In this document: positions 1 through 60,350 of the stretch, one piece after another
Numbering within the stretch: position 1 is the first letter of the stretch
How the letters are laid out: each line of letters opens with the position of its first letter
Assembly (NCBI GenBank): GCA_964577675.1
Contig: CAZNZQ010000002.1
Span: forward strand, 1 to 60,350
Source: an uncultured Candidatus Saccharibacteria bacterium
GTDB lineage: Bacteria; Patescibacteriota; Minisyncoccia; Phycocordibacterales; UBA5272
Direction of reading: 5' to 3'
DNA length: 60,350 nt
Notes under the pieces: generated by a model
The model's input: the letters and a program-made list of their open reading frames with translations, nothing else
Told to the model about the DNA's origin: nothing
The model's database searches: none
Program-made: the position numbers and the translations under genes

Positions 1-128
1 TTATCAATCAAAACAATACCGGTACTGATGGTGCCAAGGTGATGGTTAGAATACGGTACTCCTGAAGTTATCTTTTATCCACTAGATTGCGCTTTCTTTG
101 AAACAACATAGCTGTATACTTTTACTAT

Positions 129-194
129 ATGGCAAAAAAAGAACAACACGGAAATAGAGAAGCAAAAAAACCAAAAAAAGTAGCGAAGAAGTAG
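129..194 (+). CDS. Tiny Lys-rich 21-aa ORF (MAKKEQHGNREAKKPKKVAKK), hypothetical
   Basis: The ATG at 129 lies 8 nt after a TATACT box (115-120). The ORF has 21 codons plus a stop. A perfect 18-bp hairpin follows at 232-270. It is too short to verify. Confidence 0.2.
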   Translation: MAKKEQHGNREAKKPKKVAKK

Positions 195-231
195 TGTCAA
201 AAGTTAGTAGTAACTTGTAGTGAGTATTAGT

Positions 232-270
232 AAACAAACGAGCGAAGCCTACGGCTTCGCTCGTTTGTTT
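232..270. terminator. Perfect 18-bp stem, 3-nt loop hairpin (bidirectional terminator-like)
   Basis: The sequence is aaacaaacgagcgaagcc-tac-ggcttcgctcgtttgttt. The A-rich left arm and T-rich right arm would allow termination in both directions. Confidence 0.7.
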
Positions 271-300
271 ATACTGTATAGTTATTCAAAATTGGCAATG

Positions 301-336
301 AAAAAACCCAGCCGACGGCGCGATGCCGTAGCTGGG
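301..336 (-). terminator. Intrinsic terminator of the minus-strand GC-rich two-gene operon
   Basis: GC-rich hairpin with outer stem cccagc (307-312) pairing gctggg (331-336). It is followed on the minus strand by T6 (plus-strand A6 at 301-306), just downstream of the stop at 362. Confidence 0.6.
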
Positions 337-361
337 TCTTGGACGGGCACCGAAGCGCCTG

Positions 362-859
362 TCATTCCGTCTCCTTGATCTTGTGCCACACACGAAGCGT
401 GACGGCAATCCCGACGATGCCGACGAGGAGTAGTGCTCCTACGACCGGGGTGTTATCGGAACCCGTGCCCGCGATGCGCAGACGCACAAAGCAGGTCAGG
501 GCGAACTGCGCCCCCAGAAAGAAGAGGGTGTACACCAGGAAGGCGTATGGCGCGAAAGCGTTCCGCAGCCCCAGAGCAAACGTATCGAATGCCTTGAGTG
601 CTGCCGGTAGCCAGAAGAGTGTTCCGCCGACCACCCCCAACTGGAAAGCAAAGATGGTGACCTGGTATGACCACTCTTGACCAATCTGCTCGTCGAGCAG
701 TTCACCAACACTCACGAACGTGAGGCCGAAATTAGTGATCCACTGGCTGTAGGCCAGTAGGAAGAGCGCTGCAGGGGTTCCGAATAGGAGCCCCCAGAGC
801 ACGGTGACCTCGAACACCTTGGAGGTGTTCTTGGACCAGAATTTCCGGTATGCGTCCAT
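362..859 (-). CDS. GC-rich multi-pass membrane protein, hypothetical
   Basis: 165-aa ORF with several hydrophobic segments. An AAGGAG SD lies 5 nt upstream of the ATG and overlaps the stop of the upstream gene. A sample line (421-480) counts 39/60 G+C. Confidence 0.6.
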   Translation of the reverse strand: MDAYRKFWSKNTSKVFEVTVLWGLLFGTPAALFLLAYSQWITNFGLTFVSVGELLDEQIGQEWSYQVTIFAFQLGVVGGTLFWLPAALKAFDTFALGLRNAFAPYAFLVYTLFFLGAQFALTCFVRLRIAGTGSDNTPVVGALLLVGIVGIAVTLRVWHKIKETE

Positions 860-868
860 GAGGACTCC

Positions 869-1369
869 TTATGGTGTTGCTTTTTGCAGACGGAAGTGGA
901 GGGTGAGGACGGTAACCACGATGAACGTGGTCGCGCAGGAGAGTGCGGTCAGCATGACCACACTCTCCTTGTCGAAAGACGTGTGTAGCTGTGACAGTGC
1001 GAACGCCGTAGTGAGGCTCGCTAGAAGTGCGCACGCAACACGATTGTCTGTGGTCCAGAAGCTCTCATACGTCTTGTTGAGACGGGTGTTGAAACTTTGG
1101 AACCACTCGGCGCAGCGGATGGCGAACTTGTTTTCGCCGAACTTGCTCACGTCGTATGTCGGCACGGCAAAGCTGAGCTTCATCGTGCACGCGCCGATAC
1201 AGATTGGGCCGAGGAGCATGCCGAGCACGATGCCTGCGCACCGTAGCATGTTCAAGAGTTCAGCATCGAACGGCAGCAAGATGAACAGCAAAGCTGCCAA
1301 CTGAAGGGGTATCCCCAGAAAGTTGGTAATCACACCAAGCAAAAAGCTGGTCTTGACGATATCAGACAT
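869..1369 (-). CDS. GC-rich multi-pass membrane protein, hypothetical (start trimmed to MSDIVK)
   Basis: The internal ATG at 1369 is preceded by AAGGAG with a 6-nt spacer. The protein has hydrophobic segments and forms an operon with 362-859. Confidence 0.6.
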   Translation of the reverse strand: MSDIVKTSFLLGVITNFLGIPLQLAALLFILLPFDAELLNMLRCAGIVLGMLLGPICIGACTMKLSFAVPTYDVSKFGENKFAIRCAEWFQSFNTRLNKTYESFWTTDNRVACALLASLTTAFALSQLHTSFDKESVVMLTALSCATTFIVVTVLTLHFRLQKATP

Positions 1370-1435
1370 GTGGAACTCCTTCGAGTATATTAGAGACAGG
1401 AAGACTGACAATGAGCTGTAAAATAGCCTTTTATT

Positions 1436-1464
1436 ATTATACACGATTAATATGATATTGTCAA
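1436..1464 (-). promoter_or_regulatory. Consensus sigma70-type promoter TTGACA-17 nt-TATAAT for the GC-rich operon
   Basis: On the minus strand, TTGACA is the complement of 1459-1464 and TATAAT the complement of 1436-1441, with an exact 17-nt spacer. Confidence 0.55.
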
Positions 1465-1569
1465 TATGTACAAAAGACAGAAATATTGTATAAGTCCTTA
1501 CAAATAAAGGCTTTAACTCTCTACTTTTACTGGTAATTAAGCACTTTTGACTATATAATGGGTCATATC

Positions 1570-2166
1570 ATGCAATTAACTCCTCGGATAAACGAGGCGA
1601 TTAGACTTTCGTCCCATCTCCATCGTAACCAAATAAGAAAAGATGAATACCATACACCGTACGTTAGCCACCTCTACTCAGTAGCTGCGCTTATCTCATC
1701 TGCTACTGACGACGAGGATATTATTATTGCTGGGCTTATGCATGATTCTCTAGAGGACGTGCCCAATTATACGTATGAAGAGCTAGAAAAGACTTTTGGC
1801 GAGAGAGTGGCCACCATCGTCAGGCATGTCACAGAGCCCTTTGATGCTAACAAAGGTGAAGATGAGCAAAAACCATGGCTTGAGCGAAAGGAAGCGTATC
1901 TGCAGGTGTTAAGAGCAGGAGGAGAAGAGAGTGCGATAGTGTCTGCGGCGGACAAGATACACAACACTGAGAGTTTTATTTTGGATATGAAACAGGAAGG
2001 CGATGCGTTTACCTCCAGGTTCCCTTCGAGTTTGCGTAACAAGGTTTGGTTCCACGAACAAGCGCTCCATATTATTAGAGAAAAGTTAGGCGAGGATCAC
2101 CCGCTTGTCATTCGTCTCGTCACCTGCACCGAAGAGTTCAATCAGTTAGTAGCTAGTAATGAGTAA
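1570..2166 (+). CDS. HD-domain phosphohydrolase, RelA/SpoT-type (p)ppGpp hydrolase-like
   Basis: Contains H..(15)..HD (LMHDSLEDV), IVRHVTE and a conserved SAADKIHN segment, typical of small alarmone hydrolases. The ATG at 1570 lies 10 nt after TATAAT (1554-1559). The track ORF starts at 1558. Confidence 0.7.
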   Translation: MQLTPRINEAIRLSSHLHRNQIRKDEYHTPYVSHLYSVAALISSATDDEDIIIAGLMHDSLEDVPNYTYEELEKTFGERVATIVRHVTEPFDANKGEDEQKPWLERKEAYLQVLRAGGEESAIVSAADKIHNTESFILDMKQEGDAFTSRFPSSLRNKVWFHEQALHIIREKLGEDHPLVIRLVTCTEEFNQLVASNE

Positions 2167-2229
2167 CCATAAACATGACTTGCTATTAGCTCGCCAGGAA
2201 AACTACATTAACATTCTGGCTTCGTCAAC

Positions 2230-5200
2230 ATGGCGTATACTAGGGACATGACAAAGCTAAGTGAAGAAAGAACTGATTTCAATCAATCGTTTGAGAAGAG
2301 ACATAAAGGGTTAAATGACGCACAGAAAAAGGCGGTTGATGCGATAGACGGTCCGGTGATGGTGATAGCAGGACCAGGAAGTGGGAAGACGGAGCTCTTG
2401 TCGCTTCGCGTTGGTAATATTTTACGAAATGGGAATGCGAGAGCGTCCAACATCCTGTGTCTCACATTTACCGAGACTGCGGCGCGTAATATGCGGGAGA
2501 GATTGGAGTCGCTCATTGGGCCGGATGCATTCCGTGTCGCAATCTATACTTTCCACTCATTCTGTACTGATGTTATAGGGAGATATCCAGAATACTTTTT
2601 TGATCATATTACTTTTAAACCAGCGAGTGACTTAACGCAAAGTGAAATATTAGAGGATATTTTTAAGCGACTACCACATAAGCATATACTAGGCGCATAC
2701 CACCCAGAACGCGGGTATGCGTATCTCAAGGAGTGTCAGGTGAGAATAAAAGATATTAAGAAGGGAGGTCTGACCCCATCACGATTCAAAGAGATCTTAG
2801 ACGAGAACGCTAAGAGTTATAACGCTCTTCATAAGGTGCTCGATCAGTATCTTCCAGAGCGTATAGGTAAAGATGCTCTCTCGGCGTTTGAGAGTATGAA
2901 AGATGCTTTCACTAAGCTAGATACCAATCTCTCACGAGTGCTCGCTGCCACAATCTCATCTGCCATCAGTGAGGCCGAGGTGAAAGAGAAGAATACCCCA
3001 CTTTCAGAATGGAAAAGTTCCTATACTGGTAAAGACGAGAACGGCAACCGTGTCCTAAAAGAGTATCTAGCTCTTCCTAAGCTCTACGCTCTCACGGATG
3101 TATACGAAAAGTATCAGAAGGCGCTCTACGAAGGAGGACTCTTCGACTACGAGGATATGATTATTCAAGTGGTTGAAGCGCTCTCACGTAACGAAACACT
3201 GCGCGCAGAGCTAGAGGAGCAGTACCACTATATTATGGTGGACGAATTTCAAGATACGAACAACGCTCAACTCTCTCTTGTTAAAGCGCTCTCAAGTAAT
3301 GAAGTGCATGAAGGGAGAGCAAACGTCTGTGTGGTAGGGGACGATGACCAGGCTATCTATAAATTTCAGGGAGCAGAGATTTCTAACATCCATTCGTTTA
3401 AAGAGCTGTATAAAGATGTAGAGGTTATAGTGCTTACTGAGAACTATCGTTCGACACAGGAGGTGCTCGACTTTTCACGCATCATCGTCACTCAAGGTGT
3501 GAATCGTCTGGAGAATCATTACAAGGAAATCTCGAAGAACTTGGTTGCCAAGAATACATCTCTTCCAAAAGGAAATATTTTTACCTACTCATTTAGAACA
3601 GAAGAGGAAGAGTATGCATATATTGCAAAAGAAATTAAAAAGCTTCTAGATTCTGGGGTGCCAGCAAAGGAGGTGGCGGTGATTAGTCGTGAGCATAAGG
3701 GGCTTACCACGCTCCTCCCGTATCTCGACAATCAGCGCATTCCGTATACCTATACACGAAAGGAGAACGTGTTTGATGAGCAGCATGTGAGGGAGCTGAT
3801 TACCCTTTGTAGATTCCTGGCGAGTGTGGGGAGTGTTGCGTCAATTAAGGATGACTTGCTACCAGAGATACTTTCATTTAGCTTTTGGGGCATTGACCGA
3901 ATCACTGTTTGGAAAATAGCAGAAGAGGCTAAGCGTGAACATATCTCATGGCTAGAGGCTATGCAGCGGTCTGACGTAGAGACCGTTAGAAATATTGCGT
4001 TATTCTTAACAGAGCTCGGGGTTCTGTCACTTACTACACCGCTTGAAATTATCTTAGACACACTCATTGGCAGTAAAGATATGCCGCTAACGAGCGAAGA
4101 CGAAGAGGAAGATTTTTTATCATACAGCACACTCACACTTAGCACATCGTATACTTCGCCGTATAAGACATATTACTTTGGTGAAGAAATCCTCAAGCAT
4201 TCGCCGAGTAAGTATATTCACTTTCTGTCTTCGCTCCGTGTTTTTATGCGTGGGCTTAGAGAGTGGCGTCACGGCGACATGATTCAGGCAAAGGATGTTG
4301 GAGACTTTGTCGATATGCATATCGCGTATAACATCCCGCTTACCAATACGACCCCCTTTGCTCACAATGAGAACTCTGTAGAACTGCTCACATCTCACGG
4401 TGCTAAGGGGTTAGAGTTTGCGTATGTCTTCGTTATCTCACTTAATGATTCAATATGGGCGGGAGGAAGAAAGGGGAGTAAGATTAGCTTTCCTAGTAAC
4501 CTGCCACTTGCAAGTGCCGGAGATAATGAAGATGATTTCATCCGTTTGCTTTACGTAGCTCTCACACGTGCTCGTCATACACTGTATCTTACGCACCACG
4601 AGGCACTGCTCAGATACCTTCAACATGAAAATATTCCAAAGAGTGAAATCCAAGAAGTCAGCGAGTCCTCTCTTCATATTGCAGCTGGGCTTTCGCCATA
4701 CCATGCGCCACCATTTGCAAAAGATGAGCAGGCTCTTTTGAAAAAGGTGATAGAGGGGTATAAGTTATCACCAACACACCTCAACAACTTTTTGGACGTG
4801 ACTAAAGGCGGGCCGATCACATTCTTGGAGCAGAATATCTTGCGGTTCCCTCAGTCCAAAACCCCAAGTGGTGTATATGGGTCGGCAATTCATAAGGCGC
4901 TCGAAAAGGGTCAGGTATATGTCACAAAGACACGGAAGCTGCCACCACTTTCGCTACTACTCGATGCATTTAGAAGAGAGCTTTCGTATGGGAGACTTCT
5001 TACTCACGAGGAAGAAAAGTTACAAGATAGAGGGGAGAAAGTGCTTACGAGGTACTATGAACTCTCTAGTGCTACTTTTGACGGTAGGGCTATAGTTGAA
5101 GCTAACTTTGCTAACGATGGTGTAGTGGTTGACGGCGCTCACCTAACAGGGAAGATCGATAAGATGACTGAAAAAGAAGACAAGGTTCTTTCTGTGGTGG

Positions 5201-5571
5201 ATCTCAAAACAGGTAAAGGCTTTTCTTCTTTTGAAGAAGGGAAGTTAACAGAGTATGACGAGATAAAACTCCACCATTATAAGCACCAGCTTTTATTCTA
5301 CAAGCTACTTATAGAACACTCTAGAACTTATGAGGGGTATGCGGTAGAGAGCGGCGCGCTTGAGTTCGTTGAAGAAGAGGAAGATGGGGAAATACAGGTA
5401 CTTACACTTCCGTTTCGTGAGACAAAAATAGAAGAAGAAAATCTTAGAAGACTAGTAGCAATTGTGTATCAGAAAATAGTCACACTTGATTTCCCTGACA
5501 TTAGTACGTACGAGAAAAACATTGAAGGGATTAAAAAGTTTGAAGAGGATCTGCTTACTGGAAGGATATAA
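2230..5571 (+). CDS. UvrD/PcrA-family helicase fused to a C-terminal PD-(D/E)XK nuclease (AddA/RecB-like)
   Basis: Helicase motifs AGPGSGKT, DEFQDTN, VGDDDQAIYKFQGA, ENYRS, SHGAKGLEF and YVALTRAR are present. The C-terminus carries GKIDKM...VVDLKTGK...YKHQLLFY. Confidence 0.85.
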   Translation: MAYTRDMTKLSEERTDFNQSFEKRHKGLNDAQKKAVDAIDGPVMVIAGPGSGKTELLSLRVGNILRNGNARASNILCLTFTETAARNMRERLESLIGPDAFRVAIYTFHSFCTDVIGRYPEYFFDHITFKPASDLTQSEILEDIFKRLPHKHILGAYHPERGYAYLKECQVRIKDIKKGGLTPSRFKEILDENAKSYNALHKVLDQYLPERIGKDALSAFESMKDAFTKLDTNLSRVLAATISSAISEAEVKEKNTPLSEWKSSYTGKDENGNRVLKEYLALPKLYALTDVYEKYQKALYEGGLFDYEDMIIQVVEALSRNETLRAELEEQYHYIMVDEFQDTNNAQLSLVKALSSNEVHEGRANVCVVGDDDQAIYKFQGAEISNIHSFKELYKDVEVIVLTENYRSTQEVLDFSRIIVTQGVNRLENHYKEISKNLVAKNTSLPKGNIFTYSFRTEEEEYAYIAKEIKKLLDSGVPAKEVAVISREHKGLTTLLPYLDNQRIPYTYTRKENVFDEQHVRELITLCRFLASVGSVASIKDDLLPEILSFSFWGIDRITVWKIAEEAKREHISWLEAMQRSDVETVRNIALFLTELGVLSLTTPLEIILDTLIGSKDMPLTSEDEEEDFLSYSTLTLSTSYTSPYKTYYFGEEILKHSPSKYIHFLSSLRVFMRGLREWRHGDMIQAKDVGDFVDMHIAYNIPLTNTTPFAHNENSVELLTSHGAKGLEFAYVFVISLNDSIWAGGRKGSKISFPSNLPLASAGDNEDDFIRLLYVALTRARHTLYLTHHEALLRYLQHENIPKSEIQEVSESSLHIAAGLSPYHAPPFAKDEQALLKKVIEGYKLSPTHLNNFLDVTKGGPITFLEQNILRFPQSKTPSGVYGSAIHKALEKGQVYVTKTRKLPPLSLLLDAFRRELSYGRLLTHEEEKLQDRGEKVLTRYYELSSATFDGRAIVEANFANDGVVVDGAHLTGKIDKMTEKEDKVLSVVDLKTGKGFSSFEEGKLTEYDEIKLHHYKHQLLFYKLLIEHSRTYEGYAVESGALEFVEEEEDGEIQVLTLPFRETKIEEENLRRLVAIVYQKIVTLDFPDISTYEKNIEGIKKFEEDLLTGRI

Positions 5572-5577
5572 AAAAGA

Positions 5578-5605
5578 TAGCTCGCCGGTTACATTAGGCG
5601 AGCTA
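5578..5605 (-). terminator. Hairpin terminator for the minus-strand ORF 5603-5968
   Basis: A 9-bp stem, tagctcgcc/ggcgagcta. A T-run follows only on the minus strand (plus-strand A5 at 5571-5575). Confidence 0.5.
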
Positions 5606-5968
5606 GCGAGCAGACGAGTCCGGGTGGAGCTTTATAAGAATGACTGCCGTTAACTTGTCGTGCGAATAACGCAGCAGTTCTCGAAGAGATCGGGTGTCGA
5701 TGTTGGCAAGCGTTTCAACCGAGCTCACTCGGTATGAAGCTAACTTCCTTCGAATATCTGCGTTTAGTCCAAGCATGGCAAGCGGCGTACAGACGTTATG
5801 TTTCCGGCCGAGACTGCTTGCATAGAGCTTAGTCTCTCGGACGGCCTTTCTCCATGTGACGAGAGCTTTTTGAGCGGCTTCGCCCTCCGGTGTTGGCAGT
5901 TGTTTCAAGAACCTTTCTACCTTGATGAGCCTCAAGATATACCCTCTTCGCCCTATTCTTTTTGTCAT
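5603..5968 (-). CDS. Small basic protein with a helix-hairpin-helix (RpoA-CTD-like) C-terminal half, hypothetical
   Basis: GGAGG SD lies 6 nt upstream of the ATG. LGLNADIRRKLASYRVSSVETLANIDTRSLRELL resembles the HhH pattern seen in this window's own rpoA CTD. The sample line (5821-5880) counts 31/60 G+C. Confidence 0.45.
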   Translation of the reverse strand: MTKRIGRRGYILRLIKVERFLKQLPTPEGEAAQKALVTWRKAVRETKLYASSLGRKHNVCTPLAMLGLNADIRRKLASYRVSSVETLANIDTRSLRELLRYSHDKLTAVILIKLHPDSSAR

Positions 5969-6054
5969 TGTATACCTCCGTATTTGTGACGCCTTTAGCT
6001 TACTCTAAAAAGAAGGAGAGGTCTAGCTCACTCTGATATACTCTTACAATACAT

Positions 6055-7191
6055 ATGTCAGACAAATACACAGCCACCTGGGTATCTCACTCCTCAATGG
6101 GGGACTATCTCAAATGCCCGAGACTTTATTATCTTCACAATGTTTACAAAGACCCAAAAACAGGACGCAAGATGACCACTGTCTCTCCCTATATGTCGCT
6201 CGGTATCGCGGTGCATAATGTGGTAGAAGGCCTAGGAGATTATCCGTCAGAGGAGAGAATGAACCGAGACCTTCAAGCTTGGTTTGATGAAGAGTGGGAA
6301 AAAGTGAGCGGCAAGAAAGGTGGCTTTATGAGTGATGAAGAAGAGAAGCTTTTTAGAGAGAGAGGTAAGAAAATGATAGATACAGTTGTAAGCAATCCAA
6401 GATTTTTGCTCAACAAGCGTATTAAGCTTCCGAGGAATGAGATGCCATGCAACTTTTATCTTTCAGAGGATGACAACATCATATTAAATGGTTTAGTTGA
6501 CTGGATTGAGTACTTACCGGACCTGCCTGTGCCGCGCCCCGGACAGTTTTGTGTATACGTTCTTAAGTGTTCAGATGGTTCTTTTTATATAGGACAAACT
6601 GAGAATTACGAAAAACGTTTAAAAGAACATGAAAGTGGTCAAGGAGCAGAATGGACAAAGAACCATCTACCTTTTGAGTCAATTCACTGGGAGGTTTTTA
6701 ATACAAGAGATGAAGCAATAAAGAGGGAGAGTGATTTGAAAACTGGATTTGGCCGCAAGTGGCTCAAAAGGGAATACGACAGACAGGGCTTAGCGCGGCA
6801 GGCAGGTGACACGCTACATATTATCGACTTTAAGACAGGTAAGAACGAGGAAAAGGAGTCATCGCTACAGATGCCGATATATCTTCTTCTTTGTAATGCT
6901 CTTCAGAAGAGAAAGGTATCAAAAGCAAGCTATTGGTATCTCGAGACAGACACATTAACAGATAAGGAGCTTCCTTCGTACGAGGATGCTTACAAAGCTG
7001 TATATGATGTTGCGATACAGGTGAAGCGTGCGCGCGACGAGAAGAGCTTTGACTGCCCAAAAGGGGAAGCCGGGTGTATCCATTGCAGACCCTATGAGGA
7101 TATCCTTCGTTTTAAGAAGGGAGAAGATGTCCCGGTAGAATATATCGGTGTAGGTGGTTTTAATCAGGACGTCTATCTTTTTGTAAAGTAA
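6055..7191 (+). CDS. Cas4/AddB-like PD-(D/E)XK nuclease with Cys cluster, carrying an embedded GIY-YIG domain
   Basis: N-terminal YLKCPRLYY plus C-terminal CPKGEAGCIHC form a Cas4/AddB-type 4-Cys pattern. Catalytic motifs are GLVDWIEY ... IIDFKTGK ... QMPIYLL. Residues about 157-251 are a UPF0213-like GIY-YIG domain (VYVLKCSDGSFYIGQT..RLKEH). Confidence 0.8.
   Translation: MSDKYTATWVSHSSMGDYLKCPRLYYLHNVYKDPKTGRKMTTVSPYMSLGIAVHNVVEGLGDYPSEERMNRDLQAWFDEEWEKVSGKKGGFMSDEEEKLFRERGKKMIDTVVSNPRFLLNKRIKLPRNEMPCNFYLSEDDNIILNGLVDWIEYLPDLPVPRPGQFCVYVLKCSDGSFYIGQTENYEKRLKEHESGQGAEWTKNHLPFESIHWEVFNTRDEAIKRESDLKTGFGRKWLKREYDRQGLARQAGDTLHIIDFKTGKNEEKESSLQMPIYLLLCNALQKRKVSKASYWYLETDTLTDKELPSYEDAYKAVYDVAIQVKRARDEKSFDCPKGEAGCIHCRPYEDILRFKKGEDVPVEYIGVGGFNQDVYLFVK
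6522..6806 (+). mobile_element. 285-bp in-frame GIY-YIG module bounded by GC-rich inverted repeats
   Basis: The left arm is cctgcctgTGccgcgc (6522-6537). The right arm is gcgcggcaggcagg (6793-6806), whose reverse complement is cctgcctgccgcgc. All 14 nt pair, with a 2-nt bulge. The length is 95 codons exactly. Confidence 0.45.
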
Positions 7192-7241
7192 GTCGCCTTA
7201 CGTAGTCCTAAGGCCGATCTGAAATGGTATACTTAAAACAT

Positions 7242-7829
7242 ATGACTATATTAGGAAAAACAATTGTAGCTATCTTACTCATTGGTGGGGTTGGAGGTGG
7301 TGTTTTCTATGCAACTAATTTTATGAAGAATGATGCGTCGACTGTAGGTGAACTGGAGATGACGACGCAGGTAAACGAGACTGCTCAAGAAGAGGTGGCA
7401 AGCGGTGAAGAAGTAGAAGGGAAAGTTTTTACAGACAAAGATATGTCGTTCCAGGAACTTATGAAAAAGACTGGATCATATGAGTGTACTGTAAAGCAGG
7501 CGGTTATGGGTGTGACTACAGAAGGGAAGATTTCTATAAAAGGTGGGAAGATGAGTGCTACATTTTCTAGTTCGGTGCAAGGCAGAGCCTTTGAAACATC
7601 TATGATAACTAGAGATGGTTATGTCTACACCTGGTCTAGTGTCACTCCAACCACTGGTATCAAGACTAAAATTGCTACACCGGTAGCACAAGGAAGCTCG
7701 ACCGCTGCTCTTTCTGCAGCATACTCCTTTGACGGAAAAGATATTGGTTCCTATTCATGCGTTGTAGCAAACGTTTCTGAAAATGCTTTTGCTGTACCAG
7801 CGTCTATAACCTTTACTGAGGTCAACTAA
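7242..7829 (+). CDS. Membrane-anchored extracytoplasmic protein, hypothetical
   Basis: N-terminal TM segment (TIVAILLIGGVGGGVFY) followed by a Ser/Thr-rich beta-type domain. The ATG at 7242 lies 8 nt after TGGTATACT (7225-7233). Confidence 0.65.
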   Translation: MTILGKTIVAILLIGGVGGGVFYATNFMKNDASTVGELEMTTQVNETAQEEVASGEEVEGKVFTDKDMSFQELMKKTGSYECTVKQAVMGVTTEGKISIKGGKMSATFSSSVQGRAFETSMITRDGYVYTWSSVTPTTGIKTKIATPVAQGSSTAALSAAYSFDGKDIGSYSCVVANVSENAFAVPASITFTEVN

Positions 7830-7850
7830 TACAATTCTGAAAGACTCAGT

Positions 7851-8606
7851 ATGAACAATAAGGACGAGATATACATATACGGAAAGCATCCAGTAACCGA
7901 GGCATTAAGTGTGGCAGGTGGGGCACGCGCTATTCGTGAGCTTTACATAACTAAGCAGAGGGAAGGAGAGCCGGACTTCATGGGTGCGGTTCAGAGCTCC
8001 AATATCAAATATCATAAAGTGACCGAAGAGGAAATCGAGAGTAAGGTTGGTCGCGGCGCAGTGCATCAAGGGGTGTGCGCTCTGGTAGACACATCCGAAC
8101 TATATATGTCTTTGGATGAGTATCTAGTAAATGAGAATAAAGCGAGTCCTTGCCTCGTGTTGCTCGACGAGTTAGAGGATCCGCATAATGTTGGGGCGAT
8201 TATTCGTTCGGCGGTAGCGTTTGGTGCTAGTGGGATACTGTTACCAACCCATGGACAGGTTCATGTTACCGGGACTGTTGCCAAGACTTCTGCTGGGACT
8301 ATTTTTTCTATACCGCTCATTAAGATTGGAAATGTTAACACTACATTAAGAGACCTAAAAGAAAAGGGGTACTGGACTTACGCTCTCACAGGAAGTGGAG
8401 ATACCTCCTTATACAATGCAAAGTTTGATAGCCCAACTGTTATCATCATCGGCAGCGAAGGAAAGGGTGTAAGGGAAAAGACAGAAGAGCTGAGCGACTT
8501 TAGACTCTCTATCCCAATTGACGAAAAGTGTGAATCATTAAACGCCTCAAACGCAGTTGCTGTTACGCTCTACGAGTGGGCTAGGCAGCAGAAGAATAGT
8601 AACTAG
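7851..8606 (+). CDS. rlmB: SpoU/TrmH-family RNA 2'-O-methyltransferase (RlmB-like)
   Basis: Contains LDELEDPHNVGAIIRSA, IIIGSEGKGV and SLNASNAVAV, which are SpoU motifs 1-3. Confidence 0.8.
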   Translation: MNNKDEIYIYGKHPVTEALSVAGGARAIRELYITKQREGEPDFMGAVQSSNIKYHKVTEEEIESKVGRGAVHQGVCALVDTSELYMSLDEYLVNENKASPCLVLLDELEDPHNVGAIIRSAVAFGASGILLPTHGQVHVTGTVAKTSAGTIFSIPLIKIGNVNTTLRDLKEKGYWTYALTGSGDTSLYNAKFDSPTVIIIGSEGKGVREKTEELSDFRLSIPIDEKCESLNASNAVAVTLYEWARQQKNSN

Positions 8607-8613
8607 TATTAGT

Positions 8614-8644
8614 AAAAGCGCGAAGCCTTTGGCTTCGCGCTTTT
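8614..8644 (+). terminator. Intrinsic terminator after rlmB
   Basis: aaaagcgcgaagcc-ttt-ggcttcgcgctttt forms a 14-bp stem including the T-run. Confidence 0.75.
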
Positions 8645-8667
8645 ACTTTTGCTATACTCTTCTATAT

Positions 8668-8895
8668 ATGATAATTGATGTACGTACAGAAGAGGAGTTC
8701 AATGATGGTCATGTAGATGGTGCAACTAATATATCTGTAGCTGATATTGGTACAGCTAAGCTTTCATTTGATTTCGAAGAAAAGCTCGAGGTGTACTGTG
8801 CAAGTGGTGTTCGCGCCCTCGCCGCAAAAGAGATTCTTGAGAAAAGAGGGTTTACTAATGTGGATCTTTACAATGACGGGAAGTATCAGAGGTAA
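8668..8895 (+). CDS. Single-domain rhodanese-like sulfurtransferase
   Basis: Contains IIDVRTEEEFNDGHV and the active-site loop CASGVRA. The ATG at 8668 lies 9 nt after TGCTATACT (8650-8658). The track ORF is extended to 8557. Confidence 0.75.
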   Translation: MIIDVRTEEEFNDGHVDGATNISVADIGTAKLSFDFEEKLEVYCASGVRALAAKEILEKRGFTNVDLYNDGKYQR

Positions 8896-8926
8896 AAGGT
8901 CTTAATTGCTTATCAATAAAGACAAC

Positions 8927-8952
8927 GGCCGTGATGGGTAAGCATCACGGCC
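8927..8952. terminator. 10-bp GC-rich hairpin at the edge of the 8.9-9.4 kb GC-rich island
   Basis: The sequence is ggccgtgatg-ggtaag-catcacggcc. Only a weak T-tract follows on the minus strand. Confidence 0.4.
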
Positions 8953-9263
8953 GGATGCTTCCCACTCTACAGTCAGAGCTGGGAGTGTTTGGATGGTTCT
9001 CCGTCGTCGCCAAAGATTAATCTGCGCGACGAGCCGAAGAAGATGCTTCCAGGAACGTCCGCATCCCCTCCATTCCTGTGCTCGACAAAACGGCATTCGA
9101 CCTTCCCGCTCTCAAGCGTTCGATCTCGATGCGGTGTGATCCAGAGAGAAGAAGTGTCAACTTCTCGTCCACGTGTCCTCTGAGGTCCACTTCTTGATTT
9201 TCTGCTGCGAAGTGGTCGTGACTTGCTTCAGCAAAGAAAAGGTGATGGGCGGTGAAATATCTG

Positions 9264-9395
9264 CTATTCGAACCTTTCTTCTCTGCGAAGAGTAAAGACT
9301 TCGCTCTCCTTGATGTTGGCGATACTCTGAACGCCAAGCAGTTGAGAGACCCGTGTTGTAAGCGCGGTGTTTAATGGTGATGGATTCAGGTGCAT
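9264..9395 (-). CDS. 43-aa SD-led ORF in a GC-rich island, possible HTH fragment
   Basis: AGGAG lies 5 nt upstream of the ATG (complement of 9393-9395). The product is MHLNPSPLNTALTTRVSQLLGVQSIANIKESEVFTLRREERFE. The rest of the island has only frame-broken ORFs. Confidence 0.2.
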   Translation of the reverse strand: MHLNPSPLNTALTTRVSQLLGVQSIANIKESEVFTLRREERFE

Positions 9396-9598
9396 GACAG
9401 CTCCTACCAGTTCCAGAATTCTCTTTTGAATTAGAACGAGAGTGTATTCTATAATCTATGGCAAAAAATTAAAGAAAAGAAAATACGACCGTTCTAATTG
9501 AGGCCGTGCTGCGGGGTTGGACAACCTTTAAATACTACATACTATCTCATCTCTTGTAAAGAGATACCACTTTACTCTGTACGTGTTAGAATACGCAC

Positions 9599-10648
9599 AT
9601 GTTACAGCGATTCCTTCAAGGTTTTTCGAATGATATTGGGATTGATTTAGGTACCGCTAACACTCTCGTTTACCTGCGCGGTAGAGGTATTGTTATTGAT
9701 GAACCGTCGGTTGTTGCGCTTAATCAGAAGACGAATCGCGTGGTTGCTGTAGGTATAGAAGCAAAAAACATGATGGGGAGAACCCCGTCACATATCCGCA
9801 TCGTGCGTCCACTTGTGGATGGTGTTATCTCAGACTATGAGGTAACAGAAGAGATGCTCAGTTACCTCATCAACAAGGCTAATAATATTGATCGGAAAAT
9901 TTTTCGTCCACGTGTGGTTGTTGGTATCCCAGTTGGGGTAACCAATGTAGAGATGCGTGCGGTGTATGATGCAGCTAAATCTGCCGGGGCTAGTAAAATT
10001 TATATTGTAGAAGAGCCAATGGCTGCAGCAATCGGAGTGCATATGCCGATTCATGAGCCAGTCGGGAATATGATAGTAGATATCGGAGGAGGCACAACGG
10101 ACATCGCAGTGATTGCTCTTTCTGGAGTGGTCCGATCAAAGAGTCTAAAAGTAGCAGGAGATAAGCTAACAGAAGATATCATCGCTTATATGCGCGACGA
10201 ATTTAAGATGCTAATTGGAGAAAAGACAGGTGAGCATATCAAGATGACTATTGGTTCAGCTCTCCCTGGTGAGGAGGGAGAAGAGCTAAGTATTAAAGGG
10301 AGAGACTTAGTAACAGGACTCCCTCGTGAAGCAGTTATAACTGACACTGATATACGTGAGGCTATGTATTCTTCTATAGCACAGCTCGTTGACTCTATCC
10401 GAGAGGTTCTCGAGACTACCCCACCTGAAGTGTTGTCAGATATTATGCAAAAAGGAATGACTCTCACGGGAGGAGGTGCGCTCATTAAGCACTTACCTCA
10501 CATGCTTGAGATGCAACTTAAGGTGCCGGTTACTGTGGCAGATGATCCATTAACAGCAGTTGCGCGCGGTACTGGTATAATCTTAGAAGACATCAAGTTA
10601 TATAAAGATGTATTAGTAGAAAACACGGATGACATATCGTTTAGATAG
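9599..10648 (+). CDS. mreB: Rod-shape actin homologue MreB
   Basis: Contains GIDLGTANT, DIGGGTTD and LTGGGALI. It is followed by mreC and PBP2. Confidence 0.95.
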   Translation: MLQRFLQGFSNDIGIDLGTANTLVYLRGRGIVIDEPSVVALNQKTNRVVAVGIEAKNMMGRTPSHIRIVRPLVDGVISDYEVTEEMLSYLINKANNIDRKIFRPRVVVGIPVGVTNVEMRAVYDAAKSAGASKIYIVEEPMAAAIGVHMPIHEPVGNMIVDIGGGTTDIAVIALSGVVRSKSLKVAGDKLTEDIIAYMRDEFKMLIGEKTGEHIKMTIGSALPGEEGEELSIKGRDLVTGLPREAVITDTDIREAMYSSIAQLVDSIREVLETTPPEVLSDIMQKGMTLTGGGALIKHLPHMLEMQLKVPVTVADDPLTAVARGTGIILEDIKLYKDVLVENTDDISFR

Positions 10649-11426
10649 AGGAAATGACAAAAAAAATAAAGTAACACTCGCAGTTGTAGGAGGGTTGTTT
10701 TTTGTTACTATTTTTTTCTGGCCGAGCATTCAACCTTTTTTGTATAAAGCGACAGAGCCTGTTACCAAAAGAGTTTTCGAGTTAACTGGCGGGGTTTATA
10801 TTATCCCAGATTTTATCAGGACATATTTTTCATCTCGCCTTACGTTACTCAATGAAAAGAAGCTGCTGAGAGCTCAGATCGAAAGTTTAGAAAATCGCGT
10901 TGCCGAACAAGATGCTCGCCTAGAACAGCTGCTCGGGTTATTTGAAGACGCGCCAGAGACTTCTGTTAAACGCACGCCTCCAGTCACTGCGTCGTCACTT
11001 GCCCGAGATGTAACCCAGGTCTATGCCACCCTCATACTGTCTAAGGGGTTCGGAGATGGGGTTGAGGTTGGTGATAGGGTCTATTTAAGAGGGAGGCAGG
11101 TTGTCTGTTTGATAAAGGAGACCTATTCACGCACTTCTTCGTGTGAACTTTTCTCTGGTTTTGGAAATAAAATTGAAGGCGTTACTTCATCGTCATCAGT
11201 TAACATTATATTAGAAGGGAGAGGTGGCCACTATATTGCTAATATTGTTAGAGACACGAAAGTTACTGTAGGCGAAAAAGTCTTTTTGCGCGAAGATCCA
11301 ACATTTACACTAGGCGAAGTGGTCGAAGTTTTTAATAACGATCAAGACACCTCTTGGCATATTCTCGTGCGTAGCCCCTATAACCCAGCTGCCTCATCTC
11401 AGTACTATATAGAAAGACCTAATTAA
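10629..11426 (+). CDS. mreC: Rod-shape protein MreC
   Basis: N-terminal TM segment, a coiled-coil (LLRAQIESLENRVAEQDARLEQL) and a beta-rich C-terminus. It sits after mreB. Confidence 0.8.
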   Translation: MTYRLDRGNDKKNKVTLAVVGGLFFVTIFFWPSIQPFLYKATEPVTKRVFELTGGVYIIPDFIRTYFSSRLTLLNEKKLLRAQIESLENRVAEQDARLEQLLGLFEDAPETSVKRTPPVTASSLARDVTQVYATLILSKGFGDGVEVGDRVYLRGRQVVCLIKETYSRTSSCELFSGFGNKIEGVTSSSSVNIILEGRGGHYIANIVRDTKVTVGEKVFLREDPTFTLGEVVEVFNNDQDTSWHILVRSPYNPAASSQYYIERPN

Positions 11427-11437
11427 AAAGACTCATA

Positions 11438-11596
11438 ATGGCAGTACGACACTTCTTTTTCCTAATAGCAGCAGTAAGCGCGCTTATTATAGATACTATT
11501 TTTGCTATAGGGAGGTACCCGGTTTTGACGATCTTCGTTTGTGTTATAGTTGTAGTGTATGAACTTGTTTCACCGTTTATCTACACGTCGCGCTAG
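11438..11596 (+). CDS. 52-aa two-TM peptide in the MreD position
   Basis: The product is MAVRHFFFLIAAVSALIIDTIFAIGRYPVLTIFVCVIVVVYELVSPFIYTSR. It overlaps the mrdA start. The assignment rests on position only. Confidence 0.3.
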   Translation: MAVRHFFFLIAAVSALIIDTIFAIGRYPVLTIFVCVIVVVYELVSPFIYTSR

Positions 11597-13283
11597 AAAG
11601 GCTGCTTCATACGAAATTGATCCAGAGGATGTTTTCTTGGACTCCGAAAACCTCTCATCTCTAGACACAGACCAACTAGAGGGGCAGCTTGAGCGTCCTC
11701 TTGGTGTGCATGTTTTCTACGCGACTATATTTGCAACACTGCTTCTTACACTTGGTTTTTCTTATAGACTCTTCTCTATGCAAGTGATCGAGGGCGATGT
11801 TTACCAAGAGAAGTCCGACAATAATCATCTAAGAAGAATCCCACTTTTTGCACTTCGAGGAACTGTGTCAGATAGAAATGGTGAAATTTTAGCGTGGAAC
11901 AGCACAAGCTACGGCACCTCAACAGATGAAGATCTTAATAAAGATATCCCGAAAAGACTGTACACGGAGACGAAAGGCTTTTCTCATGTACTTGGGTACG
12001 TGAGCTACCCTAAGAGGGACCAGAGTGGCGTCTTTTGGCAAGAAGAGTATGTTGGTAAAGATGGTGTAGAAAAAATGTATCAGACTGAGCTAGCAGGGGT
12101 AAAAGGCGAACGCATTATAGAGGTGACCGCTCTTAAAAAGGTCGAAGCACAGAACGTAGTTGTATACCCAACAAACGGAGAAAATATTGTCCTGTCTATC
12201 GACAAAGGGGTACAAGCAAAGCTGTATGAGAGCATGGAGTCTCTAGCAAAAGAAGTTGGGTTCACTGGTGGAGCTGGAGTAATAATGGATGTAAGAAATG
12301 GGGAAGTCTTGGCGATTACTAGTTATCCTGAATATAATAATACACTTATTACAAATGCTACCACTAAAGAAGAGAAGAGTAAGGTGGGAGAAGAACTAAC
12401 AGACAAGCGGCAGAAGTTCCTAGACAGGGCGGTGAGTGGCCTCTTCGTTCCTGGTTCAACAGTAAAACCCTTCTTCGCATACGCAGCCCTTGAAGAGGAA
12501 GTTATAGATCCAGAGGTAAGTATCTATAGCTCTGGAGCTCTTGTTATTGAAAATAAGTACGGCGGGCCAGACACGGTCTTTAAAGATTGGGAAAAGCACG
12601 GTTACGTCAATATGAGGCAAGCAATAGCCGCCTCATCAGATGAATACTTTTATCAAATAGGCGGAGGGTATAAAGACCAACCTGGACTTGGTATAAAAAG
12701 ATTAAAGGAATACGCCGAGAGGTTCGGGTTTGCTACGACTACAGGTATTGACCTCCCCGATGAAGAGTATGGGGTTATTCCTTCGCCAGAGTGGAAAAAG
12801 AAGCTATTTGATGAAGACTGGTTAGTGGGTAACACATATCACTCTTCGATCGGTCAGTATGGATTTCAGGTGACGCCTCTTGAATTGTTACGTGCAGTTG
12901 CAGCCATTGCTAACGGAGGATATCTTGTGCAGCCTCATGTATTACAACGTCTAGAGACGTCTTCTTCATCTATTGGTCTTTCGCCGAAGCATCTAAAAAT
13001 TATTCGAGAAGGGATGCGTATGGCAGTGGCGGGTGACATCGGAACAGCTAAGGGTTTAAGAATCTCTGGACTAGATGTAGCCGCGAAGTCAGGCACAGCA
13101 GAGCTCGGCGTGAGTAAGCAGTTAGTTAACTCTTGGATCACGGGCTACTTTCCATACGAGAATCCACAGTACGCGTTTGTTGTGGTTATGGAGAAGGGGA
13201 GCCGCGATAATCTAAAAGGTGCTGTATTTGCTGCAAGGCAAACCTTAGAGTGGATGAGAGATAATACGGACTATACGAAGTAG
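11559..13283 (+). CDS. mrdA: Penicillin-binding protein 2 (elongasome transpeptidase)
   Basis: Contains SxxK (GSTVKP), SxD (SSDEYF) and KSG (AKSGTA). It sits after mreBC. Confidence 0.85.
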   Translation: MNLFHRLSTRRARKAASYEIDPEDVFLDSENLSSLDTDQLEGQLERPLGVHVFYATIFATLLLTLGFSYRLFSMQVIEGDVYQEKSDNNHLRRIPLFALRGTVSDRNGEILAWNSTSYGTSTDEDLNKDIPKRLYTETKGFSHVLGYVSYPKRDQSGVFWQEEYVGKDGVEKMYQTELAGVKGERIIEVTALKKVEAQNVVVYPTNGENIVLSIDKGVQAKLYESMESLAKEVGFTGGAGVIMDVRNGEVLAITSYPEYNNTLITNATTKEEKSKVGEELTDKRQKFLDRAVSGLFVPGSTVKPFFAYAALEEEVIDPEVSIYSSGALVIENKYGGPDTVFKDWEKHGYVNMRQAIAASSDEYFYQIGGGYKDQPGLGIKRLKEYAERFGFATTTGIDLPDEEYGVIPSPEWKKKLFDEDWLVGNTYHSSIGQYGFQVTPLELLRAVAAIANGGYLVQPHVLQRLETSSSSIGLSPKHLKIIREGMRMAVAGDIGTAKGLRISGLDVAAKSGTAELGVSKQLVNSWITGYFPYENPQYAFVVVMEKGSRDNLKGAVFAARQTLEWMRDNTDYTK

Positions 13284-13427
13284 TGTTTAGTAAAGGACCC
13301 CCCATACAATCCTCTGAGGGCAGAACTCGAGTGCTCTTCTCTTGAGAAGAAAATAGCGCAGTGCAATTTATTTTTGTCAAGATTATTAAAAGCAAACTTT
13401 TGTGATATCATTTTAATCAATAAAAAT

Positions 13428-13883
13428 ATGGAATATCTAACAAAAGAGAAAAAAGCTGAGCTCGAAAATGAGCTTAAGCATTTACAAACGGTACGTCGTA
13501 AGGAGATTGCAGACGCACTTGAGTATGCTAAATCTCTCGGAGACCTTTCCGAAAACGCTGAGTATCACCAGGCTCGTGAGGATCAGGCTTATTGCGAAGA
13601 CAGAATCACACATGTTGAACAGATACTTAAGAATGCGGTTGTTATGGATGGTCATCAGATTGGAGTAGTGAGTGTTGGGTCAACTGTTACCGTGTCTAAA
13701 AAGGGAGACAAGGGCGAGAGAGTGTTCATAATAGTTGGAAGCGAGGAAGCTAATATCCCAGAAGGGAAAATTTCTAATGAGTCACCGCTCGGCGCTGCTC
13801 TTCTTGGAAAGAAAAAAGGAGATAAGGTTACCGTAATTGCTCCTAAAGGAGAGGTGGAATACACTGTTGTTGCCACTGCATAA
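13428..13883 (+). CDS. greA: Transcription elongation factor GreA
   Basis: Contains LGDLSENAEYHQARE and a C-terminal FKBP-like domain. The start is trimmed to MEYLTKEKK. Confidence 0.9.
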   Translation: MEYLTKEKKAELENELKHLQTVRRKEIADALEYAKSLGDLSENAEYHQAREDQAYCEDRITHVEQILKNAVVMDGHQIGVVSVGSTVTVSKKGDKGERVFIIVGSEEANIPEGKISNESPLGAALLGKKKGDKVTVIAPKGEVEYTVVATA

Positions 13884-13910
13884 TCAGTGACGTTTATCGG
13901 ATGTGACTTT

Positions 13911-13949
13911 AGGAACGAGCCCCCCCCACGGGGTCGCTCGTTCCTTTTC
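13911..13949 (+). terminator. Intrinsic terminator after greA
   Basis: aggaacgagc...gctcgttcct forms a 10-bp outer stem plus inner C/G pairs, followed by TTTT. Confidence 0.7.
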
Positions 13950-14066
13950 TAATGTTTTGCGAGAACTCATCGACCAACCGCTCTTCATTTGCTATCATAT
14001 AATCATGTCTACTATTGTTTGACACTCCTAACGTCCTAACTACTAACCCTTAACACATTTATTGCT

Positions 14067-15530
14067 ATGGCCTCCATCGAGGAACTTCGTGATTCAAGAC
14101 TAAAAAAGCTCGACACCCTCAAGCACGCCGGGGTATATCCTTACCCGAGTAAGTCGGCTAAGACTCATGATCTGGAGATAGTTGAAAAAGATTTTGTCCT
14201 TCTTGAAGGGAACAAGACAGACCTGGTTGTGGCGGGTCGTGTTATGACCTCTCGAGGGCAAGGTGCGATAGCTTTTCTTGATCTTTATGACGGGACTGCG
14301 CGTATGCAAGTGGTAGTGAAGTTACCAGAGTCATCTGAAGAAACGATGGCTTTTTTGCGCAACTACGTTGACGTTGGTGACTTTATTGAGGTGAACGGGG
14401 TCGCCTTTACAACGAAGAGTGGTCAGCACAGCGTTCTCGCTACACAAATTTCCATGCTATCTAAGGCGTTGCTTCCACTTCCTGACAAGTATCACGGTCT
14501 TCAAGATGAAGAGTTACGTATGCGCGAGAGATATCTCGATATTTTAACTAACCAAGAACTTAAGGATTCTTTTGTTAAGAAGGCGAAGTTCTGGAAAGTG
14601 GTAAGAAACTTTCTCGATAGTCACGGATTCTTGGAAGTAGAAACACCAACAATTGAGGTAACAACAGGCGGGGCAGAGGCACGACCATTTAAGACACACC
14701 ACAATGATTTCGACCTCGAAGTATACATGCGTATTTGTATAGGTGAGTTATGGCAAAAGAGACTAATGGCAGCAGGGTTCCCAAAAACATACGAAATCGG
14801 TAGAGCGTATCGTAACGAAGGCTCCTCACCAGACCATCTTCAAGAGTTCACTAATTGTGAATTTTATATGGCGTACGCAGATTATGAAAAGGGTATGATC
14901 TTGGTACAGGAACTCTATCGCACGATTGCAAAAGAAGTATTTGGTACTACTTCATTTTCTACACGTGGGCACACGTTTGATCTTGATGATGAATGGAAGA
15001 GAATAGATTATCGTGAAGAGATACTTCGTCAGACTGGGGTTGATATAGATACTGCGAGTAACGAAGATGTCGAGAATAAACTAAGAGAGCTCAATGTTAA
15101 GTATGACGGCAATAACCGTGAACGACTCACCGACACGCTCTGGAAGTATTGCCGTAAAAATATAGCTGGTCCCGCGTTCCTTATTAATCATCCGAGCGTT
15201 GTTGCACCTCTTGCTAAGAATAATAGAGACGGAAAAACAACGCAGGTGTTTCAACCTATCTTAGCTGGTAGCGAGCTTGGGCGTGGGTACAGCGAACTTA
15301 ACGATCCTCTTGATCAACGGGCGAGGTTCGAGAAGCAGCAAGAGCTTTTAAACGCAGGGGATGAAGAAGCGATGATGGCTGACTGGGACTTCGTCGAGAT
15401 GCTTGAGCACGGTATGCCGCCTACGTGCGGGTTTGGATTCGGTGATAGATTATTCGCTTTCTTTTCTGACAAACCGATTCGTGAGACACAAATGTTCCCA
15501 CTTGTTAAGCCGAAAATAAATGAAGTATAA
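14067..15530 (+). CDS. lysS: Lysyl-tRNA synthetase, class II
   Basis: N-terminal OB fold, then class II motifs YRNEG..., EFTNCEFY and GFGFGDRL. Confidence 0.95.
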   Translation: MASIEELRDSRLKKLDTLKHAGVYPYPSKSAKTHDLEIVEKDFVLLEGNKTDLVVAGRVMTSRGQGAIAFLDLYDGTARMQVVVKLPESSEETMAFLRNYVDVGDFIEVNGVAFTTKSGQHSVLATQISMLSKALLPLPDKYHGLQDEELRMRERYLDILTNQELKDSFVKKAKFWKVVRNFLDSHGFLEVETPTIEVTTGGAEARPFKTHHNDFDLEVYMRICIGELWQKRLMAAGFPKTYEIGRAYRNEGSSPDHLQEFTNCEFYMAYADYEKGMILVQELYRTIAKEVFGTTSFSTRGHTFDLDDEWKRIDYREEILRQTGVDIDTASNEDVENKLRELNVKYDGNNRERLTDTLWKYCRKNIAGPAFLINHPSVVAPLAKNNRDGKTTQVFQPILAGSELGRGYSELNDPLDQRARFEKQQELLNAGDEEAMMADWDFVEMLEHGMPPTCGFGFGDRLFAFFSDKPIRETQMFPLVKPKINEV

Positions 15531-15631
15531 ATTCTTATAATGGTGCATTAAAGAGCTTCAGGGGGTACTAGTTGACAAGCTGTTAATTAACAGATAGTAT
15601 CTTGAAAGACTTAAAAGAAAGGGTTCACATA

Positions 15632-16243
15632 ATGAACAAACTAGCTCTCATTGTATATGATTCTGATTTCTACCATCGTCGTCTAGCGGTAAAATTAAAA
15701 AACTATCTTACCAGTATTAGAGTTACCGTAGAGACCTGCCCAGTTAAAGATGGGGCACTTTCTCGGTTATCACAAACAGCAAGTAGATGCGGTGAAGGAA
15801 CAGTGTTTCTTTTGGTGTATATTGGACACGGAGAGAAGATGGGGTGGAAGAACATTGTGTCATACGCAGATATAGCCCAAGTTTTAAAAAACATTGGACC
15901 ATTGGTGGTTATCAATGAAACTTGTTACGGATTGCGGCTGTTGTCGCTTTTGAGAAAAACTAGAGAGACTCGAAACACTCTCTTTATAAGTCCTTTTGGA
16001 TCAAGAGGTGAAACGTATGCAAGAGCTGTAGAAGATGTTTTGCGCGCATGGCCTTATGCTCGCACACTAGAAAGCTTTTGTGGCGGAATCATCCAGCTTC
16101 GTTCTTTTGGAAATTCTAAAGTGTATCCCCCTCAAGTCAGGTGGGGGGCAGCATATGAACCCCATTTCTTTGGGGACAAGCAAAGGCCAGACCTCGTTCA
16201 AGGATGTGCGACAACTCTCCCGCCTGGTGGATTTTTAAAATGA
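15632..16243 (+). CDS. Stand-alone caspase-fold (clan CD/CHAT-like) putative cysteine protease
   Basis: A beta-strand-His motif (VFLLVYIGHG) and a beta-strand-Cys motif (LVVINETCYG) lie 32 residues apart, with an N-terminal LALIVYD strand. The track ORF starts at TTG 15602. Confidence 0.5.
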   Translation: MNKLALIVYDSDFYHRRLAVKLKNYLTSIRVTVETCPVKDGALSRLSQTASRCGEGTVFLLVYIGHGEKMGWKNIVSYADIAQVLKNIGPLVVINETCYGLRLLSLLRKTRETRNTLFISPFGSRGETYARAVEDVLRAWPYARTLESFCGGIIQLRSFGNSKVYPPQVRWGAAYEPHFFGDKQRPDLVQGCATTLPPGGFLK

Positions 16244-16257
16244 TATTTTTCTTTAAC

Positions 16258-16284
16258 AAAGCGAGCACATACTCGCTTTTTTTT
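16258..16284 (+). terminator. Intrinsic terminator of the cassette gene
   Basis: aaagcgag-cacata-ctcgcttt followed by a T-run. Confidence 0.65.
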
Positions 16285-16310
16285 GTAAAAAAGTAAATAA
16301 TCTTTTAAAT

Positions 16311-16424
16311 AAACCGATTCGTGAGACACAACTATTTCCGCTTGTGAAGCCAAAAGCAGAGCAAATATTTAGTACTACTAAAAAAGCGCAGAGACTTAAA
16401 AGCCTCTACGCCTTTACTCTTTAA
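16311..16424 (+). pseudogene. Displaced lysS 3'-terminal fragment
   Basis: It reads KPIRETQLFPLVKPK..., where the intact gene reads KPIRETQMFPLVKPK. It has no upstream ORF and ends near a hairpin (gcgcagag...ctctacgc). Confidence 0.6.
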
Positions 16425-16499
16425 CGAATACTTTTACCAATTAGGGTGTGGTGAGTACTGTTCGCTAAGAGCTTATATCCGTAATCGATTCAATTAGTG

Positions 16500-16918
16500 T
16501 ATGAATTCAACTTCGGTCAATACGTATCTCTCATATCAGGGTTCCCAATAGAGTGAGATAACGGCAGGAAACCAACATTCAGAAGATCTTCTCTGAATCG
16601 CTGGTCCATAGCAAAAGTCGTGTCATACGCTTTCGTGATGAGTCCTCAGTATCCATTACTTGACCTTTGGCAAGAGGCTCTTTGCTAGTAGAGCGTCTGA
16701 TTTCTTTTCCGGTATTCATAGGGTTTACCTGCTTTTTTTGCTTCGATACCATGAAGCTTACAGATATTTTCTTGAGTTCCAATGTTGTTTACTTTCAACG
16801 ATTGGAGAACCCTCTCAATACTCGTGCATTGTATGGTGTCAATCACAAAATGTCTTTGGGTTAAATTGCTCAGACGTGCGCTACGAGAGTCGCTATCACT
16901 TCCTTTGATATCTATCAT
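16500..16918 (-). pseudogene. Frameshifted NADAR (YbiA/DUF1768)-like remnant
   Basis: AGGAG lies 6 nt before the ATG (16918). The N-terminal half (RLSNL..FVIDTIQCTSIERVLQSLK..EAKKAGK) follows the NADAR pattern (E. coli YbiA: FSNF...PTSEHYFQAQK). The C-terminal half continues in other frames (GQVM...LLLWTSD). Confidence 0.4.
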
Positions 16919-17069
16919 GAGATTCTCCTAGAGAAAGTGGTTATTGTAAGGCGCAGGGTACATAACCATGCCACTGTTTTAGTCTGTTAAAGTCAAAATT
17001 CCAGAGACTACTTGGTTAATACCTTCATAGCCAAAGATATCCACATTTTTCAGCTTTTTTTATAACAAA

Positions 17070-17105
17070 GTGGGGTATAATGGGGCTTAGTGGGGGGAAG
17101 TGGGA
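17070..17105 (+). promoter_or_regulatory. Four (G/A)TGGG MraZ-box repeats at 10-bp phasing, overlapping a TATAAT box
   Basis: GTGGGG at 17070, ATGGGG at 17080, GTGGGG at 17090 and GTGGGA at 17100. TATAAT lies at 17076-17081. The array sits 42-77 nt upstream of mraZ. Confidence 0.65.
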
Positions 17106-17146
17106 GCTTCTCAAAAATATGCCAATTTTATCCCTACTAACGAATT

Positions 17147-17581
17147 ATGCTAATCGGAAAGTACACTCACGACCTAGATCCTAAAAAAAGACTGACGCTT
17201 CCCTCAAAGTGGCGCACAGACTTAGGGAAGAAAGTAGTGGTAACAAGTGGACTCGATTCTTCGCTCTTTGTCTTCGGTGTAAAAGAATGGGAAGTCGTCG
17301 CACAGAAACTATCTAACAGTGGTTTTGGTAACCTCGACAGCAGAAGCTTTAATCGCTTCATGCTTGCGAATGCTTATGAGACTGATGTTGATGCAGCTGG
17401 ACGCATTGTCATCCCAGATAATTTAAAGGACTTCGCTAAGCTTTCGTCTAAGGTAGTTCTTGCGGGTATGTATTCCCGCGTAGAGCTTTGGAATGAAGAA
17501 GCGTGGAATGTAAATATTTCAAAAGTAAATGGTGAGGCGGACGCGCTCGCGTCTAAGCTTAGCGACCTAGGAGTTCTTTAA
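17147..17581 (+). CDS. mraZ: Transcriptional regulator MraZ
   Basis: Contains two SpoVT/AbrB-like repeats, DPKKRLTLP and DAAGRIVIP. Confidence 0.95.
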   Translation: MLIGKYTHDLDPKKRLTLPSKWRTDLGKKVVVTSGLDSSLFVFGVKEWEVVAQKLSNSGFGNLDSRSFNRFMLANAYETDVDAAGRIVIPDNLKDFAKLSSKVVLAGMYSRVELWNEEAWNVNISKVNGEADALASKLSDLGVL

Positions 17582-17585
17582 GACT

Positions 17586-18482
17586 ATGGCGATACATATT
17601 CCGGTTCTGCTTAGTGAATGTTTAGAAGGTCTTGCGATAAAAGAAGCAGGGGTTTATGTAGACTGCACAACTAATCGCGGGGGGCATAGTGTAGAAATGG
17701 CGAAGAAGATAGGGAAAGACGGGGTGCTCATCTGTATTGACCTCGATGAGGATGCGCTTCGTGAAGCGCGTGAGAATTTGGAAAAGGTAAGGAACCCTCC
17801 AAAGGTGCATTACATCTGCTCTAACTACCGGTCGCTACCATCTATCTTGGCAGACCTAAAAATAAGCCATGTGGACGGAATTCTCGCTGACCTCGGTCTA
17901 TCGTCCGAAGAGCTTGAGATTTCTGGTAGAGGGTTTACTTTTCTAAAAGACGAACCCCTCCTTATGACATTTAAAGCTCATCCAGAGGAAGATGTTACGA
18001 CTGCGTATGACATCGTTAACCTTTGGAGTGAGTCGACTATCGCAGATATCTTATATGGATTTGCGGATGAGACGTATTCAAGAAGAATAGCTCGCGCGAT
18101 TGTCGAAAGAAGAGCTGAAGTACCAATAAACACAACTTTCGATTTGTTAGAAGTAATAAAAAAGGCAGTTCCTGTGATGTATCAGCATAGAAAGTCGCAC
18201 TTTGCCACAAAGACGTTTCAAGCGCTCAGGATGGCGGTGAACGACGAATTGGGAGGTATACGAGAGTTACTTGAAGCGCTCCCTAACATTCTCGCTTCAA
18301 GTGGAAGAGCTTGCGTCATTACATTTCACAGCACCGAAGACAGACTTGTTAAGAATAGCTTCCGTTCCCATGAAGATACTCTTAAGATAATAACCAAAAA
18401 ACCCATAGTGCCTAAAGAAGAAGAGTTACAAAACAATCCACGTTCAAGAAGTGCACAGCTTCGTATCGTAGAGAGAATCTAA
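17586..18482 (+). CDS. rsmH: 16S rRNA m4C1402 methyltransferase RsmH
   Basis: Contains HIPVLL, DCTTNRGGHS, ADLGLSS, FHSTEDR and NPRSRSAQLR. Confidence 0.95.
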   Translation: MAIHIPVLLSECLEGLAIKEAGVYVDCTTNRGGHSVEMAKKIGKDGVLICIDLDEDALREARENLEKVRNPPKVHYICSNYRSLPSILADLKISHVDGILADLGLSSEELEISGRGFTFLKDEPLLMTFKAHPEEDVTTAYDIVNLWSESTIADILYGFADETYSRRIARAIVERRAEVPINTTFDLLEVIKKAVPVMYQHRKSHFATKTFQALRMAVNDELGGIRELLEALPNILASSGRACVITFHSTEDRLVKNSFRSHEDTLKIITKKPIVPKEEELQNNPRSRSAQLRIVERI

Positions 18483-18501
18483 TTTTAATATCAATTTATT
18501 T

Positions 18502-18813
18502 ATGCATCTGACTTACAAAAATCTAAACGAAAGAATAATCCACACAATGGCTGGAACTTTAACAATTCTAGCCCTTGTCTACATAGCTGTACTTCTTTCA
18601 CTTATTTTTTCTGTAATAGAGAGGAAGCAAAACATGATAGCTATCAAAGACGCTGCTTCCACCCTTAGTCAGATGGAAGGAGAATACGCAAACACAGTTT
18701 CTTCTATAACAGAAACAGAGCTTTCTGAAAACAATTTCGTACGCATCGATAACGCCACTTTCGCTGTCCGCAAAGATGACATTGCAAGCTATACTGTGCT
18801 GTATGCGCGCTAA
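18502..18813 (+). CDS. FtsL-like single-pass membrane protein
   Basis: One TM segment (LTILALVYIAVLLSLIF). It lies between rsmH and ftsI. Confidence 0.5.
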   Translation: MHLTYKNLNERIIHTMAGTLTILALVYIAVLLSLIFSVIERKQNMIAIKDAASTLSQMEGEYANTVSSITETELSENNFVRIDNATFAVRKDDIASYTVLYAR

Positions 18814-20548
18814 GGAGATACCGCTTACAGAGGATCAAGAACGGAGGTCGGTAGATAGAATTGATTTAGTTCTTCTCGGATGGACTTTAGTCGCGCTCAT
18901 TTTACTTGGGAGAGCTTTTTATATTCAAATAGTGCAACATTCATACTTTACTGGTTTGGCAGATAGACAATATATTTCAAAAGTCCAGACCAACTTCGAC
19001 AGAGGAAGTATTTACTTTTCAAGTTACAAAGGAGCGCTCGTCCCAGCTGCTAACCTTTATACTTACTATCGTCTCGCAGTTGCTCCTAACCTTGTAACAG
19101 ATGGACCTGCTCTCTACTCAAAACTCAATGCCGTTATTCCATTAGACGAAGAGCTTTTCCTTAAGAAAGTTTCTAAAGAGAATGATCCATACGAAGAGAT
19201 AGCTAAAGATCTTACCCTTGACCAGGTCAATGCAATAAAGCTTCTAAAAATAAAGGGAGTAAGTTTTGTTAAAGATAACAAGAGATCTTATCCTCAAGAA
19301 GAGGTGGGGGCTAAAATGCTTGGCTTCGTTGGGAATGATGGGATACGAGTAAAGGGTCAGTATGGCTTAGAGAGATACTACGACGATGTTCTTTCTAGAG
19401 GTGAGAGTGGTTTATCTGTAAATTTCTTTGCGGAGCTCTTTGCTGATATCGAAAGCACTATTGTTTCTAACAAAGACAGGCAGGAAGGCGATATTGTCAC
19501 TACGATAGACGCAGAAGCGGCTAGGGCGCTACATGCAACCCTAAAGGAGACCCGTAAGACTTGGAACTCAGATATGATCGGAGGCATTATAATGGATCCA
19601 AAAACAGGAAGGATTATTGCGATGGAGTCGCTTCCAGAATACGACCCGAATCAGTTTGCTCCTGTTAAAGATAGTAGTTTGTTCCTTAATCAGTCTGTTT
19701 CTGGGGTCTACGAAATGGGAAGTATTATAAAGCCGATAACGGTTGCAGCTGCGCTTGATGCCGGTGCCGTTACTGAAGAAACTACCTATAACGACACTGG
19801 TTTTAGAGATTTAAATGGTTACAAAGTGCGTAACTTTGACGAAAGGGCTCGAGGTCAAGGTACTACTATGCAAACAATTTTGGACAAGTCGCTTAATGTC
19901 GGTATTGTTTTTTTGGTTGAACAGTTAGGGGTTGAGCGTTTTCAGTCTTATTTTAAGAAATTCGGCCTTGGAGAAGAGACAGGTATAGATCTCCCCGGAG
20001 AAGCTAGTGGTCTCGTTAAAAATATACAGAGTAGCGTTTTTGTAGATAATGCAACGGCTGGGTTCGGACAAGGGATAGCTATTACTCCAATTCAAACAGT
20101 CCGAGCGCTAGCGGTGCTAGGTAATGGCGGTAAGTTAGTCACCCCTCATTTGACTGACAGTATCATTTATAAAAATGGCGAGGTCAAAAAGGTGATGTCG
20201 GACGAGGGTAAACAGGTAATTAGTCCCCTAACAAGCGAGACCATTTCTCGTATGCTAGTGCATGTAGTTGATACGGCCCTAAAAAATGGAGAGTACAAGA
20301 TGGATCGTTACTCAATAGCGGCTAAGACCGGAACTGCGCAAATGGTGCGACCAGGCGGTGGGTACTATGAGGACAGATACCTTCACTCATTCTTCGGCTA
20401 TTTCCCTGCGTACGAACCTCGTTTTATTATTTTCCTTTTTCATACCCATCCTAAGGGTGCAGAATACGCTTCCGCAACACTTACTGATCCATTTTTTAAG
20501 CTAGTGAAATTTCTTATTAGTTATTACGAAATTCCTCCTGATAGATAA
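18776..20548 (+). CDS. ftsI: Division-type class B penicillin-binding protein (FtsI-like)
   Basis: Contains SxxK (GSIIKP), SxN (KSLNVG) and KTG (AKTGTA). The start is uncertain (18776 or 18803). Confidence 0.85.
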   Translation: MTLQAILCCMRAKEIPLTEDQERRSVDRIDLVLLGWTLVALILLGRAFYIQIVQHSYFTGLADRQYISKVQTNFDRGSIYFSSYKGALVPAANLYTYYRLAVAPNLVTDGPALYSKLNAVIPLDEELFLKKVSKENDPYEEIAKDLTLDQVNAIKLLKIKGVSFVKDNKRSYPQEEVGAKMLGFVGNDGIRVKGQYGLERYYDDVLSRGESGLSVNFFAELFADIESTIVSNKDRQEGDIVTTIDAEAARALHATLKETRKTWNSDMIGGIIMDPKTGRIIAMESLPEYDPNQFAPVKDSSLFLNQSVSGVYEMGSIIKPITVAAALDAGAVTEETTYNDTGFRDLNGYKVRNFDERARGQGTTMQTILDKSLNVGIVFLVEQLGVERFQSYFKKFGLGEETGIDLPGEASGLVKNIQSSVFVDNATAGFGQGIAITPIQTVRALAVLGNGGKLVTPHLTDSIIYKNGEVKKVMSDEGKQVISPLTSETISRMLVHVVDTALKNGEYKMDRYSIAAKTGTAQMVRPGGGYYEDRYLHSFFGYFPAYEPRFIIFLFHTHPKGAEYASATLTDPFFKLVKFLISYYEIPPDR

Positions 20549-20607
20549 AGGAGCATATATGGACAATAAGATATCTGACTTTAAGACTAAAACTATTCTG
20601 TAATAAT

Positions 20608-22059
20608 ATGAGTTATACTGACCTAATGTCAGTTAATCCTCTTAGAGCCAAGAAGCTTTCCGAAAAAGAATATATAGGTGGAACTGTCATATACCAGATG
20701 TGTCGTGATATCCGTGCGCAGGACAACGATGCACTACTATTTGCACAGGAACTAGCCAAGAGTAAAGGGTCACAGCTTATTGTTAACTACGTTATTTGGA
20801 ACTACGAATGGGAGGGGGCGACCAGAAGGTTCTATGACTGGGTGCTGCCGTCCCTTAAAGAAGTTGAAGAAACTCTTCGTAATAACAACATTCCGCTTGT
20901 GGTCACTCTAGAAGACGAGAAGCTTTTTGTTAAGAATAAGTTTACAAAAGTCCCCGAAAACGTAGGTGCTGTAGTCATCGACCAGCTCCCTCTCCGTTTT
21001 ATGAGAAAATGGAAAGAGCATTTTTTGGAGCTAGGGCAGCACGTTTCTCTTTACGAGGTTGATACACATAACTGTATTCCAGTATGGGAAACTTCTTCTA
21101 AACAGGAGTTCGCAGCGCGTACCATAAGAGGCAAGATACACGCTAAGCTACCTTCCTTTTTAGAAGCGCACGGGAAGCTGCTCTCTCATGATGAGAATGA
21201 GGAACTTCTTAAAAGCCTTAAGGGTAACGACTGGCAAGCGGTTAGTTCAAAAATCAAATGTAATGAAAGTGTTATAGGGGTTGGCCTATTTACTCCAGGT
21301 GAGAAGGCTGCTAAGGAAATGCTTAATCACTTTTTGTCAGATAAGCTCTCACACTACGACACTTCACGCAACGACTTTACGGTTGATGGACAGAGTAATC
21401 TGTCACCATATATTGCGCACGGGAACATCTCAAGGAGAACGATTATCCTTCAGCTTTTGAAAATAGCAGAACTTAAGATAGAAGATGCGTTTGACCCAGT
21501 TATGAATGGTTCAAATGGGAGGCTCGGTAGTGTTGCTGCGTTTATAGAAGAGTGTGTGGTGCGCGCTGAACTCTGTGATAACTTCTGCTACTACAACGCC
21601 TCGTATGATAAGGTTGAGGGCTTTCCTGCTTGGGCGAAGGAGACGCTCAGTAAAGCAAGGACTGATAAGCGCGAATATACCTACAGTCAGAAGGAGCTTG
21701 AAGATGGCAGAACGCACGACGATATCTGGAACGCGGCGCAGTCTCAGATGGTCAAAACAGGTAAGATGCATGGGTATATGAGAATGTATTGGGCAAAAAA
21801 GATTCTTGAATGGATGTCCACTCCAGAAGAGGCGATGAAGGCGGCAGTGTACCTCAATGATACATATGAATTAGATGGAAGAGACCCAAATGGGTATGTT
21901 GGTTGTGCTTGGTCAATCGGAGGTGTGCATGATAGGCCGTGGTTTGGTCGTCCGATATTTGGAACAGTTAGATACATGGCGAGATCGGGTGTTGAAAAAA
22001 GAGGAGATGTAAAGGTCTACGAACGTAAGTGGTTAGGTGGTGAGCAGAGTTTACTGTAG
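20608..22059 (+). CDS. phr: Class II CPD photolyase
   Basis: The C-terminal GYMRMYWAKKILEW...YLNDTYELDGRDPNGYVGCAWSIGGVHDRPW is the class II signature. Confidence 0.9.
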   Translation: MSYTDLMSVNPLRAKKLSEKEYIGGTVIYQMCRDIRAQDNDALLFAQELAKSKGSQLIVNYVIWNYEWEGATRRFYDWVLPSLKEVEETLRNNNIPLVVTLEDEKLFVKNKFTKVPENVGAVVIDQLPLRFMRKWKEHFLELGQHVSLYEVDTHNCIPVWETSSKQEFAARTIRGKIHAKLPSFLEAHGKLLSHDENEELLKSLKGNDWQAVSSKIKCNESVIGVGLFTPGEKAAKEMLNHFLSDKLSHYDTSRNDFTVDGQSNLSPYIAHGNISRRTIILQLLKIAELKIEDAFDPVMNGSNGRLGSVAAFIEECVVRAELCDNFCYYNASYDKVEGFPAWAKETLSKARTDKREYTYSQKELEDGRTHDDIWNAAQSQMVKTGKMHGYMRMYWAKKILEWMSTPEEAMKAAVYLNDTYELDGRDPNGYVGCAWSIGGVHDRPWFGRPIFGTVRYMARSGVEKRGDVKVYERKWLGGEQSLL

Positions 22060-22068
22060 AATAAAAAG

Positions 22069-23001
22069 ATGAATAAAAAACCTCCATTTAGTGGTCCTGA
22101 GAAACAGAGCGCTCATACAAAAGTCTCGGTCAGAAAAGCGCCTCTTGGTGCAAAAGTGAGATATCAGAAGCCTAATGAAGAAAAGAGGGAAAAGAAAGTA
22201 GATACGCAGGCTATGTCGCCAACATCATGGGGGCCGGTTGCTTCTTGGTATGACAACCATTTAGAAAAAGACACAGATTCGTATCATGCAAAAGTGGTGC
22301 ACCCTAACCTAATTCGGATGATTGGAGACGTTAAAGGAAAGCATGTCTTTGACCTTGCGTGTGGGCAAGGGATTTTTTCTAGGTTACTTGCTGGGCAGGG
22401 TGCGTATATTATAGGTGCAGATATTAGCAAGGAGCTCATCGCTCTAGCAGAAAAAAATAACTCACAGTTTACATTTAAGGTGCATTACTTTACTACACCG
22501 TCGCATGACTTGTATATGGTGAAGCCAAAAACACAAGACATACTCGTCTGCGTGCTTGCCATTCAGAATATCGAAAAGTTACAGGAAACAGTGGGTGAGA
22601 TATGTCGCACTCTTAAGGATGACGGAAGGGCGTACCTAGTTCTTAATCATCCGAGCTTTCGTAATCCGACACATACACATTGGGGGTATGATGAGCATGA
22701 AGATAAGCAGTACAGGAGGGTGGAAGAGTATATGAGTGAGTCAAAGATAAAAATAGACATGACCCCAGGGTCTAAGAATGATAAGAAGTTCACTATGTCG
22801 TTCCATAGACCGCTTCAGGTGTATGTAAAGGCTTTTGCTAAGCATGGGCTAGCAATAACAAGACTAGAAGAGTGGGGAAGCCACAGGGTAAGCGAAAAAG
22901 GTCCTCGTCAAAAAGCAGAAAATACTTCCAGAAAAGAAATCCCTCTTTTTATGGCAATAGAGTTACAGAAAGTAAAAGAGGATCTACAACATAAAGTGTA
23001 G
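22069..23001 (+). CDS. Class I SAM-dependent methyltransferase with a basic N-terminal extension
   Basis: Motif I is VFDLACGQGIFS, with GADIS after it. Confidence 0.75.
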   Translation: MNKKPPFSGPEKQSAHTKVSVRKAPLGAKVRYQKPNEEKREKKVDTQAMSPTSWGPVASWYDNHLEKDTDSYHAKVVHPNLIRMIGDVKGKHVFDLACGQGIFSRLLAGQGAYIIGADISKELIALAEKNNSQFTFKVHYFTTPSHDLYMVKPKTQDILVCVLAIQNIEKLQETVGEICRTLKDDGRAYLVLNHPSFRNPTHTHWGYDEHEDKQYRRVEEYMSESKIKIDMTPGSKNDKKFTMSFHRPLQVYVKAFAKHGLAITRLEEWGSHRVSEKGPRQKAENTSRKEIPLFMAIELQKVKEDLQHKV

Positions 23002-23047
23002 ATGAAGAGAAAAGGGTTTGTGCTTAGTGGTGGTCACTTTATAATAC

Positions 23048-23091
<44 letters not shown>

Positions 23092-23119
23092 GGGCCCATA
23101 TGGTATACTTTCTGACATT

Positions 23120-23809
23120 ATGAAACATATCTTGCCACGTTTTATGACTACAACAGAAGGGAAGTTCTTTTCGGCTGTAGCTCTTATTATTATCACTTTA
23201 TTTGCTTATTACTTTTATGCAGGGTCGCCATCAACATCTAGTGACGGAGAGATAGCAGATATCACAATCTCAGAAACAGACCATGTTCGTGGTGCAAAGG
23301 ACGGACAAGTTACCTTGGTAGAATTCGGTGATTTTCAGTGCCCAGCGTGTGCAGCATATGAACCAATCGTGAAGCAGGTATTAGCTGATAATAAAGATAC
23401 ACTTAAGCTTGTCTATCGCCACTTCCCACTTACCCAGATTCACAAGAACGCTCTCGGTGCAGCAATAGCAACGGAAGCTGCAGGGGCTCAAGGTAAGTTT
23501 TGGGAGATGCACGATATTCTCTATGACAAACAAGGAGAGTGGGGGAACGCACTTAATGCTAGAGACTACTTCTTAACTTACGCAACGACAATCGGATTAG
23601 ATACGAAGAAATTTCAAGAAAGCCTAAGCAACGAGTCACTTGAAGCTAAGGTGCTTGCTGAACTAAGAGAAGGAGTGCGTCTTGGGGTTCAGGGCACACC
23701 AACCTTTTTCCTTAACGGAAAGAAACTAGATAACCCTCTCGACCTCGCAAAATTTAATGCCCTTATAAAAGAGGCTGCCCAGGTACAGGCGCAAGCTACT
23801 ACTAACTAG
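23120..23809 (+). CDS. Membrane-anchored DsbA-family thiol:disulfide oxidoreductase
   Basis: N-terminal TM segment and a thioredoxin fold with FQCPAC. The ATG lies 10 nt after TATACT. Confidence 0.8.
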   Translation: MKHILPRFMTTTEGKFFSAVALIIITLFAYYFYAGSPSTSSDGEIADITISETDHVRGAKDGQVTLVEFGDFQCPACAAYEPIVKQVLADNKDTLKLVYRHFPLTQIHKNALGAAIATEAAGAQGKFWEMHDILYDKQGEWGNALNARDYFLTYATTIGLDTKKFQESLSNESLEAKVLAELREGVRLGVQGTPTFFLNGKKLDNPLDLAKFNALIKEAAQVQAQATTN

Positions 23810-23822
23810 TTTTTATGTAACC

Positions 23823-24050
23823 ATGATTAAGGAATTTTTACTAAAACAAGCAGTTAAGCACGGCACAAAGAACCTCCCAAAAGAACAGGCTGAGATGCTT
23901 CAGCTTGCTGTGGAGAAGAATCCAGAGCTCTTCTCAAAAATTGCCAAAGAAATAGAAGCGCTCAAGAAACAGGGCAAGCCAGAAATGTACGCAGCACTCG
24001 ATGTGATGAAGAAGTACCAGAAAGAACTACAAGGGCTTTTTCAACAGTAG
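23823..24050 (+). CDS. Small helical protein, hypothetical
   Basis: 75-aa ORF, Lys/Glu-rich, tightly spaced within the operon. Confidence 0.5.
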   Translation: MIKEFLLKQAVKHGTKNLPKEQAEMLQLAVEKNPELFSKIAKEIEALKKQGKPEMYAALDVMKKYQKELQGLFQQ

Positions 24051-24079
24051 TCTCCTCCGCTCTGGCAAGTTAGTACACT

Positions 24080-24316
24080 ATGACAGAACACCCCAATGAT
24101 CCACTCTACGGTAAAACACTTTCTTCTATTGTGGGGTATTTAGTTAAGGTGTATGGATGGGAAGCGCTCGGGCAGGAAATCAGAATCGACTGTTTCAACA
24201 CTAATCCTTCGCTAAAGTCCAGCCTCACTTTTTTAAGAAGAACACCTTGGGCAAGACAAAAGGTCGAAGGGTTATATCTTGAGACACTGCAGGCAGAGTT
24301 GCGTAGAAAATCATAA
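24080..24316 (+). CDS. DUF2132 (VF530-like) small protein
   Basis: DPLYGKTL..GWEALG..CF..NPSLKSSLTFLRRTPWARQKVE matches my recollection of the DUF2132 signature. Confidence 0.6.
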   Translation: MTEHPNDPLYGKTLSSIVGYLVKVYGWEALGQEIRIDCFNTNPSLKSSLTFLRRTPWARQKVEGLYLETLQAELRRKS

Positions 24317-24489
24317 TGATAACATCACTTGTTCTTTTATTACCTTCAGGTTTCTTGCTCTATCTGTCTGAGTTCTTCTTCGTGTACAGTGTACTTTTTG
24401 AGAGAGTAGAGACCCCCATTCTTTCACAGCAATCGTATGCTGCTTTTGAATATTTTTCGGATACGTATGCCAGAAAGTCTCTAAGGTAA
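24316..24489 (+). CDS. 57-aa hydrophobic peptide, hypothetical
   Basis: Its ATG overlaps the preceding stop (TAATG). The product begins MITSLVLLLPSGFLLYLSEFFFVYSVLF. It is below the ORF-track size cutoff. Confidence 0.3.
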   Translation: MITSLVLLLPSGFLLYLSEFFFVYSVLFERVETPILSQQSYAAFEYFSDTYARKSLR

Positions 24490-24532
24490 CGTCTGGTTGA
24501 CAGAAGAAGGTGTCTCGTTGTTTAATGTGAGT

Positions 24533-24642
24533 ATTCTCGGGGTCGGCTTATGTTGAAAGCCAGCTGCATGCAGTTGCCAGGGGTAGCCCTTAGGGGAACC
24601 TTGCTGAGATCTCGGGCGCGTCGCAAGACGCGCCCTCTTTTT
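24533..24642 (+). ncRNA. Candidate ~110-nt small RNA (unclassified)
   Basis: TTGACA (24497-24502), an 18-nt spacer and TTTAAT (24521-26) lie upstream. Internal hairpins include ggctt..aagcc and the ctgcatgcag palindrome. A strong terminator sits at 24614-24642. It contains no ORF. Confidence 0.25.
24614..24642 (+). terminator. Intrinsic terminator
   Basis: gggcgcgtc-gcaa-gacgcgccc followed by tcttttt. Confidence 0.8.
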
Positions 24643-24712
24643 GTCTTAGTTTAGTCTTGGTTCAGACTTTGAAATAAATTCCGTTCAGGTATAGTAATAA
24701 CTAATACCCTTT

Positions 24713-25294
24713 ATGATAGACACAGAGCACGAGCTAAAAGACGAGATTATTGCGGAGCAGGTTTGTCTCGGAGACAAAGAAGCGTACGGCATCCTTGTCG
24801 AGAGATATGAAGGGAAACTCTCTAGGTATATTAAAAGATTCACCCAAGTAGATGATGATGCCTCAGATATTCTCCAGGTCGTTTTTATAAAGGCGTATAC
24901 CAACCTGCGCGGGTTCGATACTGGTCGGTCGTTTAATTCTTGGATATATCGCATCACCCACAATGAGTGTGTTAATCATTTGAAGAAGAGGGGCAGTGAG
25001 AGGGTTTCCTTCATAGACTTTGATACTATTTTGCCACACCTCTTCGCAGATGAGGAGTCTCACACTCTCGCTGAGAAGGAAGAGACCAAGAAGTTGCTCG
25101 AGACATCTCTCGGCGCCATCTCTTCTAAATATCGAGAAATACTTATTCTCTACTACTATGATGATTTATCATACGAAGAAATAAGTGACGTCCTTCAGAT
25201 ACCAACTTCCACCGTTGGTGTAAGGATAAAAAGGGGGAAGGGGGCATTACACAAAACATTAGTAGAAAAAAACTATCACCATGACAGACCTTAA
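24713..25294 (+). CDS. ECF-type sigma-70 family sigma factor
   Basis: Region 2 is FNSWIYRITHNECVNHLKK. The region 4 HTH is LSYEEISDVLQIPTSTVGVRIKRG. Confidence 0.9.
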   Translation: MIDTEHELKDEIIAEQVCLGDKEAYGILVERYEGKLSRYIKRFTQVDDDASDILQVVFIKAYTNLRGFDTGRSFNSWIYRITHNECVNHLKKRGSERVSFIDFDTILPHLFADEESHTLAEKEETKKLLETSLGAISSKYREILILYYYDDLSYEEISDVLQIPTSTVGVRIKRGKGALHKTLVEKNYHHDRP

Positions 25295-26057
25295 AGATAC
25301 AATACTTCGAACACTCTCAAGTGGAGAGATACAAATGATACCAAAGTGGCGTCTTGCTCTTTACTCTTTTGGCGCGGCTCTGTCAGTGCTCTTCCTTTTC
25401 CTTCTCGTTGTCTTCTCATTTAGTTTTATATTCTTTACGCTATCTCGCTATGGTTTTATGTACCTTCCAATGTTTGGATTTATGACGACACTCCATATGT
25501 TGAAGGCGATCCCGCTCCTGCTTTTGCTGTGTACAATAGCCCTACTCTTAGTTATAGAACTTATTTCACGTAAGAATGCTTTTAGTTTTAGAAAACCACT
25601 CATGATTACGCTGCTTTCCATAACTTCTCTTGCCGTAATTTTGAGTTTCCTTATAAGCATTACTCCGATGCACGAATATATGCGTGACTATGCAAGGGAG
25701 CACAATATACCCCTTGTTTCTAAGGCGTACCGTAGGCCTATCCCTCTTGACGGTGGTAGAGAGATGACAGTTCTCAGGGGTACAGTTGTAGCTGCATCTT
25801 CTAGCTTTATCACAGTGCGTCTTTTTGACGGAGTAGAGGTTACAGCACGTGCGAGCACCACACTAGGAGACATCACTCTTTCTGTAGAGAATAGTGATGT
25901 GCTATTATTTGGCGCTTTCGTAAACGGTAGTTTTGAAATTACTGAAATAAAGAATGCTCCAAGAATCCCATTTGAAAAAAGGAAAAGAGAGGTGCGGGAT
26001 ACAGATATGAAAAGATCTCCACCACAAGATGAAATAAATATGTTTAGGCAAAGGTAG
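25281..26057 (+). CDS. Multi-pass membrane protein, putative anti-sigma factor (by position)
   Basis: It overlaps the sigma gene stop by 14 nt and has 4-5 TM segments. No recognisable zinc anti-sigma motif is present. Confidence 0.45.
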   Translation: MTDLKDTILRTLSSGEIQMIPKWRLALYSFGAALSVLFLFLLVVFSFSFIFFTLSRYGFMYLPMFGFMTTLHMLKAIPLLLLLCTIALLLVIELISRKNAFSFRKPLMITLLSITSLAVILSFLISITPMHEYMRDYAREHNIPLVSKAYRRPIPLDGGREMTVLRGTVVAASSSFITVRLFDGVEVTARASTTLGDITLSVENSDVLLFGAFVNGSFEITEIKNAPRIPFEKRKREVRDTDMKRSPPQDEINMFRQR

Positions 26058-26129
26058 TAATAAGCAAGAAGGGAGACAATAACATTCGCGCAAACTTCCT
26101 TCTTATAGAACTATAACTACGACATACAT

Positions 26130-26573
26130 ATGAAAACAACACTAACAAAAAGAGCACTCCTAGGAGTTGCCACAATCGCAGCAGCTGGAGCACTCTCCGC
26201 TTCTGCGATGGGAATGGGAGGAATGATGGGCAACCTCTCGGCGGATGAACTTGCTATACGTCATACGCAGATGTTTCAAGAACAGGCTACACTCATCGGA
26301 GCAACAGTCGATGAAGTAAAAGCTGCTTGGGCGGAAGGCAAGAGTCTGCCTGCTCTTGCTAAAGAAAAAGGAATAACAGAAGAACAGCTTCAGACCAAGT
26401 TAAAAGCTGAACGTGAAGCTAAGATGAAGACACAGCTACAGAACCTAGTAACTAAGGGAGTAATCACACAGGCTCAGGCTGACAAGCGTCTCAGCACAAC
26501 GCAGACAAAGGCTGCTAATGTAAAAGAAGGCAAGCGCGGCGGTCATGGCATGAAGGGCGTCTTTGGTTTCTAA
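26130..26573 (+). CDS. Secreted helical protein, hypothetical
   Basis: Signal peptide (ALLGVATIAAAGALSASA) followed by Lys/Glu/Gln-rich helices. Confidence 0.6.
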   Translation: MKTTLTKRALLGVATIAAAGALSASAMGMGGMMGNLSADELAIRHTQMFQEQATLIGATVDEVKAAWAEGKSLPALAKEKGITEEQLQTKLKAEREAKMKTQLQNLVTKGVITQAQADKRLSTTQTKAANVKEGKRGGHGMKGVFGF

Positions 26574-26634
26574 GTCACAAAACCAATCTCCAGAACAACA
26601 CGAGAAAAGTGTACACACAATCTATCTTTAAAAA

Positions 26635-26661
26635 ACACCGGAGGGACTCCGGTGTTTTTTG
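26635..26661 (+). terminator. Intrinsic terminator
   Basis: acaccggag-gga-ctccggtgt followed by a T-run. Confidence 0.8.
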
Positions 26662-26663
26662 TT

Positions 26664-26691
26664 TTGCAAAAACTGTAACAAGGTGTAGTAT
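26664..26691 (+). promoter_or_regulatory. Promoter-like TTGCAA-16 nt-TAGTAT upstream of the Cys-rich ORF
   Basis: TTGCAA at 26664-26669 and TAGTAT at 26686-26691. Confidence 0.4.
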
Positions 26692-26730
26692 CTCTACAGG
26701 TTCACGTAGGTCGTGAAGTGGAGATCTTGT

Positions 26731-26958
26731 ATGGCAACTTTTTTATGCCAGCAGCCCAATTGTATAACAGGTGACGGTAGATGTGCCTGGTACCCAGTTT
26801 GCTCAAAAAAACAGCATGATGACACTACACCCAGTAGTCCTTCGGTGGTGACTCACACCTGTACTTACCCCAACTGCTTGGACCGTGGTCCCGCATGCGA
26901 ACATGGTGGCATTTGTCCGGAGTGGGTTGGCAGGCAGCGGGCTGGTCGTGGGCAGTAA
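26731..26958 (+). CDS. GC-rich 75-aa Cys-rich protein with a duplicated C-x2-PNC-x6-C-x5-C motif
   Basis: GGAG lies 7 nt upstream of the ATG at 26731. The two motif copies are CQQPNCITGDGRCAWYPVC and CTYPNCLDRGPACEHGGIC. The sample line (26881-26940) counts 39/60 G+C. A terminator hairpin lies at 26984-27006. Confidence 0.5.
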   Translation: MATFLCQQPNCITGDGRCAWYPVCSKKQHDDTTPSSPSVVTHTCTYPNCLDRGPACEHGGICPEWVGRQRAGRGQ

Positions 26959-27057
26959 AACCAACTGCCCAAGCACACAAGGGAACGCCACTTACAATGG
27001 CGTTTTCATTTTATGTAACATATAGAATCTATTCTTCCTTTTTGTTATAATTGAGAA

Positions 27058-29001
27058 ATGTCTAATCAAATTCTCACTGTTAATCAAATCCGTACCAAGT
27101 TCCTCTCTTATATGAAGGAGAAAGGACATGCTATTGTCCCGTCCGCGTCTCTTGTCCCCGAGAATGATCCAACTACACTTTTCACTGGGTCTGGAATGCA
27201 ACCAATGCTTCCATATCTCCTCGGGCAACCTCACCCACTAGGGAAGCGTATCGCAGACTCTCAGAAGTCATTCCGTTCACAAGATATAGAAGAGGTGGGG
27301 GACAACCGTCACACTACATTTTTTGAAATGCTCGGTAATTGGTCTTTTGGCGATTACTTTAAGGAAGAAGAAATTACATGGATGTGGACCTTTTTAATTG
27401 ATGAGCTTGGACTTGATCCAAAGAATTTTTATGTAACATGCTTTTCTGGCAACGAGTCTCTTGGTGTCCCACGGGATACTTTCTCGGCAGAGCTATGGCA
27501 AAAGCTCTTTGCTAGTAAGGGGATTACAGCATTAATTTCAGACACCCCAGAAATGGGAATGAAAGATGGAGAAAAAATATTTTATTTTTCTGAAAAAAAG
27601 AATTGGTGGTCACGTAGTGGTGTGCCAGCTAATATGCCTGACGGCGAGCCGGGTGGCCCAGACTCCGAGATGTTTTATGATTTTGACCCAGATCTTTCTA
27701 AGAAGATACATGAGAATAGTAAGTGGGCATCTGAGCCATGTCACGTGAATTGTGACTGCGGACGATTTCTTGAAATTGGTAACAACGTTTTCATGCAGTA
27801 TAAAAAGACGGTAAGTGGATTCGAAGAACTCCCTCAGATGAACGTAGACCACGGGTCAGGTCTTGAGCGTTATGCAGCTGCGCTCCGTAATGATCCAGAT
27901 GTTTTTAACGTAGATGTTTTTGACGAACCTAAGAAAACAATAGAAAGACTCTCAGGTAAGGCATATGGTGTAGACGATGTTAGTACGTACGCATACCGTG
28001 TTGTGCTCGACCATATACGTTCTGCTACATTTTTGATAGGGGACGACGTGCTACCTGGGAATAAAGACCAGATGTATTTCGTGCGTCGATTGATTCGACG
28101 TGCGGTGAGGTTTGCACGTAACCTGGGCGTGATGGAGAATTTTACAAAAGAAATTGGCGCATCATTTATTAATGTCTATAAGGATGAGTATAAGAACTTA
28201 GAGGAGAAGTGGGAAGTTATTTTGAATGAGCTTGATAAAGAAGAAAGTAAGTTTAGGAAGACACTTGAGAATGGGATTAAACAATTTGAAAAGTGCGTCA
28301 TAGAGATAAGAAAATCTGTTGAGGGAAAAGATGTTTCAGCAGATAGACATATATCGGGTCGTGATGCTTTTGACCTACTTCAGTCATACGGCTTCCCGAT
28401 CGAGCTAACAGAAGAACTTGCACTTGAAAGAGGTATAACAGTAGACCGTGCTGCCTTTGATGAAGAAAAGAAGAAACACTCTGAAGAGTCTCGCACGGCG
28501 TCAGCAGGTAAGTTTAAAGGGGGGTTAGGTGGGGGCGGAGAGACGGAAGTGAAGTACCACACCGCAACACACCTTCTTCACGAAGCGCTCCGTCAGGTGC
28601 TCGGCGATCATGTGTTACAAAAAGGGTCTAATATTACGGCAGAGCGACTGCGATTCGACTTTTCTCATGGAGAGAAAATGACTGATGAGCAAAAAGCTGA
28701 AGTAGAGAAGATGGTGAACGACGTGATCGCAAAAGACCTGCCGGTGCATCGTGAAGAAGTGACTTATGACGAAGCGCGAGCGCGCGGCGCAATCGGGGTG
28801 TTTGATAACAAGTACACTGAGAAGGTGTCTATCTATACTATTGGTAACGAGACAGGTGTGCGCGGGCAAGCTAACCTTTTCTCGATGGAATTCTGTGGCG
28901 GACCTCACGTAGAGCGCACTAGTGTGCTTGGGAAGTTCAAGATAGCAAAAGAAGAAGCTGTGTCCGCTGGGGTCAGAAGAATAAAGGCTGTACTCGAGTA
29001 A
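27058..29001 (+). CDS. alaS: Alanyl-tRNA synthetase, short form lacking the C-Ala domain
   Basis: Contains LFTGSGMQP, the editing-site HTATHLLH and CGGPHV. It ends at GVRRIKAVLE after 647 aa. Confidence 0.95.
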   Translation: MSNQILTVNQIRTKFLSYMKEKGHAIVPSASLVPENDPTTLFTGSGMQPMLPYLLGQPHPLGKRIADSQKSFRSQDIEEVGDNRHTTFFEMLGNWSFGDYFKEEEITWMWTFLIDELGLDPKNFYVTCFSGNESLGVPRDTFSAELWQKLFASKGITALISDTPEMGMKDGEKIFYFSEKKNWWSRSGVPANMPDGEPGGPDSEMFYDFDPDLSKKIHENSKWASEPCHVNCDCGRFLEIGNNVFMQYKKTVSGFEELPQMNVDHGSGLERYAAALRNDPDVFNVDVFDEPKKTIERLSGKAYGVDDVSTYAYRVVLDHIRSATFLIGDDVLPGNKDQMYFVRRLIRRAVRFARNLGVMENFTKEIGASFINVYKDEYKNLEEKWEVILNELDKEESKFRKTLENGIKQFEKCVIEIRKSVEGKDVSADRHISGRDAFDLLQSYGFPIELTEELALERGITVDRAAFDEEKKKHSEESRTASAGKFKGGLGGGGETEVKYHTATHLLHEALRQVLGDHVLQKGSNITAERLRFDFSHGEKMTDEQKAEVEKMVNDVIAKDLPVHREEVTYDEARARGAIGVFDNKYTEKVSIYTIGNETGVRGQANLFSMEFCGGPHVERTSVLGKFKIAKEEAVSAGVRRIKAVLE

Positions 29002-29002
29002 G

Positions 29003-29049
29003 GGAAATACAAAAGGCCGATGCTGTGGGCGTCGCCCTTTTGTATTTCC
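29003..29049 (+). terminator. 14-bp stem hairpin after alaS
   Basis: The stem arms are ggaaatacaaaagg and ccttttgtatttcc. Confidence 0.65.
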
Positions 29050-29050
29050 A

Positions 29051-29072
29051 CTAGTAACTAGTAACCAGTAAC
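29051..29072 (+). repeat. CTAGTAA heptamer x3 (three-frame stop block)
   Basis: The copies are ctagtaa, ctagtaa and ccagtaa. TAG/TAA stops fall in all three plus-strand frames. The 15-mer at 29055-29069 recurs inverted at 43218-43232. Confidence 0.7.
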
Positions 29073-29086
29073 TATATACTATCCTT

Positions 29087-29476
29087 ATGAACCAAGACGC
29101 GTTCCTCACGGTTGCTGTAGGAGACACTTCAACACTCATCAACTATATTGTTGATGGGCATATTGTTGTCTCACATGTACACCCATTCGGATATAAGAAC
29201 ATAGAAGCAGAAGAGATGAACATAACAGCGGGGTCTAAATTCATGGACGGGATCCTGTATACTTACGAATTTATTTCTCTACATGATAGAGTGCCGACTG
29301 AAGTGCGTCTCATTGCTAAGCGCTATGCAACATGGATCGGAGAGGTGATAGAGAATACGTCTTATTCACAGTTCTATACAAACGGGGTTCCGGTGAGTGT
29401 TACACTAGAAGGGATTAAGGACGTTCCTCTGTCATATGCAAGACATTCGCAAACCATACACTCGTTCAAGGTCTAG
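29087..29476 (+). CDS. Hypothetical protein
   Basis: 129-aa ORF. The ATG lies 6 nt after TATACT (29075-29080). No family was recognised. Confidence 0.5.
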   Translation: MNQDAFLTVAVGDTSTLINYIVDGHIVVSHVHPFGYKNIEAEEMNITAGSKFMDGILYTYEFISLHDRVPTEVRLIAKRYATWIGEVIENTSYSQFYTNGVPVSVTLEGIKDVPLSYARHSQTIHSFKV

Positions 29477-30830
29477 CGAAGACCTTTCTGCTCGCCTTGA
29501 GCGCTTTCATGATGACCGGAATCGAGACACTCGTGGATACGAAGACGAGGAGTCTGTTCGCATTCCTGTGAGAGGCAATAGAATGCAGGGAGGTATTACA
29601 AGACGCAGAGACTACGAAGAAGATGTCGATTGGCAGGACGAAGAACCATACCGCCCAAGAGTGCGAGACGTGCACGAGCGTCCTAAAATAAGAAGACAGA
29701 GACCGAAAGCCTCATCATTTGTTTTCGGTACAGGCCTTATTCTCTTCGCTGGAGCTGTTCTTCTCTACACATACGTTTTTGATAGCGCAACTATTACCAT
29801 GGTGCCAAAGTACAAAGACGTTCAAGACTTTAGTCGTGTTGTTACCTTTGCAAAAGAAGGGGACGGCACAAACTCAGTGCCCTATTTAGTTGAGACAGTG
29901 TCACTCTCAAAGTCCAAAGTCCTAACTCGTTCCGAGTCTCGTAAGGTTGAAACTAGGGCTTCAGGTCGCGCGACTATCTATAATAATTTTGATGACGAAC
30001 CTCAAAAGCTCATCAAGAATACCCGCTTCGAATCATCTACAGGTAAAATATACCGCATTGGTGAGTCGGTTACAGTACCAGGCAAGACAGGTGCTTTGCC
30101 TGGCGCTGTTGAAGTAACTCTTTTGGCTGATAGTGCAGGCGCTGACTACAACATTGCCTCGACCGACTTTACTATTCCAGGCTTTAAAGGGACGCCTAGA
30201 TATGAAGGCTTCTATGCAAAATCAAAAACAGCAATAAGTGGCGGCTCATCTGGTTCCAAGTCCCTCGTTTCTCTTGCTGACATCAATGCAGCAAAAGATG
30301 CACTAGCAATTGAACTGGAGAAAGAGATAAAACAAGAGCTGTTAAAGATTAAAAAGGACGGTTACGTGCCCGCTGTGGACGCAGTCGAAGTTATCTATGA
30401 GGATAACGAAAGTGAACTATTAAACGGAGATGGGGAAATGTACAAAGTGACAGCGACAGGGCATGTGATGCTTGCTAACTCTTCCAGATTAGCAGAAGTC
30501 ATAGCATCCACAATAGTTGGTTACGACAAGGCTCCGGTTCGCTTGGGGTACACAGAAACCCTGAGCTTTGTAAGAAGAGAAGCTAATCCTATCGTGAACG
30601 CTACTTCGCTGCCGATCTTAGTAGAAGGTGTCCCTCGGGTTATATGGTCAGTAGATAAAGAAGCCATAAAGACAATGGTCTTAGGCAAAGATACAGATGA
30701 ATTTAAGACCTTAATGAAATCAATTCTTTCTATTGAGAGTGCAGAGATTCGCTTCTCGCCTATGTGGCTTTCTCACTTCCCTAATAGTGTAGAAAAGATA
30801 GGGATAGAAGAATCTCTCCCTAAGCGTTGA
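29436..30830 (+). CDS. Membrane-anchored protein with a charged N-terminus, hypothetical
   Basis: Arg/Asp/Glu-rich N-terminal 90 aa, one TM segment (FVFGTGLILFAGAVLLYTYVF) and a large extracytoplasmic domain. Confidence 0.65.
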   Translation: MQDIRKPYTRSRSSEDLSARLERFHDDRNRDTRGYEDEESVRIPVRGNRMQGGITRRRDYEEDVDWQDEEPYRPRVRDVHERPKIRRQRPKASSFVFGTGLILFAGAVLLYTYVFDSATITMVPKYKDVQDFSRVVTFAKEGDGTNSVPYLVETVSLSKSKVLTRSESRKVETRASGRATIYNNFDDEPQKLIKNTRFESSTGKIYRIGESVTVPGKTGALPGAVEVTLLADSAGADYNIASTDFTIPGFKGTPRYEGFYAKSKTAISGGSSGSKSLVSLADINAAKDALAIELEKEIKQELLKIKKDGYVPAVDAVEVIYEDNESELLNGDGEMYKVTATGHVMLANSSRLAEVIASTIVGYDKAPVRLGYTETLSFVRREANPIVNATSLPILVEGVPRVIWSVDKEAIKTMVLGKDTDEFKTLMKSILSIESAEIRFSPMWLSHFPNSVEKIGIEESLPKR

Positions 30831-30871
30831 TTTTAAAGGATAATTTTGATACACTTTCAGTCTTGCTTTAT

Positions 30872-31099
30872 ATGGATGAAAAAGAAAATCTAGAAGATGA
30901 AATTGAGACTATAGAAGGACGTGTTATAGAAGCACTCCCTAGTACTCTTTTTAGAATAGAAACATCAAAAGGCCAAAGCCTCATATCTTATTTGGGCGGG
31001 CGCATGCGAGTCCATAAGATTAAAGTTCTCGTGGGTGACAAAGTTGTTGTGCAGGTTGATCCATACGGAGGGAAAGGAAGAATCATCAAAAGACTGTAA
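30872..31099 (+). CDS. infA: Translation initiation factor IF-1
   Basis: S1-like fold: IEGRVIEALPSTLFRIE...GRMRVHKIKVLVGDKV. The start is trimmed to MDEKENLE. Confidence 0.9.
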   Translation: MDEKENLEDEIETIEGRVIEALPSTLFRIETSKGQSLISYLGGRMRVHKIKVLVGDKVVVQVDPYGGKGRIIKRL

Positions 31100-31199
31100 A
31101 AAATTAGGAGATAGTAGTTGTGAGTTAGGGGGTAATGCGCTAAGAATTCCAGAGCCTGCCTCTAACCCTTAAGTACTAGCCCCTAAACTATAGAAATGT

Positions 31200-31228
31200 T
31201 TGCATTATTTATCAAGATATAGTATAAT
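31200..31228 (+). promoter_or_regulatory. Promoter TTGCAT-17 nt-TATAAT upstream of rpmJ
   Basis: The -35 box is at 31200-31205 and the -10 box at 31223-31228. The ATG lies 16 nt downstream with no SD. Confidence 0.55.
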
Positions 31229-31244
31229 TGGACCCATATTTTTC

Positions 31245-31358
31245 ATGAAAGTACGATCATCAGTAAAGAAGATTTGCTCAAGTTGCCAAATGCTTAAACG
31301 CGGTGGTGTTCTTCGTGTTATTTGTAGCAATCCTAAGCACAAACAAGCCCAAGGGTAA
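31245..31358 (+). CDS. rpmJ: Ribosomal protein bL36
   Basis: The 37-aa product is [37 protein letters not shown]. It is missing from the ORF track because of its size. Confidence 0.9.
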
Positions 31359-31392
31359 GTTTTAGTTTAACCACATATTCCAATCATTATTT

Positions 31393-31773
31393 ATGCGTAT
31401 CTCAGGTATTACTCTCCCAGAAAATAAAAGACTAGAAATAGCTCTTACAGCTGTGTTTGGTGTTGGGCGTTCTCGAGCTATGAAGATTATCGAGAAGCTA
31501 GCGCTTGACCCAGGGATGAAGACTACAGAACTCACTGGAGATCAAGAGAACCTTATTCGTCGTGAGATTGAAGCTTTCAAGACTGAAGGTGACTTACGTC
31601 GTGAGGTCCAGCAGAATATCAAGCGTCTCAAGGATATTAAGAGTTACAGAGGAACTCGTCACATAAAGCACCTTCCTGCGCGTGGACAAAGAACAAAGAC
31701 TAACAGCCGTACTGTCCGTGGTAACAAGCGTGTAACTATGGGAAGTGGTCGTCGTAAGGTTGAGAAGACCTAA
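31393..31773 (+). CDS. rpsM: Ribosomal protein uS13
   Basis: Begins MRISGITLPENKRLEIALTAVFGVG and has a basic C-terminus. Confidence 0.95.
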   Translation: MRISGITLPENKRLEIALTAVFGVGRSRAMKIIEKLALDPGMKTTELTGDQENLIRREIEAFKTEGDLRREVQQNIKRLKDIKSYRGTRHIKHLPARGQRTKTNSRTVRGNKRVTMGSGRRKVEKT

Positions 31774-31799
31774 AATATAATTATTAATATCGTACACCT

Positions 31800-32234
31800 A
31801 TGGGAAAGAAACGTATCGTAAAAAAGAATAGCTCTGGTGTTGATAGCGCTCTAAAAGCGAGATCACTAGCTAAAGCAGTAAAGAAGAAGATTGTTGAAGG
31901 AACACTCTTTGTTGAGTCTTCATACAACAACACTCGCCTAACACTATCTGATAAGACAGGTAACGTTTTAGCGTGGTCATCATCAGGTGCTCTTGGCTTC
32001 AAGGGTGCTAAGAAGGGGACCCCTTTCGCTGCTTCTAAGATTGGCGAGCTTATTGGTGAGAAGGCACAGCAGATTGGCGTTAAGGAAGTTAACGTAATAG
32101 TTAAGGGTGTTGGTTCAGGAAGAGAATCAGCTATCAGAGCTTTCTCAGCTTTTGGCGTAGATATCATGTCTATTGTAGATAAGACACCTGTTCCACATAA
32201 TGGACCTAAGCCTCGTAAGCCACGTCACGTCTAG
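31800..32234 (+). CDS. rpsK: Ribosomal protein uS11
   Basis: Contains GFKGAKKGTPFAAS and VKGVGSGRESAIRA. Confidence 0.95.
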   Translation: MGKKRIVKKNSSGVDSALKARSLAKAVKKKIVEGTLFVESSYNNTRLTLSDKTGNVLAWSSSGALGFKGAKKGTPFAASKIGELIGEKAQQIGVKEVNVIVKGVGSGRESAIRAFSAFGVDIMSIVDKTPVPHNGPKPRKPRHV

Positions 32235-32253
32235 TAGTAATTATTTAAACAGT

Positions 32254-32874
32254 ATGCCAAGAATAACTTGTAAAATTTGCCGAAGACTAGGAGAAAACGT
32301 TTGTGGACGTGAAAAGTGTGCTTATAAGAAGCGTCCTTACGCTCCAGGTAAGCTCGATAGCGAGCGAAAGCACCGTTCTAATGTTTCTGAATACGGTGAA
32401 CAGCTTCGTGCTAAGCAGAAGATGCGACACACATATGGTCTTACCGAAAAACAGTTTGAGAAGTATGTGAAGCTTGCAACTAAAGCTCATGAGACAGGTG
32501 AGGGTTCAACAACACCAGCGCTTAAGCTTTACCGTGAGCTTGAATCACGTCTTGATAACATTGCTTTCCGTTCTGGATTCGCTAATACAAGAGCGCTCGC
32601 TCGTCAAATCGTTTCTCATGGCCACGTTACAGTGAATGGTCGTAGGGTAACAATTGCTTCTCATCAGGTGACAGTAGGGGATGTTGTAGCTATCCGTGAG
32701 GGTAGTAAGACAAGTAAACTCTTTACAGGACTTGAGGAAAAGTTAACTAACGGAGCACCAACATACACTTTCTCTGCTAACCCTAAAGCGTTATCGATTG
32801 AAGTTAAGGAAGCCCCTAGAGAGGTGGAACCAATATTTGATACTCAGAAGGTACTCGAATACTACTCTCGCTAA
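32254..32874 (+). CDS. rpsD: Ribosomal protein uS4
   Basis: N-terminal Cys-rich segment and an S4 RNA-binding domain (LDNIAFRSGFANTRALARQIVSHGHVTVNG). The start is trimmed to MPRITCK. Confidence 0.9.
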   Translation: MPRITCKICRRLGENVCGREKCAYKKRPYAPGKLDSERKHRSNVSEYGEQLRAKQKMRHTYGLTEKQFEKYVKLATKAHETGEGSTTPALKLYRELESRLDNIAFRSGFANTRALARQIVSHGHVTVNGRRVTIASHQVTVGDVVAIREGSKTSKLFTGLEEKLTNGAPTYTFSANPKALSIEVKEAPREVEPIFDTQKVLEYYSR

Positions 32875-33018
32875 GTTTTTGCTTGAAGTGTAAGCTTTTT
32901 CCACTAGCATACACTTGCACTTTTCGCAAATCTGGGTTAGAATAATACAACTTTGTTCTAAAAGTGCAAAGTGCGCGTCACTTATTAAGCTTAAATACTA
33001 GTCTAACTTTTATTGTAT

Positions 33019-33978
33019 ATGTCTTCACATTCTATCATTTTGCCATCAAAGCCGAAGATCATTAAGGAGGATGCTGCCTTCGGTGTCTATGAGATCGACG
33101 GTCTTTACCCAGGATACGGACACACACTAGGAAATTCGCTACGTCGTATTATCCTTTCGTCTATTCCAGGAGCGTCTATCACTGCGCTCTCAATAGATGG
33201 TGTAAAGCATGAATTCTCTACAATTGATGGAATCAAGGAAGACGTTATTTCAATCATCCTTAATCTAAAGAAGACTCGCTTTAAGTTACACGGTGACGAT
33301 GCACAAAAGGCAACTCTTCACATCAAGGGCGCTAAGACAGTTACAGCAAAAGACATTTCTCTGCCTTCACAGTTAGAGGTGATGAACGCCGATCAGTACA
33401 TTTGTGAATCTACTACCAAGGATCTCGATATTGCAATTGAGATTACAGTGGAGAAGGGGCTCGGCTATGTACCTCGTGAAATTCTTCAAAAGGAAAAAGC
33501 TGACATCGGAACTATTTTCCTCGACGCATCATTTACTCCAATTCGTCGCGCTTCATACGAGGTCGAGAATATGCGTGTTGGTGACAGAACAGACCACAAC
33601 AGACTAAGGGTTACTATTGAGACTGATGGTACAATCTCTCCTCATGACGCACTTGAGTCATCAATCCAGACTATGATTACACAGTTACAGTCAGTGGTTG
33701 GGTTCCGCGAGACAGTTATTGACTACCCTAAGGATGTAACAGAGGCACCAGTTGCTCAAATTGCCGAAGATGAGACCGACGCATCTAAGGTAAAGATAGA
33801 AGACCTTGGCCTCTCTACTCGTACAGAAAACGCTCTCGTCGCAGCAGCTGTTCGTACTGCAGGAGGGCTTGCACGCAAGTCACAGGATGATCTATTGGCT
33901 ATTGATGGTTTAGGTGAGAAAGGAATCTCTGAGATTAAGAAGGCGTTAGAAGACCTCGGGCTAGAGCTTAAGGCTTAA
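33019..33978 (+). CDS. rpoA: RNA polymerase alpha subunit
   Basis: Contains GHTLGNSLRRILLSS-like GYGHTLGNSLRRIILSSIPG and a C-terminal HhH (IEDLGLSTRTENAL). Confidence 0.95.
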   Translation: MSSHSIILPSKPKIIKEDAAFGVYEIDGLYPGYGHTLGNSLRRIILSSIPGASITALSIDGVKHEFSTIDGIKEDVISIILNLKKTRFKLHGDDAQKATLHIKGAKTVTAKDISLPSQLEVMNADQYICESTTKDLDIAIEITVEKGLGYVPREILQKEKADIGTIFLDASFTPIRRASYEVENMRVGDRTDHNRLRVTIETDGTISPHDALESSIQTMITQLQSVVGFRETVIDYPKDVTEAPVAQIAEDETDASKVKIEDLGLSTRTENALVAAAVRTAGGLARKSQDDLLAIDGLGEKGISEIKKALEDLGLELKA

Positions 33979-34013
33979 GTATCATTAATAAAGCAGAAAT
34001 TAGTTAACGGCGT

Positions 34014-34367
34014 ATGAAACATCACAATGCAAAGAGAAAATTCGGAAGAGAAAAGAACGAACGTAAGGCGTTTATTCGCTCCCTCATGATTAACCTTATA
34101 AGACATGGCTCAATCGAGACTACCTTAGCTCGCGCAAAGGAGATTAGGCCACTTGTCGAGAAACTGGTTACACTTTCAAAGGAAGATACAGTTACACGTC
34201 GCCGCCTAATCATGTCTCGTCTTCTTAATCAGGACATTGAAGTAGGAAAGCTTTTTTCAGAATATGCGCCTAAGTATAAGGAAGTAAATGGTGGTTACTT
34301 GAGGATTCTCAAGCTGCATACCCGTCTTTCTGATGGTGCTGAGAAAGCTGTAATCGAATTCGTTTAA
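34014..34367 (+). CDS. rplQ: Ribosomal protein bL17
   Basis: Contains KRKFGREKNERKAFIRSL..ETTLARAKEIRPLVEKL. Confidence 0.95.
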   Translation: MKHHNAKRKFGREKNERKAFIRSLMINLIRHGSIETTLARAKEIRPLVEKLVTLSKEDTVTRRRLIMSRLLNQDIEVGKLFSEYAPKYKEVNGGYLRILKLHTRLSDGAEKAVIEFV

Positions 34368-34385
34368 TAAAATAATAACTATCGT

Positions 34386-34733
34386 ATGAAGAATCACGTA
34401 ATTGACGCAACAGGAAAGCCACTAGGAAGACTCGCTTCGGAAGTAGCAGCTCTTCTCAACGCAAAGGATAGTGTTACTTTTGTTAAGAATGTTGCAGCTC
34501 CTGTGACTGTCACTGTAGAAAATGCCAGCAAAGTAAAAGTAACAGGGAACAAGATGAATGAAAGTGTTCATAAGTCATATTCTGGCTACCCAGGAGGACT
34601 TAAGGAGCGCCCGCTTAAGTATGTGGTTGAGAATAAAGGCTACAGCGAGCTCATCAAGCACGCAGTAATGGGTATGCTTCCAAAGAACAGACTTCAGGAT
34701 GTTCGCATCAAAAATTTAATTATTAAAGACTAA
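34386..34733 (+). CDS. rplM: Ribosomal protein uL13 (short)
   Basis: Contains IDATGKPLGRLASEVAALL and GMLPKNRL. Confidence 0.9.
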   Translation: MKNHVIDATGKPLGRLASEVAALLNAKDSVTFVKNVAAPVTVTVENASKVKVTGNKMNESVHKSYSGYPGGLKERPLKYVVENKGYSELIKHAVMGMLPKNRLQDVRIKNLIIKD

Positions 34734-34743
34734 CTAAGGAAAT

Positions 34744-35151
34744 ATGTCAGCAGATACAAAAAATCGTTATATAGAAGCTGTGGGACGCCGCAAGACAGCG
34801 ACTGCTCGAGTTCGTGTTACGCCTTCGACCAAGCCTTCATTTACAGTAAATGACAAGGATGTAAGAGAATATTTCGTAACAAGCGACCTGCAGTCAATTG
34901 CTCAAGAAGCTATCTCAAAGTCAGAAATTGGTGAAAAGTTTCAGGTAACTATACAGGTAGTAGGTGGTGGTATCCACGCTCAAGCTGAGGCGGTGCGTCA
35001 CGGTCTCTCACGTACTCTCGTCCTACGTGACGAACAGGTGAAGAACATCCTTAAGAAACTAGGTTTCCTTAAGCGTGATCCTCGCCAGGTTGAACGTAAG
35101 AAGTTCGGACTTAAGAAAGCTCGCAAGGCTCCAACTTGGTCAAAGAGATAG
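34744..35151 (+). CDS. rpsI: Ribosomal protein uS9
   Basis: Contains GRRKTATARV, GGGIHAQAEAVRHGLSR and a C-terminal KKARKAPTWSKR. Confidence 0.95.
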   Translation: MSADTKNRYIEAVGRRKTATARVRVTPSTKPSFTVNDKDVREYFVTSDLQSIAQEAISKSEIGEKFQVTIQVVGGGIHAQAEAVRHGLSRTLVLRDEQVKNILKKLGFLKRDPRQVERKKFGLKKARKAPTWSKR

Positions 35152-35305
35152 CAAAACTATTTCACATACTTTGCCACTACGGGATTTTTCTCAATCAGTG
35201 TATTGCTCGTACACCCATTCCAAAAATCCTTAGGCTTTTTGTATCTAAAACAGTTTTGTGTCTCTTGAAATTAAGAGCGTTAGTTGTTTCTATTTTTTAC
35301 AATAC

Positions 35306-35331
35306 AAAAAGCTCCCAGACGGGAGCTTTTT
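35306..35331. terminator. Bidirectional terminator between rpsI and pyk
   Basis: aaaaagctccc-agac-gggagcttttt. Confidence 0.8.
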
Positions 35332-35371
35332 GTTTATAGACAATCATTAAAATTGGGGGCGAGTAGTATCT

Positions 35372-36427
35372 TTAGTGCGAATGTGTTTCAAAGCGTAAGT
35401 ACCTCTGCCTGTTCTCATTGTATTCACGTATTGCCTGGTCAAGCGTAGCGACCGCTTCGACTGGATGCTTGCCGAGAGTTGTTTCGTCTGAGAGCATAAG
35501 ATACGTTGCGCCATCAACCAGAGCCTCAATGGCATCTGTCATCTCAGCTCGTGTTGGAATCGGGGACTCTTTCATGGAGGTAAGCATTTGGGTGGCAACA
35601 ATCACGGGAGTATTCTTGTTGTTAGCGATTAGGCATAGCTCCTTTTGCACCAAAGGAATTTTCACAGCAGGTATCTCAACCCCCAAATCGCCTCGCGCGT
35701 ACATGACGATATCGGAAGCGTCTAAGATTGTGTCTAAATTATGAAGCGCAAGCTTGGTTTCAATTTTAGAGATAATTTTTGCTTGAGAACCCATGTCGTC
35801 CAAGATTTTTCTCAGATTTGTGACGTCTTCTTTGGTTCGTACAAACGACAGTGCAACAGCGTCTACTTGCATAGAAGAGAGGCTGTTTTTCAAGTCTTGC
35901 ATGTCCTTTTCGGTGATGGTGTCAATTGGGATAAGTGCATCGGGAATATTTACTCCTTTGTATCCTTCCAGCACTCCCCCTCGTATAACCTCACACAGAG
36001 CATCATCCTCCTTTACCTCAAGAACACGTAGTTCCATTTCTCCGTCGTGAAGGAAAATGGACATAGAGGGTTCTAGGTATTTATGTATCTCTGGAACATC
36101 AATTGCGAGAGATTCTTTTGTGCACATCAGCGACTCGCTTCGTATGAAGACTTGCTCCCCACTTGTCAGCTCAAGCGTGCCGTTTTCAACAGCACACAAA
36201 CGCATTTTGGGGCCACGTAAATCCACAAAAAACATAATGTTTTTATTCATTTCTTTGGCAACCGTCAAGATTCTTTGTTGTCTCCTTGTGTGCTCTTCGT
36301 TATCGCCATGACTCATGTTGAAGCGGAACCAAGAGACGTTCTTAGAAATAATTTGTTTAAGTGTGTCATCGTTATCAAGACTCGGGCCGGCTGTTACTAT
36401 TATTGAAGTATCTGTAAGCGTGTTCAT
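35372..36427 (-). CDS. pyk: Pyruvate kinase, short form (no C-terminal regulatory domain)
   Basis: Contains FRFNMSHG, DLRGPKMR, ARGDLGVEIP and VIVATQMLTSM. It is only 351 aa. Confidence 0.9.
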   Translation of the reverse strand: MNTLTDTSIIVTAGPSLDNDDTLKQIISKNVSWFRFNMSHGDNEEHTRRQQRILTVAKEMNKNIMFFVDLRGPKMRLCAVENGTLELTSGEQVFIRSESLMCTKESLAIDVPEIHKYLEPSMSIFLHDGEMELRVLEVKEDDALCEVIRGGVLEGYKGVNIPDALIPIDTITEKDMQDLKNSLSSMQVDAVALSFVRTKEDVTNLRKILDDMGSQAKIISKIETKLALHNLDTILDASDIVMYARGDLGVEIPAVKIPLVQKELCLIANNKNTPVIVATQMLTSMKESPIPTRAEMTDAIEALVDGATYLMLSDETTLGKHPVEAVATLDQAIREYNENRQRYLRFETHSH

Positions 36428-36442
36428 GATGTTGTAGGCTTT

Positions 36443-38098
36443 CTAATAATGCGTATCGAAATATACAGAGGGCGTCTCCTTCACCTCCTTGTGCGAACTT
36501 TTCCCGGTGTCGTCTATGTCATATATGACAACCCCGCCGAACATCATTTCGACGTTCTGTATATCTTCGTCGCTTATGTTTTCAATATACTTTATAAGTG
36601 CACGAAGAGCGTTACCATGAGACACGACGAGGACATTTTCTCCGAGCTTGAGACGAGGAAGAATCTCGTTAATATAATAAGGGACTATTCTTTCGTATAC
36701 ATTACGTAAGGTTTCACCATTTGGTATTGCAACGTCCCAACCTCTCCGTGTTCTTTCAAAAAGCTCTTCGCCTAAGATATTCTTCATCTCGTGCTTATTC
36801 TTTCCGGTGTAGTCGCCGTAATCACGCTCATTAAGGGCTGCGTCTCTTGTAATTGGTACAACTGGCTGCTGTATTGTGCCAAGGATAGAGGACAGTGTTT
36901 CTAAGGTTCTAATTTGAAGTGATGCGTAGGCTCTGTGAATGGTTATCGAGCGGATAGCCTCACCAAGAAGTCTTGCATCCTCGAAGCCTTTTAAGCTTAG
37001 CTTCGCATCTCGCGTTCCAGTCCATATACCCTTCTCGTTCCATTCAGATTCTGTGTGCCTCACAAGGAGGAGTTTCCCTGTCGTAACTACATTTCCATGC
37101 ACCTCATTAATAACTGTACCACTCAAAAAAGAGGAAATGTTCTCACCAGTTGTTGCGTTAATCCTCCCTACCGCTTCCTTGGTGTTGTACGCAATATGAG
37201 GAGTAAGAATAACGCGCGGATGGGCCAATAGGGAATTGATAAAAAAGGACTCTTCGAGAAGTTGGTGAGGCTCGCGATGCGAAATATCTGTTATTTTACA
37301 ACGCTCCTTAAGAAGTGTCTCCCCCTCGACAACATCGAGTGCGCACGCTCCTACTTTGTTGGTGTCGAGTGCTACGATGAGTGCTTTGGTATCAATGAGC
37401 TCACCTCGAGCGGTATTGATGATGTATACACCAGTTTTCATGAGGGAAAACATCTCACTATTGAGAAGATGGTGATTTTCTTTAGTGAAAGGACTATGAA
37501 GGGTGATAACGTCCGAGGACTTACATAGATCCACGAGGTTGCAGTATTGGAAACCAAGCGTCACAGCTGCGTCCTTATCCTCGTGAGGGTCAAACGCGAT
37601 AACATCCATTCCGAATCCTTTTGCTATTTCTATGACGCGCTTTCCAATCTTGCCGGTGCCTATAATCCCAAGGGTCTTTTTATTAAGATCCATGCCTCGG
37701 ATAAGGGGTGGGTCAATACATACATTCTCTTTTACAGATTTTATAGTTTCTGGGATCATTCTACTTAAGCTAAGTAAGAGTGAAAAAGCGTACTCCGCAA
37801 CAGTGTGTTCGCCATAGCTAGGGACGACCACTACCGGAATACCACGTTCTTTTGCTTTTGCCATATCAACGTTATTAAACCCTGCTGATCTGCAACTGAT
37901 TAGGCGCAGTGAGGGCATCGCATCGATAAAGTTACTAGAAAGATTGCTTGAAACAAAGATGGAGATTATTTCCGCATCGCTATGAATGTTGCCCTCCGCA
38001 ATCGATTCCGTATAAAAAGCGCATTCGTGGCCTTCTAGAGATGCGAGGAGCGCTTCCTTATCTCCTTCGTGTATATCGTAAAAATAAATTTTTGCCAT
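36443..38098 (-). CDS. Fusion: D-2-hydroxyacid (D-lactate-type) dehydrogenase + cofactor-dependent phosphoglycerate mutase
   Basis: The N-terminal ~330 aa carry GIIGTGKIGK, NTARG and TPHIAYNT. The C-terminal ~215 aa carry LVRHTESEWN, NERDYGD and VSHGNALRAL. Confidence 0.85.
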   Translation of the reverse strand: MAKIYFYDIHEGDKEALLASLEGHECAFYTESIAEGNIHSDAEIISIFVSSNLSSNFIDAMPSLRLISCRSAGFNNVDMAKAKERGIPVVVVPSYGEHTVAEYAFSLLLSLSRMIPETIKSVKENVCIDPPLIRGMDLNKKTLGIIGTGKIGKRVIEIAKGFGMDVIAFDPHEDKDAAVTLGFQYCNLVDLCKSSDVITLHSPFTKENHHLLNSEMFSLMKTGVYIINTARGELIDTKALIVALDTNKVGACALDVVEGETLLKERCKITDISHREPHQLLEESFFINSLLAHPRVILTPHIAYNTKEAVGRINATTGENISSFLSGTVINEVHGNVVTTGKLLLVRHTESEWNEKGIWTGTRDAKLSLKGFEDARLLGEAIRSITIHRAYASLQIRTLETLSSILGTIQQPVVPITRDAALNERDYGDYTGKNKHEMKNILGEELFERTRRGWDVAIPNGETLRNVYERIVPYYINEILPRLKLGENVLVVSHGNALRALIKYIENISDEDIQNVEMMFGGVVIYDIDDTGKSSHKEVKETPSVYFDTHY

Positions 38099-38164
38099 AG
38101 GTATTTACTGCAGTGTATCACTTTTTTATAAAGTACTTGAGGATATCTGTTATACTTTTTTAAT

Positions 38165-39430
38165 ATGAAGATACAAAGTATTACCCCACGCATGATACTA
38201 GACTCACGTGGGTATCCAACAGTAGAGGTTGATTGCGTTTTGGAAGACGGCTCCACTGGAAGAGCGAGTGTTCCTTCTGGCGCATCAACAGGTTCTCATG
38301 AGGCGGTGGAGTTGCGTGACGGTGGAGTGGAGTATGATGGGAAGGGTGTCTATAAAGCAATTCAAAACATCAGCGGACCTATTACAAAAATGCTAATTGG
38401 TAGAGATATTGTTTCTCAGCGTGAGCTCGATGCGCTACTTATAAAGCTAGATGGTACTGACAATAAATCCCGATTAGGCGCCAATGCCACTCTCGCAATG
38501 TCACTCGCATACGCTAAATCATGCGCTATAAGTAAAGGGATCCCCCTTTATAAGCACTTACGTGAAATATACGTTTGGTCAAAGGATCCTGTGGTGCCGG
38601 TGCCACTCATTAATGTTTTAAATGGAGGAAGACATGCAAGTTCTTCTACAGATATTCAAGAGTGGATGATAGTGCCAATTAAAGCAATCTCATTTGCTCA
38701 AGCCATGGAGCAGTCGGCAAAAGTTTTTTACGCACTAAGAGAGATTATGAAACAGAGAGGGTCTTCGGCGGTTGGTGACGAAGGAGGGTTCCCAATTTCA
38801 AATGTATCTTCAAATAGACAGGCTCTCGCCATCTTGATTGAAGCAATAGGCAAGACGGATCTTATTTTAGGACAAGATATTGCCTTTGCGTTAGATGTCG
38901 CTGCTAGTGAATTTTACTCAGATGGCGCTTATTCTTTACAAAGGGACAACGTAACTCTTTCTGAGTCACAAATGATAGTGTATCTAGAGGAGCTTGTGCG
39001 CGATTATCCGATTGTGTCTATTGAGGACGGGCTCTCAGAAGACTCCTGGGGTGGTTGGCAGCAGCTGACTAACTCCTTAGGGGGCTCTGTTCAACTTGTA
39101 GGAGACGATCTCTTTGTTACTAATACGCAGTATATTAAGAAGGGCGGAGAAGAAAATGTAGCAAATGCAGTATTAATTAAGCCAAATCAAATTGGAACTC
39201 TTTCGGAAACGGTAGACGCAATAGAGTTAGCTCATAAACTAGGGAAGCGGACCATTGTGTCTCATCGGTCAGGTGAGACAGAAGATACGACAATCGCTCA
39301 TCTAGCTGTCGCCTCTGGGTGTGGCCAGATTAAGACTGGCTCACTTTCTCGTTCAGAAAGGCTGGCAAAATATAATGAGCTTCTGAGAATTACAGAAGAT
39401 GGGGTTCCTTATGCCTCGAAAATAGTCTAA
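38165..39430 (+). CDS. eno: Enolase
   Basis: Contains SRGYPTVEVD, LIKPNQIGT and SHRSGETED. The ATG lies 8 nt after TATACT. Confidence 0.95.
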   Translation: MKIQSITPRMILDSRGYPTVEVDCVLEDGSTGRASVPSGASTGSHEAVELRDGGVEYDGKGVYKAIQNISGPITKMLIGRDIVSQRELDALLIKLDGTDNKSRLGANATLAMSLAYAKSCAISKGIPLYKHLREIYVWSKDPVVPVPLINVLNGGRHASSSTDIQEWMIVPIKAISFAQAMEQSAKVFYALREIMKQRGSSAVGDEGGFPISNVSSNRQALAILIEAIGKTDLILGQDIAFALDVAASEFYSDGAYSLQRDNVTLSESQMIVYLEELVRDYPIVSIEDGLSEDSWGGWQQLTNSLGGSVQLVGDDLFVTNTQYIKKGGEENVANAVLIKPNQIGTLSETVDAIELAHKLGKRTIVSHRSGETEDTTIAHLAVASGCGQIKTGSLSRSERLAKYNELLRITEDGVPYASKIV

Positions 39431-39464
39431 ATAATAGCTATAATTTTGCCATTATCAATGACAC

Positions 39465-39493
39465 TTGACATATTACTCAGTCTAGATTATAAA
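39465..39493 (+). promoter_or_regulatory. Promoter TTGACA-17 nt-TATAAA upstream of grpE-dnaK-dnaJ
   Basis: The -35 box is at 39465-39470 and the -10 box at 39488-39493, about 110 nt before grpE. No CIRCE inverted repeat was seen. Confidence 0.5.
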
Positions 39494-39603
39494 AATATGG
39501 TACGATAGGTATTCCTGGCAACCTCAGACCTCGATAGACACACCGAACGATACAAGAAATTGATAATGATTATTGAATTAAGATTTAGTTTCTTTTACAA
39601 CCT

Positions 39604-40194
39604 ATGACTGAAGACCACAAAGAAGAACATCTAGAAAACGAAGAAACTCAAAATGAAGAAGTAACTTTTGAAGACGTAAATGACGAAGGAGAGCTTGACG
39701 CTAAAGCTACGCTTAAAAAGCTGCGAGAAAAGATCAAAAAACTTGAAGTAGAAAAGCAAGAGTATTTAGATCTTAGTCAGCGTACTAGAGCAGACTATGC
39801 TAACTTTAAAAAAGAAGTAGAGGCATCTAGAGTATCTGATCGAAAGTTCGCTTCAAAGCGTCTCATTGAAGATTTGCTCCCGACGCTCGACTCATACGAT
39901 ATGGCCAAAGGGAATAAAGAAGCGTGGGAAAAGGTGAACCAGAATTGGAGAGTAGGCATCGAATATATATTCGGACAACTTCGCACTGTACTCGAGAATC
40001 AAGGTGTTGTGCAATTTGGAACGGTTGGTGATGTCTTTGATCCGCAACTTCACGAAAGTATGGAAATGGTTCCTGTTGTAGATGAGAGTGAGAATGACAA
40101 AATTGTGAACGTTCTCCAGTCCGGGTACCGCATGCATGACACGGTTCTTAGACCAGCAAGGGTTAAAGTGGGGCATTTTGAAAAACAAAATTAA
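39604..40194 (+). CDS. grpE: Nucleotide exchange factor GrpE
   Basis: Acidic N-terminus, a coiled-coil and a C-terminal GYRMHDTVLRPARVKV. Confidence 0.9.
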   Translation: MTEDHKEEHLENEETQNEEVTFEDVNDEGELDAKATLKKLREKIKKLEVEKQEYLDLSQRTRADYANFKKEVEASRVSDRKFASKRLIEDLLPTLDSYDMAKGNKEAWEKVNQNWRVGIEYIFGQLRTVLENQGVVQFGTVGDVFDPQLHESMEMVPVVDESENDKIVNVLQSGYRMHDTVLRPARVKVGHFEKQN

Positions 40195-40218
40195 TAACAA
40201 CTAAATACATATATATTT

Positions 40219-42096
40219 ATGGCAAAAATAATTGGAATCGACTTAGGAACAACCAACTCAGCTGTCGCTATTATTGAGGTGGGTCAGCCGAAGATCATTG
40301 AGAACATCGAGGGTAATCGCACTACGCCATCTGTTGTGTCAGTCAACAAAAATGGTGAGCGTTCAGTTGGCCAGATTGCAAAGCGTCAGGCAGTAACCAA
40401 CCCAGAGAATACTGTCTACGGTGTTAAGCGCTTCATGGGGCACTCATTTGCTGACAAAGAAGTACAGTCAGATATCCCTCGTGTAGCGTACAAAATCAAA
40501 TCTAGCGACAATGGCGGGGTGCTCATCACGCTCGGAGGTAAAGAGTCTCGACCAGAAGAAATCTCAGCGATGATTCTTCAGAAAATCAAGGCAGACGTAG
40601 AAGCAAAGACAGGAGAGACCGTAACCCAAGCAGTTATTACTGTGCCTGCTTACTTTAATGATACACAACGACAGGCAACCGTGGACGCAGGCAAAATCGC
40701 AGGACTCGAAGTGATGCGCATTATCCCAGAACCAACAGCAGCAGCACTCGCTTACGGATTCAACTCTCAGAAGAATGAAAAGATCGCTGTGTACGACTTT
40801 GGAGGAGGGACTTTCGATATCTCTATTCTCGAGGTGGGTGAAGGAGTTGTAGAAGTGAAGTCTGTAGATGGTGACTCTCATCTAGGAGGTCGCGATATCG
40901 ACCAGAAATTCGTAGAGTATATCGCTAGCGAGTTCAAGAAGGACCAGGGGATTGATATCTCAAAGGATCCGCTTGCGCTACAGAGACTTGATGAAGCAGC
41001 TGAGAAGGCTAAGCATGAGCTCTCGACTCAGGTAGAAACAGAGATCAACATACCGTTCATTACCTCAGGTGCTGATGGACCTAAGCACTTACTTATTAAA
41101 GTAACGCGCGCAAAGCTTGAAGAAATTGCAAAGGAATTCGTTGACCGTTCAATTGAGATAACCAAGCGCGCTATCGAGAACTCTCCATTTAAGAAAGAAG
41201 AAATTCATGAAATCATTATGGTGGGAGGACAGACTCGTATGCCAATGATTGTAGAAGCTGTGAAGGCGCTCTTCGGTAAGGAGCCTAACCGATCTATCAA
41301 CCCAGACGAAGTGGTCGCCCTTGGTGCTGCTGTCCAGGCGGGTGTTCTTCAGGGAGATGTAAAGGACGTGCTTCTACTTGACGTTATCCCGCTTTCTCTT
41401 GGTATCGAAACCATGGGAGGAGTAGCGACTAAGCTTGTTGAGAAGAACATGACTATCCCAACATCAAAATCGCAGATCTTTTCTACTGCAGCGGATAATC
41501 AGACGTCTGTTGAAATTCACATCACACAAGGTGAGCGCGGTATGGCATCTGACAACAAGTCTCTCGGAAGATTTATCTTAGATGGTATTCCGCCAGCTCC
41601 TCGTGGTGTCCCTCAGGTTGAGGTTACCTTTGACGTGGACGCTAACGGTATTCTTCAGGTGAAAGCTAAGGACAAGACTTCAGGCAAGGAACAGTCCATT
41701 CGCATTGAGGCATCTTCTGGACTATCAGATGAAGACATTAAGCGTATGCAGCAGGATGCAGAAGCGCATGCCGAAGAGGATGCGAAGAAGAAAGAATTAG
41801 CTGAAGAGAAGAACCTAGCTGACGCGCTTTCTCACACAGCAGAAAAGGCGCTACGTGACGCAGAAGGGAAGATCGGAGATGACATCAAGAAAGAAGTAGA
41901 AGAAAAAATATCTACACTTAAGACTGCTCGTAATGGCGATGATAGTTCTGCTATTAAGTCTGCAACCCAAGCTCTCTCTGACGCCATGATGAAGATAGGT
42001 GAAGCTATGAAGACTGCGAATGATAACACCTCAAAAGAAGCTGAGCAGACAACGGCCGCTGAATCAGAAACCAAAAAAGAAGACGAAACAAAATAA
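40219..42096 (+). CDS. dnaK: Chaperone DnaK (Hsp70)
   Basis: Contains [18 protein letters not shown] and the EEVD-less acidic tail. Confidence 0.97.
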
Positions 42097-42124
42097 GTAA
42101 GGTGTGCTAGAATAACCTCTATCT

Positions 42125-43195
42125 ATGGCAAAAGACTACTACAATGTTCTCGGTATAGAAAAAGGTGCGACAAAAGACGACATAAAGAAAGCTTTTTACA
42201 AGCTCGCTGCTAAGTATCATCCAGATAAGAAAGGTGGGGACGAAGCTAAGTTCAAGGAAATTAACGAAGCATACCAAATTCTCTCTGACGAACGAAAGAG
42301 GAAAGAATATGACACCTATGGTCAGACTTTTAACGGAGCAGGACCGCAAGGTGGAGGTTTCGGTGGATTCAACCAAGGAGACTTCTCTGACATGCAGTTT
42401 GATTTTGGTGACTTAGGAGACATCTTTGGGGACATGTTCGGCGGAGGTTTTGGAGGAGCCAGAGAAAAGCGTGGGCGTGATATCTCTCTTGAGATTGACG
42501 TGCCTTTTACCGAGGCAGTCTTTGGAACAGAAAGAAACGTTCTTATTTCAAAAGTTTCATCTTGCGTAACCTGTACTGGAACCGGGGCTCGTCCTGGAAC
42601 AAAGAAGAAGACATGTACTACATGTAATGGGCAAGGAAAGGTGAGAGATGTGAAGAAAACATTCATGGGGAGCTTCCAGACTGTTCGTACATGTGATGTA
42701 TGTCACGGACAAGGACAGGTGCCTGAAGAGAAGTGTAACGACTGTCGCGGTGCTGGTGTGCTCAACAAGCGTGAAGAGATTCACATCACTGTGCCAGCAG
42801 GCATTTCTAACGGCGAAATGATTCGCATGTCAGGCATGGGGGAGGCTGTTCAAGGAGGTATCACAGGTGACCTTTATGTAAAGGTGAATGTTATCACTCA
42901 TAAGCTTTGGAAGCGTGAAGGCAATGACTTGGTTATTACTCATGAGATAAAGCTAACAGACGCTCTTCTCGGGGCGAAGCATTCGATAGACGGACTAGAT
43001 GGCAGTATCGACATCGAAATTATTCCAGGAGCAACCCACGGCGAGACGCTTCGTGTTAAAGGACGTGGTGTTCCCCATATCCACGAAAAAGGTAGACGCG
43101 GGGACGTGCTAGTAAAGCTCTCAATAGCTATGCCTAAGAAACTTTCACGCAAGGCGCTCGCTTTCGTCGAAGGGCTAAAGGAAGAAGGGTTGTAG
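42125..43195 (+). CDS. dnaJ: Co-chaperone DnaJ
   Basis: J domain with HPD, a G/F region and four CxxCxGxG repeats. Confidence 0.95.
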
Positions 43196-43232
43196 AGCGA
43201 GCTGGTAGTTACTAATCACTGGTTACTAGTTA

Positions 43233-43266
43233 GGAAAGCGCGGCCGAAGGTCGCGCATTCCTTTTT
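43233..43266 (+). terminator. Intrinsic terminator after dnaJ
   Basis: ggaa-gcgcggcc-gaa-ggtcgcgc-ttcc followed by ttttt. Confidence 0.75.
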
Positions 43267-43312
43267 CATTCAGAAGAGTAGAATACGGATATTTATAGGT
43301 AATCAAGAAAGT

Positions 43313-44656
43313 ATGCCACTTACTATTTCCATAGTTTTTTATGCAGTCGTTATGCTGGCAGTTGGACTCTACGCTGCTCGTAAAGTAAAGACATCAACAG
43401 ACTATGTTTTAGCTGGTCGCTCACTCCCATTTTATATGGCGCTCGCTACAGTCTTTGCGACATGGTTTGGGAGTGAGTCAATTTTAGGCACGTCGGCTAA
43501 TTTTGCACAGGGAGGTTTTTCTAATATCATCGAGGACCCGTTTGGCTTCGCTCTTTGTCTCATCATTATCGGTATCTTCTTTAATCGCAAGCTCTACGGT
43601 CTTAACTTCCTAACAATAGGCGATTATTTTAAACATAGATATAACACACTCATCGCTGTATTTCTTTCTACGGTTATTATAGTGAGCTACTTTGGTTGGG
43701 TGGCTGCGCAATTCTTGGCGCTTGGTCTAGTTATCTCAACACTGTTTGCAAGTATCAGTTTGCCTGTGGCGATTATTGTTTCCGCGGCGCTCGTTGTCCT
43801 CTACACATATTTCGGAGGAATGTATTCAGTCGCAATGCTCGATACTATACAGTCTCTAGTGATTGTTATTGGGCTTTCTATTATTTCATTTTTCTTGGTG
43901 AGTGAAGTAGGTGGTTTCTCGCTGTTGTTACAGGGAACGCCGGAGTCCTATTTTACGTTTACTCCAGGATCGTCAGGGAATCTTACTGAGTGGCTCGTCT
44001 TCCTTACTGCGCTTATGACTGCAGCTTTTGGTAGTATTCCTCAGCAAGACGTCTACCAGCGTGCGATGAGTGCCAAGAGTGCTACTGTTTCTATGTGGGC
44101 GTCCATCACAGGCGGGTTCGTATATCTTATTATAGTGATGCTTCCGCTTTCAATTGTGGCTGCAGCTCGTATTCTGTATCCAGACTTGGCTGCTGCAGAT
44201 ATCGAGAACCTCCTGCTTAGAACTATACAAGAGCATACGCCAGTCGTGATACAAGTCCTTTTCTTTGGGGCGCTTATATCCGCTATTGTGTCTACCGCGT
44301 CTGGCGCACTGCTTGCCCCTGGGACACTTCTTGCAGAGAACATAGTAAAACCATTTTACAAAAATATTAGCGACACACTTCGTCTCCATATTATTCGTAT
44401 AGCGGTGATTGTGGTGGCGGTAGTTGGGGTGTCTCTTGCTCTTAAGGACGATGCGCGTATTTATGACTTGGTAAGTAGCGCCTACAGTGTGACGCTTGTT
44501 GCTGGGTTTATACCACTTGCATTTGGTCTCTATACGAAATGGGTCAATGCGTTTGGTGCTTTCTTCTCAGTAACTGCAGGTATCATGTTTTGGCAAGCGG
44601 CTGAAAGAATAGGAACCGAATTCCTCCGACATTTATCGGCTTCTGTGCTTCCTTGA
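43313..44656 (+). CDS. Sodium:solute symporter family (SSF) transporter
   Basis: About 12 TM segments. The N-terminal YVLAGRSLPFYMALATVFATWFGSESILG is an SSF-type pattern. Confidence 0.6.
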   Translation: MPLTISIVFYAVVMLAVGLYAARKVKTSTDYVLAGRSLPFYMALATVFATWFGSESILGTSANFAQGGFSNIIEDPFGFALCLIIIGIFFNRKLYGLNFLTIGDYFKHRYNTLIAVFLSTVIIVSYFGWVAAQFLALGLVISTLFASISLPVAIIVSAALVVLYTYFGGMYSVAMLDTIQSLVIVIGLSIISFFLVSEVGGFSLLLQGTPESYFTFTPGSSGNLTEWLVFLTALMTAAFGSIPQQDVYQRAMSAKSATVSMWASITGGFVYLIIVMLPLSIVAAARILYPDLAAADIENLLLRTIQEHTPVVIQVLFFGALISAIVSTASGALLAPGTLLAENIVKPFYKNISDTLRLHIIRIAVIVVAVVGVSLALKDDARIYDLVSSAYSVTLVAGFIPLAFGLYTKWVNAFGAFFSVTAGIMFWQAAERIGTEFLRHLSASVLP

Positions 44657-44737
44657 TTGCCATTCTTGTCGGTTCCTACGTCGGGAATCTCATAGAAAAT
44701 AATAAAAATATTCAAAACGTTTAAGAGACAATAAAAT

Positions 44738-44763
44738 GAAAAGACCCTCGTGAGGGTCTTTTC
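44738..44763. terminator. Bidirectional terminator between the convergent transporter and kinase-like genes
   Basis: gaaaagaccctc-gt-gagggtcttttc. Confidence 0.8.
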
Positions 44764-44773
44764 ACGAAGGTCA

Positions 44774-45283
44774 TTAGCATAGATGGAGTTGCCGAGCGTC
44801 AAAGTAGCTAACTGAGTCAAAACCCTCCTCCTCGATGTCACGGCTCTCCTTTTCCATTAACGCGAAGTCACTCGCGTATGTGTAAAGCTTAGGGATGTGC
44901 TTTTTACCGAGTGCCAGCTCCCGTTTGCAAAATTGTCGGTAGCTGACCTCTAGCGGGGTTACGACACGTATAGCTGTCACTCGAGTGAAACCAGAATCTC
45001 TCAATCTTTCGACGAGTCTCGCCCTCTCGCTTTTATAGCCAGTGAAAGCGTCCAGCAGAACATGGTCGCTTCTCGCCGCCGCCGCCATCAGCGTCTCGAA
45101 CATGTAAGCTATTTCCCATTCTGGGTTATAGCTATAGGGATTAAAGTATCTTTGTCCACCGTTGAGCTTGAGCCTGATGGCGTCTCGGTCGACGAGAGGG
45201 TATTCAGTTACCCTTGAGTAATATGAGGCCAGAGTTGACTTCCCGGTCCCTCTCCAGCCGACAAACAAAGAACATGTTGTCAT
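44774..45283 (-). CDS. P-loop NTPase/kinase-like protein (AAA_33/zeta-toxin/Pnk-like fold)
   Basis: Walker A is GWRGTGKST and a Walker B-like segment is HVLLDAF. GGAG lies 9 nt before the ATG. The sample line (44941-45000) counts 31/60 G+C. Confidence 0.55.
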   Translation of the reverse strand: MTTCSLFVGWRGTGKSTLASYYSRVTEYPLVDRDAIRLKLNGGQRYFNPYSYNPEWEIAYMFETLMAAAARSDHVLLDAFTGYKSERARLVERLRDSGFTRVTAIRVVTPLEVSYRQFCKRELALGKKHIPKLYTYASDFALMEKESRDIEEEGFDSVSYFDARQLHLC

Positions 45284-45379
45284 TACGATAAACTCCGTAA
45301 TATTAATTTAACTTACACTACAATATATTTTTTACTATGTAAATAAGTGTCTAAGTCACAGCAGGAAGGCAGCTTTATT

Positions 45380-46129
45380 ATGGTAGAATGGTCACATATG
45401 GAACTATTATTGCCACTTTTTATTGTTGTATGTGTTCTCACTGTTAGCGGTCTTCGTGTTGTTGATCAATACGAAAGAGCGATCGTGCTTACGCTCGGTA
45501 AGTTCACTTCGATGCGAAGCGCTGGACTTACATGGATATTCCCAGGGATTCAGAGAATGATAAAAGTGGACATGCGTATACGAACAGTAGATATCCCTCA
45601 GCAGGAAGTGATCACGAAAGATAATGTGCCACTTAATATTAACGCTGTAGTCTACTATCAGATAGAAGATGCAGAGAAAGCTATTCTTAACATCCAAGAC
45701 TACCCAGTAGCCGTTGCTGACTTTTCTCAGGTGGCGCTGTGTGATGTTGTTGGTGGGTTCGAGCTAGATAATGTTCTCTCTGAGCGTGAGGTAATAGCAG
45801 ACAGGATAAAAATAATAGTTGATAAGACAACTGAAAGTTGGGGAATCAATATTACAGCCATCAAGCTTCAAGACATTGAGCTCCCTGATGACATGAAGCG
45901 TATTATGGCTAAGCAAGCGGAGAGCGAACGAGAGAGACGCTCAGTAATCATTAGAGCAGAAGGAGAGCTTGAAGCATCTAAGAAGCTAGCAGAGGCTGCC
46001 AAGGTGTTAGCTGAGACCAATGGAGGTCTCGCCATGCGTACGCTTCAGACAATTGAGAAGTCTAGCAACAATACCGTTTGGGCAATACCGACAGAAATAT
46101 TACAAGGCTTCGCTAATTTTAAGAAATAG
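45380..46129 (+). CDS. SPFH/band-7 (stomatin-like) membrane protein
   Basis: N-terminal TM segment, then DIPQQEVITKDNVPLNINAVVYYQI and a coiled-coil AKQAESERERR. The start is uncertain (GTG 45347, ATG 45380 or ATG 45398). Confidence 0.85.
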   Translation: MVEWSHMELLLPLFIVVCVLTVSGLRVVDQYERAIVLTLGKFTSMRSAGLTWIFPGIQRMIKVDMRIRTVDIPQQEVITKDNVPLNINAVVYYQIEDAEKAILNIQDYPVAVADFSQVALCDVVGGFELDNVLSEREVIADRIKIIVDKTTESWGINITAIKLQDIELPDDMKRIMAKQAESERERRSVIIRAEGELEASKKLAEAAKVLAETNGGLAMRTLQTIEKSSNNTVWAIPTEILQGFANFKK

Positions 46130-46131
46130 AT

Positions 46132-47223
46132 ATGTCACAGAAAGTTTTACTCTCAGGGATTCAAGCAACAGGGAAGTTACATTTTGGTAACTACTTTGGT
46201 GCGATGAAGCAAAATATCGACCTTGCGAATAGTGGTGACTACGAGCCGTATATTTTTGTGGCGGACTATCATGCGCTCACGACAGTAAAAGATAAGAACG
46301 CTCTCCGTGAGAGTTCTCTAGAAATAGCAGCTGCGTATATCGCGTGCGGCCTTGAACTTTCTAAAGCAACACTCTTTCGCCAGTCGTCAGTCCCTGAGCA
46401 CACAGAACTAGCATGGGTGTTTAATAACGTGGTAACAATGCCATATCTTATGCGTGCACATGCATTTAAGGCACATATAGAAAAAAGTAAAAGTATGTTC
46501 TGGGGAGACAAGCTCGATGTGATTAGTAACGAGTTCAAAAAGTACGACCTCTCAGAAACTGAAAAACTAAATCTGATCACAGAAAATATGGCTATGATTA
46601 TGGGAGAGCTTAACGTCGGACTTCTCGACTACCCAGTCCTCATGGCAGCAGATATTCTCATGTATCAGGCAGATATTGTGCCAGTAGGGCAGGATCAGAA
46701 GCAGCACGTCGAGTATGCTCGTGATATTGCAGGCTTCTATAATCGCGCGTGGAATGTCGAGCAGTTCAAGCTTCCAAAAGAAATGATTCTCGAATCTGTT
46801 GCTACTATCCCAGGTGTTGACGGTGCGAAGATGAGCAAGAGTAAAGGGAATGTCATCTCACTTTTTGGAACAGACGAAGAGGTGAAGAAAGCGGTAATGG
46901 GAATTGTTACTGACTCAGCGCGTCCAGAAGACAAAAAGAATGCTGATGAGAACAATATTTTTAATATTCATAAGCATTTCTTAGACGAAGCGAGTCAAGC
47001 AGTCCTTCGTGCAAAATTCGAAGACGGAGGTTATAGTTACAAAGAGGCAAAAGAAGAATTACTCGCGACGATAATGAGCTGGAGAGCAGGGAAGAAAGAA
47101 AAGTTCGACGAACTAATGAGTAACCCTGAACAGATTGTTGCAATCCTAGAAGGAGGTGGAAAGAAGGCTCGTGCAAAAGCTCAGCAAACAATGTCTCAAG
47201 TGAGAGAACAGGTTGGTCTATAA
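46132..47223 (+). CDS. trpS: Tryptophanyl-tRNA synthetase
   Basis: Contains GIQATGKLHFGNYFGA (HIGH-type) and KMSKS. Confidence 0.9.
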   Translation: MSQKVLLSGIQATGKLHFGNYFGAMKQNIDLANSGDYEPYIFVADYHALTTVKDKNALRESSLEIAAAYIACGLELSKATLFRQSSVPEHTELAWVFNNVVTMPYLMRAHAFKAHIEKSKSMFWGDKLDVISNEFKKYDLSETEKLNLITENMAMIMGELNVGLLDYPVLMAADILMYQADIVPVGQDQKQHVEYARDIAGFYNRAWNVEQFKLPKEMILESVATIPGVDGAKMSKSKGNVISLFGTDEEVKKAVMGIVTDSARPEDKKNADENNIFNIHKHFLDEASQAVLRAKFEDGGYSYKEAKEELLATIMSWRAGKKEKFDELMSNPEQIVAILEGGGKKARAKAQQTMSQVREQVGL

Positions 47224-47231
47224 GATAAAGA

Positions 47232-47255
47232 AAAAGGCGCCCTAGGGCGCCTTTT
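47232..47255. terminator. Bidirectional terminator
   Basis: aaaaggcgccc-ta-gggcgcctttt. Confidence 0.8.
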
Positions 47256-47281
47256 GAACAAGAAGACATGCGCGACGGCGC

Positions 47282-47449
47282 TTATGTGCGGCCTTCGTTC
47301 TCCTGTGTTGCATCGTCGCCGTCTTCAGAGCCGGCGGCGATGTCTTCGCTCAGCCGCTGGTTGCAGCGAGCACGGACACCGCCTTCTTGTGGCGTTGCTG
47401 AGCCGGGGACGTGGTCCTCGGGGGTTTCTCGTGGGTTGGTGGTTGCCAA
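47282..47449 (-). CDS. GC-rich 55-aa acidic low-complexity ORF with a TTG start, hypothetical
   Basis: AAGGAG lies 6 nt upstream of the TTG (complement of 47447-47449). It ends just before the terminator at 47232-47255. The sample line (47341-47400) counts 38/60 G+C. It is below the track size cutoff. Confidence 0.25.
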   Translation of the reverse strand: MATTNPRETPEDHVPGSATPQEGGVRARCNQRLSEDIAAGSEDGDDATQENEGRT

Positions 47450-47560
47450 AGCGTTCTCCTTAAGATCGTTATCTGTTATGACGTAACAGCACGTCTAAAA
47501 ATCCTATCATGTAAATAAAATGGAGACAATATAACTACTTTTTGCTATAATAAAACTTCT

Positions 47561-48976
47561 ATGCGTACCTATATTAAAGATATTTCTTCATCTGTTGGGA
47601 AAGAGGTTGTTGTAAAAGCCTGGGTAGACATTCGTCGTGACCAAGGGAAAATGGTGTTTTTGGACTTTCGTGATGTTACTGGTAAGGTGCAGGGAGTTGT
47701 GCTTCCTAATCATACAGACGCACTCGAAGTCGCTCAGAAACTCCGTACCGAGTGGGTGGTAGAGGTAAAGGCTCAGGTCAATAAACGCCCAGAGAGAAAT
47801 ATAAAGGCAGGTGCTTTAAACGGCGATGTCGAACTCGAAGTACTCTCTCTCACGGTTCTTAACGAAGCAACGACACCAGCGTTTGATATCTCTACAGATG
47901 GATACGAAGTCGGAGAAGAGGTGAGATTAGAGAAGAAATATCTTGACCTTCGTCGTGCGCGTTTGCAGAGGAATGTGCAGATGCGTCACAAGGTAATTAA
48001 GCTTGTTCGAGATGAGCTCGACCGCCAAAACTTTTTTGAAATCGAGACACCACTTCTCACTAATCCGACACCAGAAGGGTCACGCTCATATCTTGTGCCT
48101 TCTCGTCTATGGCAAGGGTCATTCTACGCTCTTCCTCAGTCTCCACAGCAGTATAAGCAATTGCTTATGTCATCAGGTTTTGAAAGATACTTCCAGATTG
48201 CTAAATGTATGCGCGATGAGGATACTCGTGGTGATAGGCAACCTGAGTTTACTCAGATGGACTTGGAAATGAGTTTCGTAGAAAGAGAAGATGTGATGAA
48301 AGTTAACGAAGACCTTTTGATTAAGATAGTTACGAACCTTTTTCCAGAGAAGAAAATTCAGCAGGCACCATTCCCTCGTTTTACTTACAAGGAAGTAATG
48401 GAAAAATATGGAAGTGATAAGCCTGATATACGAGAAGACAAGAATGACCCTAATCTGCTAGCTTTTTGTTGGGTGACTGATTTTCCTGCGTTTGAAAAGA
48501 CAGGAGAAGATAATGTGGATGACACAGGTGCGTGGACATTCACTCATAACCCGTTCACTGGTGTTTTAAATGACTACAAGAATGATCTCCTGGAGAAGAA
48601 GAATATTGAAAACATTATTTCTACTCAGTATGACGTGGCTCTTAATGGGTACGAGATTGGTGGTGGTGGTATTAGACTTCATGACCCAGTTGCACTTCGT
48701 CGTGTATTTGAAATCATGGGGTATAGCGAGGAGAGAATTAATCAGAACTTCGGTCACATGCTAGAGGCACTTGGTTCTGGTACACCGCCACATGGAGGTA
48801 TCGCGTGGGGACTAGATAGACTACTTATGATTCTTCTTAACGAGCCAAATATTCGTGAGGTTATGGCATTCCCAAAGACAGGGGAAGGGAGAGACCTTCT
48901 CATGCAGGCGCCATCGGTTGCAACACCTAAAGTGCTCCGTGAGCTCGGTATTGAAGTAAAAAATAAGAGTAAATAA
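47561..48976 (+). CDS. aspS: Aspartyl-tRNA synthetase, bacterial-type sequence but lacking the GAD insertion domain
   Basis: Contains FYALPQSPQQYKQLL, RDEDTRGDRQPEFTQMD and GGGIRLHD. SDKPDIRED runs directly into FCWVTDFP. It is 471 aa. Confidence 0.93.
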   Translation: MRTYIKDISSSVGKEVVVKAWVDIRRDQGKMVFLDFRDVTGKVQGVVLPNHTDALEVAQKLRTEWVVEVKAQVNKRPERNIKAGALNGDVELEVLSLTVLNEATTPAFDISTDGYEVGEEVRLEKKYLDLRRARLQRNVQMRHKVIKLVRDELDRQNFFEIETPLLTNPTPEGSRSYLVPSRLWQGSFYALPQSPQQYKQLLMSSGFERYFQIAKCMRDEDTRGDRQPEFTQMDLEMSFVEREDVMKVNEDLLIKIVTNLFPEKKIQQAPFPRFTYKEVMEKYGSDKPDIREDKNDPNLLAFCWVTDFPAFEKTGEDNVDDTGAWTFTHNPFTGVLNDYKNDLLEKKNIENIISTQYDVALNGYEIGGGGIRLHDPVALRRVFEIMGYSEERINQNFGHMLEALGSGTPPHGGIAWGLDRLLMILLNEPNIREVMAFPKTGEGRDLLMQAPSVATPKVLRELGIEVKNKSK

Positions 48977-49087
48977 AAGTAAATCAAGTACGGCTAGGGG
49001 TAGTGCTGCAATTGACTTTATATGCATTAGTGGTATAATAATACCACTGCCAATTCGGCATCGTTGTTATTTACCAGGAGAAGCTTC

Positions 49088-49459
49088 ATGAAATGGTTCA
49101 TCAAGAACTGGCAGCTCATTGCTGCTGATTTCGCGGGCACTATCGCCTTCTGGGCAGCGACGAACGTTGCTGCCCAAGTGCTCCCTGAAAGCGCCAAGAG
49201 TGGTCAGGTGGTCATCTTGAAGGTTGCCACCATGAAGAAGGGTGATACCTGCATCGGGGTGACCAAAAGAGCTGGTCACCCGCTCTCCGGAGCGCAGTGC
49301 GACGCTCTGCTCAAGAGCGTGGGACGCAATGGCAAGGTGGATAGTCGGAATCCGATGATGCAGATCGTTATCCCACCGCTGTTCCAAGTGGGTGACCATC
49401 TTCTCTTCGTGCACAGTGGAGGGCAGAAGGGGTGGGTGATGACCCTGACCTCCGAGTGA
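49088..49459 (+). CDS. GC-rich membrane-anchored small protein, hypothetical
   Basis: AGGAG lies 7 nt upstream of the ATG at 49088. It has an N-terminal hydrophobic segment. The sample line (49261-49320) counts 38/60 G+C. TATAAT lies at 49034-49039 and a terminator at 49497-49526. Confidence 0.5.
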   Translation: MKWFIKNWQLIAADFAGTIAFWAATNVAAQVLPESAKSGQVVILKVATMKKGDTCIGVTKRAGHPLSGAQCDALLKSVGRNGKVDSRNPMMQIVIPPLFQVGDHLLFVHSGGQKGWVMTLTSE

Positions 49460-49496
49460 AAGGCGTCAATGCGACGATCTGAAACATCCCTCCAAC

Positions 49497-49526
49497 AAAA
49501 GAGCGGCCCGCCGGCCCGCTCTTTTT
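49497..49526 (+). terminator. Intrinsic terminator
   Basis: aaaagagcgg...ccgctcttttt, a GC-rich hairpin. Confidence 0.75.
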
Positions 49527-49543
49527 CATGGTATAGTTATTAT

Positions 49544-50650
49544 ATGAAAAAATTATTAGTAATTGCTCTCATTCTGAGCTCGTTTGAGTTCTCTTTTGCT
49601 GCTACCACCTTCACGAAGGCTGCCTGGATACCTTACTGGAGAAAGGACGATGGAGCAAGTACTACGCTCGCAAACCTCTCATCATTTACAGAGATTAGTC
49701 CATTTTCTTATGAGGTTACAAGCACTGGCTCTCTCAAAGACGCATCAAAGATTCGAGAAGAGCCGTGGGCGAGCCTTCTTAAAGATGCACAGAAAAGAGG
49801 GATAAAAGTATATCCGTCGATTCTTTGGATTGACCGTCCAGCAATGGAAAAAATACTAAACGATAAGACAGAACGTAAGTATCACATCGAAGAGATTGTT
49901 TCCGAGGTTGTCTATCATAAGTTTGACGGTATTGATATCGACTACGAAGGTAAGAGCGCAGAAACAAGAGAAGGGTTCTCTGCTTTTCTGAAGGAATTAA
50001 GTGCCGCTCTTAAGAAAAAGAATAAGAAACTTATCTGTACCATTGAAGCACGTACGCCGGTTGACTCTAGGTACTTAACAGTCACCAAAGAGCTCTTAGC
50101 TAGGATTGAATATTCGAATGACTTCAAGGTGATAGGAAAAGTCTGCGATCAAGTTAGGTTCATGACGTATGACCAGATAGATGGTGATGTCGTTCTTAGT
50201 AATGCATACAGGTATCAGTTATATAGACCAGTGGCTGATATTGCATGGGTAAAGAAGGTTCTAACGCTAGCTATGAGAGAAATCCCAGCTAGTAAAATAG
50301 TCGTCGGTGTTGCAACGTACGGATATAAGTATGAGTATACAGAGACTCCTAGCGGAATCAGTTACCGCCGTATTGGCTCGATGAATTACAAGTACGCAGA
50401 TGAGCTGGCAAAATCAATCGGAATTACGCCAACAAGAAATAAAGCAGGGGAACTAGAATTCTCATACGCAACTACAACCGACTTAAGTAACAAAACGCCA
50501 GGCACTCTAAAGAACTACTATGTTACTTATTCTGATTCTGGCGCTATACAAGAGAAAATAAGAATCGCTAAGCTCTACAAGCTGGGGGGTGTTGCTATCT
50601 TTAAAATTGATGGAGCACAAGACCCGAAAATATTTGAAGTAATCAAGTAA
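49544..50650 (+). CDS. Secreted glycoside hydrolase family 18 (chitinase/YaaH-like)
   Basis: Signal peptide and the catalytic DGIDIDYE motif. The start is trimmed to MKKLLVIAL. Confidence 0.85.
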   Translation: MKKLLVIALILSSFEFSFAATTFTKAAWIPYWRKDDGASTTLANLSSFTEISPFSYEVTSTGSLKDASKIREEPWASLLKDAQKRGIKVYPSILWIDRPAMEKILNDKTERKYHIEEIVSEVVYHKFDGIDIDYEGKSAETREGFSAFLKELSAALKKKNKKLICTIEARTPVDSRYLTVTKELLARIEYSNDFKVIGKVCDQVRFMTYDQIDGDVVLSNAYRYQLYRPVADIAWVKKVLTLAMREIPASKIVVGVATYGYKYEYTETPSGISYRRIGSMNYKYADELAKSIGITPTRNKAGELEFSYATTTDLSNKTPGTLKNYYVTYSDSGAIQEKIRIAKLYKLGGVAIFKIDGAQDPKIFEVIK

Positions 50651-50698
50651 GGGGAGTAATAACTAGCAACAAGAAACCACTAACTATATACTGTGCCC

Positions 50699-51412
50699 AT
50701 GGAATTTACTATTAAACTAGAGCGCTTTGAGGGCCCTTATACCAAGCTACTCGAACTCATTGAAGCACGGAAACTCTCAATCACAGAAATTTCTCTTGTT
50801 ACTGTTGCTGATGATTATATCGCCCATATCAAAACCTTAGACCAGAAAAATCTTGTCGATATTTCGCAGTTCATAGTGGTTGCTTCTACTCTCATGCTTA
50901 TGAAAGCTAAGTCTCTTCTCCCTGGAATCGTGTATACAGAGGAAGAAGAAAAGCAAATCGAAGATCTTGAAAAGAAGCTCGAACTATATGCATTATTGAG
51001 CGAAGCTCAGAAGCACACTAAAGACATGTTCAACAGTCATCCGCTTTTTAGTCGACCATACAGGTCACAAAAAGATGTAACAGTTTTTGTGCCCGACGAG
51101 CGTGTTACGAAGGAGCTTCTGCAATCGATTGCTTCGATGACCATTATGACATTTCTTGAACCTAAGGCTTTGGTTAAAGTAGCGGTAGAAAAAGCTCTCC
51201 GCATAGAGAATATAATTGAGGCCCTGCTCTTACGTGTTCAGGGTGCGCAAAACGTAAGCTTAAAGAGTCTCGCGAATAATGCAGGGACAGTCGAAGAAAG
51301 AAAAAGAGTACTTATCGTTAACTTCATAGCTATTCTCGAACTGCTCCGTTCGGGGTCACTTATGGCTGACCAAGAGGCCTCTGGGGACATCATCATTTCT
51401 TCCGTAAAATAG
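50699..51412 (+). CDS. scpA: Segregation and condensation protein A
   Basis: Contains FEGPYTKLLELIEARKLSITEISLVTVADDY. The ATG lies 6 nt after TATACT (50687-50692). Confidence 0.9.
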   Translation: MEFTIKLERFEGPYTKLLELIEARKLSITEISLVTVADDYIAHIKTLDQKNLVDISQFIVVASTLMLMKAKSLLPGIVYTEEEEKQIEDLEKKLELYALLSEAQKHTKDMFNSHPLFSRPYRSQKDVTVFVPDERVTKELLQSIASMTIMTFLEPKALVKVAVEKALRIENIIEALLLRVQGAQNVSLKSLANNAGTVEERKRVLIVNFIAILELLRSGSLMADQEASGDIIISSVK

Positions 51413-51442
51413 AAGTAAAATGATACACTCTCAGTACTCGTT

Positions 51443-51949
51443 ATGTTAGAAAAAATTAGCACAATACTTTACCTCTCTGGTGACCCTGTCTCTACGAATA
51501 AAATCGCAGAACTTACTGTAACAACCAGAGAAGAGGTGACAGCCAGCCTCCCACAACTAAAAGAAAAGTTGGAAGCACTCGGGCTTACTCTTATCGTGAA
51601 CGAAACAGAAGTCAGTATTGTGACTAAACCAGAGTATTCGGAGTTAGTCGAGTTATTTAGAAAAGAAGAATTAAAGGGAGATCTTACACCTGCCACATTA
51701 CAGGTCCTTACGCTTGTGGCCTACATGGGTGACGTAACCAGAGAGCAGATTTCATACATTAGAGGCGTGCAATCCGCACAGTCTATACGAACTCTTCTAG
51801 TAAGAGGTTTGATTACAAAAAAGGGAGAGTCTTGCTCTCTGAGTACAGAAGCGCTTCAGATGCTGGGGGTTACCAAGAGAGAAGAGTTGCCTGACTTTGA
51901 CAGAATATCAGGCGAGTTCGTGAAGAAGCTATCTACCAAGGAAGAATGA
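51443..51949 (+). CDS. scpB: Segregation and condensation protein B
   Basis: Contains LSGDPVS and winged-helix repeats (TREQISYIRGV). It follows scpA. Confidence 0.85.
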   Translation: MLEKISTILYLSGDPVSTNKIAELTVTTREEVTASLPQLKEKLEALGLTLIVNETEVSIVTKPEYSELVELFRKEELKGDLTPATLQVLTLVAYMGDVTREQISYIRGVQSAQSIRTLLVRGLITKKGESCSLSTEALQMLGVTKREELPDFDRISGEFVKKLSTKEE

Positions 51950-52920
51950 GAAGAAAGAAAGCGCTTCGACATATAAAAAATGTAGGGGTGGCCACTCCCC
52001 ATGTTTATACCTCAGCTCTTGTGGTTACCGCCTTTTTATTTCTCGTTGTACTTTTACGTGAACCGGTGAGCACTAACCTCGCATCTCGCGATAAAGAAAA
52101 GAAAGCTGCTGTGGAAAGTACTGTTACAATTTTTGATAAAAGAGCATTTGAAGGGATTACTCTTGATGCTAAAGCCTATATTGTATATGACATAGTCGGT
52201 AAAGAGGTGATTGCTTCAAGTAATCTAGAAGAGAGGTTACCGCTAGCTAGTATTACTAAAGTAATGACATCTCTCACTGCACTCTCGCTACTGAAAGACA
52301 AAGAAGAAGTTTTTAATATTGACCCTAGAGCAATAGAAGATGGTTATGATCTAGGTCTCAAAAAAGATCAAAAATGGCACTTGGAGGAATTGCTTAAGTA
52401 TATGCTACTGTTTTCTTCTAACGATGCTGCTCTTGCTGTTGCTGATCACTACGGAGGTCAAAAATTTTTTGTCAAAGCTATGAATGACCTCTCTTTTACA
52501 TACGGGCTTACTGCATCTTTTACTGACCCGGCAGGAAGAGATGAAGAGGGGCAGATAGGTGGGGTGGGCACAGCATTAGATGCGGCCAAGCTGTTTATTC
52601 TGACTAAGACCAGTGCCCCAGACTTGCTCGATGCTACGACAAAGAAAAGACAGAGTGTTTACCCACTCTCAGGTAGACTGACTGGGGTTCCTAACACTAA
52701 TCAATTCATTGAGACTCTTCCTGGCGCTGAAGGGTCTAAAACGGGCTATACGGACCTTGCAGGCGGTAACTTAGGGGTTGTGGTTGATATTTCTTTAGGA
52801 CATCCTGTGGTGCTGGTGGTGCTCGGTTCAACCAAGGAGGGACGGTTTAAGGATATTGATTTACTCTATAAAGCTTTACAAAAAAGTATTGGCTCTGTCC
52901 CCACGAAACAGGGGGAATAA
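51946..52920 (+). CDS. D-alanyl-D-alanine carboxypeptidase (PBP5/S11-like)
   Basis: Contains SITK, SSND and KTGYT, with an N-terminal TM segment. Confidence 0.85.
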   Translation: MRRKKALRHIKNVGVATPHVYTSALVVTAFLFLVVLLREPVSTNLASRDKEKKAAVESTVTIFDKRAFEGITLDAKAYIVYDIVGKEVIASSNLEERLPLASITKVMTSLTALSLLKDKEEVFNIDPRAIEDGYDLGLKKDQKWHLEELLKYMLLFSSNDAALAVADHYGGQKFFVKAMNDLSFTYGLTASFTDPAGRDEEGQIGGVGTALDAAKLFILTKTSAPDLLDATTKKRQSVYPLSGRLTGVPNTNQFIETLPGAEGSKTGYTDLAGGNLGVVVDISLGHPVVLVVLGSTKEGRFKDIDLLYKALQKSIGSVPTKQGE

Positions 52921-52943
52921 TTGTGATATACTAAGGGGTATAT

Positions 52944-54014
52944 ATGCTTGCGCTTGACCCATTTAAGGTGCTTTTGCCCGCGGTACTATCTTTTATAATC
53001 GGTGTTATTGTGGCTCCTATGGTTGGAAGGTTTTTAGTTCGCCATCAGCTTTGGAAGAAGAAAAATGTTTCAAAAACAATTGATGGGAAGGAGGCAACGA
53101 TAACAGCTGCACTGCAAAATGATGAGCAGCGTCCCGCTCCTCGTCTGGGGCGCATAGTGGGCTGGGCGGCTGTCTTTGCAACTGCGCTCTTACTTTGGTC
53201 CATATCAAAAGTCTATCCAACTGTTTTTACAGAAAAACTTGATTTTATTTCTCGTAATCAGACGTGGCTTCCGCTATTTGCAATGTTGGTAGGGGCGCTT
53301 GTTGGAGGACTAGATGACCTTCTCGTTGTCAAGGCTTTCGGTAGTAATCTCAATTCATATATTGGAGGGGGACTTTCTTTCCCAGTGAGACTTCTCGCTG
53401 TTTCTTCACTCGGTCTTTTTGCAGGATGGTGGTTTTACTTTAAGCTTGGAGTAGACACAGTACATATACCTTTTTATGGAGACTTCCAGATGGGCGGACT
53501 GCTTTTTATTTTATTTTTTATTATTGTTACCCTGGCCACCTTTTCGACCGGTGTTATTGATGGGGTCGATGGTCTTTCCGGAGGTGTTATGTCTGCGGTG
53601 TTTACTGCGTATGGCATGATTGCATATCTTCATGGTCAGGTGGACATAGCCACCCTTTGCTTTGTTATTGTTGGGGGGATAATGGCGTTCCTCTGGTTCA
53701 ATATCCCGCCAGCAATGTTTTATCTTACAGAGACTGGAATGCTTGCGCTATCACTGTCTCTTTCTGTAATTGCGTTTCTAACAGATGCAGTGATGTATCT
53801 TCCAATCATTGCGTTCCCGCTCCTTGTTACAACAGCCTCTGTGATTCTCCAACTCTTTTGGAAGAGAGTATTCAAGAAGAAGCTATTCTTGGTGGCTCCA
53901 CTTCATCATCATTTCCAAGCTAAGGGGTGGCCTGCATATAAGGTGGCGATGAGATATTGGATAGTCTCATATATGTGCGCGATACTTGGTGTGGTTACAG
54001 TTCTCATTAGCTAG
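52944..54014 (+). CDS. mraY: Phospho-N-acetylmuramoyl-pentapeptide transferase
   Basis: Contains GGLDDLL, DGVDGLSGG and APLHHHFQAKGW. Confidence 0.9.
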   Translation: MLALDPFKVLLPAVLSFIIGVIVAPMVGRFLVRHQLWKKKNVSKTIDGKEATITAALQNDEQRPAPRLGRIVGWAAVFATALLLWSISKVYPTVFTEKLDFISRNQTWLPLFAMLVGALVGGLDDLLVVKAFGSNLNSYIGGGLSFPVRLLAVSSLGLFAGWWFYFKLGVDTVHIPFYGDFQMGGLLFILFFIIVTLATFSTGVIDGVDGLSGGVMSAVFTAYGMIAYLHGQVDIATLCFVIVGGIMAFLWFNIPPAMFYLTETGMLALSLSLSVIAFLTDAVMYLPIIAFPLLVTTASVILQLFWKRVFKKKLFLVAPLHHHFQAKGWPAYKVAMRYWIVSYMCAILGVVTVLIS

Positions 54015-54019
54015 TGTGT

Positions 54020-55120
54020 ATGTTTGATAGAGTAGATAAGCCACTCCTCATAAGTATTATTCTGCTTCTTCTTAGCGGACTTGTTTTTTTTGGCTCGGCT
54101 GCGCTCGGTGTTCTAGCAGTAAATGAGGTTAAATTTTTTTCCGTTGTTAAAACGCAGCTTATCTACGCTTTGGTTGTTGGTGGTGTGGCATTATCTTTAG
54201 GGGCACTTATTCCATACACTCTGTATAAAAGATATGCATACATTCTTTTTGGCGCCGCACTTATCCTAACATCTCTTGTTTTTGTGCCTGGCCTTTCACG
54301 ATATCACGGTGGCGCACATAGGTGGATAGATATAGGCCCTTTCTCGCTCCAGCCAAGCGAGGCTCTGAAGTTCGCCTTTGTTTTAGTAATTGCCTTTTGG
54401 TGCTCAAGGTATCGTAACGAATTTAAGAACTGGAAGTATGGATTGCTTCCGTATCTCGTTGGGGCAGCTGCTGTGACCGCTATACTCCTCGCCCAGCCAG
54501 ACTTCGGTACGTATATGGTAATAATGGGTGCATCTTTCATCACTTTTTTTGTTGGAGGGGCTAGGAAGAGACATATACAAATTCTAATAGCAATAGGCGT
54601 GCTCGGTTTTATCCTTCTCGTCTCTGTGCGACCATATATGCTCGAGCGAGTTAAAACATTTCTGAGCGCAACACATGACCCCCAAGGTTCTTCTTGGCAG
54701 GTTAATCAGTCGCTTATTGCTCTAGGAGGAGGCGGGTTAACAGGAAGAGGCCTCGGCCAGAGTGTTCAAAAGTTTAACTATCTACCTGAGCCAATCGGGG
54801 ACTCAGTTTTCGCTGTTATAGGAGAGGAGCTTGGTTTTCTCGGCGCTCTCTACCTTATACTTCTTTATGGTATAGTTAGTGTTAGAGGCTACTTCATAGC
54901 CAAGAATGCAGGAGATCAATTTGGTCGTCTTTTAGCAACTGGCATCGTCTCTATAATACTCATTCAGACGACTCTGAATATTGGGTCTATGCTCGGAATG
55001 TTGCCTCTAACGGGTGTCCCATTACCTCTTGTTTCTCACGGAGGGACAGCGTTAGTTGCAGCATTATTTGAACTAGGTGTGCTTCTTAATATTTCAAAAA
55101 CTTCTTCGAATTATTTATGA
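54020..55120 (+). CDS. ftsW: SEDS-family peptidoglycan polymerase (FtsW/RodA)
   Basis: Contains QPSEALKF, GGGGLTGRGLG, PEPIGDSVFAVIGEELG and PLVSHGGT. It lies between mraY and murG. Confidence 0.88.
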   Translation: MFDRVDKPLLISIILLLLSGLVFFGSAALGVLAVNEVKFFSVVKTQLIYALVVGGVALSLGALIPYTLYKRYAYILFGAALILTSLVFVPGLSRYHGGAHRWIDIGPFSLQPSEALKFAFVLVIAFWCSRYRNEFKNWKYGLLPYLVGAAAVTAILLAQPDFGTYMVIMGASFITFFVGGARKRHIQILIAIGVLGFILLVSVRPYMLERVKTFLSATHDPQGSSWQVNQSLIALGGGGLTGRGLGQSVQKFNYLPEPIGDSVFAVIGEELGFLGALYLILLYGIVSVRGYFIAKNAGDQFGRLLATGIVSIILIQTTLNIGSMLGMLPLTGVPLPLVSHGGTALVAALFELGVLLNISKTSSNYL

Positions 55121-56223
55121 AAATTGTCTTGACTGGAGCTGGGGGTGGACATTTTTATCCGTTAATTGCGGTTGCTCTTCGTGTGCAAAAAGAAGCTTTT
55201 ATACAAAAACTGATACAGCCACAGTTCTACTTTTTTTCTGATAAGCCGTATGACGAAGAGTCACTTTTTGAGATTGATTGTAAGTTCGTTTCAATCCCGG
55301 CAGGGAAGCTTAGGGTGTACCCTTCAATTCAAACAGTTGGCGACATGTTTAGAACTTTGTGGGGGTGTGTTGTTGCTGTGGCTAAGCTTTACTCTATCTA
55401 TCCAGACGTGATTTTTGCTAAGGGTGGGTACGCTAGCTTTCCCACACTTTTTGCTGCTAAGTTGCTTTCAATTCCAGTCATTGTTCATGAAAGTGATACT
55501 GTTCCAGGAAGAACTACAAAATGGGCTGGGAATTTTGCCGAGAGAGTTGCGCTCTCATACCCAGAGGCAGCACCTTTTTATCCAAGCGAAAGGGTTGCTT
55601 TGACCGGGCAGCCAATACGAGACAGCCTTCTACCTGAAGAAGGTTTTGTGAGAAATTATGTGAAAAAAGATAGACCAGTAATTCTCATTTTTGGAGGGTC
55701 GCAGGGGAGTCAGAGGATTAATGATGCATTGCTTTCTATTTTGCCTACCCTTCTTAATAAGTATGATATCGTTCATCAGACAGGCACAGAGAACCTAGAG
55801 ACGGTTAATTTAGCTGTTAAAACTATTTTGGCTGACCATCAGTTTAAGGATAGGTATTACGCTGAAGGTTTTATTGATGTTTCACTTTTTTATCCGAAGG
55901 TTGATCTTGTTGTGACACGAGCTGGGTCATCAATGTTTGAGATGGTTGAGTGGAGGTTGCCTATGGTTGTTATTCCAATACCAGAGACAGTGAGTAGGGA
56001 CCAGAGAACTAATGCGTACACTATGGCCGGTTATGGCGCAGCTTCTGTTATCGAGGAGTCGAATCTTGGACCCAACACGTTAGTCTCAGCTATTTCTAGA
56101 ATCTTGGACGACGAGAAAGAGTATATGAATATAGTGCGTCATGAAGAAAGGGTCCACAGCTCAAGAGGAGCAGCCACAACTATTGCGAGAGAGATTATTA
56201 GAATAGCCTTAAGTCATTTATAA
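55117..56223 (+). CDS. murG: UDP-GlcNAc:lipid I GlcNAc transferase MurG
   Basis: Contains TGAGGGHFYP, HESDTVPGRT and GGSQGS. Confidence 0.9.
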   Translation: MKIVLTGAGGGHFYPLIAVALRVQKEAFIQKLIQPQFYFFSDKPYDEESLFEIDCKFVSIPAGKLRVYPSIQTVGDMFRTLWGCVVAVAKLYSIYPDVIFAKGGYASFPTLFAAKLLSIPVIVHESDTVPGRTTKWAGNFAERVALSYPEAAPFYPSERVALTGQPIRDSLLPEEGFVRNYVKKDRPVILIFGGSQGSQRINDALLSILPTLLNKYDIVHQTGTENLETVNLAVKTILADHQFKDRYYAEGFIDVSLFYPKVDLVVTRAGSSMFEMVEWRLPMVVIPIPETVSRDQRTNAYTMAGYGAASVIEESNLGPNTLVSAISRILDDEKEYMNIVRHEERVHSSRGAATTIAREIIRIALSHL

Positions 56224-56233
56224 TAAACATACT

Positions 56234-57550
56234 ATGTCTATTCCGATTGTCACACGTTTCGCACCAAGTCCTACAGGTCTTCTTCATATGGGGAATTATA
56301 GGACAGCCGTCTTCGCCTTTTTGTATGCTCGTAGAATGGGAGGGAAATTCATTGTGCGCATAGAAGATACAGATAAGGAGCGTAGCAAAGAGGAGTACAA
56401 AGATAACATTTTAGAAAGTTTGAAGTGGCTTGGCCTTAACTACGACGAGCTTTTTATTCAGAGTGAACATGTAGATACACATAGAAAGTATCTAGAGCAA
56501 CTCATTGCCCAAGATGATGCTTATATTTCAAAAGAAGAGGCAAAGGATGGAAGCGGTGTGATGCGAGAGCTTGTGCGTTTTAGAAATAGGGGAGAGGTGG
56601 TTGTTTTCGATGACTTGGTTCGTGGAAGAATTGAGACAGATACAACAGACCTCGGAGACTTCGTTATTGCTAAGTCACTCACCGAGCCGCTCTTTCACTT
56701 AGCTGTAGTGATTGACGACCATGAAGAGGGGGTTACTCATGTGATTCGCGGAGAGGATCATATAGCCAATACACCAAGGCAAATTTTAATTGCAAGAGCG
56801 CTTAACTTTCAGATACCTTTATACGCACACCTACCTCTTGTTTTAGCAGAAGACAGAACTAAACTTTCAAAGCGAAAGGGAGCTCTTCCTGTGACCGCAT
56901 ATCGTGATCAGGGGTATCTCCCTGAGACACTCCTTAACTTCATGGCGTTTACTGGATGGAATCCAGGAGGCGAGCAAGAGATATTTTCATTAGATGAGCT
57001 CATTTCTATTTTTGACCTCTCTCGCATCCATAAAGGCGGAGCTATTTTTAATAAAGAGAAGTTGGCGTGGATGAACAAAGAGCATACGCGGCGACAAAGT
57101 GTGGAGGAGCAGACTAAGATGATTGCCCCATTCTTTGTTGGGTATGATGAGGAAATTTTGCAAAAAATACTTCCTACTATAGTAGATAGAATCTCTGCAT
57201 ACGGAGAGCTTTCTACAGTAGAAGAAGCTGAGTTTCGTTTCTTTAGGGATAGACCGAGTCTTACGGCAGAGAAGATTCTTTGGAAGAATGGTACCAGGGA
57301 AGACGCAATCAAACACTTAACCGCAATAGCCGACCTTCTTTTGTATTCTGACTATTCCTCGCCGGAGGTTGTTAAACAAAGTATTATGCCGTATGCAGAA
57401 GAGCACGGTAAAGGTGATGTGCTGTGGCCACTCCGTATGTCACTCTCCGGACAAGAGAAATCGGTCGATCCGTTCACTATTTGTTATGTGCTTGGCTATG
57501 ATGAAACAAAGGCACGTATTCGCGCTGCCATTCTTCTCCTAGAGTCGTGA
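56234..57550 (+). CDS. gltX: Glutamyl-tRNA synthetase
   Basis: Contains FAPSPTGLLHMGN, RIEDTD and KLSKR. Confidence 0.93.
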   Translation: MSIPIVTRFAPSPTGLLHMGNYRTAVFAFLYARRMGGKFIVRIEDTDKERSKEEYKDNILESLKWLGLNYDELFIQSEHVDTHRKYLEQLIAQDDAYISKEEAKDGSGVMRELVRFRNRGEVVVFDDLVRGRIETDTTDLGDFVIAKSLTEPLFHLAVVIDDHEEGVTHVIRGEDHIANTPRQILIARALNFQIPLYAHLPLVLAEDRTKLSKRKGALPVTAYRDQGYLPETLLNFMAFTGWNPGGEQEIFSLDELISIFDLSRIHKGGAIFNKEKLAWMNKEHTRRQSVEEQTKMIAPFFVGYDEEILQKILPTIVDRISAYGELSTVEEAEFRFFRDRPSLTAEKILWKNGTREDAIKHLTAIADLLLYSDYSSPEVVKQSIMPYAEEHGKGDVLWPLRMSLSGQEKSVDPFTICYVLGYDETKARIRAAILLLES

Positions 57551-57565
57551 AGCAACTATCTCTCT

Positions 57566-58858
57566 ATGTCTCGACGCTCTTTACTCATCTTTTCTCTTAT
57601 ACTTTTTACGGTCTTACTCCAGGTCAGTAGCGGTACTCACCCCGTCTTTGGTCAATCCGCAGAACAACTAAAAAGCGATCTAGATGCACTCTCTCAGAAG
57701 ATAGATGCGCTTGACGCTGAGATTAAGGCGTATAGTAAGAAGATATCCGAGACCCAGGGAGAAGCTAAGACACTTAAACAGGCACTCGCTAACTTAGAGT
57801 ACAAAAGGTCGTTACTTCTCAAAGAGATCGGATCAACTAAGTTAAAGATTACTAAAGCAGAGCAGAACATTTATTTTACCGAAGGAAAAATTAATACCAC
57901 TGAGCTCACTCTTGAGAAGAATAAGACAGCGCTCGCAGAGTCGCTTAGATCTTTAGACTATGGTGACACCAAGATACCTGAGTTCGTAAAAGTACTCGCC
58001 CCGAACGCTAAGTTTTCTGACGCATTAGATTTTTCTAGAAGAAACAGTGAGGTGTCAACTGCAATTAATGAAAAGGTTCAAGCACTTGTTGATACTAAGC
58101 TCAGCCTCTCTGTTCAAAAGGCATCGTACGAACAGCATAAGAGTACTCTTTTACAGCTCAACAACAAGCTTACAGATCAAAAGGAGTTAGTAGATGAGAC
58201 ATCAAAAGATAAAGCTAGACTCCTAAAGGAAACTCAGAATAAAGAGTCGGCGTATCAAAAACTATTAGCGGAACGTAAGGTAAAAAAGACTCAGCTTGAG
58301 TCAGAAATGTTAGATGTTGAAGCCAAGCTTCAGACAATAGTTGATGCGACCAAACTTCCAAAGTACGGCAAGGGTATCCTCAAATATCCAGTTGATAAAG
58401 TCGTCATAACGCAGTACTTCGGGAACACTCCTTTTTCTAGTAAGAACCCTCAGGTCTATAATGGCTCTGGACATAATGGTCTTGATTTTGGTATTCCAAC
58501 CGGGACTCCAATTCTGTCAGCCGAAAGTGGCAAGGTGGTTGGCGTTGGAGACACCGATGCTTCTTGCAACGGCGTGTCGTATGGTAAATGGATTCTGGTA
58601 AAGCACAACAATGGCCTCTCTACGCTTTATGCCCATCTCTCTGTAATACAGGCTAAGGAGGGCGATACAGTTACCGCAAGACAAAAGATTGGGCTCTCTG
58701 GAAACACAGGGTATAGTACTGGCCCACACCTGCACTTTACTGTGTACGCATCAGACGCAGTCGAGGTCAGTAACTATCGTAGTAAAGTGTGTGGTACTAA
58801 TATGAGAATGCCGATTGCCCCACGAGCTGGGTATCTTAACCCACTTAGTTATTTATAA
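57566..58858 (+). CDS. Coiled-coil M23 peptidoglycan metalloendopeptidase (EnvC-like)
   Basis: Signal/TM segment, a long coiled-coil, then HNGLDFG and GPHLHF. Confidence 0.88.
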   Translation: MSRRSLLIFSLILFTVLLQVSSGTHPVFGQSAEQLKSDLDALSQKIDALDAEIKAYSKKISETQGEAKTLKQALANLEYKRSLLLKEIGSTKLKITKAEQNIYFTEGKINTTELTLEKNKTALAESLRSLDYGDTKIPEFVKVLAPNAKFSDALDFSRRNSEVSTAINEKVQALVDTKLSLSVQKASYEQHKSTLLQLNNKLTDQKELVDETSKDKARLLKETQNKESAYQKLLAERKVKKTQLESEMLDVEAKLQTIVDATKLPKYGKGILKYPVDKVVITQYFGNTPFSSKNPQVYNGSGHNGLDFGIPTGTPILSAESGKVVGVGDTDASCNGVSYGKWILVKHNNGLSTLYAHLSVIQAKEGDTVTARQKIGLSGNTGYSTGPHLHFTVYASDAVEVSNYRSKVCGTNMRMPIAPRAGYLNPLSYL

Positions 58859-58873
58859 TATACTGTAATACAT

Positions 58874-58975
58874 ATGATGACTTTTACTATCCCAGCTTTC
58901 TCACTGCTCATGTTCACTGCATTTCTTGGAGGGATGGTTTTTGGTATTTGGTTACTGTTGAATAAAATAAAGTAG
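58874..58975 (+). CDS. 33-aa hydrophobic peptide, hypothetical
   Basis: The ATG lies 9 nt after TATACT (58859-58864). The product is MMTFTIPAFSLLMFTAFLGGMVFGIWLLLNKIK. Confidence 0.3.
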   Translation: MMTFTIPAFSLLMFTAFLGGMVFGIWLLLNKIK

Positions 58976-60023
58976 AGTGGTTTTTCTACTGCTGCAGACT
59001 TTTACAAGTTCTGGACTTTAAACTCTAGGAAAGTCTTTTGAAGTGCTTGGAAGGTAAAAAGAGGGGAAAGAGTAGGGGGCATGGCTCTATTTTCTGGGAG
59101 GATCGTTCGCAGGTTTGAATTATAACCTTCAAGCCCCTTACCTGACTCCGCCGGGGGACGAAAGCTGCTAAATAAGTTATACATATCTTAAGTATATACG
59201 GCTTACCATGATGTTTCTGGTTAGATCATCATAGGAAGCTCCTTTAGCTCTTGATAAAGGGATGACTTAAGGAGCATACAGTTGTCAGAAATAGACTAGT
59301 TCCTGAAGTTGAATGAAATCCTTCGTAAACCTGGTTTTCTGGGATATATAGTCGTAAAAGATATATTGTGCGACATTAAGGATATAGAGAAACCCCTACA
59401 ATAACTATATAATTCAACCATCTAGACAATGTCTTTTAAATAAAAAGATTGCTTGCATTTTGACGCCAAGGTTAGACATAGCAGCCCCGCCCTACTCCTC
59501 CTATTCCAGTTAGCCGCTTGTTGGTTAGATATTTTCTTCTTACTCTTAAACTAAGCGCTGAAGCTTCTGGTATTGCGTCTGTCTTCCTGTGCTTGGATCC
59601 ATTGAGTTCATATTGTTTATCTCCTTAACCTGCCCAAGACGTACATAGTATCTCCGCTGTATAAAACCCTAGCCGGCATATCTCTGACTTTACCAGTATT
59701 TTTACTAATAAAGTCATTTATAAGTAGTAATGATTAGTTTTATCGGGCGCTTTGTATTTTCCACTCACCATTTCTTTCCCTTGAGCTCACCCACTTGTGA
59801 AGGATATATTTATAGCTAGCAAGTGTTGTTAGTTTTGAATCATTAAAAGTACTCGTCACCCATGCACATTATTCGGAGAATATCTATGTACTGGTTTAAG
59901 ACTTAAATCCTTTTATAGCATCTATAATAAATAATTTAAAACTATTAGACCAAGACGATAGTTTAAGATCCGCGGTAGTAAAATGATATAGTACCCCACC
60001 TGCCCTTAGTTGGTATAAATATA

Positions 60024-60053
60024 AATCACCCCTACTCTTGAAGGGTGATTTTT
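60024..60053. terminator. Hairpin downstream of proS
   Basis: aaatcaccc-(11 nt)-gggtgattt, with A/T-rich flanks on both sides. Confidence 0.5.
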
Positions 60054-60065
60054 ATCAGATGTTTT

Positions 60066-60350
60066 CTAACAATTTTTACTATATGTCGCAAGAAGCTCCT
60101 CGATAGAAATAATTTCTGATGAATCGCTCGTTCTTTCCTTGATTTCTACCCCGCCCTTTTCTATAGACTTATCAGAAATCACCACCCTCATTGGAATACC
60201 AATGAGGTCACTGTCCGCAAACTTTTCACCAGCTGACGCTTCTCTGTCATCAAATAAAACTTCAACACCCCTAGACATAAGAGCGTTGTATAGCTCCTCT
60301 GCTTTCTCATAAGTCGCAGTCTCTGGTTTAGCAAGTGATACTAGGTGTAG
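60066..60350 (-). CDS. proS: Prolyl-tRNA synthetase, C-terminal anticodon-binding part (runs off the window)
   Basis: VEVLFDDREASAGEKFADSDLIGIPMRVVI is the ProRS-type pattern. The frame stays open to the window edge. Confidence 0.7.
   Translation of the reverse strand, partial: LHLVSLAKPETATYEKAEELYNALMSRGVEVLFDDREASAGEKFADSDLIGIPMRVVISDKSIEKGGVEIKERTSDSSEIISIEELLATYSKNC

Follow-up and report, generated by a model that had tools for sequence, protein, structure and literature searches.

The window, that is, the whole stretch of 60,350 nucleotides that was analyzed, contains an open reading frame for a Cas4/AddB-like PD-(D/E)XK nuclease into which a second nuclease domain is set without loss of frame (Table 1). 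Pfam finds PDDEXK_1 in this host ORF in two stretches (E 6e-20) and the D ... (D/E)xK ... QxxxY motifs are present, with D149, D258, K260, Q272 and Y276 invariant in an alignment of 91 homologues. Four cysteines are also invariant in these homologues, one N-terminal (C21) and three C-terminal (C334, C341 and C344); this is the pattern of the Fe-S cluster type of Cas4/AddB/RecB nucleases, from which metal binding is predicted. The best Foldseek matches of the host fold are Cas4-family ACE1, AdnAB, Dna2 and AddAB. An AddA/AdnB-like helicase-nuclease is encoded upstream and is likely to be the partner of the host nuclease, and the order of the two genes is identical in the insert-free contig L004. 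Once the element is subtracted, the host nuclease has 283 amino acids (378 - 95).

The element has neither a start nor a stop codon of its own. All of its 285 nucleotides are coding in the host frame, its first base being the third position of a codon, and the insertion point is the hairpin between the strand of the catalytic Asp and the D-x-K strand of the host nuclease. In the filled protein the two junctions read EYLPD-LPVPRPGQ and LARQAG-DTLHI. The initial annotation had described an in-frame GIY-YIG module of 95 codons that splits the nuclease hairpin and is bounded by GC-rich inverted repeats, and all that it stated at the level of the sequence holds, as judged by the ORF, Pfam and the pairing of the ends. 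The two arms pair at 14 of 14 positions with a 2-nt bulge and, at -27.4 kcal/mol, this is the strongest pairing at such a spacing among 60,065 positions of the window (mean -4.3 +/- 2.6). The GC content is 81-86% in the arms, 39% in the element interior and 43% in the remainder of the gene. The boundary is ambiguous by one nucleotide: 6523-6807 suits an empty allele that reads GAC|GAC and 6522-6806 suits one that reads GA|T GAC, the latter boundary being the one that is consistent with all other members of the family described below. No further copy of the element was found in the window, where the arms are unique; a weak tblastn match at 9457-9516 (E 0.15) is noise.

Table 1. Features of the host gene, the inserted element and the neighboring gene (positions in the window).
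Feature	Position	Strand	Evidence
UvrD-type helicase with C-terminal PD-(D/E)XK nuclease, AddA/AdnB-like, 1113 aa	2230..5571	+	Pfam UvrD-helicase, UvrD_C, PDDEXK_1
Host ORF, Cas4/AddB-like PD-(D/E)XK nuclease, 378 aa	6055..7191	+	ORF list, Pfam PF12705
Codon of host catalytic Asp149, strand just 5' of the insertion	6499..6501	+	Invariant in 91 homologues; strand 150-154 in model
First two bases (GA) of the split Asp codon, third base at 6807	6520..6521	+	Empty alleles GAC/GAC (L003), GAT/GAC (L004)
Probable mobile element, 285 nt, 95 codons	6522..6806	+	Missing from orthologues; filled/empty alignment; L004 synteny break; family boundaries
Left terminal inverted repeat (TIR), CCTGCCTG-TG-CCGCGC, encodes (D)LPVPR	6522..6537	+	Pairing; family consensus
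GIY-YIG catalytic core, UPF0213/Slx1-like branch, aa 165-232	6547..6750	+	Pfam PF01541, E 2e-14
Right TIR, GCGCGG-CAGGCAGG (= GCGCGGCAGGCAGG), encodes ARQAG	6793..6806	+	Pairing; family consensus
Host D258-F-K260 motif ((D/E)xK), strand just 3' of the insertion	6826..6834	+	Invariant D258, K260; strand 253-260 in model

The nearest relatives of the inserted module, by sequence and by fold, are the UPF0213/YhbQ-type proteins (1zg2, 1ywl) and Slx1. The two PDB entries match the module at E about 1e-13 and in Foldseek the insert fold matches 1zg2 (UPF0213) and Slx1, which is a structure-specific nuclease. These relatives are autonomous genes of about 95-107 aa or subunits of eukaryotic complexes, whereas the module lacks start and stop codons and is joined to its host by linkers that the repeats encode; a branch-specific LKTGFGRKWLKRE motif and the repeat-encoded LPAPRP/ARQAG linkers are found in the element modules. 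In an alignment of 12 modules Y12, Y22, G24, R32, H36 and E69 are invariant, which includes the GIY and YIG tyrosines, the Arg, the His and the Glu. The dN/dS of 0.06-0.12 indicates that the module is under purifying selection, and from this selection and the intact catalytic residues nuclease activity is predicted.

An AF2 model of the filled protein, built on the alignment of 91 sequences, has a mean pLDDT of 87 and replaces an earlier model from 12 sequences (pLDDT 63). The initial annotation had asked whether the nuclease core closes around an extruded domain, and the model shows a confident Cas4-like core (pLDDT >= 90) and a separate, UPF0213-like inserted domain. It aligns to Cas4-family ACE1 over 364 columns, spanning the insert. 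The insert, for which the alignment has no more than three sequences, is for that reason modelled with less confidence (pLDDT 65-89). The frame of the host protein is kept, and its fold probably is kept as well.

The module is missing from 117 of the 120 best homologues, which are ~283 amino acids long, and only P0001-P0003 carry it, all at the same site. Excision of 6522-6806 yields ...DWIEYLPDDTLHIIDFKTGK, and the orthologues P0004 (92% identical) and P0005 (91%), both of 283 amino acids, have the junctions ...DWIEYLPDDTLHIVDFKTGK and ...DWIEYLADDTLHIVDFKTGK; the absence of the 95 codons and the restored junction, both of which had been predicted for orthologues, are therefore seen in real proteins. 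In the DNA, the empty site at the insertion point would read ...TACCTNCCGGAT|GACAC..., and the syntenic contig L004 aligns on both sides of the element with a break between 6512 and 6802, lacking exactly the element segment. No target-site duplication was found in the filled and empty alleles, where the insertion lies cleanly between GA and T/C, and no direct repeat in the flanks of the family. When the window is compared with L001, the insert has 84.9% nucleotide identity with dS 0.68 and dN/dS 0.115, and the flanks have 64.7% with dS saturated; by this measure the insert is younger than the host gene. Such a sporadic presence at one conserved host site, with an element less diverged than its flanks, is what is expected of a homing gene.

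The window and most of its relatives are metagenome assemblies, and since repeats may be joined wrongly in such data, one could suspect a chimeric contig or a mis-joined repeat. Yet the filled allele is present in three independent assemblies with normal divergence, the frame is intact on both sides of the insertions, and hundreds of copies exist in independent genomes, including closed chromosomes (among them those of Desulfosarcina, Methylomarinum and gammaproteobacteria) and isolates (Pleomorphovibrio, Sinomicrobium and Tangfeifania). The chance that an assembly or annotation artefact explains the insert is practically negligible.

The initial annotation had suggested a search for other units of inverted repeat and GIY-YIG domain, and these were found inside many other ORFs. 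At least 571 related copies were confirmed by tblastn in GTDB species genomes from many phyla. At E <= 1e-10, 543 representative clusters match, and among the 150 best of these almost every module is part of a protein of 100-1100 amino acids. Among 116 representatives the most frequent host is HsdS (66), followed by DUF1156, HsdR, pseudouridine synthase, trigger factor, TrmD, ArgRS, QueC and others; HsdM is also among the main hosts, together with HsdS, HsdR and the DUF1156 methylases, and housekeeping genes are represented too. Altogether there are at least 25 unrelated insertion sites and host families. The cassettes have 93-103 codons and lie in sense orientation. Their length is a multiple of three in 64 of 65 copies that were ascertained through the protein and in 79 of 80 that were ascertained in a metagenome scan on the TIR pattern only. 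Seventy-eight of these 80 are free of stop codons, and the frame around them stays open as well (median 237 codons upstream, 81 codons downstream). Nearly all modules lie in frame, without start or stop, inside longer ORFs and do not form the free-standing gene of ~90-107 amino acids. In IMG/VR only two distant matches were found (37-45% identity) and therefore phages are no obvious vector.

The ends of the element are common to this family. Their consensus is CCTGCCTG-CG-CCGCG...CGCGG-CAGGCAGG, with 8 + 5 bp and a 2-nt bulge, and it is conserved in about 140 copies; the repeats at 6522-6806 are the conserved termini of the whole family and not a peculiarity of one copy. According to the initial annotation, a domain present at this site in all orthologues without repeats, or a repeat confined to a single copy together with degraded core residues, would have spoken against a cassette. 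Neither was seen: most orthologues are empty, other copies share the repeat, and the catalytic residues of the GIY-YIG domain do not vary. In 60 copies the terminal codons are nearly invariant at synonymous sites and the synonymous sites of the core are saturated. The preferred target is ..CCNGA^NG.., with insertion after the second base of a codon. In the flanks of 60 copies G is found at -2 in 53, A at -1 in 47 and G at +2 in 45, and the metagenome set shows GA^ in 63 of 80 and ^NG in 66 of 80. Hairpins that consist of the TIRs only also exist, with 71 in 1.4 Mb of loci. These mini-hairpins are 18-69 nt long, encode LPA..AQAG and often occur several per gene; 61 of the 71 are multiples of three in length and most lie in long stop-free frames. 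A selected stem that extends beyond the conserved 13 bp was considered and rejected, as the complementarity of the inner arms is too weak: over the 18 nt inside the conserved ends the cognate duplex differs from the non-cognate by -1.6 kcal (p = 0.004, 60% of copies).

The conserved ends bear directly on the possibility of an old and stable domain fusion, in which the GIY-YIG domain would be a functional second nuclease of repair enzymes and restriction-modification subunits, passed on by vertical descent with loss from most lineages. Purifying selection with intact catalytic residues would be expected from such a fusion, many of the hosts are DNA-processing enzymes, and in Bacteroidales the HsdR copies retain the domain at a single site where no repeats can be recognised. 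However, protein function cannot explain why the ends are conserved at synonymous sites, and this counts against a fusion. The nearest syntenic orthologues (92% and 91%) are precisely without the module, the flanks are far older than the insert, and proteins as unrelated as ArgRS, TrmD and trigger factor contain the same unit with the same ends. We regard an old fusion as very improbable.

Based on these data we suggest, with a probability of about 0.75, that 6522-6806 belongs to a widespread family of nuclease cassettes that are mobile, in frame and not spliced. The members of this family may be described as small selfish elements that reside inside protein-coding genes, without promoter, start or stop of their own. 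The empty orthologues and the family copies support the earlier proposal of a self-contained cassette that entered the host gene in frame. The host ribosome would read through the element, and the nuclease would therefore form an additional domain that loops out of the host polypeptide, here from the β-hairpin between the Asp149 strand and the D258-x-K260 strand. The segment would be retained in both RNA and protein, and the host enzyme may still be functional.

A different view is that the segment is removed, so that the mature host protein would lack the 95 residues, either as a new type of intron whose terminal stem directs the excision and ligation of RNA or as a non-canonical intein. The right arm pairs with the left arm in the MFE structure of the RNA and also in the centroid structure, so that the terminal stem would bring the exon ends together. 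Moreover, harm might be expected from an insertion into a catalytic hairpin, as here, or into essential genes, as in other hosts. Nevertheless, the fold of the whole element is no better than that of shuffled sequences (z = -0.77), no Rfam match was found at the gathering threshold or at E <= 1, and the rule of a sense, stop-free length in multiples of three (78-79 of 80 copies) would be needless if the segment were spliced. As the cassette has no start codon, its nuclease can be made from the unspliced message only. No Hint or intein family is detected in the host ORF (Pfam, E <= 0.01); the element starts with Leu-Pro and ends with Ala-Gly, the next residue being Asp, and hence the nucleophiles for protein splicing are missing. 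Removal as an intervening sequence of either type seems improbable to us. An intein proper is rejected on the lack of both the domain and the nucleophiles, and a group I or II intron with a homing ORF on the Rfam result, the fold, the 285 nt that are all coding and the 79 of 80 multiples of three, in agreement with the initial annotation, which had set both aside. Translational bypass was rejected as well: GAC codons for take-off and landing flank the element here and do not do so in other hosts (HsdM: GAC ... GCA TGG).

The copies also carry signs of movement. Elements with 0 of 282 differences have flanks that differ by 12-16%, the first mismatches lying 3-9 nt from the ends, a pattern which indicates that elements are transferred as an exact TIR-to-TIR unit and are younger than their flanks. 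Repair of a heteroduplex loop is disfavoured as the driving force because the donor flanks would then be co-converted, yet the mismatches start this close to the ends. Near-identical copies are found at homologous sites only; across genomes there are many unrelated sites, and no recent jump from gene to gene was seen among the copies compared. In the module tree the copies from AddB-like genes are nested within a clade that resides in HsdR, host types are interleaved, and two copies of one MAG (L017 and L044) are far apart.

We propose that the GIY-YIG domain drives the spread of the cassette. One possible mechanism is site-faithful homing, in which the nuclease would cleave the empty allele where the element belongs, and the element would be copied in from a filled allele during repair; we hold this tentatively, at slightly less than even odds. 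The conserved ends could be the binding site of the nuclease or its hairpin substrate, and the mini-hairpins might thereby be mobilised in trans. Classical homing is an uncomfortable fit, since a 95-aa domain that is 75-80% identical between unrelated host genes, and has no DNA-binding domain, would have to recognise at least 25 differing empty sites by their sequence.

An alternative is a true DNA transposon, whose GIY-YIG enzyme would recognise the TIRs, excise the unit or release a copy of it and insert it at GA^NG. Only sense, in-phase insertions into tolerant loops would survive and hits at the same site would reflect this filter. The TIR sequence is conserved beyond mere pairing, the exact unit is moved without co-conversion of flanks, and the many unrelated sites with a short target motif, the MITE-like derivatives and the similarity of modules across differing host genes all fit a transposon. 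However, the target-site duplication is absent, near-identical elements are never seen at two different sites, and the two distant copies in one MAG do not fit well. A transposase of a known class (DDE, HUH, Ser/Tyr recombinase) is absent, and the sole coding capacity is the 95-aa GIY-YIG domain. To our knowledge GIY-YIG enzymes are hydrolases and none is known for strand transfer, which makes classical transposition an uncomfortable fit too. We consider a true transposon unlikely.

A third option is a hairpin-ended ‘coding parasite’, which would be a class of mobile element not recognised before. Its only gene would be the 95-aa nuclease, translated as ribosomes read through the host ORF; this nuclease would bind the invariant terminal stem and home in a self-guided, structure-directed way. 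The stem would juxtapose the host flanks in the transcript or in single-stranded DNA, and these flanks would identify the matching empty allele, so that the choice of site would not depend on recognition of host sequence by a protein. Such a mechanism would explain the fidelity to sites in at least 25 unrelated genes, the exact unit without co-conversion, the need for the sense orientation and the accompanying mini-hairpins. We offer it as a conjecture that is quite unlikely to be right as it stands.

In the searchable full-text literature, which leaves subscription-only papers outside, no published description of the element family was found, and only one earlier case and one analogue came to light. 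The earlier case is a single GIY-YIG insertion in the HsdR protein MCA0838 of Methylococcus capsulatus, which its authors (Dunin-Horkawicz, Feder & Bujnicki, 2006; PMC1564403) judged to be recent and took as a possible trace of a molecular parasite. Very probably it is a further instance of the phenomenon seen here, although it was presented there as a unique domain insertion and no terminal repeats, boundaries, family, in-frame rule, minis or other hosts were given. The analogue is the ShiLan domain, which the available part of its description presents as a homing insertion element in DNA methylase genes of actinophages (Arsenault, Gosselin & Gogarten, 2025; PMC11855218). As far as that part goes, ShiLan resembles the present element in that it is sporadic and actively spreading, stop-free in the host frame, without features of inteins or introns, predicted to loop out, and carries a nuclease. 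Its nuclease differs, being an HNH enzyme that is not read in the host frame and has a GTG start and a TAA stop of its own, whereas the GIY-YIG of the element is in the host frame and has neither. Terminal inverted repeats and minis are not seen in the same part of the description, unlike in the element family, and ShiLan is found in phages while the element family is nearly absent from IMG/VR.

Inteins with homing endonucleases are also in-frame parasites of conserved sites in DNA metabolism, sporadic, horizontally transferred and translated with the host. The element differs from them by the absence of the Hint domain and nucleophiles, by its inverted-repeat ends at the DNA level, and presumably by its retention in the mature protein. 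If the proposed reading is true, many proteins of bacteria and CPR carry a living, never-spliced parasite within the polypeptide chain, and this would be a third way, beside introns and inteins, in which a parasite can occupy a gene and leave it alive.

The Rickettsia palindromic elements (RPE) are said to have been described by Ogata and colleagues in 2000 as palindromic units that lie in frame in ORFs and are tolerated as peptide insertions. The mini-hairpins behave likewise and the full element obeys the in-frame rule too; this is a likeness by description. Literature on RPEs and on intragenic MITE-like repeats also includes PMC2759123 and PMC3184786. For RPEs, neither an autonomous partner nor an enzyme is known, whereas in the element family a nuclease-encoding member shares the termini. 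How repeats of the RPE type are mobilised has been an open question since 2000, and the family, if correctly interpreted, would supply in-frame palindromic repeats with an autonomous, enzyme-encoding partner. The IS200/IS605 and REP/RAYT systems resemble the family in their hairpin ends, lack of target duplication, short target motif and many enzyme-less hairpin derivatives. However, they use a HUH Y1 transposase on single-stranded DNA and are intergenic or disrupt genes, with no in-frame constraint. In the proposed reading GIY-YIG would join the enzymes that define prokaryotic mobile elements.

Several practical points arise. At this locus the catalytic hairpin that the element interrupts is that of a small nuclease, the likely partner of an AddA-like helicase-nuclease, which raises the question of whether end-processing still works. 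With only 95 aa and recognition of a 13-bp hairpin end, such a nuclease could serve as a compact tool. The GIY-YIG ‘domains’ of HsdS, HsdM, HsdR, DUF1156, repair nucleases, ArgRS and TrmD would be better annotated as insertions than as functional architectures, and their insertion points can be read as a map of permissive loops in the host proteins.

In the window, the 378-aa host protein was found by Pfam to contain PDDEXK_1 in two stretches together with a GIY-YIG domain at residues 165-232. The initial annotation placed two GC-rich arms at the ends of the GIY-YIG element, and both their exact coordinates and their pairing (14 of 14 positions, with a 2-nt bulge) were confirmed. The arms contain 81-86% GC against about 40-43% in the gene. 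When a 285-nt frame was moved over all 60,065 window positions and scored by the pairing of its two 16-nt ends, the element ends scored best, at -27.4 kcal/mol (mean -4.3 +/- 2.6). Next at this spacing comes an inverted repeat (53648-53663 and 53917-53932, AGCCACCCTTTGCTT and AAGCTAAGGGGTGGC, -22.4 kcal/mol) that lies within an intact mraY-like ORF and is probably due to chance.

Positions of the host gene, its repeats and related hairpins. Entries without a handle are window positions; L, compared DNA loci or contigs; P, proteins from homology searches; minis, hairpins made of the terminal inverted repeats (TIRs) only.
Feature	Position	Strand	Source
UvrD helicase with C-terminal PD-(D/E)XK domain, upstream gene	2230-5571		Pfam
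Host ORF, 378-aa protein	6055..7191	+	ORF list
Left arm, CCTGCCTG-TG-CCGCGC	6522-6537	+	sequence
Right arm, GCGCGGCAGGCAGG	6793-6806	+	sequence
Minis (CCTGCCTG...CAGGCAGG, 18-69 nt), in frame within ORFs	L005 1189-1227, 3397-3414
Minis	L047 3524-3559, 6716-6778, 6899-6937
Minis	L149 2116-2649; L177 8775-9398; many other loci
Second hairpin type	L047 6716-6778; L200 8355-8399; L204 1262-1306; P0129

The host is a Cas4/AddB-type nuclease. Its residues D149, D258, K260, Q272 and Y276 and the cysteines C21, C334, C341 and C344 are invariant in a 91-sequence alignment. An AlphaFold2 model built on this alignment (mean pLDDT 87.4, pTM 0.74) has a host core with pLDDT of at least 90, an insert at 65-89 and two linkers that are lowest, and runs from a strand at 150-154 through the GIY-YIG domain (165-242) to a strand at 253-260. 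Foldseek aligned the model with the Cas4-family ACE1 over about 350-374 columns and, since this target has only 266-269 residues, the match runs across the insert; AdnAB, Dna2 and AddAB also matched the host fold. The strand order and these matches bear out the earlier proposal that the insert interrupts the hairpin joining the strand of the first catalytic Asp to the (D/E)xK strand. The upstream helicase and the host nuclease may form a pair that looks like a minimal AddAB/AdnAB-type end-processing system. The encoded domain belongs to the UPF0213/Slx1 branch of the GIY-YIG superfamily: on its own the insert matches UPF0213 (1zg2, 1ywl) and Slx1 in Foldseek, among solved structures the module comes nearest to those of BH0048 and EF2693, free-standing UPF0213 proteins (E about 1e-13), then to Slx1, and the two Tyr and the Arg, His and Glu of the catalytic site do not vary across the module alignment.

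Among the 120 best homologues of the host protein the module is present in three (the window protein, P0002 and P0003); the other 117 are about 283 aa long, with the PD-(D/E)XK domain alone. The closest relatives, P0004 and P0005 (92% and 91% identical), are insert-free, and their junctions, ...DWIEYLPDDTLHIVDFKTGK and ...DWIEYLADDTLHIVDFKTGK, carry the excision product that the initial annotation predicted. Empty alleles read CCGGAC^GACAC (L003) and GCAGAT^GACAC (L004), where ^ marks the insertion point, and filled alleles read CCGGA[CCTGCCTG...CAGGCAGG]TGACAC; no target-site duplication is seen in this DNA comparison. L004 has the gene order of the window (UvrD-type helicase-nuclease, small divergent ORF, nuclease, 195-aa ORF, SpoU methylase, rhodanese) and matches it on either side of the element, with an alignment gap between 6512 and 6802. 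Compared with L001, the window's insert is 84.9% identical in nucleotides (dS 0.68, dN/dS 0.115) and its flanks 64.7%, with dS saturated; L001 and L002 are congruent, at 81% for insert and flanks alike. Judged by sequence divergence, the insert is younger than the host gene and selected as a protein. P0002 and P0003 are further from the host gene in the window than many insert-free orthologues are, so the filled alleles are not a clade of hosts. One close homologue of the nuclease bears a Patescibacteria (Parcubacteria) name, and the window probably derives from such a genome. An old fusion is rejected by the insert-free orthologues with the exact junction, by an insert younger than its flanks and by transfer of the element as a unit. 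In the same neighborhood, a 121-aa ORF without a Pfam match (5603-5968, minus strand), divergent from the nuclease gene, occupies the same place in L001-L004. The stretch of ~700 nt that separates the rhodanese gene from mreB (8900-9590) has only short unconvincing ORFs and no Rfam match; the L004 counterpart holds a DUF4407 gene, of which tblastn found no trace in the window.

With the 95-aa module alone as query, the matches were short proteins and fragments that contain this module, always framed ..D^LPAPRP... and ...ARQAG^.., in HsdM, HsdS, HsdR, DUF899, DUF1156-type methylases and a helicase-like protein. When genomes were scanned, one for each species, at least 571 confirmed copies emerged, a few of them in isolate genomes, in phyla that include WOR-3, Bacteroidota, Desulfobacterota, Verrucomicrobiota, Nitrospirota and Patescibacteria, and further in Planctomycetota, Gammaproteobacteria, Actinomycetes, Spirochaetes and Omnitrophota. 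At almost all loci the module lies in a stop-free frame hundreds of codons long. HMMER, run exhaustively on 1.84 billion cluster representatives, gave 543 matches at E <= 1e-10; in the best 150 of these the modules are nearly all embedded in proteins of 100-1100 aa. Pfam found HsdS domains in 66 of the 116 matched proteins examined, and among them also DUF1156, HSDR_N, pseudouridine synthase, trigger factor, QueC, TrmD, arginyl-tRNA synthetase, MsrB, NUDIX, TfoX, DUF559 and others. The HsdS protein of L026 is a built-in control for insertion: of its conserved repeat, ...GKLVPQDPNDEPASVLLERI..., one copy is empty and the other filled (...GKLVPQDPND^LPAP...RQAG^EPASVLLETI...). IMG/VR yielded two distant relatives only. 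Independent assemblies and closed genomes carry copies of the family, which excludes an assembly artefact.

Counted from CCTGCCTG to CAGGCAGG, the length is a multiple of three in 64 of 65 protein-ascertained copies (commonest 282, 297 and 285 nt), with a constant phase of the nuclease frame relative to the left end. An ends-only metagenome scan (CCTGCCTGCGCCGCG N240-270 CGCGGCAGGCAGG), which avoids the bias of protein searches, gave more than 120 matches; of the 80 read, 79 have a length that is a multiple of three and 78 are stop-free in the canonical frame, within stop-free runs of median 237 codons upstream and 81 downstream. GA precedes 63 and NG follows 66 of these 80 copies, in line with the flank logo ..C C N G A ^ N G.., and of 60 copies 37 split an Asp codon and the others a Gly, Asn or Glu codon. 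Two decayed copies (L112, L127) show what happens to elements without selection. Within the nuclease core, fourfold-degenerate third positions are saturated all along (entropy 1.6-2.0 bits), and in the terminal codons they are near-invariant, both on the left (CTG 56/58, CCT 54/60, GCG 53/59, CCG 48/56) and on the right (GCG 28/28, CGG 57/59, CAG 58/58, GCA 53/60), which indicates that the ends are conserved as nucleic acid and not as peptide. Complementarity past the conserved 8 + 5 bp is weakly copy-specific. In a variant subfamily at HsdS N-termini (P0121-P0123) the left end has no 2-nt bulge (CCTGCCTGCCGCGCC), so that the termini are read in another frame (..GACLPRR.. and ..ASRRRQ^VEFKELGEV), at a different insertion phase. 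An intein is excluded, as there is no Hint domain and the element starts with Leu-Pro and ends with Ala-Gly, followed by Asp. A known ribozyme or intron is likewise rejected, with no Rfam match at gathering or E <= 1; the whole element folds on par with shuffles (z = -0.77), the terminal stem still being present in the MFE and centroid structures. A spliced element is also disfavored because the in-frame rule would then be pointless.

The ends also occur on their own. In 1.4 Mb of fetched loci there are 71 short hairpins with the element's terminal octamers (e.g., CCTGCCTGCCGAAGCANCGGCGCAGGCAGG), against a chance expectation of ~0.05 estimated from octamer frequency. Sixty-one have lengths divisible by three (30, 33, 36 or 39 nt); most of the others come from one compound, nested locus. 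Being palindromic, these minis read alike on either strand; most lie in long stop-free frames, encoding LPA..AQAG, and often several share a gene with a full element. Tandem or nested elements were seen in P0193, P0153 and L005 (around 1520-1540), including two modules in one HsdS protein; in the tandem form the right end directly adjoins the left (..RQAG^LPAPRP.., CAGGCAGG^CCTGCCTG). A second hairpin type, CCTGTCTGCGTGCGGACACGCACAGGCAGG (..TCLRADTHRQA..), lies inside or adjoining the main type, which suggests that several related hairpin families exist.

Another question is how the element moves. Three pairs of loci from different samples carry nearly the same element in diverged homologous flanks: L126/L140 (0/282 differences, flanks 87.7% identical), L094/L152 (0/282, 84.2%) and L141/L157 (6/282, 85.0%). 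Flank mismatches start 3-9 nt outside the element ends, so what is transferred is the element from TIR to TIR, and a co-conversion tract is all but missing. The data show a discrete stretch of DNA: its ends are conserved, it lies in its host gene in phase and in sense, and its horizontal spread is that of an exact unit. Near-identical pairs occur at homologous sites only, the most similar copies across different genes being about 80% identical, and in the module tree three AddB-like-gene copies are nested inside an HsdR-resident clade, with HsdM, HsdR and DUF1156 copies each spread over several clades. From these two observations, the element seems to pass often from allele to allele of one gene, and rarely, though repeatedly, into new genes.

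Lacking a start codon, the element is translated only within the host protein. Selection keeps the encoded nuclease intact; its activity is predicted, and we infer that it drives the spread. Our preferred version, at a probability of roughly 45%, is site-faithful homing: produced as part of the host protein, the GIY-YIG domain would cut empty alleles at the insertion point, and repair would then copy the element from the filled allele. A cut exactly at this site would explain the missing co-conversion. However, the domain has 95 aa and no DNA-binding module, and its copies in unrelated hosts are 75-80% identical; such a domain should be unable to recognize at least 25 different sites. The second and less likely version has the TIRs direct transposition, with a strong survivorship filter acting afterwards; GIY-YIG enzymes are hydrolases, which speaks against it. 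Neither is a comfortable fit. Taken with the invariance of the ends and the existence of minis, the enzyme's Slx1-like ancestry suggests that it recognizes the terminal stem and not the host sequence. These facts would be reconciled if the mechanism were self-guided, with the stem bringing the flanks together and the flanks picking out the empty allele; this is pure hypothesis and we give it only a slim chance.

The observation in the initial annotation is confirmed, and its reading of an in-frame nuclease cassette, neither intein nor intron-borne homing ORF, gains support and is taken considerably further. We rate the element as akin to selfish in-frame insertions and homing nuclease genes, and there is a real chance that the family is a categorically new class of mobile element. 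Its closest precedents are inteins, Rickettsia-type repeats, ShiLan and an insertion in Methylococcus capsulatus HsdR. No enzyme is known for the Rickettsia-type in-frame palindromic repeats. The family combines several traits: its hairpin ends are conserved, its in-frame nuclease has neither start nor stop codon, insertion leaves no target duplication, mini derivatives exist, and copies are spread over phyla and host genes; no description of this combination was found in the searchable full-text literature, which leaves out most subscription journals, so that an earlier description is possible. ShiLan, a homing insertion in actinophage methylases, conceals an out-of-frame HNH gene (PMC11855218). 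The M. capsulatus HsdR insertion, a single GIY-YIG, was noted in 2006 and called unique (PMC1564403). In HsdR genes of Bacteroidales and related bacteria (L043, L058, L059, L062, L065, L071, L072, L074, L076, L078, L079) an intact GIY-YIG lies at one fixed site ~245 aa from the N-terminus with its terminal repeats lost or decayed, and may be an older, fixed or domesticated insertion.

Follow-up and report, generated by a model that had tools for sequence, protein, structure and literature searches.

The last 15 codons of lysS are present twice in the window (the whole stretch of 60,350 nt analysed here), on either side of a small inserted gene. The 46-nt duplicate looks like a recombination scar and not like the footprint of a self-contained mobile element. 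The spacer between lysS and mraZ in which it lies was shown to be a strain-variable hot spot, and the inserted gene was shown to be foreign to the genus. The explanation that we favor is a form of 'insertion with long target duplication': homology-anchored plus illegitimate recombination would have placed two diverged alleles of the hot spot one behind the other. In our judgment it has about an even chance of being correct.

The duplicated end of lysS

The features of the region are:

14067–15530, plus strand: lysS, encoding a class II lysyl-tRNA synthetase, intact, 487 aa, ending in FFSDKPIRETQMFPLVKPKINEV (KPKINEV, then stop)
15471–15516, plus strand: copy A, lysS codons K469–K483, still joined to lysS
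15471–15491 (second occurrence 16311–16331), plus strand: 21-nt block identical in copies A and B, candidate crossover or core segment
15572–15600, plus strand: promoter-like site TTGACA-17-TAGTAT, sigma-70-like, 10 of 12 consensus matches, putative function
15580–15593: perfect 14-nt palindrome CTGTTAATTAACAG between the promoter hexamers
15632–16243, plus strand: cargo gene, 203-aa predicted stand-alone caspase-fold (clan CD-like) protein
16253–16306, plus strand: terminator and 14-mer (stem-loop at 16258–16279, T-run, then GTAAATAATCTTTT at 16293–16306)
16311–16356, plus strand: copy B, orphan lysS codons K469–K483 (KPIRETQLFPLVKPK), without a start codon and in no gene
16380–16411, minus strand: hairpin GCGTAGAG/CTCTGCGC with T6, probable terminator of the convergent gp30.3 gene
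16440–16918, minus strand: gp30.3-family (PF08010) pseudogene with TAG at 16685–16687, TGA at 16646–16648 and a frameshift near 16520
17035–17146, plus strand: mraZ promoter/operator region, in which homology to relatives resumes
17147–17581, plus strand: mraZ, following its promoter/operator region

The lysS product matches the Pfam families tRNA-synt_2 (1.3e-66) and tRNA_anti-codon and is 91–94% identical to the nearest LysRS proteins. Since the upstream copy is complete, lysS remains intact; the downstream copy is an orphan, as the original prediction had it. A repeat search found one direct repeat (15471–15528 versus 16311–16368, spacing 840 nt), which is unique within the 738-kb genome. 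No further copy of the 21-nt core was found in the genome, the best other match having four mismatches. The duplication of the last ~15 codons at these positions had been predicted and was confirmed, and 39 matches in 46 nt were counted again. The identical stretch (AAACCGATTCGTGAGACACAA) is 21 nt, not 20 nt as first given, and sits at the exact 5' edge of the repeat. When compared with the lysS of 45 relatives, this block shows 3 to 10 differences each and is identical in none of the 45.

All seven differences between the copies fall within the last 25 nt (p ~0.009 by hand calculation; p ~0.02 if third positions only are considered). In the eight codons shared, five of six differences are synonymous third-position changes (p ~0.02 by hand calculation for at least five of six), and ATG is changed to CTA, replacing M by L. 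Copy B carries Leu at a variable position that is Met or Ile in all of the closest LysRS proteins, 17 in number and 85% identical or more. The differences look like divergence of coding sequence, and their pattern fits two lysS alleles, as had been proposed, better than a recent slip. Polarisation with relatives placed only four changes firmly on the B branch, of which three are third-position changes and one is a first-position change, and the third-position bias falls to p ~0.11 if restricted to these four. Over the distal 25 nt, copy A is 2 to 6 and copy B 5 to 7 differences away from the four closest relatives, which is not decisive for which tail is native.

A possible source of the second copy is a target duplication made in situ, in which the recipient's own 46 nt were doubled at insertion, as in the classical form described in PMC2853133. 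The copies would have been identical at first, copy A then taking only synonymous changes while copy B drifted. The pattern of the four firm B-branch changes alone is not significant and would allow this, and the decay of the gp30.3 gene shows that the region had time; the restriction of all seven differences to the distal 25 nt and the synonymous nature of five of the six codon differences argue against it. In addition, the terminator between the copies resembles a lysS flank and implies a donor of the homologous locus rather than an unrelated insert. We consider in situ duplication highly improbable.

By blastn, the homology of the copy A region to close relatives stops at 15514–15518 and is back at 17035–17038, and 17068–17152 shows 93% identity to one of them (L076). 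A sliding-window comparison of lysS with 12 relatives gave no breakpoint and hence no mosaic signal. No plus-strand ORF with a start codon covers copy B. An antisense ORF of 51 aa overlaps copy B and passes through the cassette terminator, and it was taken to be spurious. At the joint on the left of copy B (16310/16311), a possible overlap of AAAC or ATAAAC is seen at 16307–16314. A dif-/Xer-type site in the core was considered and rejected by eye, the palindromic arms not being visible.

The repeat is not an assembly artefact. Both junctions are present, with zero differences, in Logan contigs of two runs from one wastewater study: record 6 of X1 spans 15476–16689, and records 11 and 14 of X2 span 15424–15597 and 16092–16514. 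The two runs are not independent of the assembly because they are possibly the source samples themselves. The window comes from a metagenome-assembled genome with a local depth of just ~4–6x, and other relatives of the genus occur in the same samples as diverged contigs over lysS, so that a chimera joining two co-occurring strains had to be considered. However, Logan contigs (k=31) from the two runs extend without mismatch through the interval from end to end, junctions included, and the shared block of 21 nt is shorter than the k-mer. A chimera is thus extremely improbable.

The inserted gene, its terminator and a decayed neighbor

The cargo protein has one close homolog (47%) among 5.8 billion proteins and 47 cluster representatives as distant relatives. 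H66, G67 and C98 are invariant across 27 homolog sequences, H66 lying within GHG. Searches against Pfam, NCBIfam and PHROG found nothing above noise, including the Peptidase_C14 and C13-type families. The AlphaFold model (pLDDT 91.7) has its best PDB fold matches in GSU0716, caspase-6, drICE, the GPI-transamidase complex and legumain, with TM scores of only 0.43–0.56. The model predicts a caspase-like alpha/beta fold with a putative His...Cys dyad in clan CD order. The family is found in one of 53 species of the genus, and the gene is absent from the other 52 and from the viral contigs. The sole 47% homolog lies in an unrelated gene context and has no lysS tail beside it. As a minimal caspase-fold protein of a small family without a curated model, the cargo is of interest in itself.

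The interval between the copies was first described as one ORF plus its terminator and as lacking an integrase. The ORF is indeed the single intact one and no integrase is present, the recombinases of the genome being on other contigs; the description omitted the sigma-70-like promoter, which is also there. The intrinsic terminator downstream of the cargo gene was detected by a terminator scan. The 14-mer that follows it, just before copy B, has an exact match in the post-lysS terminator region of L076/L131 (lysS 91% identical). The distance from the A(A/C)AAAGCG octamer, which opens each terminator, to the 14-mer is 37 nt both in the window and in L076/L131. This is suggestive, not proof, that the terminator and 14-mer are collinear with a relative's native post-lysS region, the comparison consisting of a single 14-mer with equal spacing in one relative. 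The collinearity would mean that the supposed cassette interval includes lysS-flank DNA of the clade.

Behind copy B lies the decayed gp30.3-family gene. It gives a Pfam score of 5.4e-18 over the first 77 aa and, with X in place of the two stops, of 3.7e-30 over profile positions 4–122 of 138; the C-terminal motif carries on in another frame, as judged against intact homologs. Recoding was ruled out by the two types of stop codon (TAG and TGA) together with the frameshift, and the gene was called a pseudogene. The hairpin between this gene and copy B pairs 8/8 (one G-U) on the minus strand, whereas on the plus strand one pair is a C-A mismatch and the T tract is poor. Copy B had been read on to 16424. 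This apparent in-frame extension is probably explained by the minus-strand gp30.3 terminator and is no lysS tail. The post-B sequence was also considered as a lysS-type terminator, and its likeness to L037/L033 is weak (p 0.02–0.06); a gp30.3 terminator fits better. The gp30.3 family occurs in four of 53 species of the genus, and in the other three the gene lies elsewhere, flanked by a trmH-like gene and mreB. The spacer of the window is thus made of three modules: an intact caspase-fold gene, the orphan copy B and a convergent decayed gp30.3 gene.

The lysS-mraZ spacer and similar scars

The order greA-lysS-[spacer]-mraZ is kept across the genus and the order, and also in 53 further metagenome loci. 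In ~80 relatives the length of the lysS-mraZ spacer varies from 116 to 3153 nt and the ORFs within it are unrelated. Even relatives with 92–94% identical LysRS differ from each other, with an empty spacer of 228 nt (L036/L073) versus an ORF of 144–170 aa. The relatives carry a single lysS tail, and no second lysS-tail duplicate was found among ~110 lysS 3' ends. No integrase-like ORF was seen in 18 long spacers read (mostly by eye, two by Pfam), and the only mobility gene seen was an IS200-like Y1 transposase at one distant locus. With this one exception, the locus combines conserved core flanks and alternative cargo with an absence of mobility genes, as integrase-free hot spots do.

Similar scars are found at other genes. 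In the same genome, the fusA tail and terminator are duplicated around 2.7 kb. In a second genome (G007), two copies of the fusA tail (37/40 nt) flank one insert, and another short fusA-tail-like piece lies behind a second module; the two fusA-tail copies each precede alternative downstream contexts known from other species. Terminator-region duplications flank inserts in L102, L105, L108 and L060. The scar boundaries vary (46, 40 and 12 nt before the stop codon; 9–11 nt after the stop codon), and the scars in these genomes share no core. Short fusA-tail-like pieces in G014 and G004 were not significant against shuffles and were not counted. Tail duplicates are rare (lysS, 1 of ~110 gene ends; fusA, 2 of ~40), so any general mechanism is inferred from few cases. 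The original prediction took the repeats to bound a discrete integrating element. This view is not supported, given a hot-spot spacer that seems to have lysS-flank DNA inside, a second cargo adjoining copy B and varied scar boundaries.

The genome encodes RecA (3.6e-138) and ComEC (3.8e-45), and a profile search found MutS_V absent from it. Its recombinases, one of the tyrosine and two of the large serine type, are on contigs C11, C1 and C3, away from the lysS contig. Loss of MutS has been reported to raise recombination 40- to 100-fold at 15–23% divergence, the range in which the authors invoke homology-facilitated illegitimate recombination (HFIR; PMC6382021). The fusA scars in the same genome and in relatives, the presence of RecA and ComEC and the absence of MutS suggest recombination of diverged DNA, rather than dedicated elements, as the driver of gene-content variation here.

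Possible origins of the scar

In the favored explanation of allele stacking, allele 1 would consist of the lysS end (copy A), the caspase-fold gene together with a promoter of its own, and a lysS-type terminator. In allele 2, a 46-nt piece from the lysS end of a different lineage (copy B) would be accompanied by the convergent gp30.3 gene, since decayed. DNA of a diverged relative bearing the other allele would have been taken up and, at one of its ends, recombined into the chromosome by RecA within the conserved flank. The opposite end would have been joined by illegitimate or short-homology recombination because there was too little homology at that end. The donor, the enzymology of the joint and the direction of the event are presumed. 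With one homologous and one illegitimate end, the cargo would be added rather than swapped and one lysS tail would be left as an orphan. The terminator and 14-mer before copy B and the second cargo after it would then make two 'tail plus flank' modules in tandem.

Several points weigh against allele stacking, among them the single relative behind the 14-mer match and the rarity of tail duplicates. A purely illegitimate joint does not predict the 21-nt block at the repeat's 5' edge (p ~0.01–0.02), which a crossover in the core does predict, and neither allele could be traced to a donor lineage. The GTDB species genomes and the 120 nearest LysRS proteins yielded no KPKAE(Q)-type lysS tail. A pattern scan across GTDB for ...ETQLFPLVKPKAE likewise gave no B-type tail on any lysS, and a looser scan with RETQLFPLVKPK gave 11 loci, none near copy B at the nucleotide level. 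In the relatives searched, lysS is followed neither by the cassette nor by a gp30.3 gene.

The block at the edge would be accounted for by site-specific integration of the att type, with a replacement terminus and a recombinase supplied in trans, by a CIME-like or satellite element. In this scenario a small circle (21-nt core, lysS-like tail, caspase-fold gene and terminator), now or always without its own integrase and likened to e14 in icd, would have entered at the core in lysS. Past the core, copy A would be the element's and copy B the host's original end. The attL/attR geometry is exact, with an identical 5' edge, a sharp loss of homology left of copy B and tails diverged rightward; the DNA left of copy B, however, resembles the clade's native lysS flank. 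The ORF is restored through the attached copy and the insert is a self-contained promoter-gene-terminator unit, yet the interval and the 18 long spacers read show no integrase and the ~110 lysS 3' ends no second tail duplicate. Serial stacking of fusA tails in G007 may resemble accretion at an att site, although the other scars lie at quite different repeat positions without a common core. The three chromosomal recombinases could act in trans; the core is not found elsewhere in the genome. A very short core is normally sufficient for large serine recombinases, which counts against the scenario.

Precedents for att-type integration are e14/icd-icdC (PMC13626634) and CIMEs (PMC5704250). Against such integration, the viral contigs contain neither the lysS tail motif nor a relative of the cassette. 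A degenerate lysS-tail pattern, searched as a phage attP in IMG/VR, gave no match, and no cognate integrase element at lysS was found in the genomes, metagenome contigs and viral contigs searched. The original prediction had called for an empty lysS site in related genomes, for the cassette beside an integrase or recombinase elsewhere and for junction variants lacking the insert. The first two were looked for and not found. The empty site (...FFSDKPIRETQLFPLVKPKAEQ...) and a circle joint were likewise missing from the reads, a weak population test at ~4–6x depth, and the Logan contigs of six runs contain no variant lacking the insert, only the assembled form or read-sized fragments. On balance, att-type integration is possible and rather unlikely.

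The same geometry, in which the crossover falls in an identical block and a hybrid copy ends up on either side, is predicted for a cassette without a recombinase gene that is moved by the host RecA, by loop-out between the tail copies and Campbell-type re-insertion. After transfer, a single crossover would take place in the longest identical block of the recipient lysS tail. RecA is present and MutS absent, and loop-out between direct repeats is known; on the other hand, competence brings in linear single strands and not circles, and the block is short. In model bacteria 21 nt is at or below the minimal length for efficient pairing. A circle, an empty site or a second genomic location of the cassette was not found, and the only homolog of the cargo has unrelated surroundings and lacks a lysS tail. 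This route is quite improbable.

Allele stacking resembles several known systems in part. Insertion with long target duplication (Nobusato et al., 2000; Furuta et al., 2010, PMC2853133) gives inserts with target duplications of 30–400 bp, without mobility genes and mostly in competent species; in one Haemophilus influenzae case, repeats of 46 bp overlap 15 bp of a gene end. The lysS locus likewise has no mobility gene, and its direct repeat of more than 30 bp (46 nt) is single-copy in relatives and overlaps a gene 3' end, as often in the described cases. Unlike here, where 7 of 46 positions differ in an allele-like manner, in the described cases both copies and the empty target are all near-identical. 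Further differences are that the cargo lacks a restriction-modification system, that the host belongs to the CPR (Paceibacteria-type) and that a true empty-site strain was not found.

[quoted passage not shown] According to that summary, it adds foreign DNA with no enzyme encoded by the element and is favored without MutS, and the present genome has RecA and ComEC and misses MutS. In contrast, the documented events in the summary usually replace recipient DNA, and gene-tail duplicates are not described in it. Integrase-free hot spots are turned over via recombination at flanking core genes (Oliveira et al., 2017, PMC5635113; PMC3787668), as are the minimal mobile elements of Saunders and Snyder (2002), in the outline given by PMC3787668. 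They share with this locus a fixed core pair (here lysS and mraZ), alternative cargo, the lack of an integrase and a turnover ascribed to homologous recombination in the flanks. A clean double crossover leaves no duplication, whereas here the alleles are stacked with an orphan tail.

The e14 prophage in icd with its icdC pseudogene (Hill et al., 1989, in the description of PMC13626634) is a precedent for a housekeeping protein gene as attachment site, and the mention of tRNA and tmRNA targets alone in the original prediction was too narrow. By that description, the incoming 3' end is rich in synonymous changes and the original gene end persists as an orphan on the far side; an identical core at the upstream repeat edge (here 21 nt) is a further likeness. 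The prophage is 15 kb with its own integrase and SOS-induced excision according to the same source, whereas the lysS interval is 0.8 kb without a recombinase, and neither excision nor an empty site was seen. CIMEs (PMC5704250) have repeats that include the target-gene end, lack integration genes and can form tandem arrays; unlike the lysS insert, for which no cognate element was found at lysS in any relative, they are defined by known ICE/IME att sites.

In CPR bacteria, genomes are tiny, classical mobile elements are few and gene gain is poorly documented. The locus gives a base-level view of one route of gene gain, in which a fixed gap between core genes receives, without an integrase, single genes that differ between lineages, and an imperfect event left a datable scar in the form of a spare gene end. 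A wider proposal, which we regard as distinctly unlikely, is that Paceibacteria-type CPR move single-gene cassettes without a cassette-encoded recombinase via diverged host gene tails. Such cassettes may carry the synonymously diverged last 10–15 codons of a conserved gene (lysS, fusA, others) and may leave by loop-out and return at a short identical core by means of the host RecA (in a MutS-less background) or of a chromosomal recombinase in trans. If true, essential genes would stay intact while cargo piles up behind them, and a core-directed cassette moved in trans would be a new, very small kind of mobile unit.

The lysS terminus and its duplicate

A repeat search of the window reported one direct repeat, 15471-15528 versus 16311-16368, with a spacing of 840 nt. 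This bears out the original prediction that the lysS terminus is present twice, as copy A attached to the gene and as an orphan copy B; the two agree at 39 of 46 positions over the stretch coding for K469-K483. The identical start of the repeat is real and measures 21 nt (AAACCGATTCGTGAGACACAA), not 20 nt as predicted. All seven mismatches are confined to the last 25 nt. The predicted five synonymous third-position changes (among six differences in the eight codons common to both copies) and the single Met-to-Leu replacement, through ATG>CTA, were also recovered. Copy B lacks a start codon and is part of no gene in the ORF calls of the window, so that its description as orphaned holds. The repeat has no further occurrence in the 738-kb genome, and a whole-genome search found no additional copy of the 21-nt core. 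Two runs of a single wastewater study, which may be the source samples of the genome assembly, gave Logan contigs that span both junctions and the entire interval with 0 mismatches. This contradicts an assembly artefact, which we consider very improbable; a chimera was ruled out since the identical block is shorter than the k-mer of the Logan contigs. The features of the region are as follows.

14067-15530, + strand: lysS, ending in FFSDKPIRETQMFPLVKPKINEV and the stop codon
15471-15516: copy A
15572-15600: promoter-like TTGACA-17-TAGTAT upstream of the cassette ORF
15580-15593: perfect 14-nt palindrome CTGTTAATTAACAG between the -35 and -10 hexamers of the cassette promoter
15632-16243, + strand: cassette ORF (caspase-fold gene), intact, 203 aa
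16258-16279 plus T-run: clean intrinsic terminator of the cassette
16311-16356: copy B
16411 down to 16380, - strand: hairpin and T6 run directly behind the gp30.3-family gene
16918 to ~16440, - strand: gp30.3-family (PF08010) gene

Directly 3' of copy A, four unconserved codons precede the stop. The interval had been described as one ORF plus its terminator with no integrase; this stands, except that a promoter-like site is present as well. The palindrome would suit the operator of a dimeric repressor. The gp30.3-family gene is dead: its frame is interrupted by a TAG and a TGA, and its C-terminal motif carries on in another frame. The in-frame extension of copy B to 16424 is regarded as misleading, as it covers the hairpin and T6 run predicted to act on the minus strand. 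Three modules thus make up the lysS-mraZ spacer of the window, namely the caspase-fold gene, the orphaned tail of lysS and the decayed convergent gene. Composition is unremarkable (GC 0.431 versus 0.428 for the genome).

The spacer in relatives and the origin of the two alleles

The order greA-lysS-spacer-mraZ is kept in the genus and in 53 more metagenome loci, down to ~61% LysRS identity. The spacer is 116-3153 nt long in relatives and ~1.6 kb in the window, and its cargo differs unrelatedly by lineage: small membrane ORFs, faint Clp_N-like ORFs, a large ORF rich in Cys, and proteins that look secreted (membrane, Cys-rich and secreted-looking kinds were assigned by eye). Spacers differ even among genomes with 92-94% identical LysRS. 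The spacer is empty (228 nt) at L036/L073, carries an ORF of 144-148 aa at L033, L037 and L039, and holds other ORF combinations at L074 and L075. An ORF of 144-170 aa in these last five loci and L011 may be recurrent hot-spot cargo; one member has a weak precomputed Clp_N match and the L074 member has no Pfam match. Homology between the window and close relatives ends at 15514-15518, just past KPK, and restarts at 17035. Reading the ORFs in each of the 18 longest spacers, mostly by eye and two by Pfam, we saw no integrase-like protein. The only mobility gene among the spacers read is an IS200-like Y1 transposase gene (L100:6029-6688) in a distant relative. Inspection of ~110 lysS 3' ends showed no second copy of the tail. 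The cassette family is present in one of 53 species of the genus and the gp30.3 family in four, in three of which the gene sits elsewhere, with a trmH-like methyltransferase gene on one side and mreB on the other; this makes both cargo genes accessory here. Those three gp30.3-family (PF08010) genes are intact (155-157 aa; loci L183, L184 and L185 of genomes G437, G003 and G011).

At the position of the Leu of copy B, all 17 LysRS proteins with at least 85% identity have Met or Ile. Over the distal 25 nt, copy A shows 2-6 differences from the four closest relatives and copy B 5-7. No mosaic breakpoint was found in lysS. The cassette terminator and the GTAAATAATCTTTT behind it are collinear with the terminator region that natively follows lysS in L076/L131 (LysRS 91% identical), and the distance from the terminator-opening octamer to this exactly matching 14-mer is 37 nt in both. 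The inter-repeat interval thus appears to include the clade's own lysS-flank DNA and not solely foreign DNA. The simplest description would be symmetrical: two hot-spot alleles in tandem, joined at 16310/16311, allele 1 being the lysS end, cassette and terminator, and allele 2 the lysS end and gp30.3 gene.

Searches for an integrating element were empty. Looking for an empty site or donor, we found no lysS with a B-type tail, either across the species genomes of GTDB or in the set of 120 nearest LysRS proteins. The cassette was not found together with a recombinase: a search of 5.8 billion proteins gave a single close homologue of its protein (47% identity), in an unrelated context, and neither cassette relatives nor the lysS-tail motif were found in IMG/VR. 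No excision joint was found in reads, at a depth of just 4-6x. The genome encodes one tyrosine recombinase (C11:4194-4715) and two ~440-aa large serine recombinases (C1:28378-28812 and C3:44034-44468), all off-contig from the lysS locus. Membership tests placed the insertion neither among integrase-bearing elements nor among CIMEs. In form, the lysS locus behaves like the predicted replacement-terminus insertion. It agrees in most respects with an "insertion with long target duplication", but its copies are allele-like and not identical. The event is of a type already known; from this lineage there is hardly any record of such events.

Parallel scars and possible mechanisms

Self-comparison of the genome revealed a second scar. 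The final ~13 codons of fusA, together with spacer and terminator (C4:25077-25162), recur at C4 27766-27813 and 27927-27976 with 87-88% identity. The duplication spans C4:25077-27976 (L044:3078-5977), with copies ~2.7 kb apart. They are separated by a minus-strand gene for a TrmB-family regulator and by ~1.7 kb of GC-richer DNA that has neither a convincing ORF nor a match in Rfam; the downstream copy has ~113 nt extra between tail and terminator. In another genome, G007, a 40-nt fusA tail is repeated 483 nt downstream (37/40 identity); within the codons that the two tails share, both differences are synonymous. Behind tail 1 comes the long structured element found after fusA in several species, and behind tail 2 the 75-nt hairpin module found there in other species. 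We read this as two alternative alleles stacked, like the lysS locus.

At the G007 locus (L057:2361-3012) the second tail (2884-2923) is certain. A possible third tail-like piece (~2993-3010) lies behind the hairpin module; such short pieces showed no significance against shuffles. Between these are a long hairpin and a 113-aa membrane ORF, whose stop codon immediately precedes the second tail in the same frame, then the ~75-nt module (TACGACTATATTTTC...). A long imperfect hairpin ~110 nt past the fusA stop is conserved in several species of the genus, at L051, L053, L054, L057 and L058 (…TTTAGCGCA..CTTTGTC.GCGCC…GGCGC.TTCGCG..CTGCATCTAAAAT…) and may be a structured RNA or elaborate terminator. 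In ~1 Mb of relatives' loci, terminator regions are directly duplicated around inserts at L102:5463-5870, L105:5691-7212, L108:1154-1761 and L060:2406-3324 (35-64 nt, 87-94% identity). In at least three of the four, the duplicated DNA is a terminator hairpin plus adjacent sequence. These duplications, from other Patescibacteria, adjoin lysS, fusA and a PBP-like gene, and they resemble "long target duplications" with a terminator at the centre. Contig C11 of the window's own genome also carries a perfect 142-nt direct repeat (21408-21549 and 21879-22020, 471 nt apart). Tail duplicates are rare (lysS, 1 of ~110 ends; fusA, 2 of ~40).

Target duplications of 30-400 bp, among them 46-bp repeats overlapping a gene end, flank insertions without mobility genes, mostly in competent species (PMC2853133). 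Integrase-free hot spots whose turnover runs via flanking core-gene recombination are well described (PMC5635113), minimal mobile elements among them (PMC3787668). RecA and ComEC are present in the genome, and MutS domain V was not found in the 92%-complete assembly. Loss of MutS gives 40-100-fold more recombination between sequences 15-23% diverged, a range for which homology-facilitated illegitimate recombination has been invoked (PMC6382021). The best explanation, to which we give about an even chance, is one homologous exchange plus one joint lacking adequate homology. Incoming DNA with the other hot-spot allele would recombine in one conserved flank; its other end would be joined without adequate homology, so that cargo would be stacked instead of exchanged. 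Stacking of this kind would leave short orphan tails (33-46 nt), as a longer homologous arm would permit clean exchange. In situ duplication followed by drift is a poor fit to the clustered differences and appears improbable.

The 21-nt identical block at the repeat edge (p ~0.01-0.02) is unpredicted by stacking and is the main argument for crossover within a core. Such a crossover could be the work of a trans-acting recombinase that uses att-type sites, as in e14/icd (PMC13626634) or CIME (PMC5704250). Repeat boundaries across the scars vary from 46 nt 5' of a stop codon to 11 nt 3' of one, which argues against a single site-specific system. We consider the trans-acting recombinase unlikely, at about half the weight given to stacking. 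A circular cassette looped out and in by RecA would also supply a core crossover; we rate it well below the recombinase and barely above in situ duplication.

The caspase-fold cargo protein

The 203-aa cassette protein matched no Pfam, NCBIfam or PHROG family. Its distant relatives comprise 47 cluster representatives, and H66, G67 and C98 are invariant across 27 aligned members. AlphaFold models it with high confidence (pLDDT 91.7). The structures that match the model best in the PDB have a caspase fold (GSU0716, caspase-6, drICE, the GPI-transamidase complex and legumain) with modest TM-scores of 0.43-0.56. The cargo is read as a putative minimal clan-CD-like His/Cys protein.
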